A DNA stretch of 51,969 bases from an uncultured archaeon (GTDB lineage Archaea; Asgardarchaeota; Lokiarchaeia; Sigyniarchaeales; SOKP01): positions 1-51,969 of the forward strand of contig CAZWEM010000032.1 of the NCBI GenBank assembly GCA_964632315.1, written 5' to 3'. The position numbers and the translations under genes were made by a program. This document shows positions 1-51,969 of this stretch, piece after piece. The notes under the pieces are model-generated. The model was not told where the DNA came from, made no database searches, and worked only from the letters and a program-made list of their open reading frames with translations. Every line of letters starts with the position of its first letter. Position 1 is the first letter of the stretch.

Positions 1-158
1 AATGTAAAATATAATGGTATTGGAAGATATTCATAAAAAGTCGATCCAAACCCCAAAAATATTATAAGAAATCCTAAATAAATCTCAAAAATTCCATCAT
101 CAAAATTAACTCTCCATGTTTTCTTCTCTAAATTCTCAAGATCAATATCCTGGGTAAT
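1..158 (-). CDS. Membrane protein, 5' part only (runs off the window start); probable ATT start
   Basis: Open frame (I)TQDIDLENLEKKTWRVNFDDGIFEIYLGFLIIFLGFGSTFYEYLPIPLYFT. SD-like AGGTGA lies 7 nt upstream of ATT at 158. There is no in-frame ATG/GTG/TTG before the upstream TAA. Confidence 0.55.
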   Translation of the reverse strand, partial: MTQDIDLENLEKKTWRVNFDDGIFEIYLGFLIIFLGFGSTFYEYLPIPLYFT

Positions 159-268
159 AAATTGCTCACCTTTCGTATTAGTTCCTTAATTCTATTAATT
201 TCCTCCATTCTTTTATTTCTTTTTATTTACAATTTGATAAAATTAAAAAAAATTATAAAATTTAGTTA

Positions 269-1954
269 TTACTCAAGCTTATCCAATTTTTTCATGCCAT
301 AACTGAATAATGGAATGGTTACTGCGAGCATGTAAAGAAAAATTGGCAATTGCATCACTAATCTCATCATAAATGTATTTTGGGGATTTAAAAATATTAG
401 CAGCCCAATTGGCAAGAACATTAACGGTTGTATGATTAACATTGAGATCATGGCATTTCCTCTCATGTTAGGGTCTTTATCTCTATATGCAGGAGATTTA
501 CATTGGAGTCCCATGGCTTGAATTGAAGATAATTGAGAAAATACCAAGAATTCTCCAAAGAAAATTATCATGTTTAATATGTCAATATTAATCAGTATAG
601 CATAGAATGTTGTTATGAACACAGATAGGATGATGTTAAAGACAAGCATCATGATCAAATAGGAATATACTAAGCTTTTAATTCCTCTTGGTGACCTTTT
701 ATAAACCCAGATTATGTCTTTTGAATCGATAAAGGCAAGGTGTCCAATAATAATGCTTCCAATAGCTCCTCCTATGGCAATGATGATTGTAGATGAAAAG
801 ATAATTTCAAATTCACTATTTCCCATTCTAGATATGAACCATGTCATGAAACCAAGTAACCCATAAATATATGCGAGCCTTGCATAATTCGCCTTTTTTC
901 TCAGAAATCTCTTAAATTGCATCACAATTAATCCTCCCCATTTTTTGCCTGTTATCTTCCGTATAAATTTGTAGAAACCATTTTCTTGTTTTACAATAAC
1001 AACATCCTCCCTCTCGAATCCACCTTCCAAAGTATAAAAATTTTCAGCCCAACGATAGCTAAAATACAATGTAAGTAATGGTATTCCTATCGCAAGAATC
1101 AGATTAATCCAGATGTTTAAGATAAATGTATCTATCAAGCTCGGTTCAATACTGTATAAAATAATATTCGAAAACCATATAGATGGATAAAATGCCAACC
1201 AATTTTTAAGCTCAGGTTTAGCTAATAACTCGTTTAGAAAAAATATGACTGCATACATCACACCGACTAAAGCGATTGTAAAGATCCATATCAAAGCTTT
1301 TCCTAAATCTCTTGCTTTCTCACTCTTGGTGATTTTATGCTCGATCCAACTAGCTAAAATAGAACCAATTAGATTTGCAAAGTATACCATTACAAATATA
1401 CTGCCGTAAATTACGGAGTATTGTAAAATTGTCAAATCAATTATCGGATTTAACAATCCCGTTATTACAGGACCAAGTAAAAGTACCCCAATGCTAAATA
1501 CTGGGGCTTTTCCTAAATATTCACCGAGAAAAATGTCTTTAGATTTAACTGGAGTTGCCATGAGTACTTCCTTGAACCCCACCTCTCCTTCAGTATATAC
1601 CGTATTTAAGGGATACATCACCAAAACTAAAAATGTTCCTATCATTAATGATTCTATGATGACACCGACCATTGGGAGGAATATTGTAGAAAATTCTAAT
1701 ACTAAAGTTGGCATGAATAGATCGAACAAGAGTGGCGCAATAAAAAATGCCCATAGAAATAAAAGGGCATAAATACTAATAAAGAGCAGCCACCTATGAT
1801 TTCTAAACTTGCTTGTTCTAATCCTTATCTCATTTTTTGCGACTACTTTCCAAAGAGCCCTATTCTGAAGCAGTTCCAAAGAAGTTTTATTTCCATTTTC
1901 TTCTCCATTTAACGCTTCAAAATCTTTCTCAGATGTCAGAACAATCAATTTCAA
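269..1954 (-). CDS. ABC exporter permease (ABC-2-like, about 12 TM)
   Basis: Highly hydrophobic 561-aa ORF overlapping the stop of the ABC ATPase; 'LMATPVKSKDIFLGE' resembles the ABC-2 permease motif. Confidence 0.75.
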   Translation of the reverse strand: MKLIVLTSEKDFEALNGEENGNKTSLELLQNRALWKVVAKNEIRIRTSKFRNHRWLLFISIYALLFLWAFFIAPLLFDLFMPTLVLEFSTIFLPMVGVIIESLMIGTFLVLVMYPLNTVYTEGEVGFKEVLMATPVKSKDIFLGEYLGKAPVFSIGVLLLGPVITGLLNPIIDLTILQYSVIYGSIFVMVYFANLIGSILASWIEHKITKSEKARDLGKALIWIFTIALVGVMYAVIFFLNELLAKPELKNWLAFYPSIWFSNIILYSIEPSLIDTFILNIWINLILAIGIPLLTLYFSYRWAENFYTLEGGFEREDVVIVKQENGFYKFIRKITGKKWGGLIVMQFKRFLRKKANYARLAYIYGLLGFMTWFISRMGNSEFEIIFSSTIIIAIGGAIGSIIIGHLAFIDSKDIIWVYKRSPRGIKSLVYSYLIMMLVFNIILSVFITTFYAILINIDILNMIIFFGEFLVFSQLSSIQAMGLQCKSPAYRDKDPNMRGNAMISMLIIQPLMFLPIGLLIFLNPQNTFMMRLVMQLPIFLYMLAVTIPLFSYGMKKLDKLE

Positions 1955-2748
1955 CCCTCGATCTTAAATTTTTTAGAGTCATTCTCTCTCCAGGCTAAGA
2001 GATCATCAATATGGGATGCTCCCGTGATTTTTAGATAAGCGTCTTCTAAATCTTTTGCATTCACCGAGTCTATGATTTCTTTGGGAGTGCCCTCAATTTT
2101 TAATTGACCTTCATACAAGATTCCTATTATATCACATAATTCTTCCGCAGCATCAAGAAGATGAGTACAGATAAATACCGTTTTCTCAGCTTTTTTAGCC
2201 AATTCAAATATTAAATTTTTCACCATTCGTGCTGCTGCAGGATCCAGGTTAGAAGTGGGTTCATCTAAAAAGATTATTGAAGGATCTTGAATCAAAGCTG
2301 CACACAAGCACACTTTCTGCTTCATTCCCCTTGAATACCCTTCTAAAAGATCATTCTCCCTTCCAGTTAATTCAAATAACTCAATCAATTCATTTATTCG
2401 CTCTTTTAAAATACTTTTTGGTAAGTAATATAGCTCACCAATGAATTCTAAAAATTCTCGGGCTGTGAGTTTAGAGTACAGTCCCGGTGATTCTGGCAAA
2501 AATCCACATATCTTTTTTACTTCTGTATCTTGAGCTTGAACGTCAAATCCCCCCACGAATGCTATTCCTGAGGACTTGGAAACTATTCCATTCAAGATCC
2601 TTATAGTTGTGGTTTTTCCCGCCCCATTTGGACCCAAAAGTCCATATGTTTTGCCATAAGGAATCTTCAGATTTAAATTTTTCACAGCAATGATGCTGCC
2701 AAAATTTTTCGTTAAATTCGAAGTTCTAATAGCGTATTTTTCAACCAT
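1951..2748 (-). CDS. ABC transporter ATP-binding protein
   Basis: Walker A GPNGAGKTT, signature YSRGMKQK, Walker B IFLDEP, H-loop CTH. Confidence 0.95.
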   Translation of the reverse strand: MVEKYAIRTSNLTKNFGSIIAVKNLNLKIPYGKTYGLLGPNGAGKTTTIRILNGIVSKSSGIAFVGGFDVQAQDTEVKKICGFLPESPGLYSKLTAREFLEFIGELYYLPKSILKERINELIELFELTGRENDLLEGYSRGMKQKVCLCAALIQDPSIIFLDEPTSNLDPAAARMVKNLIFELAKKAEKTVFICTHLLDAAEELCDIIGILYEGQLKIEGTPKEIIDSVNAKDLEDAYLKITGASHIDDLLAWRENDSKKFKIEG

Positions 2749-2781
2749 TTTTTTTACCTCTTTTTTATATTATAATTAAAT

Positions 2782-3018
2782 TCAATTCCTAAACCGATTA
2801 TTTGCATTCTGCACTTTCGCATCGTTATCTCTTAATCGATTTTCCCTTCCTAACTTGTATAGAAAGGTTAAATTCATCACCATAGATATTCCACCAAACA
2901 TTCCTTCTAAAAAATCTACTGCTGGAATTCCCTCAAAAAACCTACTCAAAGCAATTGAAATAGCTATTGAAAGCATTCCAATAACTAAGAATCCCTCCTT
3001 TTTCATTTTACATAACAT
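2782..3018 (-). CDS. Small 2-TM membrane protein
   Basis: Two hydrophobic segments; AGGTGA upstream; co-oriented with the ABC genes. Confidence 0.6.
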   Translation of the reverse strand: MLCKMKKEGFLVIGMLSIAISIALSRFFEGIPAVDFLEGMFGGISMVMNLTFLYKLGRENRLRDNDAKVQNANNRFRN

Positions 3019-3026
3019 TTACTTTT

Positions 3027-3185
3027 TCACCTGTTTTGATTACTTAATATAACAATTGAAAAAATGACCACGAGCGTGACGATTGCAATTAATAAATATG
3101 TCCATCTACCTCCCTTTTGGGATTCTCCTTTCTTTTTACACGCTGCAGCAAATCCTCCTGCTGCAGCTCCACCTGCGAAAGCCAT
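3027..3185 (-). CDS. Small protein with C-terminal TM helix (about 52 aa)
   Basis: MAFAGGAAAGGFAAACKKKG...LLIAIVTLVVIFSIVIL; SD-like AAGGTG upstream of the ATG at 3185. Confidence 0.5.
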   Translation of the reverse strand: MAFAGGAAAGGFAAACKKKGESQKGGRWTYLLIAIVTLVVIFSIVILSNQNR

Positions 3186-3529
3186 TTTATTACGCACCTT
3201 TGTAATTATTAGCATTCAAATTACATTTCTTCTTTTTCATAATAAACTTCAACCATACCATATTTTTCTCAATTGTTTATTACTCTTTTTTGGAACCTAA
3301 ATTGAACTAAGATTCAAAATTGATTCATCATGGAATTTTACTTTGCCGTGCAAAGCTTCCTAATTTAAGGTAGAAAGAACTAATATTTAAACTTTATTAC
3401 ATAAAGCCTGTATAAAGGACCCTAAGGTCAAATAAAATGAACTTTAAACTATAAAGTTGGCTATTTTTACTAAAAATCTGAATTGATTAAATTTATTTTG
3501 TGTCTATAAAATAGAAAATAAATTTGTGA

Positions 3530-4150
3530 TTATTTTTTTGGATTGCTCTTTTTTTCGCTTTTTTGAGAAATGCGTCTATAAATCACGCCTACTACTGGCG
3601 TTATCCACCATATAATGAAAGCCCCAAAAACACTTATAATCGAAAAAGGAATCGAAATTAAGAATCCTAATGGACCTATTATGTTATATCTTTTAATTTT
3701 TTTAATCATTTGTGGATCAGTGTCCTTTTTTATCAATCTGAAATTTCGAGAGGCATAATACCATAAAATAAAAAGTGAACCACTGAGTAAAGTAATATTA
3801 GATGAGTAAATAATAACAATCAACTGGACAGAAGTGTATTCGCCTAACAAGGCGGATGGAAATGGAAGGAAACTAACAAAAAATAAAAAAAGCATCATAT
3901 TGCGTAATATATGTGAACATCCGATGATGAGAAATCCAATAAGAACCAATTATGAAAAAGCTAATGACATGACTAAAGAATTTTGGGATTAAATTAGACA
4001 ATTCTGAAATTAATAATTCTGGATTAACGCTTGGAATTATCATCTCTATTATTAATAATGTAATTGCAATTGCCATTACAGCATCGCTGAATGAAGTTAT
4101 TCTTTCTATTCCTCCATTCGGTTGATCTCCAAAAGATTTTTTTTTTCCAT
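3530..4150 (-). pseudogene. TMEM175/DUF1211-family K+ channel, disrupted by two frameshifts
   Basis: Signature ERITSFSDAVMAIAITLL and YWISHHRMF. The ATG at 4150 is out of frame across an A10 run (4137-4146). A second frame change near 3895 separates QYD from MLFLFFVSFLPFP. Confidence 0.8.
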
Positions 4151-4288
4151 TTTTTTAGAATCCCCAACTTATCGTAAAAATCAATTAGTATACCAAAAAT
4201 AAAACTTTAGAACATATAAATGGTTATTTAATATGTATAAAATTAAAAAAGTGTTTAATTTATAATAGATTGTCTATAGTGAAGAGTT

Positions 4289-5185
4289 ATGGTATCTAAA
4301 GGAATGGAACGCGTGATTCAACTTTTAAAAAACAATGCAATTACCACAACAAAAGAAAGAGTTGAGGCCTCACGTAAAGGTTTGGAACTACTAGCTTCTC
4401 TAGTAAAGCCTCCAAAAGATGCTAAGATCGATCATATCAAAATAGAAGAAATGGATGCAGTATGGATCTCTTTCCCTGAATCCGAGTCTGATAAGATAGT
4501 TTTATATTTACATGGTGGAGCTTATATGGAGGGATCCCTAACATCTCACCAGGATTTAGCTATAAGAATTAGTCATGCTGCCAAAGTGAAAGTATTATTA
4601 ATAGATTATCGACTAGCCCCGGAACATCCTTTCCCTGCAGCTGTTGAAGATGCTGTTAAGTCTTATAATTGGTTAATTAAAAATCAAAAAATTAACCCAA
4701 ATAAAATCGTGATTGCTGGTGATTCTGCGGGAGGGGGATTGACTTTAGTGACATTAATTAAACTAAGAGATGAAAAAATTAGTTTGCCTGCAGCAGCAGT
4801 ATGTTTGTCTCCCTGGACCGATCTAGCTTTAACTGGGGATTCATTAATCAGAAATGCAAAAGCTGACCCTTTCTTGAAACTATATGATTTGATTTTTATG
4901 GCGGAATTGTATGTTGGTGATAATGACCCAAAAAATCCTTATATATCACCATTATATGCGGATCTTCAGAATTTACCACCAATACTTCTACACGTAGGCA
5001 CAGCAGAAATTATTGAAGATGATTCAGTTAGATTTGCAGAGAAAGCAAAAAAAGCTGGTGTTGATGTCACCTTAGAAGTTTTTGATGATATGATTCACGT
5101 GTTTCAAGCTTTTTCAGATTGGGCTCCCGAAGGTCAAGAAGCTATTGAAAAAATAGGGAAATACATTCAAGCGAAACTTAAATAA
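4289..5185 (+). CDS. Alpha/beta hydrolase, HSL-family esterase/lipase
   Basis: HGGA oxyanion motif, YRLAPEHPFPAA, nucleophile GDSAGG, C-terminal His in MIHVF. Confidence 0.92.
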   Translation: MVSKGMERVIQLLKNNAITTTKERVEASRKGLELLASLVKPPKDAKIDHIKIEEMDAVWISFPESESDKIVLYLHGGAYMEGSLTSHQDLAIRISHAAKVKVLLIDYRLAPEHPFPAAVEDAVKSYNWLIKNQKINPNKIVIAGDSAGGGLTLVTLIKLRDEKISLPAAAVCLSPWTDLALTGDSLIRNAKADPFLKLYDLIFMAELYVGDNDPKNPYISPLYADLQNLPPILLHVGTAEIIEDDSVRFAEKAKKAGVDVTLEVFDDMIHVFQAFSDWAPEGQEAIEKIGKYIQAKLK

Positions 5186-5187
5186 AC

Positions 5188-6051
5188 TTAATCCTCCTTA
5201 AATATTTCCTTTTTAATTCTTTTTCCAGTTTTAGTTCCTGCTATCCCTCCTTTTCCAGTTTCCTTTAACTCATATGGAATTTTTCGCCCTACTTTCATCA
5301 TGGCAACTACAACCTCATCAGCAGGAATAATTGAAGTGACTCCTGATAATGCCATTTCAGCAGCTAAAAACGCGTTAACTACGCCCATAGCATTTCGCTT
5401 AATACAAGGCGAGATCACTAATCCTGCGACAGGATCACATACAAGTCCAAGCACATTCGTTAGAGTCAAAGCAATCGCGTTCGAAATTTGATCCTGATTT
5501 CCTCCTGCCATATAAGTTATTCCTGCTGCTGCCATTGCAGAGGCTACTCCCACTTCTGCTTGACAACCCCCTTCACTACCAGATAGCATGGCTTGGTTTC
5601 CAATTATAGCACCCACAGCCCCTACCACTATTAAAGCGTTTAGGAGATCATCATCGGATTTATTTAAGATCTCTCTTGCTTTCAAAAGAGTAGCAGGTAC
5701 TACTCCTGAAGATCCAGCAGTAGGACACGCGACAATTAAACCCATTCCACTATTATACTCACCTATTGCCATGGCCCAAGCAGTAGCATCTTTCATATCC
5801 GAGTGAAAGAAAATACCAGGAGAAAGCATCTTTTTTGCTTGTCCACTCGCTTCTTTTATAGGTAATTCTGCTTTTGATTGAAGAGCTTTCTCTAATGACT
5901 GTTTCATAATTGATAAAGTTTTGTTTAACCGTTCTATTATGATTGAGATGGAAGTGTGGGTGTATTCACTCTCATCCTTTAATATTAATTTATGCAGAGG
6001 AATATTTTGTTCTTTAGAGTCGCTCAACAGCTGATAAATGGTTTCATACAT
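5188..6051 (-). CDS. sdaAA: L-serine dehydratase (Fe-S), alpha subunit
   Basis: IVACPTAGSSGVVP, GGCQAEVG, LGLVCDPVAGLV, PCIKRN, LKETGKGG. Confidence 0.92.
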   Translation of the reverse strand: MYETIYQLLSDSKEQNIPLHKLILKDESEYTHTSISIIIERLNKTLSIMKQSLEKALQSKAELPIKEASGQAKKMLSPGIFFHSDMKDATAWAMAIGEYNSGMGLIVACPTAGSSGVVPATLLKAREILNKSDDDLLNALIVVGAVGAIIGNQAMLSGSEGGCQAEVGVASAMAAAGITYMAGGNQDQISNAIALTLTNVLGLVCDPVAGLVISPCIKRNAMGVVNAFLAAEMALSGVTSIIPADEVVVAMMKVGRKIPYELKETGKGGIAGTKTGKRIKKEIFKED

Positions 6052-6709
6052 CTATAATTCTCACCCATATTATTTCAGGAAATTCTTGTAAAGCTGCAAT
6101 CAACTTTTCTGGAATTGTTGAATCTGCTTCAAGCCAAGTAAGTGCAATCTTTTTTTTAAGATTTCTCGATATTTTCATTGAACCTATATTTAATCCATAA
6201 CTTTTGAGCGTGTTTGCGATATTTACTAACGCTCCTATTTTATCTTGATTTAAAATAACTAATGTGTTTGGTTCTCCTCCAAATCCTGCTTCAAGACCAT
6301 CCACTTCTTTTATTATAATATTTCCACCTCCAATTGAGGAACCAATTACAGTCATTTTATCTTTACCGTCGATCATCTCAATTATGACTGAATTGGGATG
6401 ATATTCTGCTCCCAAATCAACCGGTTCAAACCCATAAGTAAGGTCCTCTTTATTTGCAATTTCAAAAGCATTTTTTATCCTTTCATCTTCAGGATTAAAT
6501 CCTAAGAGCCCCCCTATTATTGCTTTATCTGTTCCATGACCTTTATAGGTTTCTGCAAAAGAATCATGAAGTCCAATTTTCACGACGCCTGGTTTTTTAC
6601 CAAACAAAATTTGGGCAACGTAGGCTATTTGACACGCCCCAGCGGTATGACTGGAACTTGGTCCTACCATAATATGGCCTATAACGTCAAAAATCGATGT
6701 ATATTTCAC
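6044..6709 (-). CDS. sdaAB: L-serine dehydratase (Fe-S), beta subunit with C-terminal ACT domain
   Basis: IMVGPSSSHTAGA, GHGTDKA, SIGGGNI; overlaps sdaAA. Confidence 0.92.
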   Translation of the reverse strand: MKYTSIFDVIGHIMVGPSSSHTAGACQIAYVAQILFGKKPGVVKIGLHDSFAETYKGHGTDKAIIGGLLGFNPEDERIKNAFEIANKEDLTYGFEPVDLGAEYHPNSVIIEMIDGKDKMTVIGSSIGGGNIIIKEVDGLEAGFGGEPNTLVILNQDKIGALVNIANTLKSYGLNIGSMKISRNLKKKIALTWLEADSTIPEKLIAALQEFPEIIWVRIIDV

Positions 6710-6831
6710 GCTTTAATCACGATTTTAATCAAAATTTTTTCATATTAATGTTCGTTACAAAAAAAAAGAATAAATAGTTGTCTTATCAAACATTCTATTT
6801 TATTTGATCAAAATTAAAATGGTATTTTAGG

Positions 6832-7215
6832 ATGAGCAATAATACTATATCAAATCATATAAAGTACCCTAAAGAGATTTTTGGGAAAATATTTGTTCTT
6901 AACCGTGAAATTAAGGACATTTTTCGAGGTTGGATTCTTATCGAGGGAAACTTCAGTCAATTTTACAAAATCTTGCAAGAAGAAATCGATAATGAATGGG
7001 ATCTCAAGAAGTTAGAAAATTTTAAGATATACTTTATCGATACTTCGATAAATCAATTGGTTGAAATAAAAGATAGTAAAACGTTAAATACCTTGCGAAG
7101 AAAAGAGAAGATATTTTTTGTCTTGATTGAAAAAAGACATTCCATTACTGAGATAAAAGAGTTTGAACCATTATATCATTGGTATATTGAAAGTTTAAAT
7201 AATTACGATTTTTGA
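6832..7215 (+). CDS. Hypothetical protein
   Basis: 127-aa ORF filling the intergenic space; no motif recognised. Confidence 0.55.
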   Translation: MSNNTISNHIKYPKEIFGKIFVLNREIKDIFRGWILIEGNFSQFYKILQEEIDNEWDLKKLENFKIYFIDTSINQLVEIKDSKTLNTLRRKEKIFFVLIEKRHSITEIKEFEPLYHWYIESLNNYDF

Positions 7216-7745
7216 ACAGTTTTTACTTTTTCAAGAATTTCTTTTATTATTATTTTAACATCTTTATTATCAGTTTCAATTTCAAAGTCAGCTGCATTTT
7301 GATACATCGGCCTTCTAATATTATAAATTCTTTTTATCTCTTCTTTAAAATTGCTTTTGTTTACTACTGGTCTTAAATTAATTCCGTTTTTTGCAATTCT
7401 GTCATATATGGATTCTAAATTTGATTTTAGATGAACAATTATGGCATTTTTGCTTAAATCTTTTACATTTCTCTCATCAAGTACAACTCCACCACCACAG
7501 GATATAATGGAGTGATCTAATTTAGATATCTTTTTGCAGATTAATCTTTCAAGCTTTCTAAATTTCTTTTCACCATCTTGGGAAAAAATTGAGGGAATTG
7601 ATTTACCAGCTAATTCTTCAATCATTAAATCCATTTCAATATGCGTGTAATTATCTCCTAATTCAGCAGCTAGGATTTTGCCAATTGTAGTTTTTCCCGT
7701 GGCCATAAATCCAATAAGTGCTATTGATGTTTTAGTCATGATCAT
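7203..7745 (-). CDS. aroK: Shikimate kinase, bacterial NMP-kinase type
   Basis: GFMATGKTT Walker A, GEKKFRKLE, SCGGGVV, RRPMY. Confidence 0.92.
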   Translation of the reverse strand: MIMTKTSIALIGFMATGKTTIGKILAAELGDNYTHIEMDLMIEELAGKSIPSIFSQDGEKKFRKLERLICKKISKLDHSIISCGGGVVLDERNVKDLSKNAIIVHLKSNLESIYDRIAKNGINLRPVVNKSNFKEEIKRIYNIRRPMYQNAADFEIETDNKDVKIIIKEILEKVKTVQKS

Positions 7746-8296
7746 TTCATAGAAAAGCCTTGAGTAGCTAAGACTCCTTCTTTTAGTTCGATGTAATTAC
7801 CTGAAATATATGCAAAAGTGTCCAATTTATCTGGATCAATTGAGTTATTCTTCAGATAATTTTTATCGCAATGAACCGCAACTACCTCTCCAAAATAGCA
7901 CACGTGGGAACCTAGTTCTATCTTATTTACAACTTTACATTCCATATTCCAAGCGAATTCTTTAATTAAGGGAACATCGACTATTGATGCTTTCTGCTTA
8001 GTTAAACCAAGTTCATTCCATTTGTTAACGTTTTTACCCGTTCTTGTACCACAAAAATCCATTTCTCTAATTTGATCTTTGCGTGGATAATTAATTACAA
8101 ATTCTCCATGTTGTTCAATCAAATTAAACGAGTACCGTTTTTTATGAATCCCTATTGCTATGATAGGAGGTTTCATGCAAACCTTGCCTACATAAGCAAG
8201 AGTGATTAAGTTTGCATTATCTCCCTTACCAACAGATATGACGGCTGCTGGCATCGGAAAGGTCGTCGTGTGCTTACTTATCAATTTTTTTTCCAT
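7742..8296 (-). CDS. Flavin reductase-like FMN-binding protein
   Basis: PPIIAIGI, GEFVINYP, MECKV, LGSHVCYFGEV. Confidence 0.88.
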   Translation of the reverse strand: MEKKLISKHTTTFPMPAAVISVGKGDNANLITLAYVGKVCMKPPIIAIGIHKKRYSFNLIEQHGEFVINYPRKDQIREMDFCGTRTGKNVNKWNELGLTKQKASIVDVPLIKEFAWNMECKVVNKIELGSHVCYFGEVVAVHCDKNYLKNNSIDPDKLDTFAYISGNYIELKEGVLATQGFSMK

Positions 8297-8387
8297 TTTT
8301 TCAAATCTCCTAAATTAAATAATTTAAAAATATAATCTTTCTATACTAAAACATATTAATAGTTTAAACTTTAATTTTTTTATCAAT

Positions 8388-9263
8388 ATGGCTGATCATC
8401 CTAAAATAACGGCTCATACAAAATTAATTTGCATAATTGGACATCCATTAGAGCACAGTTTAAGCCCATTAATGCACAATGCTTTATTTCAAGATTTGAA
8501 ACTAGATTATACATATCTCGCATTTGATGTGCATTCACATAATTTAAAAGCTGCTTTTGATGGAATCCGTGCCCTAAACATTGAAGGAGCTAATATAACC
8601 ATTCCTCATAAGCAAGCATCTTTAAAGTATATGGATGAACTTGATCCTTTAGCAAGAGAAATAGGTGCGCTAAATACAGTGAAGAATGAAAATGGAAAAT
8701 TAATTGGAAGAAATACTGATGCATTAGGTGCAAAAAAAGCTTTAGATGATGCAAAATTTGATTTAAAAAGGAAGAGAATTATTGTTTTAGGTGCTGGAGG
8801 AGCTGCTAGAGCTATCTGTTATGCTATAAAAGAAGAAATCGAGGAACTTATGCTTATTAATAGAACATACAGTAAGGTAAAACAATTAGCAATGGAACTG
8901 AAAAAGCATTCAACATTAAGCATTAAAACATATGATCTTAGAGATTCGTCGATTGTTGATTTAATCCAATCTGCTGATATATTGATTAACACTACTCCAA
9001 TAGGAATGTTCCCAAATGTTGGAAAAAGTCCCGTACCAAAGCAAGCTTTACATGAACATTTAAATGTTTTTGATGTTATATATAATCCCTTGCAGACTAA
9101 GCTTTTAAAAGATGCATCTGATAAAGGATGTAAGACATTGGGAGGAATAGATATGCTGATAAATCAAGGTGCCTTGGCATTTGAATGGTGGACATCTAAA
9201 AAGCCTGATACAAAATTGATGAAGAAAAAATTGATCGAATTTTTGGAGGATAAAAATTGTTAG
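8388..9263 (+). CDS. aroE: Shikimate dehydrogenase
   Basis: GHPLEHSLSP, NITIPHK, GRNTD, GAGGAARA, INTTPIGM, DVIYNP. Confidence 0.95.
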   Translation: MADHPKITAHTKLICIIGHPLEHSLSPLMHNALFQDLKLDYTYLAFDVHSHNLKAAFDGIRALNIEGANITIPHKQASLKYMDELDPLAREIGALNTVKNENGKLIGRNTDALGAKKALDDAKFDLKRKRIIVLGAGGAARAICYAIKEEIEELMLINRTYSKVKQLAMELKKHSTLSIKTYDLRDSSIVDLIQSADILINTTPIGMFPNVGKSPVPKQALHEHLNVFDVIYNPLQTKLLKDASDKGCKTLGGIDMLINQGALAFEWWTSKKPDTKLMKKKLIEFLEDKNC

Positions 9264-10162
9264 GTCAAAATATAACTATAATTGGCGGATCTGGAGGGAT
9301 GGGTAAAGTTTTTGCTAGATATTTCAGGGAACATGGATTCATTGTTACTCTATATGCTCGTGATAAAAAGAAATTGGAGGAAGTATCTCGTGATTTAGAG
9401 GTAAATCATTCGGTAAATCTCGAAGAATCAGTTAAAAACGCTGATATTATTATGATTTCTATCCCTATAAAAAAAACGACTGAAATGGTAAACAAAATTG
9501 CACCCTTAATGAAAAAAAATGCTTTAATCTTTGATATCACTTCTCTCAAATTTTCAGTGTTTAAGGCCTTAAAAGATGCATCATTACGCTATCCAATTAA
9601 CTGTGTGTCATTACACCCTATGTTTGGCCCGGGAATTAAAAATATGAATAATTATGTTATTTTAGCATTAAGAGTGGGAGGTACGAAAGATTATAAAAGA
9701 ATTATTGATGAATTATTCGCTATTTTTGATTCAGATGGATTAATCATAACTCATACCACTCCCGAGGAGCATGATAAGATAATGGCGCTAACTTTGGCTG
9801 TTCCACATATGTTTAATATATTGTTCTTAAACCTATTGAGGAAATCCGGAATAGCGCTAAATGATTTAACTCGCTTTACTGGTACTACATTTTTACTTCA
9901 AAAGGTATTTGCTGAAAGCATTATTCAAAGGGAAATGGAAATGTTTGGAGAGATTCAAATGGAAAATCTTCAATTTTATGAAATTTTAGATCTTTTTGAA
10001 GATTTAGTCAAGGATTATAAGGAAATTATCCAAAATAAAAGAGAACTCGCGTTTAAAGAAATTTTTTCTAATGGATTAGAATATTCAAGAGGGGATGATC
10101 ATTTTGAAAAATCTTATCAATATTTCTATCAATTCATGAAAGTTTTGAAGAAAGATACTTAA
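9257..10162 (+). CDS. tyrA: Prephenate/arogenate dehydrogenase
   Basis: GGSGGMG, DITSLK, SLHPMFGP, EEHDKIMA. Confidence 0.9.
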   Translation: MLGQNITIIGGSGGMGKVFARYFREHGFIVTLYARDKKKLEEVSRDLEVNHSVNLEESVKNADIIMISIPIKKTTEMVNKIAPLMKKNALIFDITSLKFSVFKALKDASLRYPINCVSLHPMFGPGIKNMNNYVILALRVGGTKDYKRIIDELFAIFDSDGLIITHTTPEEHDKIMALTLAVPHMFNILFLNLLRKSGIALNDLTRFTGTTFLLQKVFAESIIQREMEMFGEIQMENLQFYEILDLFEDLVKDYKEIIQNKRELAFKEIFSNGLEYSRGDDHFEKSYQYFYQFMKVLKKDT

Positions 10163-10229
10163 TGAGGTTTATAATATAAAAAACGAGATCTTCTTATAGG
10201 GAGGATTAGATAAATTAAAAATAGATTTT

Positions 10230-10457
10230 TTGTATTCCTATATGCAAAAATTAAAGCATTTTCAAGTTTATAGTGATTCTAAAAAAAAGGCGATTAATAT
10301 CCTCGTTGATAAAATTTGGATTCAAAATAATCGTATTTATTTTCGAATTATGGAGAATTTGTGCCCAAAACTCCAATTAAGACAAGAAAAAGAACCACAT
10401 ATTTATTCCATTGATATTAATGATTTATTCAGTATAAGATGTAGATTATACTTTTGA
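10230..10457 (+). CDS. Small hypothetical protein
   Basis: 75-aa ORF; the true start may be the ATG at 10242. Confidence 0.5.
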   Translation: MYSYMQKLKHFQVYSDSKKKAINILVDKIWIQNNRIYFRIMENLCPKLQLRQEKEPHIYSIDINDLFSIRCRLYF

Positions 10458-10462
10458 AAAAA

Positions 10463-10837
10463 TTATTCACTAATTTTTGTTCCACAATGGGCGCAGTACT
10501 GAATATTTTCACTTGTTATGGGCTCACCGCAGTACGCACAATATCGAACTGATTCTTTATTATGAGAATCTAGAGATGATGAGTTTGAATTAAAACCCTC
10601 TTGATATTGAGATCTCTTTGAAGAATCAAGTTCACTTAAAGGAGGACCAACTACACTATTACAATGAACACACCGATTTAGAGGCTTATTATAATATGTT
10701 ATTAAATAAATCACCAAACCGATTCCTGCTGTGAAAATAAGTAAAATGATGGCCAAACAGACGTCAATATCTTCTCTTTTGAGTAAAACATTCTGTTTAC
10801 AATGATTACAATAACCGATTTGATTCATCATTGACAA
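10463..10837 (-). CDS. Zinc-ribbon membrane protein (CxxC-hydrophobic hairpin-CxxC, LITAF-like, plus C-terminal double zinc ribbon)
   Basis: CNHC...hydrophobic stretch...CVHC, then CAYCG and CAHCG. Confidence 0.75.
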   Translation of the reverse strand: MSMMNQIGYCNHCKQNVLLKREDIDVCLAIILLIFTAGIGLVIYLITYYNKPLNRCVHCNSVVGPPLSELDSSKRSQYQEGFNSNSSSLDSHNKESVRYCAYCGEPITSENIQYCAHCGTKISE

Positions 10838-11019
10838 GGTTAATTTCCCCTAATCATTTTCTCATAAGATTGTTGAATAAAAATATGAGATTATTAATTT
10901 ATTTTTATTCCTTACTCGAAATTAAAGGTAAATGAAATAATCAATAATTTAAGAAATAAATAACATTTTCTTACATTAGTTTAGAATTTTAACTATCTAA
11001 AATTATTTATTAAAATAAG

Positions 11020-11643
11020 ATGCCCCAAAAATCATTGTTCATTGTTTTAGAAGGAATTGACGGATCAGGAACCACTACACACTCTAAGTTACTTTATGGA
11101 TTTTTAAAAATGTTTGATCTTAAAGTACATTTAACTCAAGAACCATCTAATAATGAGATTGGTTTGTTACTTAGAAAATTTTTAAAGAATAAGGAAATCC
11201 CTCCTAGTACTGATGCCCTAATGTTTGCCGCTGACAGAGATCTACATTATAAGAGTGAAATTAAACCAAAATTAGATCAAGGTTATATAGTTATCTCTGA
11301 TAGGTACTTAGAATCATCATTAATATATCAATCGCTTCAATCTGAGGACATAAGTTTAGATTGGGTCAAAGTAATAAATAAGTATGCCCCACCACCAGAT
11401 TTAACCATTATATTAGATATAGATCCTAAAATATCTCTTTCACGTAAAATGCAAGAGAGTTTAGAAAAGTTCGAAGATACTACGTTTTTAGACAGAGTTC
11501 GAGAACTTTATCTTTCACGAGCTAAAACTAATGGGTATCATCTCATAAATACTGATGATATCATTGAGATTGTACAGGGAAAAATTCAAAAAATAGTGTT
11601 CCAAAGTATAAAAAATAAAGGTTTGGAAATTAAAAATAAATAA
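11020..11643 (+). CDS. tmk: Thymidylate kinase
   Basis: FIVLEGIDGSGTTT, LMFAADR, ISDRY, PDLTIILD. Confidence 0.93.
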   Translation: MPQKSLFIVLEGIDGSGTTTHSKLLYGFLKMFDLKVHLTQEPSNNEIGLLLRKFLKNKEIPPSTDALMFAADRDLHYKSEIKPKLDQGYIVISDRYLESSLIYQSLQSEDISLDWVKVINKYAPPPDLTIILDIDPKISLSRKMQESLEKFEDTTFLDRVRELYLSRAKTNGYHLINTDDIIEIVQGKIQKIVFQSIKNKGLEIKNK

Positions 11644-11692
11644 AGATAAATTTAGTCTTAAACTTTTCAGAAGTGGGTTAATTTTTCAAATT

Positions 11693-13003
11693 ATGACGAT
11701 CTTAGAAAGGGAGAATTTTATTCGTCCAGAGGAAATTCAAAAACCTCAATTTCAGAAAGAGAGATTGAGAAATTTTATCAATAAATTCAGTTTTCCTCGA
11801 TTGGCTGGAACAAAAGCTGAAGAAAGAGCAACAAAATTAACTTTTGAGACATTTAAAGAACTGGGATTTGAAGAAAAGCAAGTTTTAATGAGAAAATTTG
11901 AATTCTCAGATTTTTATTCTACCACATTGATTAAGTTAATAATGAGCATGAATCTAATTTTTAACTTAATTCTAATACTTTTTGTGTTCATCTACGTGAT
12001 ATTAAGCATCTTTTTTACGCTTTTTATGATCATCATCGTAATGTTGATTGTGAAGGGCTTAAAACATCCAGAAAATCCAGGTTTTTGGGGGGAATATTTT
12101 GGTGTAAATTTGGAAGCAACAAATGTAATTACTAAAATCCCAGCGAGTTCGATTTCGGAATCAGAAGCGGGTAATATCATTATTTCTGCTCATATTGATT
12201 CTAAATCACAGTCATATACCACTTTTTTTAGAGTTTTTTTATATAAATTATGGCTTTACGGGGGAATCGCAATGGCTTTCTTTTATATCCTTTTTTTAAT
12301 CGTACTTTTTGCTAATATTCCTTTCGATTATAGATTTACTTTATATGGTGCTTGGATTTCGGTAAGTATAGTATCTACTTCCAATCTATTTTTGATGTTT
12401 TTGAATACCCATAATAAGTCTCCAGGCGCTTTGGATAACGCCTCAGGAATGGCTATAGTATTTGAACTAAGCAAGTTTTTCTTAAAAAACCCATTAAATA
12501 ATTTCAATATCTGGTTTTGTCAATTTTCTGCTGAAGAATTGGGAACAATGGGATCTCGCATATTTGTGAATGATAATGAAAATCTATTCGTCAAAGGTCG
12601 GGTTTTTCAAATTAATTTTGATATGATTTCCTGTAAAAACCATAAAAAGAATGAAATTGAATTTTTTAAATCATATGGAACTTTATTCAGAAAAATTAAT
12701 TCTCCACTGCTTAGCAAGTATTTTGAAATCTCAGCAAAAAAGGAGAGCATTTCATTAAAGGGATTTAATTTAAGTACTGGTGCACATACTGATACCGTTC
12801 CCTTTCATATGAGAGGATGGGATGCCATAGATATTACCACAAGAGCAGCAGCAAAGTACACACACACCAAAAAAGATATTCCTGAAAAAGTGGATGCTTC
12901 AGTATTGTTCGATACCTGTTTAATTACTCAAGGTGCCATCAAAATGATTGATGACGATTATAAAAAATTATGTGAAAATAATGAAATATTCTGCGGGGTA
13001 TAA
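11693..13003 (+). CDS. Membrane-anchored M28-family metallopeptidase
   Basis: SAHIDSK, PGALDNASG, SAEELG, NFDM; TM segments. Confidence 0.85.
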   Translation: MTILERENFIRPEEIQKPQFQKERLRNFINKFSFPRLAGTKAEERATKLTFETFKELGFEEKQVLMRKFEFSDFYSTTLIKLIMSMNLIFNLILILFVFIYVILSIFFTLFMIIIVMLIVKGLKHPENPGFWGEYFGVNLEATNVITKIPASSISESEAGNIIISAHIDSKSQSYTTFFRVFLYKLWLYGGIAMAFFYILFLIVLFANIPFDYRFTLYGAWISVSIVSTSNLFLMFLNTHNKSPGALDNASGMAIVFELSKFFLKNPLNNFNIWFCQFSAEELGTMGSRIFVNDNENLFVKGRVFQINFDMISCKNHKKNEIEFFKSYGTLFRKINSPLLSKYFEISAKKESISLKGFNLSTGAHTDTVPFHMRGWDAIDITTRAAAKYTHTKKDIPEKVDASVLFDTCLITQGAIKMIDDDYKKLCENNEIFCGV

Positions 13004-14262
13004 TGTCTCTAACAATTACAGAAAAGATTTTACGAAAACATTGTCCAGAAAAGAATATATCACCAGGACAATTCATCGAGGCAGAAATAGATTTAATAAT
13101 GGTTCATGAACAATTAGGAGGAAGAATTCATGAAGAATATGAAAAACTTGAGATAGATTACGTTTGGGATCCAAATAAGATCTTCTTTATTCTTGATCAC
13201 TGGGTACCTGCTCCTACAATAAATGCGGCAAAAATGCACCAAGATTGTATAAAATTTGCTCAAAAATTTAAATTTGTTCATAATATGGGCATGAATAAAG
13301 GAATTTGCCACCAAGTCCTCCCAGAAATGGGTTTTGCAAGGCCCGGGATGCTTATTGTCGGTTCTGATAGTCATACTACTACTTATGGTGCTTTTAACTG
13401 TTTATCAACAGGCATTGGAGCTACAGACGTGTCAGTCGTATTTGCTACAGGGAAATTATGGTTTAGAGTGCCCGAATCTTTTAAAATAATATTGAATAAT
13501 ACACTTCATAAAGCGGTTATGTCAAAAGATTTCATTTTAACGATGATAGGAGAAATGTCAACAAAGGGTGCTATTTATAAAGCTTTAGAATTCCATGGTT
13601 CCGGATCTAAATGGTTATCTATTGATTCCAGAATGACAATTGCGAATATGGTCGTAGAGGCTGGTGCTAAATTCGGTGTCTTCTTACCAGATGACAAGCT
13701 AAAAAATTGGTTGAAAAAACGGACTATTCTACCTTATGATTTTATAACACCCGATGAAAAAGCGGAATATGAAAAGGAATATGAATTTGATTTATCGGAA
13801 ATAACACCTGTTGTAGCTAAACCTTCTAATCCGGGAAATGTAGTGGTTGTAGAAGAAATTCAAGGTGAAGAAATAGACCAAGCATTCTTGGGAAGTTGCA
13901 CTAACGGAAGATTGGAAGACCTACGTATAGCAGCTAAGATATTGAAAGGAAAAAAAATCGATTCTAAAACCAGACTAATTGTCACACCGGCATCACGAGA
14001 AATTTATATGGATGCAATGTCCGAAGGATTAATCGAGATATTTTTGAAAGCTGGGGCAATTGTCACACATTCAACTTGTGGTGCTTGCATAGGTGGTCAT
14101 CTAGGCGTGTTAGGTCCCGATGAAAGATGCGTTAGTAGTACTAATAGAAATTTTATCGGAAGGATGGGAGATCCTTCATCTGAAATATTTTTAGCATCAC
14201 CGGCAACTGTAGCGGCTTCTGCTTTAAAAGGAAAAATAACTGATCCGAGGGATTATCTATAA
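13003..14262 (+). CDS. leuC: 3-isopropylmalate dehydratase/homoaconitase large subunit (LeuC/HacA family)
   Basis: DH motif, GICHQV, GSDSHTTTYGA, GSCTNGR, CGACIGGH, STNRNFIGRMG. Confidence 0.9.
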   Translation: MSLTITEKILRKHCPEKNISPGQFIEAEIDLIMVHEQLGGRIHEEYEKLEIDYVWDPNKIFFILDHWVPAPTINAAKMHQDCIKFAQKFKFVHNMGMNKGICHQVLPEMGFARPGMLIVGSDSHTTTYGAFNCLSTGIGATDVSVVFATGKLWFRVPESFKIILNNTLHKAVMSKDFILTMIGEMSTKGAIYKALEFHGSGSKWLSIDSRMTIANMVVEAGAKFGVFLPDDKLKNWLKKRTILPYDFITPDEKAEYEKEYEFDLSEITPVVAKPSNPGNVVVVEEIQGEEIDQAFLGSCTNGRLEDLRIAAKILKGKKIDSKTRLIVTPASREIYMDAMSEGLIEIFLKAGAIVTHSTCGACIGGHLGVLGPDERCVSSTNRNFIGRMGDPSSEIFLASPATVAASALKGKITDPRDYL

Positions 14263-14263
14263 A

Positions 14264-14764
14264 ATGAAAGAGATTCTTGGATATGCTTATGTCCTAGGAG
14301 ATGATATTAACACAGATGATATCGTTCCAAGTTTTACTTTAACTATGAGAGATGCAAATGAAATGGCTAACCATGCCTTAGAATATATTGACCCTAATTT
14401 TGCAGAAAGAGCTTCAAAGGACTTGATAATTGTCGCAGGCCATAATTTTGGTACAGGAAGTTCTCGAGAAGAAGCGGTGAATGTGTTTAAAATTCTAGGG
14501 ATTAAAGCCATTATTGCAAAATCATTTTCAAGAATATATTTTAGAAACCTCATTAATAATGGAATGATGAGTATTATCTGTGATTGGGATGAGAATATAA
14601 TTTCGAATGATGATGAATTAGAAATTTCAATTGAAAAAGGAAAAATCTACAACCAAACTAAAGATATTGTTTTTGAATTTACAAAACTTCCATCATTTCT
14701 AAAGGATATAATAGAATCTGGTGGAATTTTGAACCAATTAAAGCATAAAATAAAATCAGATTAA
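14264..14764 (+). CDS. leuD: 3-isopropylmalate dehydratase/homoaconitase small subunit (LeuD/HacB family)
   Basis: GDDINTDDI, NFGTGSSRE, SFSRIYFRN. Confidence 0.9.
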   Translation: MKEILGYAYVLGDDINTDDIVPSFTLTMRDANEMANHALEYIDPNFAERASKDLIIVAGHNFGTGSSREEAVNVFKILGIKAIIAKSFSRIYFRNLINNGMMSIICDWDENIISNDDELEISIEKGKIYNQTKDIVFEFTKLPSFLKDIIESGGILNQLKHKIKSD

Positions 14765-15289
14765 AGAATTAATTTCTTCTTGAATCCCTTGTATTCTTTT
14801 TCTTGATTTAATAAGTATTTTTGTTTTACCATACTTCGAAAACCACTTTTCAAATCTTTGGCTGATCGAAACCTCTCTACTTCCCGCAGTGAGTTTATCG
14901 GCTAAACAAATGATTTTTTCTTCTAAAGATTGGGGAAGGTAATCTCTTTCTGGTAAACCAACTTGTACTGCATCTTCTTTATCTAAACCTCCCAAAATGT
15001 GCCTTTCGCATATTTTAACAAGACTTTCTGGAAGTCCTCTCTGTTTTAAAATTTTTCCTCCAATCAATGCGTGCTTGAAACTATGTGTCTTTGATCGCCC
15101 GACATCGTGAAGTAGAGCTCCGATCTCAACTAAATCTTTATTAACTTCTACTTTTTTGATTTTGTCCGCTATTTCTAAAGCTTTTTCTGCAACCTTAATC
15201 GAATGCTTTCGGACTTGATAAGGAACCTTTAAATTTTTAAGTAGATCAAATGCAAAATCCCTTGTAGGTAAAGGTTCTTCTTTTTCCAT
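14756..15289 (-). CDS. HD-domain (HDIG) phosphohydrolase
   Basis: HS...LLHDVGRS...ERH...ADK, as in archaeal TIGR00295-like proteins. Confidence 0.85.
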   Translation of the reverse strand: MEKEEPLPTRDFAFDLLKNLKVPYQVRKHSIKVAEKALEIADKIKKVEVNKDLVEIGALLHDVGRSKTHSFKHALIGGKILKQRGLPESLVKICERHILGGLDKEDAVQVGLPERDYLPQSLEEKIICLADKLTAGSREVSISQRFEKWFSKYGKTKILIKSRKRIQGIQEEINSLI

Positions 15290-15372
15290 TGAATTTGAAA
15301 ATTAATTATAAACTTTAAATTTTGTTCTATCTGAAATCTCTACAAACAAAAGACGAAACTTTTATTATTTGA

Positions 15373-15858
15373 TTAATATTCCTCATAAGGTCCCGCAATT
15401 AAGCCTCCCAAAAACCCTCCTAATATTGAACCTACCATTGCGCTTAAAATTCCACCCGCCGTAGAGATTAATTGGGCACCTTGAAATAAAGCCATTAAAT
15501 CTTCTCCCGCAACTACGCTTAAAAGCATCCAAATTAGTAAATCAATTACAATAACCAATATTCCTACGGTTAACCCTCGCTTAACTCCTTTAGCAATGGT
15601 ACCGCTTAAATATCCAATAAAGATACTTGCTAGTAGTTGAGGTGCAAAAAATTCGATAATATTTGGCGTGCCTGTAAAAAAAGAGATTAAATCAAATTCA
15701 AAATTAGCACCAATCATTAATATAACAACCCTTAAAGGATCTGAACCTAAATAAAGTTGAATGCGAATTATAACATCTTCCATGTTAAAAAAGAATGCAG
15801 TTAAAAAACTAAAACATATTCCAACAATTATTCCAATTATTAATCGATAAGAAACCAT
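15373..15858 (-). CDS. Hypothetical membrane protein (4 TM)
   Basis: Hydrophobic, Gly-rich TM helices. Confidence 0.7.
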   Translation of the reverse strand: MVSYRLIIGIIVGICFSFLTAFFFNMEDVIIRIQLYLGSDPLRVVILMIGANFEFDLISFFTGTPNIIEFFAPQLLASIFIGYLSGTIAKGVKRGLTVGILVIVIDLLIWMLLSVVAGEDLMALFQGAQLISTAGGILSAMVGSILGGFLGGLIAGPYEEY

Positions 15859-16063
15859 TTCCCCGAATTATCAAGAAAATTTAATTATGAATTTAGTTAA
15901 AAAATATATTAATATTTATAATAACCATTATTTATTAATTCTTTAGTTCTTGAGGTTTCTGAAGTCTTCTATTAATAAAATATTAAAATTATGGTATTTT
16001 ATTTAACTTAATTTACATCTTATTTTATTAATTAAAATAATCACTAATCACAAGGTCTATAAA

Positions 16064-16882
16064 TTGGCAAGAAAGAAAAAAAAAGTAGAAAAGCCGGAGA
16101 AAGATGAAGAGACTACTGATGAAATCGATTTTGACAAAGATTTTATCGAAGACTTCGAAGAAGATTTTGAAGAGGATCTTGATTTGGAAGAAGAATTAGA
16201 CCTCCTTGATACAGACGACCTTGAAGCCGAAATCGAGGGGCCTGAGACCATCATAGATAAGGATGAAGAGAAAAAGCAGCTATATCTTAGTTGCGGGATT
16301 CATATAGGAACAAAATTATTAACTGGAGATGCTCGGAGATTCATATACAGACAAACAAATTATGGGCTCTATGTCATCGATCTAACTAAAACTGATGAGC
16401 GTTTAGGCATAGCTGCTAAGTTTTTAAGCAAATATATTGAAGAAGGAAGTGATCGGGTTATTGTCACTTCGGTCAGGCGTTATGGCAAAGAACCAGTAAA
16501 AAAATTCTGTCAGGTATTAGGATGCAAAGCGATCACAGAACGATTTATCCCCGGCTCTCTGACAAATCCAATCATCGATGATTACATCAAAGATGCCTCG
16601 GTTGTTGTAATTGTAGACCCACACGCGGATAAAGTAATATTACGAGAGGCAAAACTCGCAAGGATTCCTGTAGTAGCATTATTTGATACAGATGATACCC
16701 TTGATGGAATAGATCTTGCAGTTCCTGCTAATAATAGAGGTAAAAAAGCATTAGGTCTTGCGTTTTGGCTTTTAGCACGGCAGATTATGTTGGAATTAGG
16801 AAAAATTTCGAGTGAAGATGAATTTCCTTATACCCTTGAAGAATTTACCTCCAAAATTGTTCCAGTATATCGACAAGAATAG
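16064..16882 (+). CDS. rps2: 30S ribosomal protein uS2 with acidic N-terminal extension
   Basis: GIHIGTK, GLYVIDL, RFIPGSLTNP, IPVVALFDTD, PANNRGKKALGL; TTG start. Confidence 0.95.
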   Translation: MARKKKKVEKPEKDEETTDEIDFDKDFIEDFEEDFEEDLDLEEELDLLDTDDLEAEIEGPETIIDKDEEKKQLYLSCGIHIGTKLLTGDARRFIYRQTNYGLYVIDLTKTDERLGIAAKFLSKYIEEGSDRVIVTSVRRYGKEPVKKFCQVLGCKAITERFIPGSLTNPIIDDYIKDASVVVIVDPHADKVILREAKLARIPVVALFDTDDTLDGIDLAVPANNRGKKALGLAFWLLARQIMLELGKISSEDEFPYTLEEFTSKIVPVYRQE

Positions 16883-17084
16883 CTTCTATTTCAGATTTTA
16901 GCTTTACCTTTATGATTCTTATCATTTTAATCTCTGATTATGATTTATTAGGTTCTTTTTCAATATGATTTTAATTGATATTTTCACATCCTGTATTTCT
17001 TTTATCTCATTCATGACAACTTTTTAATTATTCTTTATTTTTCTTTAATTGGATATAATAATTCAAAATGAAAGAGTCATTATT

Positions 17085-17861
17085 ATGAAAAAAATAGTTG
17101 CGTTTGCTGGGAAGGGTGGAGTTGGAAAAACAACGAGTCTTGTCTTATTTTTAAAATATGTCTTAGAATTAAAAAAAGCTCAAGATATTTTAGTTATAGA
17201 TTCTGATCCTGATGCTAATGTTGCGGACGTGATCGGACAAGAAGTGAATTTTTGCGATACAATAGGAGGTAAAATGAAAGTTTTAAAAGATAAGATTCAA
17301 GGAATGAAAATATCTCCCAATACACCTAAAAATCAATTAATAGAATCCGATGTTTATAATTGCTTAATAGAGATGGACGCTTTCGATCTTCTAGAGATGG
17401 GGCGCAGCGAGGGGGAAGGATGCTATTGTTTTATAAATGATGTCTTGAAAAAAGTCATAGATACACTTTCTAAGAACTATGATCTGACGCTACTTGATTC
17501 ACCTGCAGGATTGGAGCATTTTGCTCGTAAAACTGGACGAAATGTTACGGATCTCGTAATTGTTACTGATCCATCAAAAATGGGTATCCATACCTTAAAA
17601 AGAATCCTAGAAATAATTGATGAATTGACCCTGAACTTTGAAAACATCTGGATATTAGGTAATCGCTTTCCTGAAAATCTTAGAGATATTCTCGAACAAG
17701 AGATAAAAACTTTTAATAAGGATAATGTGAGGCTTCTTGGTTTCATTTCTAACGATGATGAAATTAGTAAAGTTAATCTCACGGGTGGAAACTTAATCGA
17801 CCTTTCTAAAGATAATCTTTCCTACAAAGAAGCAAAGTCAGTATTCGCTAATATTATATAG
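17085..17861 (+). CDS. CooC/AcsF-type nickel-insertion ATPase
   Basis: GKGGVGKTT, IDSDPDAN, GEGCYC, DSPAGLEHFAR. Confidence 0.88.
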   Translation: MKKIVAFAGKGGVGKTTSLVLFLKYVLELKKAQDILVIDSDPDANVADVIGQEVNFCDTIGGKMKVLKDKIQGMKISPNTPKNQLIESDVYNCLIEMDAFDLLEMGRSEGEGCYCFINDVLKKVIDTLSKNYDLTLLDSPAGLEHFARKTGRNVTDLVIVTDPSKMGIHTLKRILEIIDELTLNFENIWILGNRFPENLRDILEQEIKTFNKDNVRLLGFISNDDEISKVNLTGGNLIDLSKDNLSYKEAKSVFANII

Positions 17862-17977
17862 ACAAATTACCAAAATCCAAGACTCGCTAAATATGTTTTA
17901 AAAAATCTCTTTAGATTTTTAAATAGTTTAGTCTATATTTAATTTCTTTAATTTTTTCTGGATTTAAATGTTAGGTA

Positions 17978-18652
17978 TTACTTAGAAAATTCGTTAAGTT
18001 TTTTATAATGACTCTTAAATCGATTTTCAATACCCTTTCTCATCCCGGGTAATTGAAAACATTGTTCGGGAATCATTTTTTTGAAGTATGATTGATTTTC
18101 TCTTTCAGAAATGAATTGAGATTTATATAATGTCTCAAAAATATCCTTTCCAGAAAACTGGATATCCTTAAAGTATGGCATGATTGGACGATTTTTGCTA
18201 ATATTATCTATGACCTTGTCTAATGGTAATTTAAAATTATGTATTTTTCCTCTCTCATCAATGCTGCTGGTTAAGTTATTGTATTCATTAAATAAACATA
18301 TAACACACTGGGGCCATCGCTCATGAAAATAATGTAATACTCTATCGATCACTCTATGCTTAAGTAAAACAATTCCGTATAATACACCATGATTATTTAT
18401 CTCAGTACGGGTAAACTGTTTGGCACGATACGACTCAGTAGAGACTTCTCTCATCATTCGATTAATTCTTTTCGCAAAAAGAGAACCAGAATTACGAAAT
18501 ACCACCTCAGGAACCCTCCTTACTTTTTTTAGTAAGTCTGGATAAAAATCTTTATGTCTAGGTAAATTTTGAATCAATTCCTTATGTGAATATCCCCTAG
18601 CTCTCCCTATTACTTCCATAGGATCCTTTTGAGAATTTTTCACTGATATCAC
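17978..18652 (-). CDS. DUF4130 / TIGR03915-like putative DNA metabolism protein
   Basis: Directly downstream of the HhH radical SAM gene; motifs V..E.YRAKQFTR, HFxER-like YFHERWP, LYKSQFISEREN...KKMIP. Confidence 0.65.
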   Translation of the reverse strand: MISVKNSQKDPMEVIGRARGYSHKELIQNLPRHKDFYPDLLKKVRRVPEVVFRNSGSLFAKRINRMMREVSTESYRAKQFTRTEINNHGVLYGIVLLKHRVIDRVLHYFHERWPQCVICLFNEYNNLTSSIDERGKIHNFKLPLDKVIDNISKNRPIMPYFKDIQFSGKDIFETLYKSQFISERENQSYFKKMIPEQCFQLPGMRKGIENRFKSHYKKLNEFSK

Positions 18653-18662
18653 GTTACTCTAA

Positions 18663-19973
18663 TTAATCTTTACTTATGAAATTACTTAGGCTTGTTTGTG
18701 ATTTTCCATTAATCACAAGAAAAGGATCTGCACGTTTTAATACAACACCTACTGATTTAAGATCCTTTCTTTTGTTAAACTGAAAATTTTTATTTCTTAA
18801 ATTTAGAATTCTTTTAGCAGAAATTGGTCCAATACCAGGTACGCGTAGTAAATCCTGGTAAGATGCCTCATTTGGATTTATCAGATTATGATTTTCAAAA
18901 TATTTTTTGGCTAAGTGGATTTTTGGATCTCCATGAGGTAAATTACCTTCCTCATTAATTATTTCTCTCAACTCTTTTAATTTATAATGATAAATGCGTA
19001 AAAGCCAATCACTTTGATATAATCTATGTTCCCTAGCAAGAGATTCGGCTTGCTTCCCAGCCAGAGGAGTTCCTTCTATTGGAATAAAAGATGAGAAGTA
19101 AGCTCGCCTAAGATCAATGTCTTTATATCCCCAATCAATTCTTTTGAGTAAATCTAAATCACTTTCACCTTCTGCAGCACCCAATACAAACTGAGTTGTC
19201 TGTCCACTATTTAAAATAGGTGCTCCGTCCCAACGAAATGCTTTATACCCATTCTCCCTTCGTTGTTTAATCTTTTTTTCTTGGAATTTAATCCTTGAAT
19301 CCTTTTTTAGGTCTTTTATAATCTTTAAAGCTTCCTCGTTATGTCTATACCGAATGGATTTCAGCCATTTTTGGCGAAGGATGATGTCATTATAAAAATC
19401 CTTTTGTTCTGCAATTTCTGAAAGATAATCTTTAGTTGAAGCCTCTGAATTTATAGAAATTCTGTCTGATAATGATATTGCTTCTTTTAGGAGGTATTGA
19501 CTAACACCTGGTAGACATTTAAAATGAACATACCCTTGAAACTTATATTTAAATCGTAAAAGACGGATTGCTTCAAGCATCTCTTCGGTAGTCTTGTCAG
19601 CACTCCCACATACTCCTGAAGATATAAAAACACCTTCTACCACATTCATGGCATATAGTTTCATGAATGTTCGAGCATATTCTTCAGGTGTGAAGCTTAC
19701 TCTTTTTTTACAATTCTGAGAAAAACAATACTTGCAGTTATATATACATTTATTGGTATAAAGGGTCTTAAATAAACTCATACAACGACCATCAGGAGTA
19801 TAACTATGACAGATTCCAGCACTAGCTGTCCTCCCAATAAAATCCTTAGAGTTCCCAAAAAGACCTGGATATTGATCAGACCGACTTGAAGCTGTACTAG
19901 CGCATATGTCATATTTTGAATTCTCACCAAGAATCCGGATCTTCTCTAATGTGGACGGCAAATTATCCTTCAC
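18663..19973 (-). CDS. Putative DNA modification/repair radical SAM protein (TIGR03916-like) with helix-hairpin-helix
   Basis: KYDICAS, GICHSYTPDGRCMSLFK, CIYNCKYC, REHRLYQSDWLLRIY, LLRVPGIGPISAKRI. Confidence 0.9.
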   Translation of the reverse strand: MKDNLPSTLEKIRILGENSKYDICASTASSRSDQYPGLFGNSKDFIGRTASAGICHSYTPDGRCMSLFKTLYTNKCIYNCKYCFSQNCKKRVSFTPEEYARTFMKLYAMNVVEGVFISSGVCGSADKTTEEMLEAIRLLRFKYKFQGYVHFKCLPGVSQYLLKEAISLSDRISINSEASTKDYLSEIAEQKDFYNDIILRQKWLKSIRYRHNEEALKIIKDLKKDSRIKFQEKKIKQRRENGYKAFRWDGAPILNSGQTTQFVLGAAEGESDLDLLKRIDWGYKDIDLRRAYFSSFIPIEGTPLAGKQAESLAREHRLYQSDWLLRIYHYKLKELREIINEEGNLPHGDPKIHLAKKYFENHNLINPNEASYQDLLRVPGIGPISAKRILNLRNKNFQFNKRKDLKSVGVVLKRADPFLVINGKSQTSLSNFISKD

Positions 19974-20164
19974 AACTAAAATTATTATGTAGTCTCAGTA
20001 ATTAACTTTCTTGAAAATTGATTTATAAATAGTAGGAGTAAAAAAGATTATAGTTTATGAAACGATTAATAAAATTCTCAACTATGGGCAATATCTTTTT
20101 ATAACGCAAATATTTTTTAATTGAAATAATTATGTTTACTATCTCAAAATAAAAGGGATCTAAA

Positions 20165-21982
20165 ATGGCAAATTATACTGGAGGAGAAATAATCTCTAAA
20201 TATTTGATCAAAGAAGGAGTAAAATATGTAGTAGGAATCCCCGGTCATGGCTGTTTAGGATTAGTGGATGCATTTTTTAAGGATAAAGAAAAGTTGAAAT
20301 TAATCCAGCCAAAACAAGAAATGTCAGGAGTTCATCTTGCAGTTGGATATTACAGAATAACAGGAAGGCCTTTATGTGTATTTACTTCGATCGGTCCAGG
20401 GGCTATTAACACCGCTATCGGTCTTGCTGATGCATTTGTAGATTCCTTTCCCGTTTTGTGCATTACTGGAGATACACACGTGCATATGAGAGGAAAGGGA
20501 GTTTTACAGGAAATTGAAAGAAAAAAAGATTCTAATATGCCTCGTATTCTCGAGCCCGTTGTTAAACGCAGTTTTGAAGTAAGTTCTGTTGGGCAACTAC
20601 CAACAATAATGCAGAGAGCATTCAATATAATGCTTTCTGGAAGAAGAGGTCCAGTCCATATAGACTTACCAATGGATGTTCAAGCAAAGGCAATTGAAAC
20701 AGAAATTCCAGAACCAAATCAACATAGATCGTTAGGTAGAATTCTTGGAGACCCAAATAATATAAAGAAAGCAGCAGAATTGCTAAAAACAGCGAAAAGA
20801 CCAGTTTTATTTATAGGTGGTGGTGCTGTGACCTCAAGAGCTCATAATGAGGTGAAAAAATTAGCTGAAAAAGTAGGAGCGGCTGTAGTGGTTACAATGA
20901 TGGGCAAAGACATCATTGATAATTCTCATCCGTTATATTGTTGGTCAGCAGGCTCGAAAGGAACAACAGTAGGTTTAGAAATGACTTCTAATGCAGACGT
21001 AATTCTTGCCGTGGGATGTCGATTCGCTGATGAAAGTGCTAGTTCGTATAAGCAAGGAGTAACCTTTTCGATTCCTCCCACCAAATTGATACAAATTGAT
21101 TTAGATCCTTATGAAATAGGAAAGAATTATCCAACCACTATTGGCATCGTAGGTGATGCAAAATCAACCCTAAATCATCTTCTTGAAGCACTAGGTGATT
21201 ATCAAAAAAAATATGAAAGCACAGAATATTTTCTTAAAATGCAAAATGAAAAGAAAAAGTGGTTTGATTTTCTAAAGAATAATACAGACGACTCCAAAGA
21301 ACCAGTAATGATTTCCACTGTTTTACAAGAGATTAGAAAATTTTTTGATCGCGACGCGGTAATTGTCACTAGTTCCGGAAATGTCCAAGCTCAAATGCTT
21401 CAAGAGTTAGAATTCTATGAACCCAATACCTGCTTAACTGCTGGAGGATTCTCAACGATGGGATATTGCGTACCCGCTGCAATAGGGGCAAAATTAGGCT
21501 CCATTAATATAAACAAACCGGATAGACAAGTTGTTGCGTTGGTTGGGGATGGTGACTTTATGATGACAATCTCAGAGCTGTCCATGGCAGTTCAATTAGG
21601 ACTTAAAAATATTTACTTCATAGTGATTAACAATCATGGATGGATTGCAATTAAAGATTTACAACAAGCAGCCTTCGGAGAAGAAAGAGGATATGGGACC
21701 GCTTTCGAAGATAATAACGGTAATTCATACTCACCATATTTTGCTAAGATTGGAGAAGCATTTGGATGTTATGCTGAAAGAATATCAAAAAAAGAAGAGA
21801 TCATACCTGCATTAGAAAATGCCGCGAAATCGAATAAACCTGCGGTGATTGAGATTGAAGTTCAAAGAGAATATCCATTTACTGGCAGTCCAGCAGTAGG
21901 TTGGTGGGATGTCCCAAGACCAGCTTATTTAACTCAACAAAGAAAAGAATATGAAGATCAAATTAAAGGAGAAAAATTATAA
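20165..21982 (+). CDS. ThDP-dependent enzyme, IolD-like
   Basis: GDGDF...NN ThDP motif; GIPGHG, TSIGPGA.N, VLQEIE, FSTMGY and C-terminal WWDVP are IolD-like. Confidence 0.75.
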   Translation: MANYTGGEIISKYLIKEGVKYVVGIPGHGCLGLVDAFFKDKEKLKLIQPKQEMSGVHLAVGYYRITGRPLCVFTSIGPGAINTAIGLADAFVDSFPVLCITGDTHVHMRGKGVLQEIERKKDSNMPRILEPVVKRSFEVSSVGQLPTIMQRAFNIMLSGRRGPVHIDLPMDVQAKAIETEIPEPNQHRSLGRILGDPNNIKKAAELLKTAKRPVLFIGGGAVTSRAHNEVKKLAEKVGAAVVVTMMGKDIIDNSHPLYCWSAGSKGTTVGLEMTSNADVILAVGCRFADESASSYKQGVTFSIPPTKLIQIDLDPYEIGKNYPTTIGIVGDAKSTLNHLLEALGDYQKKYESTEYFLKMQNEKKKWFDFLKNNTDDSKEPVMISTVLQEIRKFFDRDAVIVTSSGNVQAQMLQELEFYEPNTCLTAGGFSTMGYCVPAAIGAKLGSININKPDRQVVALVGDGDFMMTISELSMAVQLGLKNIYFIVINNHGWIAIKDLQQAAFGEERGYGTAFEDNNGNSYSPYFAKIGEAFGCYAERISKKEEIIPALENAAKSNKPAVIEIEVQREYPFTGSPAVGWWDVPRPAYLTQQRKEYEDQIKGEKL

Positions 21983-22020
21983 TTTTTTTTGGTTTGGAAT
22001 CCCTCAAATGGTAGAATAGC

Positions 22021-22869
22021 TCATAAATTTAAATGCTCTAATAATAAATCCGTTAAATCCTTCAGGATTAACACTTTAAATATATCCCTTTCTCTTGCTT
22101 CTACCTTCAACTTCCCTTTCATAAACGCATCTATCGGATTTGTTTCAAAAATTATCTCTGCTGAAGTTCTAAAACCCATTTCAAATCTAAGATTTGGATT
22201 AGATATTTCTCCAACTGCCCAACCTAACTTGCCGTTTACAACGCGTACGAAATACTTGCCAATGTTCCTAATATTCATTTGAATGGTAAGATCCTCCCCT
22301 AAAATCATCTTTTTAGCCCTTGGATTGCTATTAGTAAAGACTGTTAGGATCTCAAAAAATAAAGGAATGTGGATTGGCTCTAAAACAGAGATCCCTCTTG
22401 CGTATATATCAAAAAGCTTTTTGAGGGATGACGAATCCAAAACTAAATTTATTTTTTGACCTGTTTTTAATTGACTAATACTTATAGCTTCTATTACTTG
22501 AAAAAATTCCAAAAGATAGTAAAAATCTCCACTGATAATAAAAAGTTCAGAAAAAAAGGCTTCAATTGGATCTAACTCGCCTATAAACAGCTTGAATAGA
22601 ACTTCAACACTTGAGGTAATCGAAAAGTCATAAAAGTCTATTTTACCAATCCCATATTCGGCATAACAATCATGAATAGTGAGAAAAAAAGAATCCTCCT
22701 CTTTTAAATTTAAAATCATTGAAATATCTTTTTTCCTTACCATTTCCTGAATTTTCTTACTTTCATTAACTAGGTTGCAGAAAAGTCTCAAGATTTCTTC
22801 TACATTCTCAATATTGTATACTATTTCTCCTATATCCATTAATTTTTTTAACTTAGTTATAAAGTCCAT
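22021..22869 (-). CDS. Protein with two SCP2 sterol-carrier-like domains
   Basis: Twice 'DPIEAFFSELFIISGD' / 'NPIDAFMKGKLKVE', typical SCP2 C-terminal motif. Confidence 0.7.
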   Translation of the reverse strand: MDFITKLKKLMDIGEIVYNIENVEEILRLFCNLVNESKKIQEMVRKKDISMILNLKEEDSFFLTIHDCYAEYGIGKIDFYDFSITSSVEVLFKLFIGELDPIEAFFSELFIISGDFYYLLEFFQVIEAISISQLKTGQKINLVLDSSSLKKLFDIYARGISVLEPIHIPLFFEILTVFTNSNPRAKKMILGEDLTIQMNIRNIGKYFVRVVNGKLGWAVGEISNPNLRFEMGFRTSAEIIFETNPIDAFMKGKLKVEARERDIFKVLILKDLTDLLLEHLNL

Positions 22870-24426
22870 TTAATCACGTTTAGTATAAATAGAATATTTT
22901 GAATCGAGTTTTTCTTTCAAAGCAGGGGGAAATCTAAACTCCTTCGAGTAAAAATTAAATATTTCATTGTCTATTTCTTTTTGTTCCATCAAATAATAAT
23001 AGTTTTGATCTAGTTTCTTTTTTGCTATGATGCTTCTCACTATATTCTCTACTTTAGACTTTAGTTCTATTGATGGGATTACATAAGGTAAAGAATGAAT
23101 TCCAGATATTTGAATACTATTTGTGTTATTAATAATTCCCTTAGCTAGATAATTATATAATGAACTATTCAGCAATCCTAAAATATATTCGATTGAAGCT
23201 GATTTATCCTTAAGAATAAACCCTATTGCTTTATTTGAATCCCAATAACATCCTTCAGGCATATATCGAGCTGCAAGTCGGGAACTTACACCACTGATCA
23301 CAATACCTTCTTTTTGGAAAGGAGCATTCCTCGGGATATCATATATTTCAATCGCTTCTTCATCCCAGTATAAGGCTTCAAATATAGGACGAAAATATTG
23401 ATCCACACCACCACGTTTTAAATAAGGACGCCATTTCTCCGACTTAAATTCTTTATATGATATTATGCGATATTTATCCTCAGTTTTTTTAATTTTTTGG
23501 TTTTTCTTTTTAAATATTTCTGCTAATTCACTTCCCTCGATTGCAGCGATATATTTTTTATTATTATGAGTATGCATCCCGATAAAACCTTTTAAGAATG
23601 CTTCTAATTTGGGTGCCTTTTCAAAGAGTTTAATTATTTGATCTTCGACATTTATATGAAATATGTGAAATGGAAGGCTGAAATACTTTTTTTGCTTTAC
23701 ATAATGTTTTAACGGGGGCTCATAATAATCATCTTCAGTTTGTAATCTTGGAACGAGCCTAATTTCATTATTAAGCCTATTTTTATTGTTCTTAGTACCA
23801 GTTCTTTTAGTTAAAATGATGATGACTGGACTTGTGTTTACATCTTGATCATCAAACAAATTATTTGGAGCTAGAGTTATTTCATTTATAAGACAAGATT
23901 GAAGTATGAAATCCCTCAATTTTTCATGTGTGGTTAAAGTCAAAAATGAATCGCTAGTAATGAATCCAAGGGTTCCACCTTCTTTTAATCTCCAAATTCC
24001 ATTGACTATGAACATGGAATATGTCTCATGAGCATTGATATCTCCATATATCTTTTTTAAATCTTTTCGATGCATCTTTATATATTTACTGCTTTTGTTC
24101 AAATACGGTGGATTTCCAACGATAAAATCAAATTTATTTTTGTCTTCATCATTATAAGATAAGATACTATCTATTTGTGTGAAATTTATACCAACATCCT
24201 CGATATTATCTCTATATCTATTATCAAGATCATATGCATATATTTGTTTTTTTTGAACACCTCGCTTTAATAATCCCTTAATGAAGATTCCATGACCAAC
24301 GCATGGATCGAGGATCTTTTGTCCTTCTTCTATTTTTCCCAAACGTGAAATAATGTATTCTGCAGTCTTAACTGGTGTAAAAACTGCCCCTAGCTCTTTT
24401 TCACTGAAATTATCGGAAATCTTCAT
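22870..24426 (-). CDS. N6-adenine DNA methyltransferase (gamma class, TaqI/Eco57I-like)
   Basis: GAVFTP, motif I LDPCVGHG, motif IV VGNPPY, TaqI-C-like YILGLLNSSL. Confidence 0.88.
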   Translation of the reverse strand: MKISDNFSEKELGAVFTPVKTAEYIISRLGKIEEGQKILDPCVGHGIFIKGLLKRGVQKKQIYAYDLDNRYRDNIEDVGINFTQIDSILSYNDEDKNKFDFIVGNPPYLNKSSKYIKMHRKDLKKIYGDINAHETYSMFIVNGIWRLKEGGTLGFITSDSFLTLTTHEKLRDFILQSCLINEITLAPNNLFDDQDVNTSPVIIILTKRTGTKNNKNRLNNEIRLVPRLQTEDDYYEPPLKHYVKQKKYFSLPFHIFHINVEDQIIKLFEKAPKLEAFLKGFIGMHTHNNKKYIAAIEGSELAEIFKKKNQKIKKTEDKYRIISYKEFKSEKWRPYLKRGGVDQYFRPIFEALYWDEEAIEIYDIPRNAPFQKEGIVISGVSSRLAARYMPEGCYWDSNKAIGFILKDKSASIEYILGLLNSSLYNYLAKGIINNTNSIQISGIHSLPYVIPSIELKSKVENIVRSIIAKKKLDQNYYYLMEQKEIDNEIFNFYSKEFRFPPALKEKLDSKYSIYTKRD

Positions 24427-25592
24427 TTATTCTCATAGTATTGCTTTACATTTTCGATTAATAACTCGCACAATCGCTTCAAATTGGTCGTATTTACTTT
24501 ATCTATCGTGTCTTCCTTAGAATGCATGTACTTATAAATGCTTAAGTCGCCAAATTCGATTCCTTGATACATCTTTTTTTTAATGTAGGTTCCGTCAGAA
24601 TGAGTACCAAAGTTGATCTTTTTAGATTTTTGCCCGATTTCTAAACCTATCTTATTGTTTAAAAAACTATTATAAAATTCATCATAACCCACTGGTTTAA
24701 AAATGCTGTCAAAAATCGTTATACCGCTTCCAACCGAATCAAAATTTACAAGCATAAATAAATTTCTGTCAAATACCTTTAACCTTTTATATAAATTACG
24801 AATTCCCATAGTTCCCGTCTCTTCACATCCTGTAAAGACAAACCAAGACTCTACATTTTCTAATCTATTATTTTCGTCTGTATAATGCCTTAGTAATTCA
24901 AGAACACACACGATCCCTGATGCATTATCTATAGCTCCAGGAGATGAATTTTTAGTTGTATTTATCCCGATTAATAAAGTTGATATTACATTTATACTGA
25001 GGGGGATCCCCCCTAAGATAATGAATATTATACTTAAATTGGGAGAAGATAACTCTTTTAGTAAAATAAAACAGATAGTAATTAACGCACTAAAAAACCA
25101 TGCTCTCATCGATCTCACTCGAGCTAAAATTGATAATTTTTGTCCTTTAGAATCTAAATGGCAAGAAAAAACAATAATTCGTTTTGGATTTTTTTTTTTA
25201 TTATTATCTGATCTTTTAACTGCCTTAAGCCTAACAAAAAGATTAGCAGATTCTAGTTTCTTATAAAATTTTACGTTTTCTGGATTCCTCATAACTATGA
25301 ATAAAATTATCAATATAGGGCTAATTATTATTAAGACAAAAGAGGCAAGAGTCAAATTAATAAAAAATAATAATAATATAATAAAACCTGAAATAAACCC
25401 TATTTTCGGATAGGAACGAGAATAAAAAGTACTAAATTCAAATTCCTGTACTTGGGGCTTTAAACCTAAATCTAAAATTTTGTTATATGCTAAATCGAAT
25501 GCTCTTTTTTCGTGAATTGTCCCCGAAAGTCTTGGAAATGAAAACTCTTCTAAATTTTTCTTGATAACTAATTCATCAATCATGATAATCAA
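24423..25592 (-). CDS. Membrane-anchored M28-family metallopeptidase (paralogue of 11693-13003)
   Basis: [36 protein letters not shown]. Confidence 0.85.
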
Positions 25593-27256
25593 TCTATAAA
25601 AGCTCCATATTTAGCAGAACTGACTAATTTTCTATATAATTTCAAATAACCAGATAGTTCATTATTTTGAGGTTTTTTCCAGTTTTTTAACCTTTCTTCA
25701 ATTTCTTTATCTGGTATTAAAAGATTTATAATTCTATTTTTGATATCTATTTCTATCAATTCTCCATCTCTAACAATTGCTATAGGTCCACCTTCATAAG
25801 ATTCGGGGCACACGTGACCAACACACGGTCCTCTTGTGGCTCCAGAATATCGTCCATCTGTTACCATTGCTACTGAGTCTCCAAAGCCCATTCCTACTAA
25901 AATCGCTGCAGGGATTGATAATTCACGCATTCCTGGTGAACCTTTGGGGCCCTCATTCCTAATAACTAGTACATCACCTTCATTTATATTTCCAGTAACT
26001 AATGCATTCCTTAAGTCTTCCTCAGATTCGAATACTCTAGCTGGCCCTTTATGATATCGCATTTTTTCACTTACAGAGCTTTGTTTAATGACACATCCTT
26101 CTGGGGCTAAATTACCCTTTAATATTGCGATCCCCCCCTCATTAGAAAGTGGATCATCGACATTTCGAATTATTTGATAATCATTGACCTCAATTAAATC
26201 TAAAAAACTTTTTAAATTTATCCCCATCACGGTTTTAGTAGATGTATTTAATAACTTGGTTAGTTTTTTCATTAAAACTTTAACTCCTCCTGCTTCATGA
26301 AAATCACTCAAATTATAATTTGATGATGGCTTGAACTTGGCTAGTAATGGAGTAGATCTATTCAAACTTTCAAAGTCAAAATGACTCAAGTTTCCCCCTA
26401 ATTCATGAGACAGGGCGCACATGTGAAGTATAATATTGGTAGATCCCCCTACAGCAAGAGCAACTCTAATAGCATTTTCTATTGACTCGTGGGTGATGAT
26501 ATCTGTGGCTTTAGTTCCATTTTCTACTAATTCTACGACTTTTTTTCCCGATTCTCTACTCAAATCATTTCTTTCCTGACTCATCGAACTCATGGTGGCA
26601 CATCCTGGTAAAGAAAGCCCCATAGCCTCCACGATACAAGCCATTGTATTGGCGGTTCCCATCATATTGCATGCTCCCGGTGTAAAACAAGTTTCTTGCT
26701 CAATTAACATGAATTCTTCCGCGGATAGCTTGCCACTTCTAAATTCTCCGATAGCCTCTTTAATATCTGAGGTAACATAAGTCTTACCTTTTAATGGACC
26801 TTCTTTAAATATCTTAGGTTCCATTATCCCTCCTGTGACAAAAATAGTAGGAATGTTACATCTCACTGCTCCAATCAGCATTCCTGGAATAATTTTATCA
26901 CATGAACAAAGCATGACCATTCCATCAAACTCATATGCTTTAATAGTACATTCTACGGAATTTGCAATTACTTCTCGAGAGGGTAAAATGAATTTTGAGA
27001 AATTTCCAGAATTGGCGATTCCATCACACGAACCAATGGTATTAAACTCCATGGGGGTAGCTCCCGCTTCCTTAACACCTTGTTTAACAAATTCTCCTAT
27101 CTTACGTAGATGAATATGACCTGGATTAATCTCACTCCAAGAATTTACAATTGCTATTCTAATCTTCTTTAAATCTAAGTTCGAGAACCCACACGCATGA
27201 AAAAGTGCTCTTTCATAAGCTTTAGTAGGGTCTAGGTCGCGATCTAGAGTATTCAT
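25589..27256 (-). CDS. ilvD: Dihydroxy-acid dehydratase (IlvD/Edd family)
   Basis: [45 protein letters not shown]. Confidence 0.9.
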
Positions 27257-27322
27257 AATTTTAATTAAATTATTTCCTTAAATGATAGTTGTTATATTCA
27301 ATTAAAAATTTTAAAATCTATC

Positions 27323-28429
27323 ATGTTGAAAGTAGGGATAATCGGCACTGGCGTAATTTTTGATTTAAATATTCTAGGCTATTTGCACAATCCAGATGTT
27401 AAAATTAGCGCTCTTTGCAATAGAACAATAGAAAAAGCAAGCGAAAAAATTGGAAAATTTAATCTTGATAAAAATATTCCGATTTATTCTGATTATAGAG
27501 AAATGTTAGATAAAGAAGATTTGGATATCATAGAGATACTTACACCTCATCATTTACATTCTGAGATCACTATGTATGCCGCTCTAAAGAAAATTAAAGC
27601 TATATCCGTACAAAAACCAATGGCACTAAATTTAAAAGAAGCAGATAATATGATTAATGCGTGTGAGGAGAATAATTCAATTTTATCAGTTTATGAAAAT
27701 TTCTTTTTCCTCCCTCATATTTTGAAAGCTAAAGAATTGATTCAAGCCGATTACATTGGGGATCTAACTTCAATTCGCATAAAAACTGTAATGGGATTGA
27801 AAGGAGGATGGAAAATTCCAGAAAGTGCCAATGAATGGCGTAAAAATCCAAAAATGATTGGGGGAGCAAAGGAAGGTTCTCCAGTGCTTTTAGATAATGG
27901 ATGGCATGCTTTTTCATTAGCGTCTTGGATAATTGGAGAAGATATTGAAAAAGTTTTTGCTTGGACGGATAAGTTCCACGGCATTGATGTCCCTGCATAT
28001 GTTATGTTCAAATACAAACAAAAAATAGATCATGTTGTTCCTCAATATGGGCATATGGAATTTAACTTGATGCCAGATGCTAGAATTCCTTCAAAATACT
28101 ATCCAACTGATGAATTTATTGAAATAATCGCCACACGTGGGATTATGAAAATTAATCAAGGAACATCAATAGGAAATACAATGTCGAAATCCGAAATTTT
28201 TGCCCCCATAATTATAATTAGGGACGGGAAAGTAGAAAAACTGGATAAATTTCAGAAGGATTGGAAATTTAGCTTCATAAACGCTACGAACCATTTCATT
28301 GAGGTGGTAAAAAATAATAAAGAGCCGATTTTATCGGGAAGAGAAGCAAGGGAGATTTTGAAATTTAATTTAGCTGCTATTAAATCATCAGAATTAGGTC
28401 GAGAAGTGTTGTTAGAAGAAATACAATGA
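27323..28429 (+). CDS. Gfo/Idh/MocA-family NAD(P) oxidoreductase
   Basis: GIIGTG, TPHHLH, VQKPMA, LDNGWH. Confidence 0.9.
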   Translation: MLKVGIIGTGVIFDLNILGYLHNPDVKISALCNRTIEKASEKIGKFNLDKNIPIYSDYREMLDKEDLDIIEILTPHHLHSEITMYAALKKIKAISVQKPMALNLKEADNMINACEENNSILSVYENFFFLPHILKAKELIQADYIGDLTSIRIKTVMGLKGGWKIPESANEWRKNPKMIGGAKEGSPVLLDNGWHAFSLASWIIGEDIEKVFAWTDKFHGIDVPAYVMFKYKQKIDHVVPQYGHMEFNLMPDARIPSKYYPTDEFIEIIATRGIMKINQGTSIGNTMSKSEIFAPIIIIRDGKVEKLDKFQKDWKFSFINATNHFIEVVKNNKEPILSGREAREILKFNLAAIKSSELGREVLLEEIQ

Positions 28430-28435
28430 ACTTCG

Positions 28436-29683
28436 TTATTGTTCGTACTGGTATTTAAAAATTTTGTTTTCTAATCCGTTTTTAATTCCTTTTCTGAGAT
28501 CTGCTTTCGCTCTCCTTAAATATTTACTGAAACCACTTTGATCGATATCATCTGGTTCAGACACTACACAGGATTTATTAACCTCATTTTCAACAGTCAT
28601 CTCCTTCCAAAAAACTGGTCGTTTTTCTTGTTGCGAAATGTATGGCATCTTGGCTAACACACATAGATTTTTTCCTTGTTCTCCAGTATATATTGGGTCT
28701 GTATCTTCTTTAATTGCTTTTATGAAATGTTCCGTGGAATTAATGAAAGAAAACCTCCAATCCCTAGGTAAATTTTCGCCATAACTATTTACCTGCCCAT
28801 TTGAAAAAGTCACAATTGGAGGGAATTGTGGACTCTTGGAAATAAAATTCCCTCCTGAAGTGCATTGGTTTAACCACATCACTCCTTTAGTGCCTGTGAT
28901 TTCAATATATTCATCACAATCATAATAATTGCTTGGATAATATACATTTGGAGCTAATGTAAATTGAAATGAACCGTACTTTGGTATATCTTTACTAGGA
29001 TATTTGAAAAAAACATAATTTGGGGAGTCTATGAGTGTTGCAAAATAATCTATCCACCCATAGACTTTTTCCACGCGTTCTTCCCCCATTAACCAGAGTG
29101 CCATAGAAAATTTATGAATCCCATCATCAAAGACATGAGGTCCACCTCCGCATGTTTCCATTCTACGGCGCCATACAAGAGATTTAAGATCTCTGGGCAT
29201 ACTTGGTCCTCCTGTCAAGATAGTATTTATCCTAAAACTCATTAACTCACCAATTATCCCCGTATCAAGAAGTCTTTTTGCCTCAAGATGAGATGGGTAA
29301 AACCTGAAATTCTCATATAATTTCAGTTTTACTTTTTCTTGTTCACACGTTTGAATCATCTTCTCACAATCTGAGATTGTGTGAGCTAAAGGTTTTTGGA
29401 CACTTATACCAGAAATTCCTGCTTTTGCAGCATATTCTGTCATTGGAGCATGTAAATGATGAGGTGTAAGGATTTCAATGATATCCAGATCCTCCTGGTC
29501 GATCATCTTTGTGTAATCTGAATATATCCTAACAGTTCTTAAACCCCACCTTTCTAATTTGTGTCCAGCATTCACAATGTCTACATCACTTACTGCTACT
29601 ACTTCAGCATCATGTGAATATAAATACCCAAGTATATTCATATTTGCAATCTCTCCCGTCCCAACAATGCCAACTCTTAACAT
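28436..29683 (-). CDS. Gfo/Idh/MocA-family NAD(P) oxidoreductase (convergent paralogue)
   Basis: GIVGTG, LDIIEILTPHHLH shared with its neighbour, VQKPLA, FDDGIH. Confidence 0.9.
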   Translation of the reverse strand: MLRVGIVGTGEIANMNILGYLYSHDAEVVAVSDVDIVNAGHKLERWGLRTVRIYSDYTKMIDQEDLDIIEILTPHHLHAPMTEYAAKAGISGISVQKPLAHTISDCEKMIQTCEQEKVKLKLYENFRFYPSHLEAKRLLDTGIIGELMSFRINTILTGGPSMPRDLKSLVWRRRMETCGGGPHVFDDGIHKFSMALWLMGEERVEKVYGWIDYFATLIDSPNYVFFKYPSKDIPKYGSFQFTLAPNVYYPSNYYDCDEYIEITGTKGVMWLNQCTSGGNFISKSPQFPPIVTFSNGQVNSYGENLPRDWRFSFINSTEHFIKAIKEDTDPIYTGEQGKNLCVLAKMPYISQQEKRPVFWKEMTVENEVNKSCVVSEPDDIDQSGFSKYLRRAKADLRKGIKNGLENKIFKYQYEQ

Positions 29684-29761
29684 AATCCTACATTTATTGT
29701 TTGGTTAATCTCTTAAATTTTCTTGATTTTATAAATTTTAATTTAAAGCTGCAAACGATCT

Positions 29762-30970
29762 TCATCTTAAGCAACAATTTTTATATTTCTTTCCACTCCC
29801 ACAGGGACACATTTCATTTCGTCCAATTCTTTTTGTGTATAATAATTTAGGATCAATTTCCCTTTTTCCTTGCTTTATCATATTAGAAATTATCTTAAAT
29901 TTTGGTAATGTTGAAGTATAAAACTTTTTCCAACCCTCACATAAATCACTTAATATTTTTGGATTTCTATGAAAAGGTTTTCGAGTTTTTAGGCAATCTC
30001 CATGACAAAACTCTAAATAAGCACAATTATCGCAAGCTTCATTCCATATAGCTTTTTGAGCTCCGAATTTTAGATATTTTGGCGAATTCAAAAAATCTTC
30101 CCATTTACCTGTCATGATATTGCCAAGAAGTAAGTCGTCTCTCACAAAGAAATCACAAGGGTAAACTCCACCATCATATTCCACAACAAAATATTGGCAA
30201 CAGTTTTTATTCATGTAACAAACATTATAATTGTTCATAACTAAAAATTCAATAATTGAATCAAATTGTCTCACAGAAACCTTGTTAATGTCTTCTCTAC
30301 TCCACTCATCAAAAATGTCGCATAAAAAAGAACCCCATTGAGCTCCTGTAATTGAATAATTCGTAATGTTGCCATTTTGTTCATATTCAACACAAGGAAT
30401 ATACTGGTGATAATAAAATCCATTATCTACAAGGTAATGATAAATATCTCTGGCATTTTGAATTGATTGGTCATTTACGAGAACTAAAATGTTGAATTCA
30501 ACATTATATTTGTTAAGTTTTTCAATCCCTTTTAAAACTAAGGAATGAGTTTTAGTTCCACCAATAGTTTTTCGATAATAATCGTGGATATCAACTGGTC
30601 CATCCAAGCTAATACCAAGTAAAAATTTGTATTCATGGAAAAATTTTGCAAAATCATCAGTTATTAATGTTCCATTCGTTTGAAGTCCATTGTTAATTAG
30701 TGCGTTTGGTGGCGCATACTTAAGCTGAAAGTTAACAACTTTCTCGAAAAATTCAAGTCCCATTAGTATAGGTTCCCCACCTTGCCAGCCAAAAGAATAA
30801 TTATTGTTTTGATCGGTATCCATATAACTGTGAATCATTTGTTCGAGGATTTCATCCGACATGCGAGGTCGATCAAGCTGATCAATTAAGTGATCTATGT
30901 AAAAACAATATGTACACCTTAAATTACAATCAGCAGAAGCTGGCTTAATCAGCAAGGAAAAAGGTTTCAT
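29762..30970 (-). CDS. Anaerobic sulfatase maturase (radical SAM/SPASM) with C-terminal SEC-C motif
   Basis: KPASADCNLRCTYCFY, WQGGEP, YPCDF, SPASM cysteines, GRNEMCPCGSGKKYKNCC. Confidence 0.9.
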   Translation of the reverse strand: MKPFSLLIKPASADCNLRCTYCFYIDHLIDQLDRPRMSDEILEQMIHSYMDTDQNNNYSFGWQGGEPILMGLEFFEKVVNFQLKYAPPNALINNGLQTNGTLITDDFAKFFHEYKFLLGISLDGPVDIHDYYRKTIGGTKTHSLVLKGIEKLNKYNVEFNILVLVNDQSIQNARDIYHYLVDNGFYYHQYIPCVEYEQNGNITNYSITGAQWGSFLCDIFDEWSREDINKVSVRQFDSIIEFLVMNNYNVCYMNKNCCQYFVVEYDGGVYPCDFFVRDDLLLGNIMTGKWEDFLNSPKYLKFGAQKAIWNEACDNCAYLEFCHGDCLKTRKPFHRNPKILSDLCEGWKKFYTSTLPKFKIISNMIKQGKREIDPKLLYTKRIGRNEMCPCGSGKKYKNCCLR

Positions 30971-31087
30971 AATATTAAAAAATCACTAATTCTATAACAA
31001 AAATCTACTAAGATTTAATTAGATTATTCTTATCAAGCAAAATAAATAATATATAAAAAAATAAAAATTTTAAGCTAAATTGGAAAC

Positions 31088-31504
31088 TTATTCTTCAAAA
31101 TTTTCCATAGCTATACCTAAAATCTCACCATAGGCAATTGCATCTTGGAGATTACCATCGATAACTAAATCTCCGGACATATAAGCACTTGTGGAGTCAA
31201 GCTCACCAGAGGCTAAACCTCCCCATGTTGCTGCTGTAGCAGACATAGTTACACTTGGATCTTCAGCTTCTCCTTCTGCATAATCAAAATTCCCTTCTCC
31301 CATACTGATGTAATACTTGTAATCCTGGTCTGTTACAATCATTTGGACCACCATTTCGTCAATATCTTCTAATTCTTCTTTTAAATCCTCGTCTTCAGCT
31401 GCAACTTGTTTTACAAATTCATACATCAATAGAGTATCAGAAGGTTTACTAGCTCCTTTTTCTCTCATTTCCTTTAATTTGTTAATTAAATCCTGATCAA
31501 CCAT
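31088..31504 (-). CDS. SCP2 sterol-carrier-domain protein
   Basis: Acidic 138-aa protein; GELDSTSAYMSGDLVIDGN motif; start at MVDQ. Confidence 0.85.
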   Translation of the reverse strand: MVDQDLINKLKEMREKGASKPSDTLLMYEFVKQVAAEDEDLKEELEDIDEMVVQMIVTDQDYKYYISMGEGNFDYAEGEAEDPSVTMSATAATWGGLASGELDSTSAYMSGDLVIDGNLQDAIAYGEILGIAMENFEE

Positions 31505-31564
31505 TTTTAAATCAACTATCTTTGTTTTTTTAAGTATATTTAACATATACTTCTATTTAAAAAT

Positions 31565-33589
31565 TCAATTTTCCTTATCAATATATTCAAATTCTGATTC
31601 AAGATGGATATCAACGGATGAACTTCCTATCATGACTTTGAATTTTCCCTCTTCAATTTTCCATTCAGAACTGTTCTCATCGAAGAATGCTAAGTCTTCA
31701 GTTTTAATTTGAAATTTTACCTGGGTTTTCTCACTTGGCTCTAACTTTACTTTTCTAAATCCTTTTAATTCCTTTAAAGGCCGATTCACACTTGAGATTG
31801 GGTCACTTATATATAATTGCACTATTTCTGATCCTTCTACTGTCCCCGAATTAGTTAAATCTATTGAAACATCTAAAAGTCCATCTCTCATTAATTTCTC
31901 CTTATTTAATTTTATATTTTCATAAGTAAATTGCGTATAGGATAACCCATAGCCAAAGGGAAATAACGGCTCTATATGTTTTGTATCGAAATGTCGATAA
32001 CCTACAAAGATTCCCTCATCATAATAAACCTTTTCATCCCCCGGATATGTTTTTGTTGATTTATGAGCTGGCGAATCAGAAAGTTCTTTTGGAAAGGTTA
32101 TCGGAAGTTTTCCTGAAGGATTTACATCTCCAAAAATTACATCCGCAATTGCTCTTCCGCCTTCCATCCCTGCATACCAAGCCTGAATTACAGCGGGAAC
32201 TTTTTCAATCCAATCTACCATTGAAATTGGACTTCCACTAATTAGTACTACGATCGTATTTGGATTTTCTGTAACAGTCTTATTGATCAATTTGACTTGG
32301 TCAATAGGTAATTTAAAAGATTTTTTATCTACATGTTCAGCATCCATATATTCTTCGTGATTTAAACCAACAAATAGAATCGACACATCGGAATCAGATG
32401 GTGAATTTATAATTTTGACTTTATTTTTACACTTTTCTTTAAGACCTTCTAAAGCTGTTATTTCATAGGGAGGAAAGTTTTGTGAACTCCCTCCATTCAA
32501 GGAAGTTTTTAAGTCTTTATTTGGGCCTAAAACTGCTATATTTCTAATTTCACTTAACTTTATTGGTAACAGTTTATTCTCATTTTTGAGAAGTACAATC
32601 CCATTTTGAGCAATCTTTCGAGCTAACATTTGATGCTCAGGAGTATTCCTACTTCCTTTTGGTACTAATGATTTATCATCGAATAGACCAACCAAAAACA
32701 TTACTCTCAACAACCTTCTTACATTATCATTTAAGAACTTAAGATTATCTGGCTCTTCATCTAAAGCTTTTTCCATCTTTTTAATCTTATAAACATTTCG
32801 TGTAGGCATTTCAAGTGATAACCCAGCTTTTATACATCCCTCGGTAGCTGTAAAAGCAGTTGCATTCCAGTCTGATACTACAAAACCTCTAAACCCCCAT
32901 TTATTCATCAACGTTTCTCTTAATAGGTAATAATTCTCAGAACCATAAATCCCATTCAATTTATTGTAGCAACTCATAAATGACCACGCATCAGCATCCT
33001 GTACTGCCGCTTTAAAAGCAGGAAAATATATTTCTTCTAATGCTCTTTCACTTACTTCTGAACTTACTGTAAACCGATTTGTTTCTTGATTATTACAAGC
33101 AAAATGTTTCACACAAGCAGCAATTCTTTGGCTTTGAATGCCCTTTACAACTGCAACAACTAATTCTTTGTTTAAATAAGGATCTTCAGTTTGATACTCA
33201 AATGTTCTCCCACACATTGGAGTTCTCTGAATGTTAATCCCTGGAGCTAAAATCATGTGCGCTCCTAATTCTCTAACTTCCTCAGCGATTGCAATTCCAA
33301 ATTGCTCTGAAAGTTCTGGATCCCAAGTAGCCGCCCGACAAATCGCACTAGGGAAATAGGTACAAGGATTCTTACCTTCATAATCCGGTCGAACCCCGTG
33401 GGGGCCATCGTACATCGCAAATGAATCAATGCCCAATCTTTTAATTTTTCTTGTATACCACATTAATCTTCCGGAACTTAACTTAAATTTTTCTTCAAGA
33501 GTTAATCTACTAAATAAATCTTCTACTCTTTCTTCTAAGCTAAGATTTGAATTCATAAACGATAGCAATGCTCTGTCTTCTTTTTCCAT
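31565..33589 (-). CDS. GH3 beta-glucosidase/xylosidase with Fn3-like C-terminus
   Basis: DGPHGVR, GRTFEYQTEDP, KHFACN, nucleophile VSDW, NPSGKLPITFP, PFGYGLSYT. Confidence 0.95.
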   Translation of the reverse strand: MEKEDRALLSFMNSNLSLEERVEDLFSRLTLEEKFKLSSGRLMWYTRKIKRLGIDSFAMYDGPHGVRPDYEGKNPCTYFPSAICRAATWDPELSEQFGIAIAEEVRELGAHMILAPGINIQRTPMCGRTFEYQTEDPYLNKELVVAVVKGIQSQRIAACVKHFACNNQETNRFTVSSEVSERALEEIYFPAFKAAVQDADAWSFMSCYNKLNGIYGSENYYLLRETLMNKWGFRGFVVSDWNATAFTATEGCIKAGLSLEMPTRNVYKIKKMEKALDEEPDNLKFLNDNVRRLLRVMFLVGLFDDKSLVPKGSRNTPEHQMLARKIAQNGIVLLKNENKLLPIKLSEIRNIAVLGPNKDLKTSLNGGSSQNFPPYEITALEGLKEKCKNKVKIINSPSDSDVSILFVGLNHEEYMDAEHVDKKSFKLPIDQVKLINKTVTENPNTIVVLISGSPISMVDWIEKVPAVIQAWYAGMEGGRAIADVIFGDVNPSGKLPITFPKELSDSPAHKSTKTYPGDEKVYYDEGIFVGYRHFDTKHIEPLFPFGYGLSYTQFTYENIKLNKEKLMRDGLLDVSIDLTNSGTVEGSEIVQLYISDPISSVNRPLKELKGFRKVKLEPSEKTQVKFQIKTEDLAFFDENSSEWKIEEGKFKVMIGSSSVDIHLESEFEYIDKEN

Positions 33590-33658
33590 AATCCTAATCT
33601 CTAAATATTAATAAATTAAGTAATGTAAAATAGAAAAAAAAAATTTGGATTTGGTTCC

Positions 33659-35041
33659 TTAAAGGTTCATTTCTTCGAGTTTTAACTTATTTTCAATGGA
33701 TTCTTCTTTTGATATCCTGTACATGAATAAAAATGCTATTGTTCCAATCAAAGTGATTATCATAGGAATTATTGACATCTGAAATAACAATCCATTTTTC
33801 GCTAAATCAGTGTTATTTACACCAAGTAAGGGATCATAACCAGTAAACCCCGAAACCACGGCAAAAATGATGGTTTGCAAAAAATATGAAAATGCTGTGA
33901 AAATTTTTAGGATCCCAGAATAACTTCCTTCTTCTCTTTTTCCTGAATTAACAGCAGCATTGTCTATTCCTTCCGCTCTTAACAAACCAAATACGACACC
34001 AGATGTGGCACTGAAGCCAATACCCGCCAAAGCGAAAACTAAGGTTAAATTCGTTAAATTATTGATAAAAAAAAGTACTAAATAAGCAATTATATTAATA
34101 AACATGCCAATTATATATGCAATACGCGATCCAATTTTATTTGCAATCCATGTCCATAAAGGAGCAAGGAGGAACCCAACTCCATTTACCATTAATAAGG
34201 GCAAACTAGTACTAGCGATATCTAAACCCAATGAATGTTGGACATAGAAATTTAATCCATATAAAAAACACGCTCCTGCAACTGACCAAGCGAATCCAGC
34301 TATTGTAAGACCCATCCAATTTCGATCTTTAAAAACTCTTACCACAACCTCTTTTATGGGTGAAGATGCCCTGTTTGTGTTGTCTAATTCAGTTCTAAAT
34401 CGCTTCATAGTTGAAGATTCACGAACTGCTAAGATAAATGGTATAGCAAATATATAAGCGAAAATCACGACCAAAATCACGGTCCAGAAATAACCAATTC
34501 CGGTTATAAACCTTGGAATTAAAAAATTTGCAAAAATACTTCCAATTCCCCCTAATATAGCACCGATAAAAAGTACTCTGCTTCTATGTAGATCCAGCCG
34601 AAATAGGTCTGGGAATAATGCCATTTGATTAATCTCCACGCTTGTTAAAAAGGTTTCATACACTGCCATTGTTACCATCAACCATATAATAGAAGTAATT
34701 AAGATTGTTGAAACTTGTATGAAGCATAAAATCAGTAGAACTGGACCTATAGCTAAACCAGCAATGATCCAAGGAAATCTTTTACCATATTTGGAAGTAA
34801 ATTTTTTCGACTTATCTGCTAAATATCCAATTATAGGATCATTTAATCCATCTACTATTGAATATACAAGATATATCAATGATATTGCAATTGGGGGTAT
34901 AGCGAGAATAGTTGCTGCATAATATTGAATTTGACCCCACATTGCGAATAATATACCCGTACTAATACCTCCGAGAGAGTAAAATATTATTCTCTTTATT
35001 GTAATCTCATCAGAAAATTTCATCTTTAACTTTTCAGACAT
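33659..35041 (-). CDS. MFS glycoside-pentoside-hexuronide (GPH/MelB-like) transporter
   Basis: DGLNDPIIGYLAD, YGKRFPW, GKREEGSYSG; about 12 TM. Confidence 0.88.
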   Translation of the reverse strand: MSEKLKMKFSDEITIKRIIFYSLGGISTGILFAMWGQIQYYAATILAIPPIAISLIYLVYSIVDGLNDPIIGYLADKSKKFTSKYGKRFPWIIAGLAIGPVLLILCFIQVSTILITSIIWLMVTMAVYETFLTSVEINQMALFPDLFRLDLHRSRVLFIGAILGGIGSIFANFLIPRFITGIGYFWTVILVVIFAYIFAIPFILAVRESSTMKRFRTELDNTNRASSPIKEVVVRVFKDRNWMGLTIAGFAWSVAGACFLYGLNFYVQHSLGLDIASTSLPLLMVNGVGFLLAPLWTWIANKIGSRIAYIIGMFINIIAYLVLFFINNLTNLTLVFALAGIGFSATSGVVFGLLRAEGIDNAAVNSGKREEGSYSGILKIFTAFSYFLQTIIFAVVSGFTGYDPLLGVNNTDLAKNGLLFQMSIIPMIITLIGTIAFLFMYRISKEESIENKLKLEEMNL

Positions 35042-35220
35042 GATTCAATCATTTTTTATGAATTGATGATAAAATTTGTGTTATTTTGCTATTTATAGAT
35101 TTAACAATAAGATATCTTTTTATGAGTTTTACTATTCTAACATTTAATATTATACATAGTGGGATATTGTTTAATAACAAACATAAATAATAACGTATCA
35201 TAACTTATTCGAGGATATAA

Positions 35221-35961
35221 ATGACTCTTTTATCAGATTTATTTCTTGTGTTAATTACATACATATATGTGTTCGCAACGATACTCATTCCAGTTTTTCT
35301 TAGAAAAAAGGAAAAAATCTCTAAGTTTCAAGCACGAAAGGTGGTACATCTTTTTGCGGGTCTTAGTGTATTGACAACTCCATATTTTGATTGGTCGTGG
35401 TGGGCTGTAATAATTGCTGGGTCACTTACTGTTTTGGTTTATATGAGCTCAAAAAAATCAAAAGTTAAGCAATTAAAGGAATTATATGAGTCTATTGGTG
35501 AAGAAGCTGAAGAAAAAGTTGGTTATCTTCAAGGACCATTCCATTATTGTATTTCAATCACAGTGTTAGTGTTAGTATTTGTAATTTTCGCACCAGGTCA
35601 AATGTATTTTCCTATCGCAGGCATTCTTTTGATGATAATATCTGACACATTAGCTTCAGTAATTGGAAAAAGATATGGAAGACATCACATAAAAATACCA
35701 TGGATTAAAGGAATTAGATCAATTGAAGGCTCTTTGGCTTTCTTTATAAGTGGATATATTTTATGCTTATTTGCTTTTACTCTTCTAGGAGTAACCAATC
35801 CCCTTACTCAAACACATATTGGCTTGTTGGATGCATTAATTTATTCTTTAATTGCAAGTGCTTTAGCCACTTTTATCGAGATTTTCTCACCGAGTACATG
35901 GGATGATTTAACTGTTCCAATTCTGACAACAATCATAATATTCCTCTTAACGCTTATTTAG
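35221..35961 (+). CDS. Polyprenol kinase (dolichol/phytol kinase, CTP-transferase fold)
   Basis: ARKVVHL, DTLASVIGKRYG, RSIEGS, DDLTVP. Confidence 0.85.
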   Translation: MTLLSDLFLVLITYIYVFATILIPVFLRKKEKISKFQARKVVHLFAGLSVLTTPYFDWSWWAVIIAGSLTVLVYMSSKKSKVKQLKELYESIGEEAEEKVGYLQGPFHYCISITVLVLVFVIFAPGQMYFPIAGILLMIISDTLASVIGKRYGRHHIKIPWIKGIRSIEGSLAFFISGYILCLFAFTLLGVTNPLTQTHIGLLDALIYSLIASALATFIEIFSPSTWDDLTVPILTTIIIFLLTLI

Positions 35962-36020
35962 TTCTTTATATCAATTATTTTTATTTAATTAATGATTTAA
36001 TTTAAAAAATCACGACTCTG

Positions 36021-37418
36021 ATGACCAATATGGGAGAATTAGACAAAATTTATGATTTAATTGTTGTAGGTGCAGGTACAGGGGGAACTACAGCAGCCCG
36101 ATTTGCAGCAAAAAATGGGTTAAGCGTTTGTTTAGTTGAAAGGAAACCAAGAGAGAAGGTGGGAAATAAAATCTGTGGTGATGCTGTTGGTACAGAGATT
36201 TTTGATTTTCTTCACATAAATCCTCCTGTTAATGAAGAATTATCTTGTCATATCAAAGGTGCAAAAGTATATTCTCCTAATCTAAAGAAATGCATAAATT
36301 TATTGGATCCAAAACAAGCAGGATACATAGTAAATCGAATTGAATTCGGTCAGCGATTATTAAATGAAGCTCTTGATCATGGAGTTGATACTTTTTTAGA
36401 TAGTACTATCGCCTTAAATCTCATTTATAATAAAAAAAATGTTTCAGGTATTAAAGTTAGATTAGCAAATGGAGAAAAGAAGGAACTTTCAGCAAAATTA
36501 ATTGTCGATGCTTCTGGTTTCTATACTCCATTGAGAAAAACAATAAATAGCCCAATTATTGAAAAAGAAATTCCTAAAGAAGATAGCATATTATGTTATC
36601 GAGAAATAGTGTCTTTTCCCCAGAAAGATCAAAAAGTGCAAGATCCTGAGTATATCACGATAATTTTGGATAAAGAAAGAGCTCCGGGAGGTTATATTTG
36701 GTATTTTCCGAGAAATGAACAATCTTTTAATATCGGATTAGGAGTTTTTATGAATTATAAAGGAAAAGTTAAAAATTTTTACCAAAAAAATGTATTCAAT
36801 GAATTTGTAACTACTCCGAATTATAAAATATTATCTTCAGGAGGTGGAGTCGTGCCTGTAAGAAGGCCTCTCTGGTCATGTGCGGATAATGGAATAATGT
36901 TTGTTGGGGATGCAGCTTGTCAAGTTAATCCTTTACATGGAGGTGGAATAGATCCTTCAATGAGAGGGGGATTTTATGCTGCTGATGTAGCTCAAAAGGC
37001 AATTGAGACAGATGATTATTCTATTAATACATTATGGTCATATAACGTATTTGTTATGACAACATTTGGAGCAGAGTTTGCTTCTTTAGATTTATTAAGG
37101 CGAGTACTCCAGGTTCTTGATAATAGCGAGCTTGATTTTGGATTAGGACAAGACCTATTGACTGGAAATGAAATTTTAGAAATTTCTTCAACAGGAAATC
37201 TAAATTTATCCTTATTTGATATGACAATTAAAGCATTTAAAGGGATATCAAACCCACAATTATTATTAGATTTAAATTATCTTAGAATTAGAATGAAAGA
37301 AATTTCTACTTTATATAAAAAGTTTCCCTCCGATATTAATGATTTTCAAAAATGGCAACATAACGTTATCCAAGTTTATGATAAAGTAGAAAAAATGTTA
37401 ATAAAGAGCAAAAAGTAA
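36021..37418 (+). CDS. Geranylgeranyl (DGGGPL) reductase
   Basis: FAD motif GAGTGG, PGGYIWYFP, VGDAACQVNPLHGGGI. Confidence 0.9.
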   Translation: MTNMGELDKIYDLIVVGAGTGGTTAARFAAKNGLSVCLVERKPREKVGNKICGDAVGTEIFDFLHINPPVNEELSCHIKGAKVYSPNLKKCINLLDPKQAGYIVNRIEFGQRLLNEALDHGVDTFLDSTIALNLIYNKKNVSGIKVRLANGEKKELSAKLIVDASGFYTPLRKTINSPIIEKEIPKEDSILCYREIVSFPQKDQKVQDPEYITIILDKERAPGGYIWYFPRNEQSFNIGLGVFMNYKGKVKNFYQKNVFNEFVTTPNYKILSSGGGVVPVRRPLWSCADNGIMFVGDAACQVNPLHGGGIDPSMRGGFYAADVAQKAIETDDYSINTLWSYNVFVMTTFGAEFASLDLLRRVLQVLDNSELDFGLGQDLLTGNEILEISSTGNLNLSLFDMTIKAFKGISNPQLLLDLNYLRIRMKEISTLYKKFPSDINDFQKWQHNVIQVYDKVEKMLIKSKK

Positions 37419-37444
37419 TTTAATTATATTCAAGTGAATACAGA

Positions 37445-38266
37445 ATGGTAGATATTTTGGTCAATAAACCGATTAAATCTAAAAGTACCTATGAGTATAT
37501 CATAAATAAGATTAATCAAGAAGGAGCACTACAATTCTCTCTCATTGATCCAGATCCAATCAAACAAAACACAAAAGCTGCAGCAAAGATGGCAAGGTAT
37601 GCAGAACAAGCGGGTTCTGATGCGATATTAATTGGAGGAAGTACCGTTTTTGATCAAAGATTTGTAGACGAAACTATAATAGCCATTAAAGAAAAAGTTG
37701 AAATCCCTGTAATTATCTTTCCTGGTGGAATTTCTAATGTGTCCAGAGAAGCCGATGCTATTTTATTCATGTCATTGTTAAATTCAGAGGATCCTTATTT
37801 TATCATAGGGCAACAAGCATTAGCAAGTTATACAGTAAAAATGGCTGGGTTGGAACCAATTTCTACAGGTTATCTTATTATAGAACCTGGTGCAACCGCT
37901 GGATGGATTGGAAAGGCGAAACTATTACCAAGAACAAAACCTAAGTTAACAGCAGCATATTCTTTAGCTGCTGAAATGATTGGTTATAAACTAATTTATT
38001 TAGAAGCAGGATCTGGCAGTGAATGCATCCCATGTGAAACTATTAAATTATGTTCTAATTTTGTAAACATACCAGTGATTGCTGGCGGAGGAGTAAATTC
38101 AAAGGAGAGTGCTCATGAATTCGTTAAGGCTGGAGCTGATATTATTGTTATGGGATCTTTTTTGGAAAATAAGATATTGAAAGATAAAGGTGCATCTTTA
38201 AAAGCTATTATTGATGTAATAAAAGAGACGGGAATAGACTGTAAAAAAGAATATTGTCTAAAATAA
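37445..38266 (+). CDS. Geranylgeranylglyceryl phosphate (GGGP) synthase
   Basis: SLIDPD, ILIGGST, FMSLLNS, GYLIIEPG, YLEAGSG, GGGV. Confidence 0.92.
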   Translation: MVDILVNKPIKSKSTYEYIINKINQEGALQFSLIDPDPIKQNTKAAAKMARYAEQAGSDAILIGGSTVFDQRFVDETIIAIKEKVEIPVIIFPGGISNVSREADAILFMSLLNSEDPYFIIGQQALASYTVKMAGLEPISTGYLIIEPGATAGWIGKAKLLPRTKPKLTAAYSLAAEMIGYKLIYLEAGSGSECIPCETIKLCSNFVNIPVIAGGGVNSKESAHEFVKAGADIIVMGSFLENKILKDKGASLKAIIDVIKETGIDCKKEYCLK

Positions 38267-38284
38267 TACCTTGTTGATTTTATT

Positions 38285-39157
38285 ATGAATTTGAAGGATT
38301 CGATTGAAATATTACGCCCTATTAATTGTCTTATGGGTGCGTTAACGATTTTAATTGGATTATTAAATACAAGAACAGATATTCCGTTCAATATCCTTTT
38401 AATAAATATAATTCTTGGAGTTTTAACTTACTTTTTTCTCGCTGGTGCTGGAATGGTCATAAATGATTATTATGATTATGAAATTGATAAAATTAATAGA
38501 CCTCAACGTCCCATCCCAAGAGGCTCAATCACTTTAACTCAAGCAAAACTATTGTACATCATTTATATATCGATAGGAATTGCAATAAGTATTTTTAACG
38601 TTCTAATTTTTAACTTAAGTTTTTTCATTGTTATCATTGCTGTCATTTTTGGTTTAATGGGATTACTATATGCAAAATGGGGTAAAAGGAGTGGATTTTT
38701 AGGAAATATTATTGTAAGTATCTCCTTTTCAATTGGGATGATCTATGGTGCTTTACTGAATAGGTCCTATGTCCCAATTTATATATTTTCATTTTTCTTA
38801 ACATCTTTCTTTTTACTCCTATCACGTGAAGTGATTAAAGGTTGTGAAGATATAGAAGGAGACAAAAAAGAGGGTGTTAAAACATTAGCAATTCGTATAG
38901 GCATTAAAAAATCAACCAATTTCGCAATAATTTTTGCAACAATTGCGATAGTATTTTATGTTTTTTCTTTCTTCTCAAACTTAATAAATCCATTTCTCTA
39001 TTTCATTTTTATGATATTAGGAATCTTGATAGTTGCTTCAAGTATTTTTCTTATGATTCGATCAAATCTTGATAAAAAAGATTTTCGAATTATTAGCTTA
39101 TTGCTTAAAATTGGAGCATTTTTAGGCTTACTCACATTTCTTATGGCTAGCATATGA
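38285..39157 (+). CDS. Digeranylgeranylglyceryl phosphate (DGGGP) synthase, UbiA family
   Basis: RPINC, NDYYDYEIDKINRPQRPIPRG, REVIKGCEDIEGD. Confidence 0.92.
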   Translation: MNLKDSIEILRPINCLMGALTILIGLLNTRTDIPFNILLINIILGVLTYFFLAGAGMVINDYYDYEIDKINRPQRPIPRGSITLTQAKLLYIIYISIGIAISIFNVLIFNLSFFIVIIAVIFGLMGLLYAKWGKRSGFLGNIIVSISFSIGMIYGALLNRSYVPIYIFSFFLTSFFLLLSREVIKGCEDIEGDKKEGVKTLAIRIGIKKSTNFAIIFATIAIVFYVFSFFSNLINPFLYFIFMILGILIVASSIFLMIRSNLDKKDFRIISLLLKIGAFLGLLTFLMASI

Positions 39158-39160
39158 AAT

Positions 39161-40609
39161 TTATATTGATTTCAATATTTCAAGTATTTCTTCCTCTTTT
39201 GCTTCTTGTATAAGGCTTTTAAGTTTAGTATATGCCTCGTTTGAGAGATCATAAGGAAATGTTTGAATAATACCTTTGATTTGAATTAATCCTAAGTATT
39301 TTCTCGTATAACTAGCATTTGAATATTTATAGGTGGTCAAAAATTCACTATCTAATTTTTTCCTGTAGTAATTTAACATTAAGTTAACGTAATTTTTCAG
39401 CACTTTAAGGATATTAGCAGGAAGTTGAGGTGTTAAAAATATCTGAATAGGATGAGTACGATAAGTATTTCCTGAAACTAATATGCCCTCAACTAAAAAG
39501 TCTTCCATTATTATCCCTAAACCTGCTTTTCCATCATCAGATCCTGTATCGACAGTCCTAACATATAAGAAGTTGGATTTTACTTTGGAGGCTAAAGCAT
39601 TGTTAACTTGTATAGTGGTTCGAGTATAACTGTTATTATTGTACTCATTTGCATCAATTACATTAAGTATAAATTCACCGTGATTCCTTACAATGTCCTC
39701 TTTTTTAAGGTAAAAATTAACTTCTAATGCTTTTTTTCTTCTATACTTCTCAATAAATTCATTGAATTCAGAACCAGAGCGATATTTATACTTGGGTTTT
39801 AATTTATACTCCCTTTCAACAACTAGATCTTTTTTCTTTAATTTTATTCCATTAAAAATTTGTACTTCTTGACGAGGAAATTTTTTTCTAATAAAATGAC
39901 CAACGCAGATATTGGTTCCTGTAAATTCGAAGACTTTGAGTTCAAAAACAATTACCTTTAAAATCTGATAATATTTCAGAAAATCAAGACGGAACTTATT
40001 TGAAACAGAAGATCCAAAAAGAAAGTTAGAGGGGATAATATAAATTAGATTCTCCACTTCATTCCTCAAATCATTCATCATCGCGATTTGGTAAAGATCT
40101 TGATAACCTTCATTTTCATCCTTAAAATATTTAAAGTATGATTTTGTTTCTACATGTTTCTTGATATAACCGAGGTATAGATATGGAGGATTTGTTATGT
40201 GGTAAATTGGAAAACGTTTTGTTAATAAAAATGAAGGAAAATTGAGAAGGTTATCACGTAGCAAAATATTTTTTTCTGCAACTTTCTCAGGTATACCATA
40301 TAAACCAGCATTATAGATGCTACGCTTGACCATTTCTTCTTGAACATCAAAAAGGTAAATATGCTTCTCAAAAAATTCAATCTTTTGATCTTCTTTGATC
40401 GATCTTAATATTGGTAAAATTAAATTACCTTCACCAGCGAATAAATCGACCCAAATAAATTTATTTAGTTTATCTTTGATTTCTGGGAAAATATATATTT
40501 TAAAGAGTTCCTTTGAAGTTAAATGGATTCCATATTTCCTTCTAATGTTATTTTCCTTTTTTCTCGCTTCATCCATATCCATATTTACATTATATTGTAT
40601 TCTCTTCAA
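39161..40609 (-). CDS. Amino (N6A/N4C) DNA methyltransferase, orphan
   Basis: Motif I VDLFAGEG, motif IV ITNPPY, IIPSNFL; exact start uncertain. Confidence 0.8.
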   Translation of the reverse strand: MKRIQYNVNMDMDEARKKENNIRRKYGIHLTSKELFKIYIFPEIKDKLNKFIWVDLFAGEGNLILPILRSIKEDQKIEFFEKHIYLFDVQEEMVKRSIYNAGLYGIPEKVAEKNILLRDNLLNFPSFLLTKRFPIYHITNPPYLYLGYIKKHVETKSYFKYFKDENEGYQDLYQIAMMNDLRNEVENLIYIIPSNFLFGSSVSNKFRLDFLKYYQILKVIVFELKVFEFTGTNICVGHFIRKKFPRQEVQIFNGIKLKKKDLVVEREYKLKPKYKYRSGSEFNEFIEKYRRKKALEVNFYLKKEDIVRNHGEFILNVIDANEYNNNSYTRTTIQVNNALASKVKSNFLYVRTVDTGSDDGKAGLGIIMEDFLVEGILVSGNTYRTHPIQIFLTPQLPANILKVLKNYVNLMLNYYRKKLDSEFLTTYKYSNASYTRKYLGLIQIKGIIQTFPYDLSNEAYTKLKSLIQEAKEEEILEILKSI

Positions 40610-40704
40610 ATTTAAGCATTCTGATTAATCTCATGAAAAAACGGACTCCATTTTTTTTATATCTAATTGAGAATTAATTTAACTAAATAAATTGCTTAGG
40701 AAAG

Positions 40705-41997
40705 TTGAAAAAAATGAGTATAACAGAAAACACTCAAATAAAAACCTATTTAAATCTAGTACGTAAAAAATTACCCGAGTGGCTTAAGTGGAGATCTGAT
40801 GAAGTAAAGAAGATTTTGGATGATTTAGAATTTCAAATCATGAATCAAGCTCAAATCATTGCTGGCGGGAATGAACCTTCTGATTCAGATATTCAAAAAG
40901 CCATAGAACAAATGGGTAGCCCAGAAAGTATAGCAAGACCTTATAAAAATCGAGGTACACCTAAATTTTATTTAACCCAAGAATTGTTTGAGTTTTATCT
41001 AAGAACCCTGTTTGTCTTTTTAGGAATAATTATCCTCATCAATATTATAATCGCTGTCTTTAAATTTGTAGCTGCCATAATTGTCCCTTCTATTTCTATA
41101 TGGGAAGCATTAGGTAGCATGTTTGGAGGGATTTGGATTGGATGCTTAATTGCAGCTGTTGTAATTACAATTGTGTTTGTATATTTTTCGATGGAAGGTT
41201 TCCTCCCAGAAGACTTTGGAACAATTCCTCGAAGATTAGCATTAATCTTTCCATTTAACCTTTCAGAGGAGCAAATGGAAGAAAACAGGTTGTATACCCA
41301 GCAAAAACTTGAGGAAGCTCGAATCCTACGTGAACAAAGACTCTCAGAAGCAAAAGCTACCAGAGCAGAAATGGCAACGGAAGCTAGAATTATTCGGGAA
41401 TCCAAGATGGCCGAAGCAACTCTGAAAGCAAGAGAAAAAATTTCAGAAGCAAAAAAGAAAATATCTGAAGCAAAAGAACTTGCAAAATTGAAAGCTGAAG
41501 AAGCTAAAGCAATTAAAAAACTTAAAAAGAAAGAACCCGTAAGTGTCGGGGATTTAGTATTTGGAGCTACTGCAGGGATAATTTTTGGATTATTCTTAAT
41601 AATACAACCATTCATAGATTTAGCTGGTGTGATTTTTGATCCTATTTTCCTTGATTGGTTGAAGCTATTCGGTCTATTGATTTTCATTAGTGGGTTATTC
41701 AGTCTTATACGTCTTGCAATTGGGGTGAGAAATCATACTGGGCAACAAGTAATGCTCATAATTTTAGCGATTTATAACATTGCCTATATTCCAATGTTCC
41801 TCTATCTATTGAATAATCCTCAAATTTTCCCCATATCATTAATTACGGGAGGATATGTTACTGACCTTACTGTAGGAACGGTTGCTTACACCATATATTT
41901 CTGGGTTCTTATATTGATCGTAATTGGTCAAATAATAGATATAATTGACAAATTCTATAAAGTAAGCAAACTCCAGAAGATTAAAAAAGAATATTAA
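40705..41997 (+). CDS. HAAS-like N-terminal domain membrane protein with internal 11-residue repeats
   Basis: YLNLVRKKLP...ILDDLE...AIEQMGSPESIA HAAS pattern; paralogous to 44895-45923 (SMEGF/YxPEDF). Confidence 0.75.
   Translation: MKKMSITENTQIKTYLNLVRKKLPEWLKWRSDEVKKILDDLEFQIMNQAQIIAGGNEPSDSDIQKAIEQMGSPESIARPYKNRGTPKFYLTQELFEFYLRTLFVFLGIIILINIIIAVFKFVAAIIVPSISIWEALGSMFGGIWIGCLIAAVVITIVFVYFSMEGFLPEDFGTIPRRLALIFPFNLSEEQMEENRLYTQQKLEEARILREQRLSEAKATRAEMATEARIIRESKMAEATLKAREKISEAKKKISEAKELAKLKAEEAKAIKKLKKKEPVSVGDLVFGATAGIIFGLFLIIQPFIDLAGVIFDPIFLDWLKLFGLLIFISGLFSLIRLAIGVRNHTGQQVMLIILAIYNIAYIPMFLYLLNNPQIFPISLITGGYVTDLTVGTVAYTIYFWVLILIVIGQIIDIIDKFYKVSKLQKIKKEY
41299..41520 (+). repeat. Intragenic degenerate 33/66-nt (11/22-aa) tandem repeat
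   Basis: QQKLEEARILR/EQRLSEAKATR/AEMATEARIIR/ESKMAEATLKA; gaagctcgaatcctacgtgaa and gaagctagaattattcgggaa lie 66 nt apart. Confidence 0.7.
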
Positions 41998-42077
41998 ATC
42001 TTTATTTATTTTTTTTCTTTCTATTTTTTATCTATATTTTTTACTAAAATCGCATATTTAGATATAGGCTTTTAAAA

Positions 42078-43490
42078 ATGAACTTTAAAAAAAAATTGTC
42101 TTTAAAATCGAAACTTGCATATGGTGGTTTAGGAGCTGGTATTAGTTTACCCTCTCAAATTACATTTTCTGCCATTACTTTTTTTTATAATGCCATATTG
42201 GGATTAAGTACTGAACTTACTGGATTTGCATGGCTCATATTTTCGATATGGAATGCAATAAACGATCCAATATTTGGATTTATTGAAGATCATACGAAAT
42301 CGGAAAAATATGGAAGAAGGATCCCATATATACGTTTCGGAGCACCATTATATGGTTTAGCGTTTATTTTTTGTTGGATTCCTTTTGTCAGCTTAACTAA
42401 CCAATTAGCTTTGTATTTTAACTTAATCGTTGTATTATTCGTTTTTGACACATTATTCACCATACTAGGATTGATTAATTACACTTTACCCGCAGAAATG
42501 GCCATATCTGCAAAACAAAGATCGAACTTACTAATCTATAGTTCAATACTTTCATCAATATCAATTATGCTTTCTTTTATTATATCAATCACTTTATTAA
42601 CGGGTAATGAATCAACGTTTAATCCAAGTGTATTTCTTTTTGTAATGATCCTAATTGCTATAATTTCTAGCCTTGTTTTATTCGTGAGCAGTTTCTATTT
42701 AAAAGAAAATAAATATACTCAGCTTGAGGATACTTTACCGGTTATAAAGGGGGTAATAGAGACACTCAAAAATAAGCCATTTGTGGTATTTGAAGTTGCT
42801 AATTTTTCTTTCACAATCGCTCAAACAATACTTACTACAGCCATCTTCTACTATGTAGATTATGTATTAGCATTAACGGGATTTCTAAACACTCTACCTT
42901 TAATTTTAGTGTTTGTGATGATCTTTGGATTTATATTTTTATTTAACAAATTTATAGGGAAGTATGGAGTGAAAAAAACATTTATCTCTTCATTACTTAT
43001 GACTGGACTTAGTTTTTTGTTAATATTTTTCATTGGATGGACATTAGATTTAGCTATAATTGGATTTATTCTTATAGGAATCGGTATTTCTGGATATATG
43101 CTTTCCAATCAAGTAGTTATAGCCGATATTGTGGATTATGACGAAATAAGGACAGGAAAGCGAAGAGAAACCACATATTCAGGTATAAATGCTCTATTCA
43201 CTAAACCAGCAATCTCCCTTGCCAATTGGATGTTTTTATTCATTATAAATAATTTTGGATTTATCGAAAAACAGTCAATTCAAACTTTTAATGCTCAATT
43301 AGGAATTATGATTGGATTCGCCCTAATTCCTTCGATCTTCTTGATATTTGGGGCTTTAGTAATGTTCTATTATAAATTAGACGGTCCAAAATGGCTTTCT
43401 CAAAAGGAAGAGATAATGGAGATTCATGAAGAAAAAGAAAGAAACTATTTAGACTATTTAAAAAATAAAGAATTTGAACAGGCGGGATAA
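42078..43490 (+). CDS. MFS GPH/MelB-like transporter
   Basis: WNAINDPIFG, YGRRIPY, ADIVDYDEIRTGKRRE. Confidence 0.9.
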   Translation: MNFKKKLSLKSKLAYGGLGAGISLPSQITFSAITFFYNAILGLSTELTGFAWLIFSIWNAINDPIFGFIEDHTKSEKYGRRIPYIRFGAPLYGLAFIFCWIPFVSLTNQLALYFNLIVVLFVFDTLFTILGLINYTLPAEMAISAKQRSNLLIYSSILSSISIMLSFIISITLLTGNESTFNPSVFLFVMILIAIISSLVLFVSSFYLKENKYTQLEDTLPVIKGVIETLKNKPFVVFEVANFSFTIAQTILTTAIFYYVDYVLALTGFLNTLPLILVFVMIFGFIFLFNKFIGKYGVKKTFISSLLMTGLSFLLIFFIGWTLDLAIIGFILIGIGISGYMLSNQVVIADIVDYDEIRTGKRRETTYSGINALFTKPAISLANWMFLFIINNFGFIEKQSIQTFNAQLGIMIGFALIPSIFLIFGALVMFYYKLDGPKWLSQKEEIMEIHEEKERNYLDYLKNKEFEQAG

Positions 43491-44223
43491 TATTATTCAA
43501 AATCGTGTCTTTAAAATTATGGTGAAACCCTACGACTGGTTGACTAGACCAGATGTGGTTAAACCTTCTATTATTATAAGCTTAATATTGTTTATACCCG
43601 GTTTATCTCTATGTGTTATTATTGCGATGATTTATGGATCTCAAGGATACACCATTTGGAATAACTTCATTAGTGATTTAGGGTCTTTTAAGTACACTCC
43701 CATCCCGTTTTTGTTTAATGTAATTTTGATGATTGTTTCTGTTTTAACCATACCTGCTTTTCTCTATAATTATAAAAATTTGACCAAGGATGCCAAATTC
43801 ATAGTTTTCAATTCACAAGAAAGATCTATGCGAAGAATATTTCACACTATCATATATATAAATGCCTTTTTCGGACTAATTTTACTTCTTATTGGATCAG
43901 TTGGGATGTTCGGAATCGGAATTTTTAGTGAAGATAGAACCACACAATTTAATCTACACTTTTATTTTTCTGTTTTAGTTTTCATAGGCTTAATCTTTGG
44001 CTCTATGTTTGTGGGAATTGCTATTGTTCTCAATAAAGTTATTTGTCCTCGATATTTAGGATTCTATATGATATTTGGTCCATTTCTTACTGGTTATTTC
44101 TATTTTAACCCTCCTCCTATGTTAACAAGGCCTTACTTAGAGTGGATGATGTTGTTTTCTTTTCAAATTTGGCTTATACCCGCAGCTATTTTTACTCTCA
44201 GACAAATTAAAAAACAGAGTTAA
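43474..44223 (+). CDS. DUF998-like membrane protein
   Basis: NNFISDLG, GIGIFSED, LHFYFS, EW motif; multiple TMs. Confidence 0.65.
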   Translation: MNRRDNIIQNRVFKIMVKPYDWLTRPDVVKPSIIISLILFIPGLSLCVIIAMIYGSQGYTIWNNFISDLGSFKYTPIPFLFNVILMIVSVLTIPAFLYNYKNLTKDAKFIVFNSQERSMRRIFHTIIYINAFFGLILLLIGSVGMFGIGIFSEDRTTQFNLHFYFSVLVFIGLIFGSMFVGIAIVLNKVICPRYLGFYMIFGPFLTGYFYFNPPPMLTRPYLEWMMLFSFQIWLIPAAIFTLRQIKKQS

Positions 44224-44312
44224 TAAATAATTTAAAAAACACTCAATTCAATCTACATTTGATTTCTCCCTCTTAGGCTTCATAAACATAATCTTTGAAT
44301 CCAAAGATTTAA

Positions 44313-44361
44313 ATAGTATGTATTTAATACTATACATAGAATAGTATTGGAAAAATACTAT
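44313..44361. promoter_or_regulatory. Two tandem palindromic operators ATAGTAT-N7-ATACTAT upstream of padR
   Basis: 44313-44333 ATAGTATgtatttaATACTAT and 44341-44361 ATAGTATtggaaaaATACTAT, ending 19 nt before the ATG. Confidence 0.7.
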
Positions 44362-44380
44362 AAAAAAAGGTGTATAACAC

Positions 44381-44902
44381 ATGATAAAACGTGTAAAAGG
44401 AATGGATCCTGAGTTTCAAGAATATGCTGCTAAGGTTGAATCTGAAATTAATCGGGGATTATCATCAGTTTGTGTTCTATCCATTATTAATGAATATGGA
44501 GAACAAGGAGTCTATGGATATCAAATTTCGAAAGATCTTGAGGAACGGACAAATCAAATGCTTATCATAGAAGAAGGGACTTTATATCCTCTTCTAAGGA
44601 ACTTACAGCGAGACGGCATTATTAAATCTTATAGGGAAAAAGGAGGACGTAGGCGTAAGTATTATAGCTTAACGAAATATGGAAAAAAAGTGTTTAACTA
44701 TTTAGCAGGATTTTATTCCAAGTTAACAGAAGCAATCGGATCGCTATTTGACGTGAAAGTGGATTTGCAATCAGATCGATACATATTTTGCCCAATGTGT
44801 GCGAATAAAATTGATCTTTCAAGTGGCGTCCAAAAATTTTGTGATGCATGTGGGCATCATTTAGAAGATGAACTCAAATCAAGAGGTATTAAAAATGAAT
44901 GA
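44381..44902 (+). CDS. PadR-family transcriptional regulator with C-terminal double zinc ribbon
   Basis: YGYQI, EEGTLYPLL, RRRKYYSLTKYG; CPMC...CDACG. Confidence 0.9.
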   Translation: MIKRVKGMDPEFQEYAAKVESEINRGLSSVCVLSIINEYGEQGVYGYQISKDLEERTNQMLIIEEGTLYPLLRNLQRDGIIKSYREKGGRRRKYYSLTKYGKKVFNYLAGFYSKLTEAIGSLFDVKVDLQSDRYIFCPMCANKIDLSSGVQKFCDACGHHLEDELKSRGIKNE

Positions 44903-45923
44903 ACAAGTGTTAGATGATATTGTTAATGAATATTTGAAAAAAGTTAAGAAAGCATTACCAGATTGGCTAAAGGATAAAAAGGAGCACAAAGAAATCCTTG
45001 CTGACTTGTCTGAACATATTTGGCAAAAAGCCAAGGAGTTATCTGAAACAAATCAAGCGAATGAAATGTCCGTACAAAAGGCTATAAGCTTCATGGGTAG
45101 TCCTCAAGCTATTGCTAAAGAATATAAACGGAGAGGAGAACCGAAAGTATTCATTACAAAAGAGATGTGGCCGCTTTATACTAGAGTACTTGGAATTGTG
45201 TTTGTTGTAATTATTGCGTTGACTGTATTTGGTTCCGTAGTAAGTTACTTTACAGAAATAACCTCTTTGGAAACAATGATAGCAAGTATTGTAGAAGGGA
45301 TACAAGTAGGTATTCTTACTGCATTCGCCATAATTACCATAATCTTTGCTGCATTATCCATGGAAGGGTATTTCCCAGAAGATTTCAAATCAAAAAAAGA
45401 GCAAAGAATGAAGAAAGAATTAGTAAAGAAAGCAGCCGCAGAAGGATTACCGTATTCTGAAGTTGAAGGGAAACCGATAAAACCATTTATAAAACCAGTT
45501 GGAGAAATAATTGGTGGATGTATTGGATTGATATTTGGAATCATTTTCTTACTCCAACCATTCGATCCTAACATCTTAATCCCAGATTTCTCAATCTTAT
45601 TAAGATTTTTCGGTGCTATAATAACAATTCAAGGTTCACTTGACATTTCAAGAGGAATAATAGGCAATCATAAGCCAACGACTCACCAAGTTATACATGG
45701 ATTCACAATCGCGGCAAAATTAGCGGTGATTCCATTATTGATAATTCTAATGAATCGTCCAGAGATTTTTCCATGGTTTTCAACCCCATGGATACAAGTT
45801 GGAATCCCAGTAGAGTTTTACGAACCATATAGAGTAATCATGACTGTAATAATTGTTATCGTATGCCTAACAACTATAGAAGACATCTATAAAATTATCA
45901 AGATCGAAAAATACAAAATCTAA
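44895..45923 (+). CDS. HAAS-like domain membrane protein (PadR partner)
   Basis: YLKKVKKALP...EILADLSEHI...AISFMGSPQAIAKEY; overlaps the padR stop. Confidence 0.8.
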   Translation: MNEQVLDDIVNEYLKKVKKALPDWLKDKKEHKEILADLSEHIWQKAKELSETNQANEMSVQKAISFMGSPQAIAKEYKRRGEPKVFITKEMWPLYTRVLGIVFVVIIALTVFGSVVSYFTEITSLETMIASIVEGIQVGILTAFAIITIIFAALSMEGYFPEDFKSKKEQRMKKELVKKAAAEGLPYSEVEGKPIKPFIKPVGEIIGGCIGLIFGIIFLLQPFDPNILIPDFSILLRFFGAIITIQGSLDISRGIIGNHKPTTHQVIHGFTIAAKLAVIPLLIILMNRPEIFPWFSTPWIQVGIPVEFYEPYRVIMTVIIVIVCLTTIEDIYKIIKIEKYKI

Positions 45924-46031
45924 TTATTTTACATTTTCTTTTTTATATTTTTTTTAAGTTCTTTTATTTATGTAGTTTTATTTTAATCGAGTAAATCTTA
46001 AAATTGAAGAAGTTATTTAATTATCCTAGAT

Positions 46032-46847
46032 ATGACCTTAACTAATAGCCTCAATAATAAACTCCAGATTTTAAAAGAAATTTTAAAAGATAGATCTGTA
46101 ATCGTTGCTTTTTCTGGTGGAATTGATAGTAGTCTCTTAGCATTTTTGTCTAAAAAATATGCACAGAAGGTTTTACTTATCACCGTGAATTCTGTTTTGT
46201 ACTCAGAGGAAGAAATAAATGAAGCTACTTCATTTGCTAAAACACACGATATAAATCACGAATTGATAGAAGCAGATCCATTGAGTAATCAACTATTTAC
46301 AACTAATCCTCCGAACCGATGTTATATTTGTAAGAAAGAAATATTTACCAAAATTCGAGAAATAAAAAGCGCACGTAATTATGATTTAATAATTGAAGGG
46401 TCTAATATGGATGATTTGGGTGACTATAGACCCGGATTAAAAGCTTTAAAAGAACTTAAGATTACATCTCCTTATTTGGAAGCTAAAGTTACAAAAAATG
46501 ACATAAGGGAACTCAGCAGATTTTTTGCTCTTGAAACTGAATCTAAACCCTCGGGTGCGTGTTTTGCTTCACGAGTGCCATATGATCAGGAGATTTCAAG
46601 AGAAAAGTTGAATATGGTACAAAGGGCTGAAAAATATCTAAAAGATCAATATGGATTTAAACAATTAAGAGTAAGGATTCACGAGGGGTCACTAGCACGT
46701 ATTGAAGTATTACATGATGAGATTAAAAGATTTTTAAATGGAGATTTAGATGCAATTATTTCTTTTTTTAAAGAGTTGGGATTTAATTATATCACAATCG
46801 ATTTAGAAGGATTTCGGTCTGGTTCACTTAATGAAATTTTTACATGA
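46032..46847 (+). CDS. larE: LarE-family ATP-dependent sulfur transferase (PP-loop)
   Basis: AFSGGIDS, RCYICK, DDLGDYRPG, ACFASRVPY, QLRVRIH, GFRSGSLN. Confidence 0.88.
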   Translation: MTLTNSLNNKLQILKEILKDRSVIVAFSGGIDSSLLAFLSKKYAQKVLLITVNSVLYSEEEINEATSFAKTHDINHELIEADPLSNQLFTTNPPNRCYICKKEIFTKIREIKSARNYDLIIEGSNMDDLGDYRPGLKALKELKITSPYLEAKVTKNDIRELSRFFALETESKPSGACFASRVPYDQEISREKLNMVQRAEKYLKDQYGFKQLRVRIHEGSLARIEVLHDEIKRFLNGDLDAIISFFKELGFNYITIDLEGFRSGSLNEIFT

Positions 46848-46985
46848 ATATCACATCTCAATTGTAGACAGTTCCACAGTTTCTGAATTACACCATTTCT
46901 ACCTTTTCCTTCCTATTTTGAACGTCTTGACTAACGTTTTGGGTGTCAATTGAAAAATTTAACAATCCTCTATATTCTGATTCAT

Positions 46986-47933
46986 TTAATCAGACAACTC
47001 TTTAGTTCCTTCCCAAAAGATATAAGCTTTGCGTGTACCCGTTATCTTCTTTAGCTTAAATACAATCAATGCGCAAATATTAATAGCGATTATATTCATG
47101 GCCAAAAGAATAAAACTTCCTAAAGAAAGCAAGGGGTTATTATAAATGATTGCAAGACCTATGTTCACAGCAGGAGGCATTAACGCAACAGCAATGGCTA
47201 CTCCAATTAATGAGGTTTTGATACTGCCAGTAATTCCTATTCCAACTGCAATGCCCGCACAAATTGCTACAACTAAATCAAATAAATTAGGATATCCTCT
47301 CGCCATCATTTGTGCTGTAATACTTGGGGGATTTAGAAACACTAACCCTAATACACCTATTAGCATACCAGTACCAATTGAAATAATTAAACCTAAGAAT
47401 TGTTCTAAAATTCCAATCTTTACCATTTTGAATTCCTTGCTTGCTATGCCGAAAGATACTCCCAATATCGGACTCATTAGTGGAGATAAAATCATAGAAG
47501 CAATAAGGATAATTGCAGAATTTAAGATTAATCCAACTCCGGCAACTAAGGCTGATAATAATATAAAAGTAAAAAAATCTAGGCTAAATGTCGAAGTGTC
47601 TTCTAAATTTTTCTTAATCTCCTCAATAGTAACTCTTTGCGTAACTATTTTCTTTCTTTTTTCCTGTTCTTCTTCATTTAAAGTGATTTCTGGAATTGAT
47701 GCTTTAAGCGATAAAATATCAATTATTCCATGAATTGTTCCGACTCCACTCTTATTAAGACTCTTAACTATTTCCGGTACCATCATTCTATTACTCCTAA
47801 TTATAATGAGCGAATTATCAATCCCTTTTATTAACATAATATTCTTGATCTTTAATTCATTCTTCAAAACATCTACTATTGCTTGGATATAGTCTTCGGG
47901 GTCATTAGGCAATGTAATTTGAATCTGACTAAT
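46986..47933 (-). CDS. DUF389 / TIGR00341-family membrane protein
   Basis: GLILNSAIILIASMILSPLMSPILG, GVAIAVALMPPA. The frame extends to ATT at 47933 (ISQIQITLP), with TTG at 47912 as alternative. Confidence 0.85.
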   Translation of the reverse strand: MSQIQITLPNDPEDYIQAIVDVLKNELKIKNIMLIKGIDNSLIIIRSNRMMVPEIVKSLNKSGVGTIHGIIDILSLKASIPEITLNEEEQEKRKKIVTQRVTIEEIKKNLEDTSTFSLDFFTFILLSALVAGVGLILNSAIILIASMILSPLMSPILGVSFGIASKEFKMVKIGILEQFLGLIISIGTGMLIGVLGLVFLNPPSITAQMMARGYPNLFDLVVAICAGIAVGIGITGSIKTSLIGVAIAVALMPPAVNIGLAIIYNNPLLSLGSFILLAMNIIAINICALIVFKLKKITGTRKAYIFWEGTKELSD

Positions 47934-48210
47934 TTTTAATCACATCGTTTTTGATTATAAAAAACTCTATTTAAATAATTTAATTCGAATCTATTATTAA
48001 ATAAAGGCTTTAAATTTTCTTAGTTAAGAATTGGTTTGATTTTTTTTGCCAAATTTTCAAAAGAATTTTTTATTCTTTAATAAAAGTTTTGGAACTTGTA
48101 TAGAATAGAGTTTTGCTGACTTTTTACTGAAGAATTTTGTTTCTATCTTAGACGAAATAGATTTAGAGAGATTTTTGTCTGGTTGACTCAATACGATATT
48201 CAATTGAATA

Positions 48211-49617
48211 CTAATTATTATTAATATAATCAATAATTCTATTTTTTTTTCCAATAGCTTGACTAGCAGCTTCCTCTAGCCTTCTTTCCATTTTTTTGAT
48301 ATCTTCAGGAATCTCTTCCCCTATTTCTTGTTTAATTTTTGTATAAGCAGATTCTCTAAAACGTGGCAAAACATTTTGCTTCTCATCTTGAGAAATCATT
48401 GAAACTGTCTTTGAATCATCCACATATCCAATCTCAGCACATTCAATCTGATTTTGTGCGAGATCTTGAATGATATCATCGACGACCTCCTGGGAACAAT
48501 ATATCAATAATGCATCAAGTGATACTCCCAGATAATCGACATTTACCGATTCTAATAAATTTAATACTTTCTTGTTGACTAATGCTCTTACTTTTTCTTC
48601 ATAAATCGTAACACCACATTCTGCTTCATAATTTATTTCATAAAGGTCTCCTCTTAAACCCCCGTTAGTGACATCGCACATTGCTCGGATTTCAGAAAGA
48701 TAAGTAGAATTTAGTATTATTTTTGCTGCTTCCAAGAACTTAATGTTTAAAGTCTCCTTGAGTATCTCATGATTTCCTGAATAAATAGCTGTTGTAGTGA
48801 TAGTACCTCCTCCAGTGCCCTCAGTCATGAGAATTCTATCACCTGGTTGAATATTCCTTCTAGCCAGGATGCTTTTTGAAGCTATACCTATTGCTGCGAG
48901 CCCTCCAACAAATCGATCCCCAATGACCATATCTCCTCCAATCCTTAAAGTTGACCCAGCAGTTATAGGAACTTGAGCCAACTCTGAGATTGTTGATACA
49001 CCCGCCATAAAGTCAAATAATTTTCCAACGTCTGCATCATCTCCTAAATGTGCATCAATCATTATAGAAATAGGAATAGAACCTTTAACATAAAGATCCC
49101 TTAGTGCGGCTCTCGATACGCTTCACGCTAACATATATTGTGAATTTACGTGAAACCCACACAAGAATGGAAAATCACTTAAGCGACTGTGAATTCCTTC
49201 CATTTTGGATACAATGATTAAATCATCTTTCCCTTTAAATCCTTCAATATCACTCAATCTAACAGCACCAGCATCATCCAAGGAACTTGGTGATAAATAT
49301 GCTTTCTTCTCAGTTTCAGATAATTTTGCAATGAGTTTATGAACAAAAAAGTCTCCTGATCCCCTACAACCAACTCCTTGTTTTCCAATAGTCACATTAG
49401 CTTTATTAACATCTAAGACATATCTCATAAAAGGATCCAAAACATCCTTTACTTCACTATTTTTACATTCTTCATAAATAGCTTCTGCAAGCAAGGTTGC
49501 AGACTCTTGTTCAATGTCTTTAAAAATTTTATATTCATTAACAAGGCGTCCTATAATTTCTTCCTCAGAAAAACCCTTTTCCATCAACCTTCTGGTTAAG
49601 CCTTCTAAATCACTCAA
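48211..49617 (-). CDS. AIR-synthase-related protein (PurM/HypE/ThiL/SelD superfamily), intron-containing: exon 1 49146-49617, exon 2 48211-49115, 458 aa when spliced
   Basis: Both ORFs are in the same frame and carry one family's motifs (GVGCRGSGDF, DDAG, EGIHSRLSDFPFL, HLGDDADVGKL, GSTLRIGGDMV, DVTNGGLRGD, FRESAYT). Removing 49116-49145 gives GFHVTRAALRDLYVKG. Confidence 0.88.
49116..49145 (-). other. 30-nt archaeal bulge-helix-bulge (BHB) mRNA intron
   Basis: GUGUGG-G-UUUC-ACGU-AA^A-UUCAC-(13-nt loop)-GUGAA-GCGU-AU^C-GAGA-G-CCGCAC: outer helix, 4-bp central helix, two 3-nt bulges and a 5-bp inner helix; contains the in-frame UGA at 49123-49125. Confidence 0.85.
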
Positions 49618-50488
49618 AAATCAAACCTCTTGTATATAAATCAATTTATACTAATTTATAATAAATAAGAACCTATATAATATGTTTCCCATTTAATCTG
49701 GTTTACCTTTTATATAAAATCTTGAAAAAATTAAAAAACCATTAATTGCTTCGCCTTATTTCCTTTTATTCTTTCTATAAATCTTAATTCCTCTGGACCA
49801 TCACGGTGTCATCAATAAAAGATAATATAAATTGAACATTTTTGGGCTTAACTTTCACCCGCTTTATATTTTATTTATCAAATAATTGATTATACCTCTT
49901 AATCTTCCCACCATAAATTACCAAACGCTTTCGATTCTTAATAGGAATAACAAATATGCAGCATAATCTGACCAGATCTTGTATTATGCTATTTGGGGTA
50001 AGGAATTAAGTCAACCAAGTAATATGAAAAAGAAAATCATGATTAGGTCTATGGTTTACAATCAATTACGTATCACCTCTACACTAGAAACTATAAAAAA
50101 TAAATTTGAAGACTACTTTGTGGTAATATTTGATAATGTTTCAGAAAATAATTTTTTAGTTTCCTTTAAAGACTAGGTTTTACTCCTTGTGTTCGCTGAA
50201 AAAAATAATTTGTTGAGAATCATACTTTCGTTTAGTATTTCACAGCTTAAATGATCAACAATTATATCCAAGAAAATTATACGTTATCTCCTCCATTTTC
50301 TTTTTGAATGTAGGGGTTGAATATTTTCAATGTTGTTATAAATGATAATCGAACATTATTTCATCATATTTATACCTTATTCTCGGCAAATCATAAGAGT
50401 TAGACTAATTTTACTTATCTCTCTCTAAAAACTTGATTAAAATAGATTATTCGCAATTTAACGAATTTTTTTTATCACTTTTAAAGGG

Positions 50489-50770
50489 ATGAAGAAAACA
50501 TTTATATATGGTTATCCTGGAGGATATTATGCCGAAGTCTCGGGTGGTGAGCCGGGAAATCTTTATACTGCTCAAGTGTTAGCAACCCCTCCCAACATGG
50601 CGAATTTTCTCAATATTTGGAACTGGGGTGCCGGAGCCGTTGCTGGTATTGAAGGCACAATTTCAGGACTGGTGGGATTCTTCACGGGACAAGAATATGC
50701 CACATCAGTAGACCTCATGCCTAACTTGTGCACAGAGATCAGAAAGATGATCAAATTAAAGCCCAAATGA
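50489..50770 (+). CDS. Short hypothetical ORF or gene fragment, visibly more GC-rich than its surroundings
   Basis: 93-aa Gly-rich ORF overlapping the next ORF by 43 nt. Confidence 0.35.
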   Translation: MKKTFIYGYPGGYYAEVSGGEPGNLYTAQVLATPPNMANFLNIWNWGAGAVAGIEGTISGLVGFFTGQEYATSVDLMPNLCTEIRKMIKLKPK

Positions 50771-51201
50771 GAATCGAGATTAAGAATCTTCGAAAAATAA
50801 ACAATCAATTAGATGATATGTATCATAAATCAATTTTAAGATGTGGATTATGTAATACTATTGAAGGTGATCGAATATACTATAAAAGATTTGACAAGTG
50901 GTATTGTCTTAAATGTTTTGAAGAGAATTATAAAGATTGGGCTCCTCTGAATTGGAAACTTAGATATCCATTATTAAAAGAACAAGTGCTTGAATTCTTT
51001 CAAAAATTGGATAAAGTGGTGGGTAATTGTCAAACTAATCTAGATTTTTCAAGGGAGATCTTAACAGAAATGGGCATTTCCAAAAGCGATCAAAAATTAT
51101 TTTTAGATACCTTATATCATCATGGAGGGCATTGGGATTGTGAAATACTGCTGAATGCTTATCCAAATGTAATGGCGGATTTTGATATTGATATAGAATA
51201 A
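50728..51201 (+). CDS. Zinc-finger plus DUF2695-like protein, possibly 5'-truncated
   Basis: CGLC...YCLKC; C-terminal GGHWDCEILLNA resembles the DUF2695 GGxCDCEVLxN motif. Confidence 0.6.
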   Translation: MHRDQKDDQIKAQMRIEIKNLRKINNQLDDMYHKSILRCGLCNTIEGDRIYYKRFDKWYCLKCFEENYKDWAPLNWKLRYPLLKEQVLEFFQKLDKVVGNCQTNLDFSREILTEMGISKSDQKLFLDTLYHHGGHWDCEILLNAYPNVMADFDIDIE

Positions 51202-51266
51202 TCTTCTTTTTTCTTTTAACAAATTTATTTTAGAATCTTAAAATACTTCTCTATTCAATTTTACCT

Positions 51267-51290
51267 CCCTCCCCCGTGGTGCCCCCTCCC
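51267..51290 (-). repeat. Perfect 24-nt mirror repeat / G-quadruplex-capable tract
   Basis: CCCTCCCCCGTG|GTGCCCCCTCCC; minus strand GGG-A-GGGGG-CACCAC-GGGGG-A-GGG. Confidence 0.6.
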
Positions 51291-51314
51291 GAAATATCAT
51301 GTGAATATTCTAAA

Positions 51315-51599
51315 TTAAAGTTTTAAAAGTCGGCTTCCATGACTAATAGATATTATTTCCAAATGTTCGGATTTAATTAAATATATAATGCGATAATTTT
51401 TATAGAGGATTTCTCTCAGATTAGGATCATTATATTCTGGAACTTTTCTCCCAAATTTAGGGAATTCTTCTAAATGACTGACCATTTCATAAATTTGTTT
51501 TACTAAAATGTGAGCATAGTTTGGGGAATCTTTTGAGATATAACTTGCATTATCATCTAAATCTACAAGAGCATTGTCGGTCCATTTTATTTCAACCAT
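51315..51599 (-). CDS. Type II TA toxin, RelE/ParE family
   Basis: IKWTDNALVDL, FPKFGRKVPE, REILYKNYRIIY, HGSRLL. Confidence 0.9.
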   Translation of the reverse strand: MVEIKWTDNALVDLDDNASYISKDSPNYAHILVKQIYEMVSHLEEFPKFGRKVPEYNDPNLREILYKNYRIIYLIKSEHLEIISISHGSRLLKL

Positions 51600-51772
51600 T
51601 TTGCTAACCGCTCTTTCGCTTCTTCATGGGTGAATAATCTTCCTTCTTCAGAATCTTTCAAACCCTTCTGGATTTTTTGTCTTACATATATTGCTTCAAT
51701 TATATCTTCCATGCTTACATCATTAGGAAGTGTTTTTATCATTTCTATGATATTTTCCTTTTCTGTTGCCAT
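51587..51772 (-). CDS. Cognate antitoxin
   Basis: 61 aa upstream of and overlapping the toxin; KIQKGLKDSEEGRLFTHEEAKERL is a typical antitoxin tail. Confidence 0.8.
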   Translation of the reverse strand: MATEKENIIEMIKTLPNDVSMEDIIEAIYVRQKIQKGLKDSEEGRLFTHEEAKERLAKWLK

Positions 51773-51969
51773 GATTATTACCTTCACTTAAGTAAAAGAA
51801 TCTATTATATATATAATCTCGATCTCTATAAATTTTTTGGTGTTCCTATTCTTTTTGCTAATTGAATTTAGGATAATGAACATGATTAAAAGATTTTATT
51901 ATCATTCAACCTAATAAAAAACTTGTTAAAGAATAATAGAAGCTAAAAATCCATAATTTTTCATCGAAT

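What the first reader, a model, noticed from the sequence alone, without database searches (positions are those of the whole stretch)
49104..49162. Canonical bulge-helix-bulge intron inside a protein-coding gene of a probable Asgard archaeon
Seen in sequence: the AIR-synthase-related gene is broken by a 30-nt in-frame insert with a UGA. On the minus strand, 49162->49104 reads GUGUGG G UUUC ACGU AAA UUCAC AAUAUAUGUUAGC GUGAA GCGU AUC GAGA G CCGCAC. It folds into a complete hBHBh' motif: exon-exon outer helix GUGUGG/CCGCAC plus UUUC/GAGA (10 bp around one G-G mismatch), 4-bp central helix ACGU/GCGU, 3-nt bulges AAA and AUC each 3' of the central helix, and intron helix UUCAC/GUGAA. Established: the archaeal tRNA splicing endonuclease EndA cuts after the second nucleotide of each bulge and RtcB ligates. 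Applying that rule removes exactly 49116-49145 and creates a new codon ACG across the junction, giving ...GFHV-T-RAALRDLYVKG... in a 458-aa frame. From memory, FHVTRAALRD is the motif of uninterrupted archaeal homologues. The best-known archaeal mRNA intron is in crenarchaeal cbf5, and I know of no report for this gene family or for Asgard mRNAs (not verified). Inference: EndA/RtcB-dependent mRNA splicing in a lineage close to eukaryotes.
Basis: partly seen in the sequence, partly recalled or inferred. Interest (0 to 1): 0.95.

Follow-up and report, generated by a model that had tools for sequence, protein, structure and literature searches.

The report
tRNA-type mini-intron in Asgard enzyme gene
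A 30-base insert with a stop codon that splits an otherwise intact enzyme gene of an Asgard (Loki-type) archaeon has the exact RNA shape that the tRNA-splicing enzymes cut; comparison of 91 related genes shows it behaves as a real intron that must be cut out of the mRNA, which papers report for only one other archaeal coding gene (cbf5).

Summary
On the minus strand, 49162->49104 folds as its minimum-energy structure into a complete hBHBh' motif. Removing 49116-49145 fuses two ORFs into a 458-aa AIR-synthase/PurM-family protein reading ...CGFHV-T-RAALRD.

Among 91 distinct orthologues from Promethearchaeota (Asgard) MAGs:
- 73 read CGFHV[T/A]RA[A/C]LRD without interruption.
- 18 carry an insert at the same codon: 14 of 30 nt and 4 of 29 nt, the latter shifting the frame.
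- All 18 inserts contain an in-frame stop.
- The intron helix shows compensatory changes.
- Exon codons inside the BHB are frozen at synonymous sites only in intron-bearing alleles.
- Both exons stay under purifying selection (dN/dS about 0.1, dS above 1.5).

The genome encodes EndA alpha and beta subunits and RtcB. Its only strong leuS match and an acs gene are split by similar inserts.

The best reading is a genuine EndA/RtcB-spliced mRNA intron (about 0.88). Splicing itself is not shown, because no RNA data cover the site.

In the papers I could search, coding-sequence BHB introns are reported only for crenarchaeal cbf5. This scan had already flagged the same kind of mini-intron in other genes of this genome and in other Lokiarchaeial genomes, so this is one more well-supported member of an unpublished class.

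The parts
48211..49617 (-). Whole interrupted gene (TTG start at 49617, stop 48211-48213). It encodes an AIR-synthase/PurM-superfamily protein of unknown substrate, 458 aa after splicing, and is single copy in the genome.
   Evidence: Pfam AIRS (24.3 bits) and AIRS_C (51 bits). Only sub-threshold ThiL/SelD/HypE hits in NCBIfam. Weak HypE match in PDB (3vti) starting at DLYVKGSIP. Only paralogues of 24-26% identity elsewhere in G000.
49146..49617 (-). Exon 1: 157 codons plus the first base (A, 49146) of the junction codon.
   Evidence: Translation. dN/dS 0.13 among intron-bearing alleles.
49116..49145 (-). The 30-nt intron, phase 1, with in-frame TGA at 49123-49125.
   Evidence: Absent at exactly this place in 73 of 91 distinct orthologues.
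48211..49115 (-). Exon 2: CG of the junction codon, 300 codons and the stop.
   Evidence: Translation. dN/dS 0.10 among intron-bearing alleles. The stretch RAALRDLYVKGSIPISI between the intron and the first ATG is conserved as protein with synonymous changes.
49104..49162 (-). Complete hBHBh' motif (exon-exon helix, central helix, two bulges, intron hairpin).
   Evidence: MFE = centroid structure, -19.7 kcal/mol, z -3.3. 94.6% of cells paired over 18 species against 28-58% for slid partners.
49152..49162 (-). 5' strand of outer (exon-exon) helix h: GUGUGG G UUUC.
   Evidence: helix 1: 96% of cells paired.
49104..49114 (-). 3' strand of outer helix h: GAGA G CCGCAC.
49148..49151 (-). Central 4-bp helix H, 5' strand ACGU (exon 1).
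   Evidence: 98.6% paired.
49118..49121 (-). Central helix H, 3' strand GCGU (intron).
49145..49147 (-). 5' bulge AAA; predicted cut between 49146 and 49145.
   Evidence: The cut rule (between 2nd and 3rd bulge residue) is as stated for cbf5 in PMC2738675.
49115..49117 (-). 3' bulge AUC; predicted cut between 49116 and 49115.
   Evidence: The junction restores the V-T-R of intron-less orthologues.
49122..49144 (-). Intron hairpin h' (UUCAC / GUGAA with a 13-nt loop; up to 9 bp in relatives).
   Evidence: 5 of 9 pairs show changes on both sides across 18 species.

Best explanation
The 30 nt at 49116-49145 (minus strand) are a bulge-helix-bulge intron in the mRNA of a single-copy PurM/AIR-synthase-family gene of a Promethearchaeota (Lokiarchaeia-type Asgard) archaeon.

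Proposed mechanism (inferred):
1. In the transcript, the last 17 nt of exon 1 and the first 12 nt of exon 2 pair with each other and with the intron. This forms helix - 4-bp helix - helix with two 3-nt bulges.
2. The heterotetrameric (alpha-beta)2 splicing endonuclease EndA cuts after the second nucleotide of each bulge.
3. RtcB joins the exons, and probably circularises the 30-mer.
4. The join creates codon ACG and an open 458-codon frame.

Unspliced RNA can give only a 164-aa fragment, because the intron carries an in-frame stop.

What is shown: the structure, its conservation and covariation, the exactness of the junction, selection on both exons and on the exon bases of the motif, and the presence of the enzymes. 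What is inferred: cleavage and ligation in the cell.
For: (1) The motif is the MFE fold, z -3.3.

(2) Five of 25 genomes of the genus, and 18 of 91 distinct orthologues, carry an insert at the same codon. The other 73 read CGFHV[T/A]RA[A/C]LRD without interruption. This includes relatives that are 85-91% identical in exon 2.

(3) Four inserts are 29 nt and so shift the frame, yet they keep the same exon boundaries.

(4) Across the 18 inserts, 94.6% of cells are paired, against 28-58% with slid partners. The intron helix has 5 of 9 pairs changed on both sides, and 0 of 500 shuffles reach the observed score.

(5) Exon codons inside the motif are frozen only where the intron is present: TTT 18/18, CAC 17/18, GTA 17/18, ACG 18/18, AGR 18/18. 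The 73 intron-less alleles use these codons freely (ACG 7/73, CGN 51/73). Codons just outside the motif vary equally in both groups.

(6) dN/dS is 0.13 for exon 1 and 0.10 for exon 2 among intron-bearing alleles, at dS above 1.5. The gene has therefore stayed functional with the intron.

(7) All 18 inserts carry an in-frame stop. In 17 of them it is at the same codon, as TGA or TAA, and it survives a compensatory G->A change.

(8) G000 encodes two EndA paralogues that are 31% identical, one with and one without the catalytic His region, plus one RtcB. Asgard EndA is described as (alpha-beta)2 type with the L1 loop in PMC5829648.

(9) In the same genome, the only strong leuS match and an acs gene are split by 30-nt and 32-nt BHB-like inserts. 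The Pfam coordinates of their flanking ORFs abut: tRNA-synt_1g 5-46 | 48-145, and AMP-binding 4-211 | 215-370.
Against: There is no RNA-level evidence for this locus. No RNA run holds it, and the one run that could be laid has no contig over the site; both are blanks, not negatives.

My own genome-wide BHB scan did not exceed its mirror-pair control in number (1117 against 1300). A BHB-like fold alone is therefore weak evidence; the case rests on comparative data.

The intron-bearing alleles are related, so the counts in (4) and (5) are not 18 independent events.

Two of the 18 motifs are relaxed. L102 has an A.G at one end of the central helix, and L108 has a shifted intron helix.

The codon GUA occurs both at the end of exon 1 and near the 3' end of the intron. 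A ribosomal hop is therefore not formally excluded by sequence alone.
Confidence: 0.88

Rival explanations
1. Translational recoding. The ribosome either reads through the in-frame stop, giving a 10-aa insert, or hops from the GUA at the end of exon 1 to the GUA near the 3' end of the insert, as in phage T4 gene 60, giving FHV-S-RAALRD.
For: The insert in the window is in frame. GUA occurs at 49147-49149 and again at 49117-49119. One intron-less homologue has Ser at the junction position. One public gene call read the TGA as Trp, which is a gene-caller choice and not evidence.
Against: Four inserts of 29 nt shift the frame, which excludes read-through. The stop is TGA in some alleles and TAA in others, and L098 and L109 have two stops. 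The insert 'peptide' is not conserved, whereas the RNA pairs are. The take-off codon is not followed by a stop, unlike gene 60. L102 lacks the landing GUA and L066 has GUU at the take-off position. The repeated GUA is a by-product of the self-complementary ACGU helix. Inserts of the same kind in leuS and acs have other boundaries.
Confidence: 0.03
2. A decaying or inactivated gene. A small hairpin element (MITE-like or a repeat) landed in the gene and the locus is a pseudogene.
For: Gene callers split the locus into 164-aa and 283-aa ORFs. Public databases hold many such 283-aa fragments.
Against: Both halves are under strong purifying selection among intron-bearing alleles, although synonymous sites are saturated (dN/dS 0.10-0.13, dS above 1.5). 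There are no other lesions in 18 species. The gene is single copy. The insert's structure, not its sequence, is conserved. Exon synonymous sites that form the motif are frozen.
Confidence: 0.03
3. A split gene. Two separate polypeptides (164 aa and 283 aa from ATG 49062) are made and assemble, and the hairpin serves as a terminator or translational coupling signal.
For: An ATG opens the downstream ORF at 49062.
Against: The 17 codons between the insert and that ATG (RAALRDLYVKGSIPISI) are conserved as protein with synonymous changes in all intron-bearing alleles. They contain the core D..[YM].G..P motif that aligns with HypE, and a split would discard them. Close relatives (85-91% identical in exon 2) encode one chain.
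Confidence: 0.03
4. An assembly or sequencing artefact created the insert.
For: None found.
Against: The insert is present with diverged sequence in 18 independently assembled genomes and contigs from different studies.
Confidence: 0

Closest known systems
BHB intron of the cbf5 (pseudouridine synthase) pre-mRNA in Crenarchaeota (Desulfurococcales, Sulfolobales; Watanabe 2002; Yoshinari 2006; Yokobori 2009, PMC2738675)
   Same: A short intron inside a coding sequence, folded with its exon borders into a BHB motif. It is cut between the 2nd and 3rd bulge residue by a hetero-oligomeric splicing endonuclease. It sits inside a conserved core motif of the enzyme, so it must be removed for function. 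Its distribution among relatives is patchy, with gains and losses.
   Different: The host gene is different and unrelated (PurM superfamily), and so is the lineage (Asgard, not TACK). Here the motif is a canonical hBHBh', whereas most cbf5 introns are 'unconventional' BHB. Here splicing is inferred only; for cbf5, cDNA exists. The two introns are not homologous.
Archaeal pre-tRNA introns at position 37/38 (canonical hBHBh', Marck and Grosjean 2003)
   Same: Same geometry. The 5' strand runs h - H - bulge - h' and the 3' strand runs h' - H - bulge - h, so both bulges are 3' of the central helix. Size is in the same range. The same enzymes are expected to act (EndA, RtcB).
   Different: The host is an mRNA. 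The 'anticodon arm' is made of codons (C-G-F-H-V / R-A-A), so exon bases serve both coding and folding, seen as frozen synonymous sites. The intron carries a stop codon in the host frame.
BHB intron in the 5' UTR of Haloferax volcanii HVO_1309 (Schwarz 2020, PMC7714728)
   Same: An mRNA substrate of the archaeal splicing endonuclease, shown by circRNA-seq and in vitro cleavage.
   Different: That intron (46 nt) lies in the untranslated leader and does not interrupt a reading frame.
HAC1/XBP1 unconventional mRNA splicing in eukaryotes (IRE1 cleavage, RtcB or Trl1 ligation)
   Same: A spliceosome-independent, protein-enzyme-catalysed removal of a short intron from an mRNA. Ligation is by the tRNA ligase (RtcB in metazoa), and the intron controls whether the full-length protein can be made (from established knowledge; RtcB/HAC1 is cited in the reference list of PMC5829648).
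   Different: The nuclease is IRE1, which recognises two 7-nt loops, not EndA on a BHB. No homology of the introns is implied.

Membership tests
Archaeal BHB (EndA-type) intron | Two 3-nt bulges on opposite strands separated by a 4-bp helix | tested here: met
   MFE fold of 49104-49162. Central helix 98.6% paired in 18 species, bulges kept at 3 nt.
Archaeal BHB (EndA-type) intron | Flanking helices h (exon-exon) and h' (intron), i.e. the strict hBHBh' form | tested here: met
   h has 10 bp around one mismatch and is 96% paired. h' has 5-9 bp, is 91% paired, and 5 of its 9 pairs show double changes.
Archaeal BHB (EndA-type) intron | Cutting after nt 2 of each bulge yields the functional mature sequence | tested here: met
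   The junction gives V-T-R, identical to intron-less orthologues. The same holds for the 29-nt and 30-nt versions.
Archaeal BHB (EndA-type) intron | The organism encodes the splicing endonuclease and the RtcB ligase | tested here: met
   Two tRNA_int_endo genes (103 and 70 bits) and one RtcB (568 bits) in G000.
Archaeal BHB (EndA-type) intron | The intron is actually excised and the exons ligated in RNA | not testable with these tools
   No RNA run holds the locus. The contigs of run X1 do not cover the site.
cbf5 mRNA intron family (homologous introns in the cbf5 gene) | Located in cbf5, at the codon of the catalytic Asp | tested here: not met
   The host is an AIRS/AIRS_C protein. It works like the cbf5 intron but is not a member of that intron lineage.
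Programmed ribosomal bypass (T4 gene 60 type) | Matched take-off and landing codons, a stop right after the take-off codon, and a take-off hairpin | tested here: not met
   GUA...GUA is present in the window, but the codon after take-off is AAU, not a stop. The landing GUA is absent in L102, and the take-off codon is GUU in L066.
PurM/AIR-synthase superfamily (host protein) | AIRS N-domain plus AIRS_C domain over Pfam thresholds | tested here: met
   AIRS 24.3 bits (cut-off 24) and AIRS_C 51.1 bits (cut-off 23.1). No equivalog (ThiL, SelD, HypE, PurM) reaches its cut-off, so the subfamily and its substrate are unknown.

The most novel reading that the evidence does not exclude
This intron is one member of a genome-wide system. 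In this Lokiarchaeial genus the tRNA-splicing enzymes would routinely process many mRNAs, including essential ones such as leuS and, from this scan's unchecked notes, TBP. The uniform 29-32-nt introns would carry in-frame stops as a fail-safe against translating unspliced RNA in a cell without a nucleus. Presence or absence of an intron would segregate by recombination within the gene: the intron follows the exon-1 genealogy, not that of exon 2. Full-length enzyme would then depend on EndA/RtcB activity. That would be enzyme-catalysed mRNA splicing as a regular layer of gene expression in the closest prokaryotic relatives of eukaryotes.
Probability: 0.55. Interest if true: 0.88.

Novelty: new member of a known kind. 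Interest (0 to 1): 0.74.

Why it matters
Introns inside archaeal protein-coding genes are reported in the papers I could search for a single gene, cbf5 in Crenarchaeota, plus one 5'-UTR case in Haloferax. A 2020 paper states this explicitly (PMC7714728).

A well-supported BHB intron in an ordinary metabolic gene of an Asgard archaeon extends protein-catalysed mRNA splicing to the lineage closest to eukaryotes. That holds all the more alongside the leuS and acs cases in the same genome.

It bears on three questions:
- How cells without a nucleus cope with translating unspliced mRNA. Every one of the 18 introns carries a stop.
- The ancestry of RtcB-dependent unconventional mRNA splicing (HAC1/XBP1).
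- Annotation. Gene callers currently split such genes into fragments, or switch to a TGA=Trp code. Asgard gene inventories and pseudogene counts are therefore biased.

The locus also gives a compact test object: a 59-nt cassette with natural 29-nt and 30-nt variants and natural intron-less alleles.

Tried and rejected
- RNA evidence. The look-up of sequencing runs (kind rna) listed no RNA holder. The single run of unknown kind (X1) was laid, but its five short contigs cover only 48488-49023 and not the intron. This is no evidence either way.
- Genome-wide census. My BHB-in-CDS scanner required a central helix of 4/4 pairs, h and h' of at least 3 bp, at least 60 open codons on each side, and a broken unspliced frame. 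It gave 1117 candidates against 1300 for a mirror-pairing control, with no enrichment at any stringency or length. It cannot count introns. It ranked the present intron first and surfaced leuS and acs by eye. Its ORF-length filter excludes short genes.
- tRNAs in the window: none.
- 'No stop' variant. P0008 seemed to read through the insert (..AWSVS..), but its contig has TGA there and the gene was called with TGA=W. I rejected the idea that some introns lack a stop.
- 'At least 10 independent precise losses', read from the full-length gene tree. I weakened this: on the exon-1 tree only 3 changes are forced by supported branches, and on the exon-2 tree the state is nearly random. Recombination within the gene explains much of the patchiness.
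- tRNA mimicry of the exon part. Read as anticodon-loop positions 32-37, it would place C at position 33, where tRNAs carry a nearly universal U. This comes from reading the sequence and from established knowledge, and I did not pursue it.
- Function of the host enzyme. NCBIfam and PDB searches give only sub-threshold ThiL, SelD and HypE similarity. JGI's name 'hydrogenase expression/formation protein' is a family-level label only.
Full report
**1. The observation.** On the minus strand the gene runs from TTG 49617 to the stop at 48211-48213. Gene finding splits it into a 164-aa ORF (49123..49617) ending ...GFHVNSQYMLA* and a 283-aa ORF (48211..49062).

RNAfold returns the proposed structure as both minimum-energy and centroid fold: -19.7 kcal/mol, against -11.2 +/- 2.5 for shuffles, z -3.3, with 0 of 200 shuffles as good. 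The parts are:
- an exon-exon helix, GUGUGG/CCGCAC plus UUUC/GAGA, around one G.G mismatch;
- a 4-bp central helix, ACGU/GCGU;
- two 3-nt bulges (AAA, AUC), each 3' of the central helix;
- an intron hairpin, UUCAC/GUGAA.

This is the same strand order as a canonical tRNA 37/38 intron. Cutting after the second nucleotide of each bulge removes 49116-49145 (30 nt). It joins GTA A|CG AGA and gives a 458-codon frame reading ...CGFHV-T-RAALRDLYVKG....

**2. Host gene and organism.** The product has Pfam AIRS and AIRS_C domains. It reaches no NCBIfam equivalog cut-off; ThiL, SelD and HypE are all far below theirs. The only PDB sequence match is a HypE, aligned from DLYVKGSIP onward. The intron therefore lies six codons before the conserved Asp of the core D..G..P motif of the PurM fold.

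The gene is single copy in this 99.5%-complete genome. Other AIRS genes are only 24-26% identical. Its close relatives lie in MAGs named Promethearchaeota or Promethearchaeia, in kingdom Promethearchaeati, that is Asgard.

**3. Comparative test of the junction.** All 24 other genomes of the genus searched have an orthologue of this AIR-synthase-related gene. Four of them (G010, G006, G018, G024) have an internal stop and the extra 30 nt, and most of the rest read through. G004 gave only a weak match (E 1.4e-6), so its orthologue was not recovered.

With 80 further loci from GTDB species genomes, I obtained 91 distinct full-length sequences:
- 73 have no insert and read CGFHV[T/A]RA[A/C]LRD.
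- 14 have a 30-nt insert at the same codon.
- 4 have a 29-nt insert at the same codon.
- Orthologues from the other genera of the order that were recovered show no insert.

In the protein database, HVTRAALRD is the commonest form, in 59 of 120 hits. Intron-less relatives that are 85-91% identical in exon 2 exist (P0006 and others; DNA seen in L116). A 95%-identical relative carries the identical intron (L115).

**4. The insert behaves as a structured RNA, not as coding sequence.**
- Pairing: on the alignment of the 18 distinct inserts with their exon borders (A1), 94.6% of cells form standard pairs. With partners slid by 1-3 columns, only 28-58% do.
- Covariation: six pairs show changes on both sides, five of them in the 9-bp intron helix. 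No shuffle of 500 reaches the observed covariation. Examples are UUCAC/GUGAA, UUUAUGC/GCAUAAA and UUCAUGUAA/UUACAUGAA.
- Stops: read in the exon-1 frame, the insert 'peptides' are unrelated (NSQYMLA, ILCSRFA, ISCNGFT...). All 18 contain a stop, in 17 cases at the same codon, as TGA or TAA.
- Frame: the four 29-nt inserts shift the frame, so simple read-through cannot make the protein.
- Exceptions: two motifs are relaxed (L102, L108).

**5. Selection on exon bases that build the motif.** In the 18 intron-bearing alleles, the codons that form helices h and H and the bulges are almost invariant at synonymous sites:

| Residue | Intron-bearing (18) | Intron-less (73) |
|---|---|---|
| Phe | TTT 18/18 | TTT 63, TTC 10 |
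| His | CAC 17/18 | CAT 56, CAC 17 |
| Val | GTA 17/18 | four codons |
| junction Thr | ACG 18/18 | ACG 7/73 |
| Arg | AGR 18/18 | CGN 51/73 |

Codons a few positions further on (L, R, D, L) are equally variable in both groups. This is what is expected if the exon-side nucleotides are needed for recognition by the endonuclease. The alleles are related, so this is not 18 independent trials. However, synonymous divergence between them is saturated elsewhere.

**6. The gene stays functional with the intron.** Pairwise Nei-Gojobori estimates among intron-bearing alleles give a median dN/dS of 0.13 for exon 1 and 0.10 for exon 2, at a median dS of 1.5-1.8. The 17 codons between the intron and the first downstream ATG are conserved as protein with synonymous changes. 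This rejects both a pseudogene and a two-polypeptide split.

**7. The enzymes and the wider system.** The genome encodes two EndA paralogues of 205 and 207 aa. They are 31% identical and both have the N-terminal and catalytic domains. One keeps the His-containing catalytic segment and the other lacks it, which fits alpha and beta subunits (the subunit assignment is my inference). It also encodes one RtcB. Asgard archaea are reported to have the (alpha-beta)2 EndA with the L1 loop that gives broad specificity (PMC5829648).

ARAGORN finds only 29 tRNA genes, 18 of them with introns. This fits the heavily interrupted tRNA genes described for Asgard in a 2026 preprint that does not mention mRNAs.

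My motif scan is not specific as a census, but it ranked this intron first and surfaced two more cases that I checked:
- The only strong leuS match is split by a 30-nt BHB-like insert. The two ORFs match tRNA-synt_1g positions 5-46 and 48-145.
- An acs gene is split by a 32-nt insert. The two ORFs match AMP-binding positions 4-211 and 215-370.

An apparently single-copy, essential synthetase interrupted in the same way makes it very likely that this organism removes such inserts from mRNA.

**8. History.** On the full-length protein tree, intron presence needs about 11 changes. The state follows the exon-1 tree: 10 changes, only 3 forced by supported branches, and 0 of 500 shuffles as low. On the exon-2 tree it is nearly random: 15 changes against a shuffled mean of 16.5.

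The window's exon 1 is closest to L066, L055 and L074 (dS 0.4-0.6), while its exon 2 is closest to L002. Recombination inside the gene, rather than many separate precise deletions, probably explains much of the patchy distribution. This is an inference from short alignments. The simplest history is one gain within the genus followed by losses and allelic exchange.

**9. What is known.** The searchable literature reports a BHB intron within a coding sequence only for crenarchaeal cbf5, and an mRNA 5'-UTR intron for Haloferax HVO_1309. A 2020 paper says so explicitly. The 2009 cbf5 paper notes that introns in other protein genes had only been predicted. Six searches found nothing on Asgard mRNA introns. 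Subscription-only papers are not covered.

Inside this scan the phenomenon is not new. Earlier notes describe the same kind of mini-intron in TBP, leuS, acs, SCP2, E2, histone, gap and mvhD of this very genome, and in other Lokiarchaeial genomes. One of those has environmental RNA support for TBP. An orthologue of the present gene in another genome had been flagged as a 'recoding candidate or fresh pseudogene', and the present data contradict that reading.

**10. Verdict.** This is a genuine BHB intron in an Asgard protein-coding gene, mechanistically of the cbf5 kind (a new member of a known kind). Splicing is inferred at about 0.88 and awaits RNA evidence.

Noticed in passing
G000 contig C41:26254-26283 (minus); locus L118:2755-2784: The only strong leucyl-tRNA synthetase match in the genome is split by a 30-nt BHB-like insert (H UAUG/CAUA, intron helix GUAUUUC/GAAAUAC, phase 0). 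The flanking ORFs match tRNA-synt_1g positions 5-46 and 48-145.
   Followed up: partly
G000 contig C25:788-819 (minus); locus L119: An acetyl-CoA synthetase gene is split by a 32-nt, frame-shifting BHB-like insert between ...GDVWYCTA and DIGWITGHSYIVYGPL. The AMP-binding coordinates abut (4-211 | 215-370). The downstream frame ends after 211 codons, which suggests further inserts.
   Followed up: partly
window 48211-49617 and loci L002-L109: Exon 1 and exon 2 of this gene have different genealogies. The window's exon 1 is nearest L066/L055/L074 and its exon 2 is nearest L002. Intron presence tracks exon 1 only. This is a sign of recombination inside the gene near the intron.
   Followed up: partly
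L114 (ENA contig), proteins P0004-P0019: Public gene calls mishandle these loci. Many 283-aa C-terminal fragments are deposited as separate proteins. One contig was translated with TGA=Trp, so the intron appears as a 10-aa insert (..NLRYVIAWSVS..).
   Followed up: yes
window 49615-49617: The gene starts with TTG here, whereas close relatives start with ATG at the same position (MSDLEGL...).
   Followed up: no
window 46986-47912 (minus) and loci L116/L117: The AIRS-family gene is followed by a DUF389 membrane protein gene in the window. In intron-less relatives the order is response regulator - AIRS - DUF389 - NAD synthase/QueC-like. The conserved neighbourhood gives no clear functional lead.
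   Followed up: no
whole genome G000: ARAGORN finds only 29 tRNA genes in a 99.5%-complete genome, 18 of them with introns. Several calls have implausibly long 'introns' (over 1 kb) and are probably false. Many tRNA genes are presumably hidden by multiple or non-canonical introns.
   Followed up: no
window 49618-50400: About 800 nt upstream of the gene are AT-rich with no ORF above 65 aa on either strand, an unusually long non-coding stretch for this genome.
   Followed up: no

What the first reader, a model, noticed from the sequence alone, without database searches (positions are those of the whole stretch)
48211..49617. Splicing as an on/off switch for an uncharacterised PurM-superfamily enzyme
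The intron length is a multiple of 3 but it carries a stop. Unspliced mRNA therefore yields only a 164-aa N-terminal fragment ending FHVNSQYMLA*, and full-length enzyme would depend on EndA/RtcB activity. The spliced junction leaves an anticodon-arm-like hairpin (UUUC/GAGA stem closing the 7-nt loop ACGUAAC), with the insertion at the position equivalent to tRNA 37/38. This suggests reverse splicing or transposition of a tRNA-type intron into a tRNA-mimicking mRNA hairpin. Inference: the gene may be coupled to tRNA-processing status, conceptually similar to non-spliceosomal XBP1/HAC1 splicing (metazoan XBP1 is ligated by RtcB). Standard pipelines would call this a pseudogene, so other such genes could be hidden.
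Basis: inference. Interest (0 to 1): 0.75.

Follow-up and report, generated by a model that had tools for sequence, protein, structure and literature searches.

The report
tRNA-type mini-intron splits Asgard enzyme gene
A 30-base intron of the kind archaea normally cut out of tRNAs interrupts a conserved PurM-like enzyme gene of an Asgard archaeon, so the enzyme can be made only after the mRNA is spliced; there is no sign that this works as a regulatory switch.

Summary
The minus-strand gene 49617..48211 is one frame broken by a 30-nt insert (49145..49116) that carries a UGA. With its exon flanks the insert folds into a complete hBHBh' motif. Cutting after the second base of each bulge gives GFHV-T-RAALRDL, the consensus of more than 100 uninterrupted orthologues.

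Thirty orthologues carry the insert at the same site: the window, 27 related genomes and 2 metagenome contigs.
- Eight are 29 nt long, a frameshift, and two carry TAA, so read-through or selenocysteine cannot explain it.
- Pairing is 96%, with 8 doubly compensated pairs.
- The exon-exon helix is kept only where the intron is present (10.7 of 11 pairs, against 6.2 of 11).
- dN/dS is 0.06-0.26 in both exons.
- The genome encodes two EndA subunits and RtcB.

The "on/off switch" and "tRNA mimic" readings are not supported. Intron-less alleles sit among intron-bearing ones within the same genera. The 7-nt loop follows from BHB geometry.

The intron travels with exon 1 across genera, and two relatives keep displaced intron-less 5' remnants.

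The scan noted this same intron before on other genomes, and other such introns in this genome. I confirmed one more myself, in leuS. RNA proof is missing.

The parts
49146..49617 (-). Exon 1 (472 nt: TTG start, 157 codons plus the first base of Thr158). It encodes the N-terminal extension and the start of the PurM-type N domain.
   Evidence: dN/dS 0.11-0.26 against orthologues.
49116..49145 (-). 30-nt bulge-helix-bulge intron (AUUCAC...GCGUAU), phase 1, carrying an in-frame UGA.
   Evidence: It is absent from more than 100 orthologues, which read GFHVTRAALRDL across the site. Homologous 29/30-nt inserts occur in 29 other sequences.
49123..49125 (-). In-frame UGA inside the intron; it is part of the 3' strand (GUGAA) of the inner helix.
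   Evidence: It is replaced by TAA in G031 and G138, and is out of frame in the eight 29-nt variants.
49104..49162 (-). Complete hBHBh' motif: outer exon-exon helix 49162-49152 / 49114-49104; central helix 49151-49148 / 49121-49118; bulges 49147-49145 (AA|A) and 49117-49115 (AU|C); inner helix 49144-49140 / 49126-49122; loop 49139-49127.
   Evidence: Covariation on 30 sequences: 96.1% of cells paired, 8 pairs changed on both sides, 0 of 500 shuffles as high, slid controls 30-53% paired.
48211..49115 (-). Exon 2 (905 nt including the UAG stop). It holds the rest of the PurM-type N domain, with the D-x4-G-S-x-P block, and the AIRS_C domain.
   Evidence: Pfam AIRS_C 52 bits (cut-off 23.1) and weak AIRS; dN/dS 0.06-0.15.

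Best explanation
The gene encodes a 458-aa PurM-superfamily ('AIR synthase-related') enzyme conserved in this Asgard (Loki-type) order. It is interrupted in codon 158, phase 1, by a 30-nt archaeal bulge-helix-bulge intron. In the pre-mRNA the last 17 exon-1 bases, the intron and the first 12 exon-2 bases fold into an hBHBh' motif. The tRNA-splicing endonuclease is probably an alpha/beta heteromer, since two EndA paralogues are present and one lacks the usual histidine. It cuts after the second base of each 3-nt bulge. RtcB then joins the exons (GUAA|CGAG, giving Val-Thr-Arg) and probably circularises the intron. Only spliced mRNA gives the enzyme; unspliced mRNA terminates after 164 aa. Shown by comparison: the structure, its exact position, its conservation with compensatory changes, selection on exon synonymous sites to keep the outer helix, purifying selection on both exons, and the presence of the enzymes. 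Inferred, not shown: that cleavage and ligation actually occur, and by these enzymes. The intron is most likely a passenger rather than a regulator. It arose within one family and co-segregates with an exon-1 haplotype that has moved between genera by recombination. It has also been lost or replaced repeatedly.
For: 1. The MFE fold is a canonical hBHBh', z = -3.4.
2. Canonical cuts restore the frame and the consensus GFHVTRAALRDL seen in 11 of 11 aligned intron-less orthologues (V-T/A-R) and in the wider hit list. Shifting the cuts by +1 or -1 would give K or S instead of T.
3. Thirty sequences carry the insert at the identical site: the window, 27 further genomes of one family in 6 genera, and 2 metagenome contigs. 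All of them splice to full-length ORFs, apart from two cut off by contig ends.
4. Eight inserts are 29 nt and two carry TAA, so only excision can rescue exon 2.
5. Covariation: 96.1% paired, 8 pairs with double changes, 0 of 500 shuffles reaching the observed values, slid controls at most 53% paired.
6. The 11-bp exon-exon helix is 10.7 of 11 paired in 30 intron-bearing alleles but 6.2 of 11 (1.0 contiguous) in 37 intron-less alleles. Thr is always ACG and Arg always AGR when the intron is present.
7. dN/dS is 0.06-0.26 in both exons, including pairs within the 29-nt frameshift lineages.
8. The genome encodes two EndA paralogues and RtcB. Asgard archaea are reported to have (alpha-beta)2 EndA with the broad-specificity L1 loop (PMC5829648).
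9. A second gene in this genome, leuS on contig C41, is split by a 30-nt BHB insert, and the Pfam profile runs contiguously across it (positions 5-47 | 48-145).
Against: There is no RNA evidence. A scan of metagenome contigs for the spliced junction found only long DNA contigs with intron-less alleles. The G138 orthologue has an irregular inner helix next to the bulge. In this window the outer helix has one G-G mismatch. Archaeal transcription and translation are coupled, so it is unclear how the BHB forms and is processed before ribosomes reach the UGA. Sequences from related genomes are not independent, so the shuffle statistics overstate significance.
Confidence: 0.88

Rival explanations
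1. Regulated switch: the intron is real, and its removal is rate-limiting and modulated, so that enzyme level follows EndA/RtcB or tRNA-processing status, as in XBP1/HAC1.
For: Unspliced mRNA gives only a 164-aa fragment. The intron has been kept over family-level divergence. The cbf5 authors also proposed negative regulation by their intron (PMC2738675).
Against: Intron-less alleles occur next to intron-bearing ones within the same genera and clades. The intron state follows a laterally moving exon-1 haplotype, not the species. Similar mini-introns sit in unrelated housekeeping genes of this genome (leuS; others are unchecked leads). No sensor, stress-responsive nuclease or conserved intron sequence beyond the structure was found.
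Confidence: 0.08
2. UGA recoding (selenocysteine or read-through) gives a 468-aa protein with a 10-residue insertion.
For: The insert is 30 nt and in frame. The genome has a tRNA-Sec gene (C35). Public gene calls read it through as Trp.
Against: Eight orthologues have 29 nt, a frameshift. G031 and G138 carry TAA, and G110 has two UGAs. The ten codons are absent from more than 100 orthologues and lie 7 residues before the Asp of the conserved D-x4-G-x-x-P block. Substitutions in the insert follow RNA pairing, not codons. No Rfam match, including SECIS, in 47900-49900.
Confidence: 0.02
3. Recent pseudogene: a 30-nt insertion has killed the gene.
For: There is an in-frame stop, and annotation pipelines would flag it.
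Against: dN/dS is 0.06-0.26 in both exons. The insert persists in 28 genomes with intact exons. It is the only copy of the gene in the genome.
Confidence: 0.02
4. Translational bypass: ribosomes hop from the GUA take-off codon (Val157) to the GUA that ends the insert, as in T4 gene 60, giving V-S-R.
For: The direct repeat CGUA flanks the insert, and a hairpin lies in the gap. Hopping would tolerate both 29 and 30 nt.
Against: There is no stop codon directly after the take-off codon. The conserved features are exactly those of a BHB (3-nt bulges, 4-bp helix, exon-exon helix), which bypassing does not need. The product would have Ser where orthologues have Thr.
Confidence: 0.02

Closest known systems
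BHB intron in the cbf5 (pseudouridine synthase) pre-mRNA of Desulfurococcales and Sulfolobales (Watanabe 2002; Yokobori 2009, PMC2738675)
   Same: A short BHB intron inside a coding sequence that must be removed by the tRNA-splicing machinery. It has a lineage-specific patchy distribution with secondary absence, and it confuses gene prediction.
   Different: A different gene, so the two introns are not homologous, and a different phylum (Asgard rather than Crenarchaeota). Here the intron co-segregates with the upstream exon across genera, and displaced intron-less remnants are seen. Splicing of cbf5 has been shown experimentally; here it has not.
Archaeal tRNA and rRNA BHB introns processed by EndA and RtcB
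   Same: The same hBHBh' geometry (3-nt bulges, 4-bp helix, cut after bulge base 2), and the same enzymes are encoded in the genome.
   Different: The substrate is an mRNA. The outer helix is made of coding sequence, so it is maintained through synonymous-codon choice. No sequence similarity to anything else in the genome.
IRE1-dependent XBP1/HAC1 mRNA splicing
   Same: Non-spliceosomal removal of a short mRNA intron that changes the reading frame outcome; the ligase in metazoa is RtcB.
   Different: The endonuclease is IRE1, acting on two stem-loops and stress-activated. Here the motif is a BHB, no IRE1-like sensor is implied, and there is no evidence of regulation.
Homing of group I/II introns with co-conversion of flanking exon
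   Same: The intron-bearing allele replaces intron-less alleles and carries flanking exon sequence with it.
   Different: No homing endonuclease or reverse transcriptase has been identified. The tract is one-sided, covering the whole upstream exon. The mechanism may be ordinary recombination after lateral transfer.

Membership tests
Archaeal bulge-helix-bulge (EndA-type) intron | Two 3-nt bulges on opposite strands, separated by a 4-bp helix and flanked by outer and inner helices (hBHBh') | tested here: met
   MFE fold; coordinates; the same fold in 26 of 30 orthologues by MFE.
Archaeal bulge-helix-bulge (EndA-type) intron | The structure is maintained by compensatory change | tested here: met
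   96.1% paired, 8 pairs changed on both sides, 0 of 500 shuffles as high; slid controls 30-53% paired.
Archaeal bulge-helix-bulge (EndA-type) intron | Excision at the canonical bulge positions restores a functional product | tested here: met
   GFHVTRA and a full ORF are restored in all 30, including the 29-nt frameshift variants.
Archaeal bulge-helix-bulge (EndA-type) intron | Splicing endonuclease and RtcB ligase are encoded by the host | tested here: met
   PF01974 twice (103 and 70 bits) and PF01139 (568 bits) in G000.
Archaeal bulge-helix-bulge (EndA-type) intron | Spliced RNA and a released (circular) intron are observed | not testable with these tools
   No RNA data. The metagenome scan for the junction returned DNA alleles only.
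cbf5 pre-mRNA intron family | The intron lies in the cbf5/dyskerin homologue | tested here: not met
   The host gene is AIRS/AIRS_C (PurM superfamily). This is the same kind of intron, not the same intron.
Selenoprotein gene (UGA = Sec) | The UGA aligns with Cys/Sec in orthologues and stays in frame | tested here: not met
   The whole 10-codon block is absent in orthologues; 29-nt and TAA variants exist; no SECIS-type Rfam hit.
PurM superfamily (AIR synthase-related) | AIRS N-terminal and AIRS_C domains | tested here: met
   AIRS_C at 52 bits, above the cut-off. AIRS is weak in the cut exon, but PF00586 plus PF02769 are precomputed for most uninterrupted orthologues.
ThiL / HypE / SelD / PurL / PurM equivalogs | Score above the NCBIfam curated cut-off | tested here: not met
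   The best hit is ThiL at 61 bits against a cut-off of 184; HypE 44 against 252; SelD 42 against 125. The only PDB hit is HypE 3vti, E = 1e-7. It is an uncharacterised subfamily.

The most novel reading that the evidence does not exclude
The intron is part of a laterally spreading 'exon 1 + mini-intron' cassette that invades intron-less alleles of the gene in other genera. The invasion is homing-like but happens at the DNA level. It would be one instance of a wider colonisation of Asgard protein-coding genes by tRNA-type introns. If so, the closest archaeal relatives of eukaryotes already carry many interrupted protein genes that depend on enzymatic mRNA splicing.
Probability: 0.45. Interest if true: 0.85.

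Novelty: new member of a known kind. Interest (0 to 1): 0.72.

Why it matters
In the papers I could search, enzymatic (EndA-type) splicing inside an archaeal coding sequence is documented only for cbf5. This case adds a second, unrelated gene, in Asgard archaea, with unusually strong comparative support.

- It shows that in-frame stops and frameshifts in these genomes can be introns rather than pseudogenes, alternative genetic codes or Sec sites. Public gene calls already mistranslate this gene with UGA read as Trp.
- It shows coding sequence being constrained at synonymous sites to build a splicing signal.
- It gives a concrete system, intron-bearing and intron-less alleles within one genus plus displaced remnants, for studying how protein-gene introns are gained, moved and lost in the lineage closest to eukaryotes.

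Tried and rejected
1. A genome-wide scan of G000 for loose BHB motifs (h at least 4, H = 4, h' at least 3; intron 12-120 nt) gave 23,959 hits with no excess near 30 nt. An 'ORF-restoring' filter passed 272, against 284 for random positions. The filter is therefore uninformative at that stringency. Tighter settings left a handful, of which only this gene and leuS were convincing. Genes with several introns or short exons would be missed.
2. A search of JGI metagenome contigs for the spliced junction, hoping for transcripts, returned 5 long DNA contigs with intron-less alleles and no RNA evidence. The short Logan contig for P0038 also looks like DNA, because a convergent gene overlaps it.
3. Rfam with permissive filters over 47900-49900 found nothing.
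4. BLAST of the intron and of the whole BHB against the genome found no other copy, so it is not a recently amplified repeat and resembles no tRNA intron in sequence.
5. I looked for an exon-1 remnant in G000, like those in G037 and G122, and found none. The contig ends 2.35 kb upstream of the gene.
6. Pfam on the 596-aa ORF in the G037 spacer found no family.
7. The sigma-70 promoter/terminator scan is not informative for an archaeon.
8. The careful tree search did not finish. The quick IQ-TREE and FastTree trees were used instead.

Full report
**What is in the sequence**

On the minus strand, 49617..48211 is a single reading frame with one in-frame TGA at 49125..49123.

Folding 49170..49095 (minus strand) as RNA gives a complete hBHBh' motif as the minimum-energy structure:
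- outer helix GUGUGGGUUUC/GAGAGCCGCAC, with one G-G mismatch;
- central 4-bp helix ACGU/GCGU;
- two 3-nt bulges, AAA and AUC, on opposite strands;
- inner helix UUCAC/GUGAA.

The energy is -23.1 kcal/mol, against -14.4 +/- 2.6 for dinucleotide shuffles (z = -3.4).

Cutting after the second base of each bulge defines a 30-nt intron, 49145..49116. It also defines exon 1 (49617..49146, 472 nt), exon 2 (49115..48211, 905 nt) and a 458-aa product with no internal stop. An early notebook entry placed the intron one base off; the coordinates given here were checked by script.

**Is it an intron? Comparative evidence**

More than 100 Asgard orthologues of 458-467 aa read GFHV-T/A-RAxLRDL straight through the site. 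The predicted splice product GUA A|CG AGA gives V-T-R, the consensus. Shifting the cuts by one base would give K or S instead.

Two public proteins (P0002, P0008) carry the same ten extra residues. Their contigs show that they were called by reading TGA as Trp.

I searched 151 genomes of the same order and found the gene in 132. In 27 of these besides the window's own genome it is interrupted at the same codon. Adding the window and the two metagenome contigs gives 30 interrupted sequences.
- Twenty-two inserts are 30 nt and eight are 29 nt.
- A 29-nt insert is a frameshift.
- G031 and G138 carry TAA instead of TGA, and G110 has two TGAs.

Read-through, selenocysteine or an alternative code therefore cannot be the common solution. 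This holds even though the genome has a tRNA-Sec gene. All 30 give the invariant GFHVTRA when the BHB rule is applied, and a full-length ORF apart from two cut off by contig ends.

On an alignment of the 30 motifs, 96.1% of cells pair and 8 pairs show changes on both sides. No shuffle out of 500 reaches the observed values, and sliding the partner strand drops pairing to 30-53%. These sequences are related, so the shuffle figures overstate independence. The slid controls and the number of doubly changed pairs do not depend on that.

**Constraint on the exons**

The 11-bp exon-exon helix is 10.7 of 11 paired in the 30 intron-bearing alleles. It is only 6.2 of 11 paired, with 1.0 contiguous pair from the loop, in 37 intron-less alleles.

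With the intron present, Thr158 is always ACG and Arg159 always AGR. Without it, the synonymous sites drift (ACT CGT, ACC CGT and so on). The groups were defined by intron presence and the measurement was exon complementarity, so the test is not circular.

dN/dS is 0.06-0.26 in both exons, including comparisons within the 29-nt lineages.

**Machinery**

The genome encodes two EndA-family proteins of about 205 aa: C28, with a Tyr/His/Lys-type catalytic region, and C8, which lacks the histidine. It also encodes RtcB.

An alpha/beta heteromer is an inference from these sequences. It fits the report that Asgard archaea have (alpha-beta)2 EndA with the L1 loop that confers broad substrate range (PMC5829648).

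**The host gene**

- Pfam finds AIRS_C, plus AIRS in the uninterrupted orthologues.
- All named equivalogs (ThiL, HypE, SelD, PurL, PurM) score far below their cut-offs.
- The only PDB sequence hit is HypE 3vti.

The intron lies 7 codons before the Asp of the D-x4-G-S-x-P block. From my own knowledge, this corresponds to the DX4GAXP signature of the superfamily.

In at least nine relatives, intron-bearing and intron-less alike, the gene is transcribed divergently from a homologue of the beta-RFAP synthase (MptG) gene, 100-790 nt away. In the window's own genome the homologue is a bona fide MptG on C29 (345 bits, cut-off 328) but is not adjacent in the assembly. A role in methanopterin-type cofactor synthesis is a hypothesis from gene neighbourhood only.

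**Switch or passenger?**

Nothing supports gene-specific regulation.
- Intron-less and intron-bearing alleles are interleaved within genera g1, g2, g3, g4 and g6.
- The UGA is merely the inner-helix strand.
- The 7-nt loop closed by UUUC/GAGA, and the "37/38" position, are arithmetical consequences of any canonical BHB. The exon stem is 11 bp, unlike an anticodon arm.

Splicing dependence is real. Modulation of splicing is untested. I give it about 0.08.

**History of the intron (beyond the original finding)**

The intron is absent from the four outgroup-family sequences and patchy in family f1. Trees made separately for the two exons disagree.
- The intron state needs 10 changes on the exon-1 tree, only 2 of them forced by well-supported branches. 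Seventeen of the 21 thirty-nt alleles in that tree fall in one clade that spans genera g1, g2 and g4.
- On the exon-2 tree it needs 18 changes, 11 of them forced, and is no better clustered than shuffled labels in 71 of 500 shuffles. The exon-2 tree follows the genera.

Sliding identity between intron-bearing alleles of different genera is 85-92% from about 540 nt upstream of the splice site (just before the start codon), through exon 1 and the intron, to roughly 50-190 nt into exon 2. Beyond that it falls to 65-75%.

The window's own allele is such a mosaic. Its exon 1 resembles alleles from genus g2. Its exon 2 resembles that of its congener G031. The breakpoint lies at or just 3' of the intron.

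Among pairs from different genera:

| Pair type | Exon 1 more than 5 points more similar than exon 2 | The opposite |
|---|---|---|
| Both intron-bearing | 64 of 259 | 3 |
| Both intron-less | 0 of 290 | 47 |

Two relatives keep footprints. In G037 and G122 an intron-less 5' remnant of the gene ends about 27 nt after the intron site. About 2 kb of other DNA follows, and then the intact intron-bearing gene. The G037 remnant is 94.5% identical to exon 1 of its intron-less congeners G012 and G043. There the intron arrived laterally together with exon 1 and displaced the resident 5' part.

Losses also occur.
- G019 has GUA UCG at the site. That is what a DNA deletion between the CGTA direct repeats flanking the intron would leave.
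- Metagenome alleles L069 and L070 have the exact splice junction GTAACGAG.

The mechanism of spread is open. It could be ordinary recombination after transfer, or an integrating element. The 596-aa ORF in the G037 spacer has no Pfam family.

**Other interrupted genes**

My own motif scan was insensitive (see Tried and rejected). It did recover this intron and a 30-nt BHB insert in leuS (C41:26254-26283, minus strand). That insert splits the class I synthetase profile contiguously, positions 5-47 | 48-145, and restores YPMGYD|SFGLPAEN.

Earlier notes of this scan list further cases in this genome: gyrB, a histone, TBP, a chelatase, mvhD, uvrA, acetyl-CoA synthetase and an E2. They also record the same PurM-gene intron in other genomes, including one report that it spreads with the front half of the gene. 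I did not test the other genes. My results on this gene agree with those reports and were obtained independently.

**Literature**

Full-text searches found BHB splicing inside a coding sequence only for crenarchaeal cbf5. That paper states that no other gene had been confirmed (PMC2738675). I found no paper on BHB introns in Asgard protein genes. A 2026 preprint deals with Asgard tRNA introns only.

**Verdict**

The intron is real with about 0.88 confidence, and the missing piece is RNA evidence. The regulatory-switch and tRNA-mimic interpretations are not supported. It is a new member of the known kind "BHB intron in an archaeal mRNA". The added points of interest are synonymous-site constraint on the exons and lateral spread with the upstream exon.

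Noticed in passing
G000 contig C41:26254-26283 (minus strand); locus L073 2655-2684: The leucyl-tRNA synthetase gene is split by a 30-nt BHB-type insert carrying a stop. Pfam tRNA-synt_1g positions 5-47 end exon 1 and positions 48-145 start exon 2, and splicing gives YPMGYD|SFGLPAEN. The outer helix is weak (GGGC/GUUU).
   Followed up: partly
L074 (G037:C61:12300-15300) 499-1010 and L075 (G122:C5:191800-194800) about 440-1010: Displaced intron-less 5' remnants of the PurM-like gene end about 27 nt after the intron site. About 2 kb of other DNA follows, then the intact intron-bearing gene. The G037 remnant is 94.5% identical to exon 1 of its intron-less congeners.
   Followed up: partly
L074 1006-2796 (+), genome G037: A 596-aa ORF lies between the remnant and the new gene. 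It has four or five repeats of a module of about 60 aa containing W-C-x2-C, and a C-terminal region with a PD-(D/E)xK-like look (RPDLII...AVDFT). It has no Pfam family. It may be cargo of the inserted DNA.
   Followed up: partly
L048 (G019) junction; L069 and L070 (metagenome contigs Ga0209986_10001509, WOR8_10010837): Two kinds of intron-less junction occur. GUA UCG (V-S-R) is what a DNA deletion between the CGTA repeats flanking the intron would give. The exact splice junction GUAACGAG, with the exon helix still largely intact, suggests precise loss or the pre-insertion state.
   Followed up: partly
Relatives' loci L004, L014, L016-L018, L020, L022, L028, L030; G000 contig C29:978-1991: In relatives the PurM-like gene is often transcribed divergently from a homologue of the beta-ribofuranosylaminobenzene 5'-phosphate synthase (MptG) gene, with a spacer of 100-790 nt. 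In G000, mptG sits 1 kb from the start of contig C29, next to a CheY-like gene, and is not linked to the window in the assembly.
   Followed up: partly
Proteins P0002 (ENA ERZ23486235) and P0008 (Logan SRR26113683); loci L001, L002: Public gene calls for intron-bearing orthologues translate the intron with TGA read as Trp. This gives a spurious 10-residue insertion, so it is an annotation artefact.
   Followed up: yes
G000 whole genome: ARAGORN finds only 30 tRNA genes, 20 of them with called introns. It also finds a tRNA-Sec at C35:2538-2630. Many tRNAs are probably missed because they are heavily interrupted.
   Followed up: no
G000 contigs C74, C80, C90: G+C-rich contigs with long open frames in several reading frames contrast with the genome's 33% G+C. 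They are probably contamination (stated contamination 8.6%) and produced false BHB/ORF candidates.
   Followed up: no
window 50728-51201 (+): An ORF upstream of the gene has a DUF2695 match and a LIM-like zinc-finger stretch. It lies in the 2.35 kb between the gene and the contig end, where relatives have either mptG or inserted DNA.
   Followed up: no
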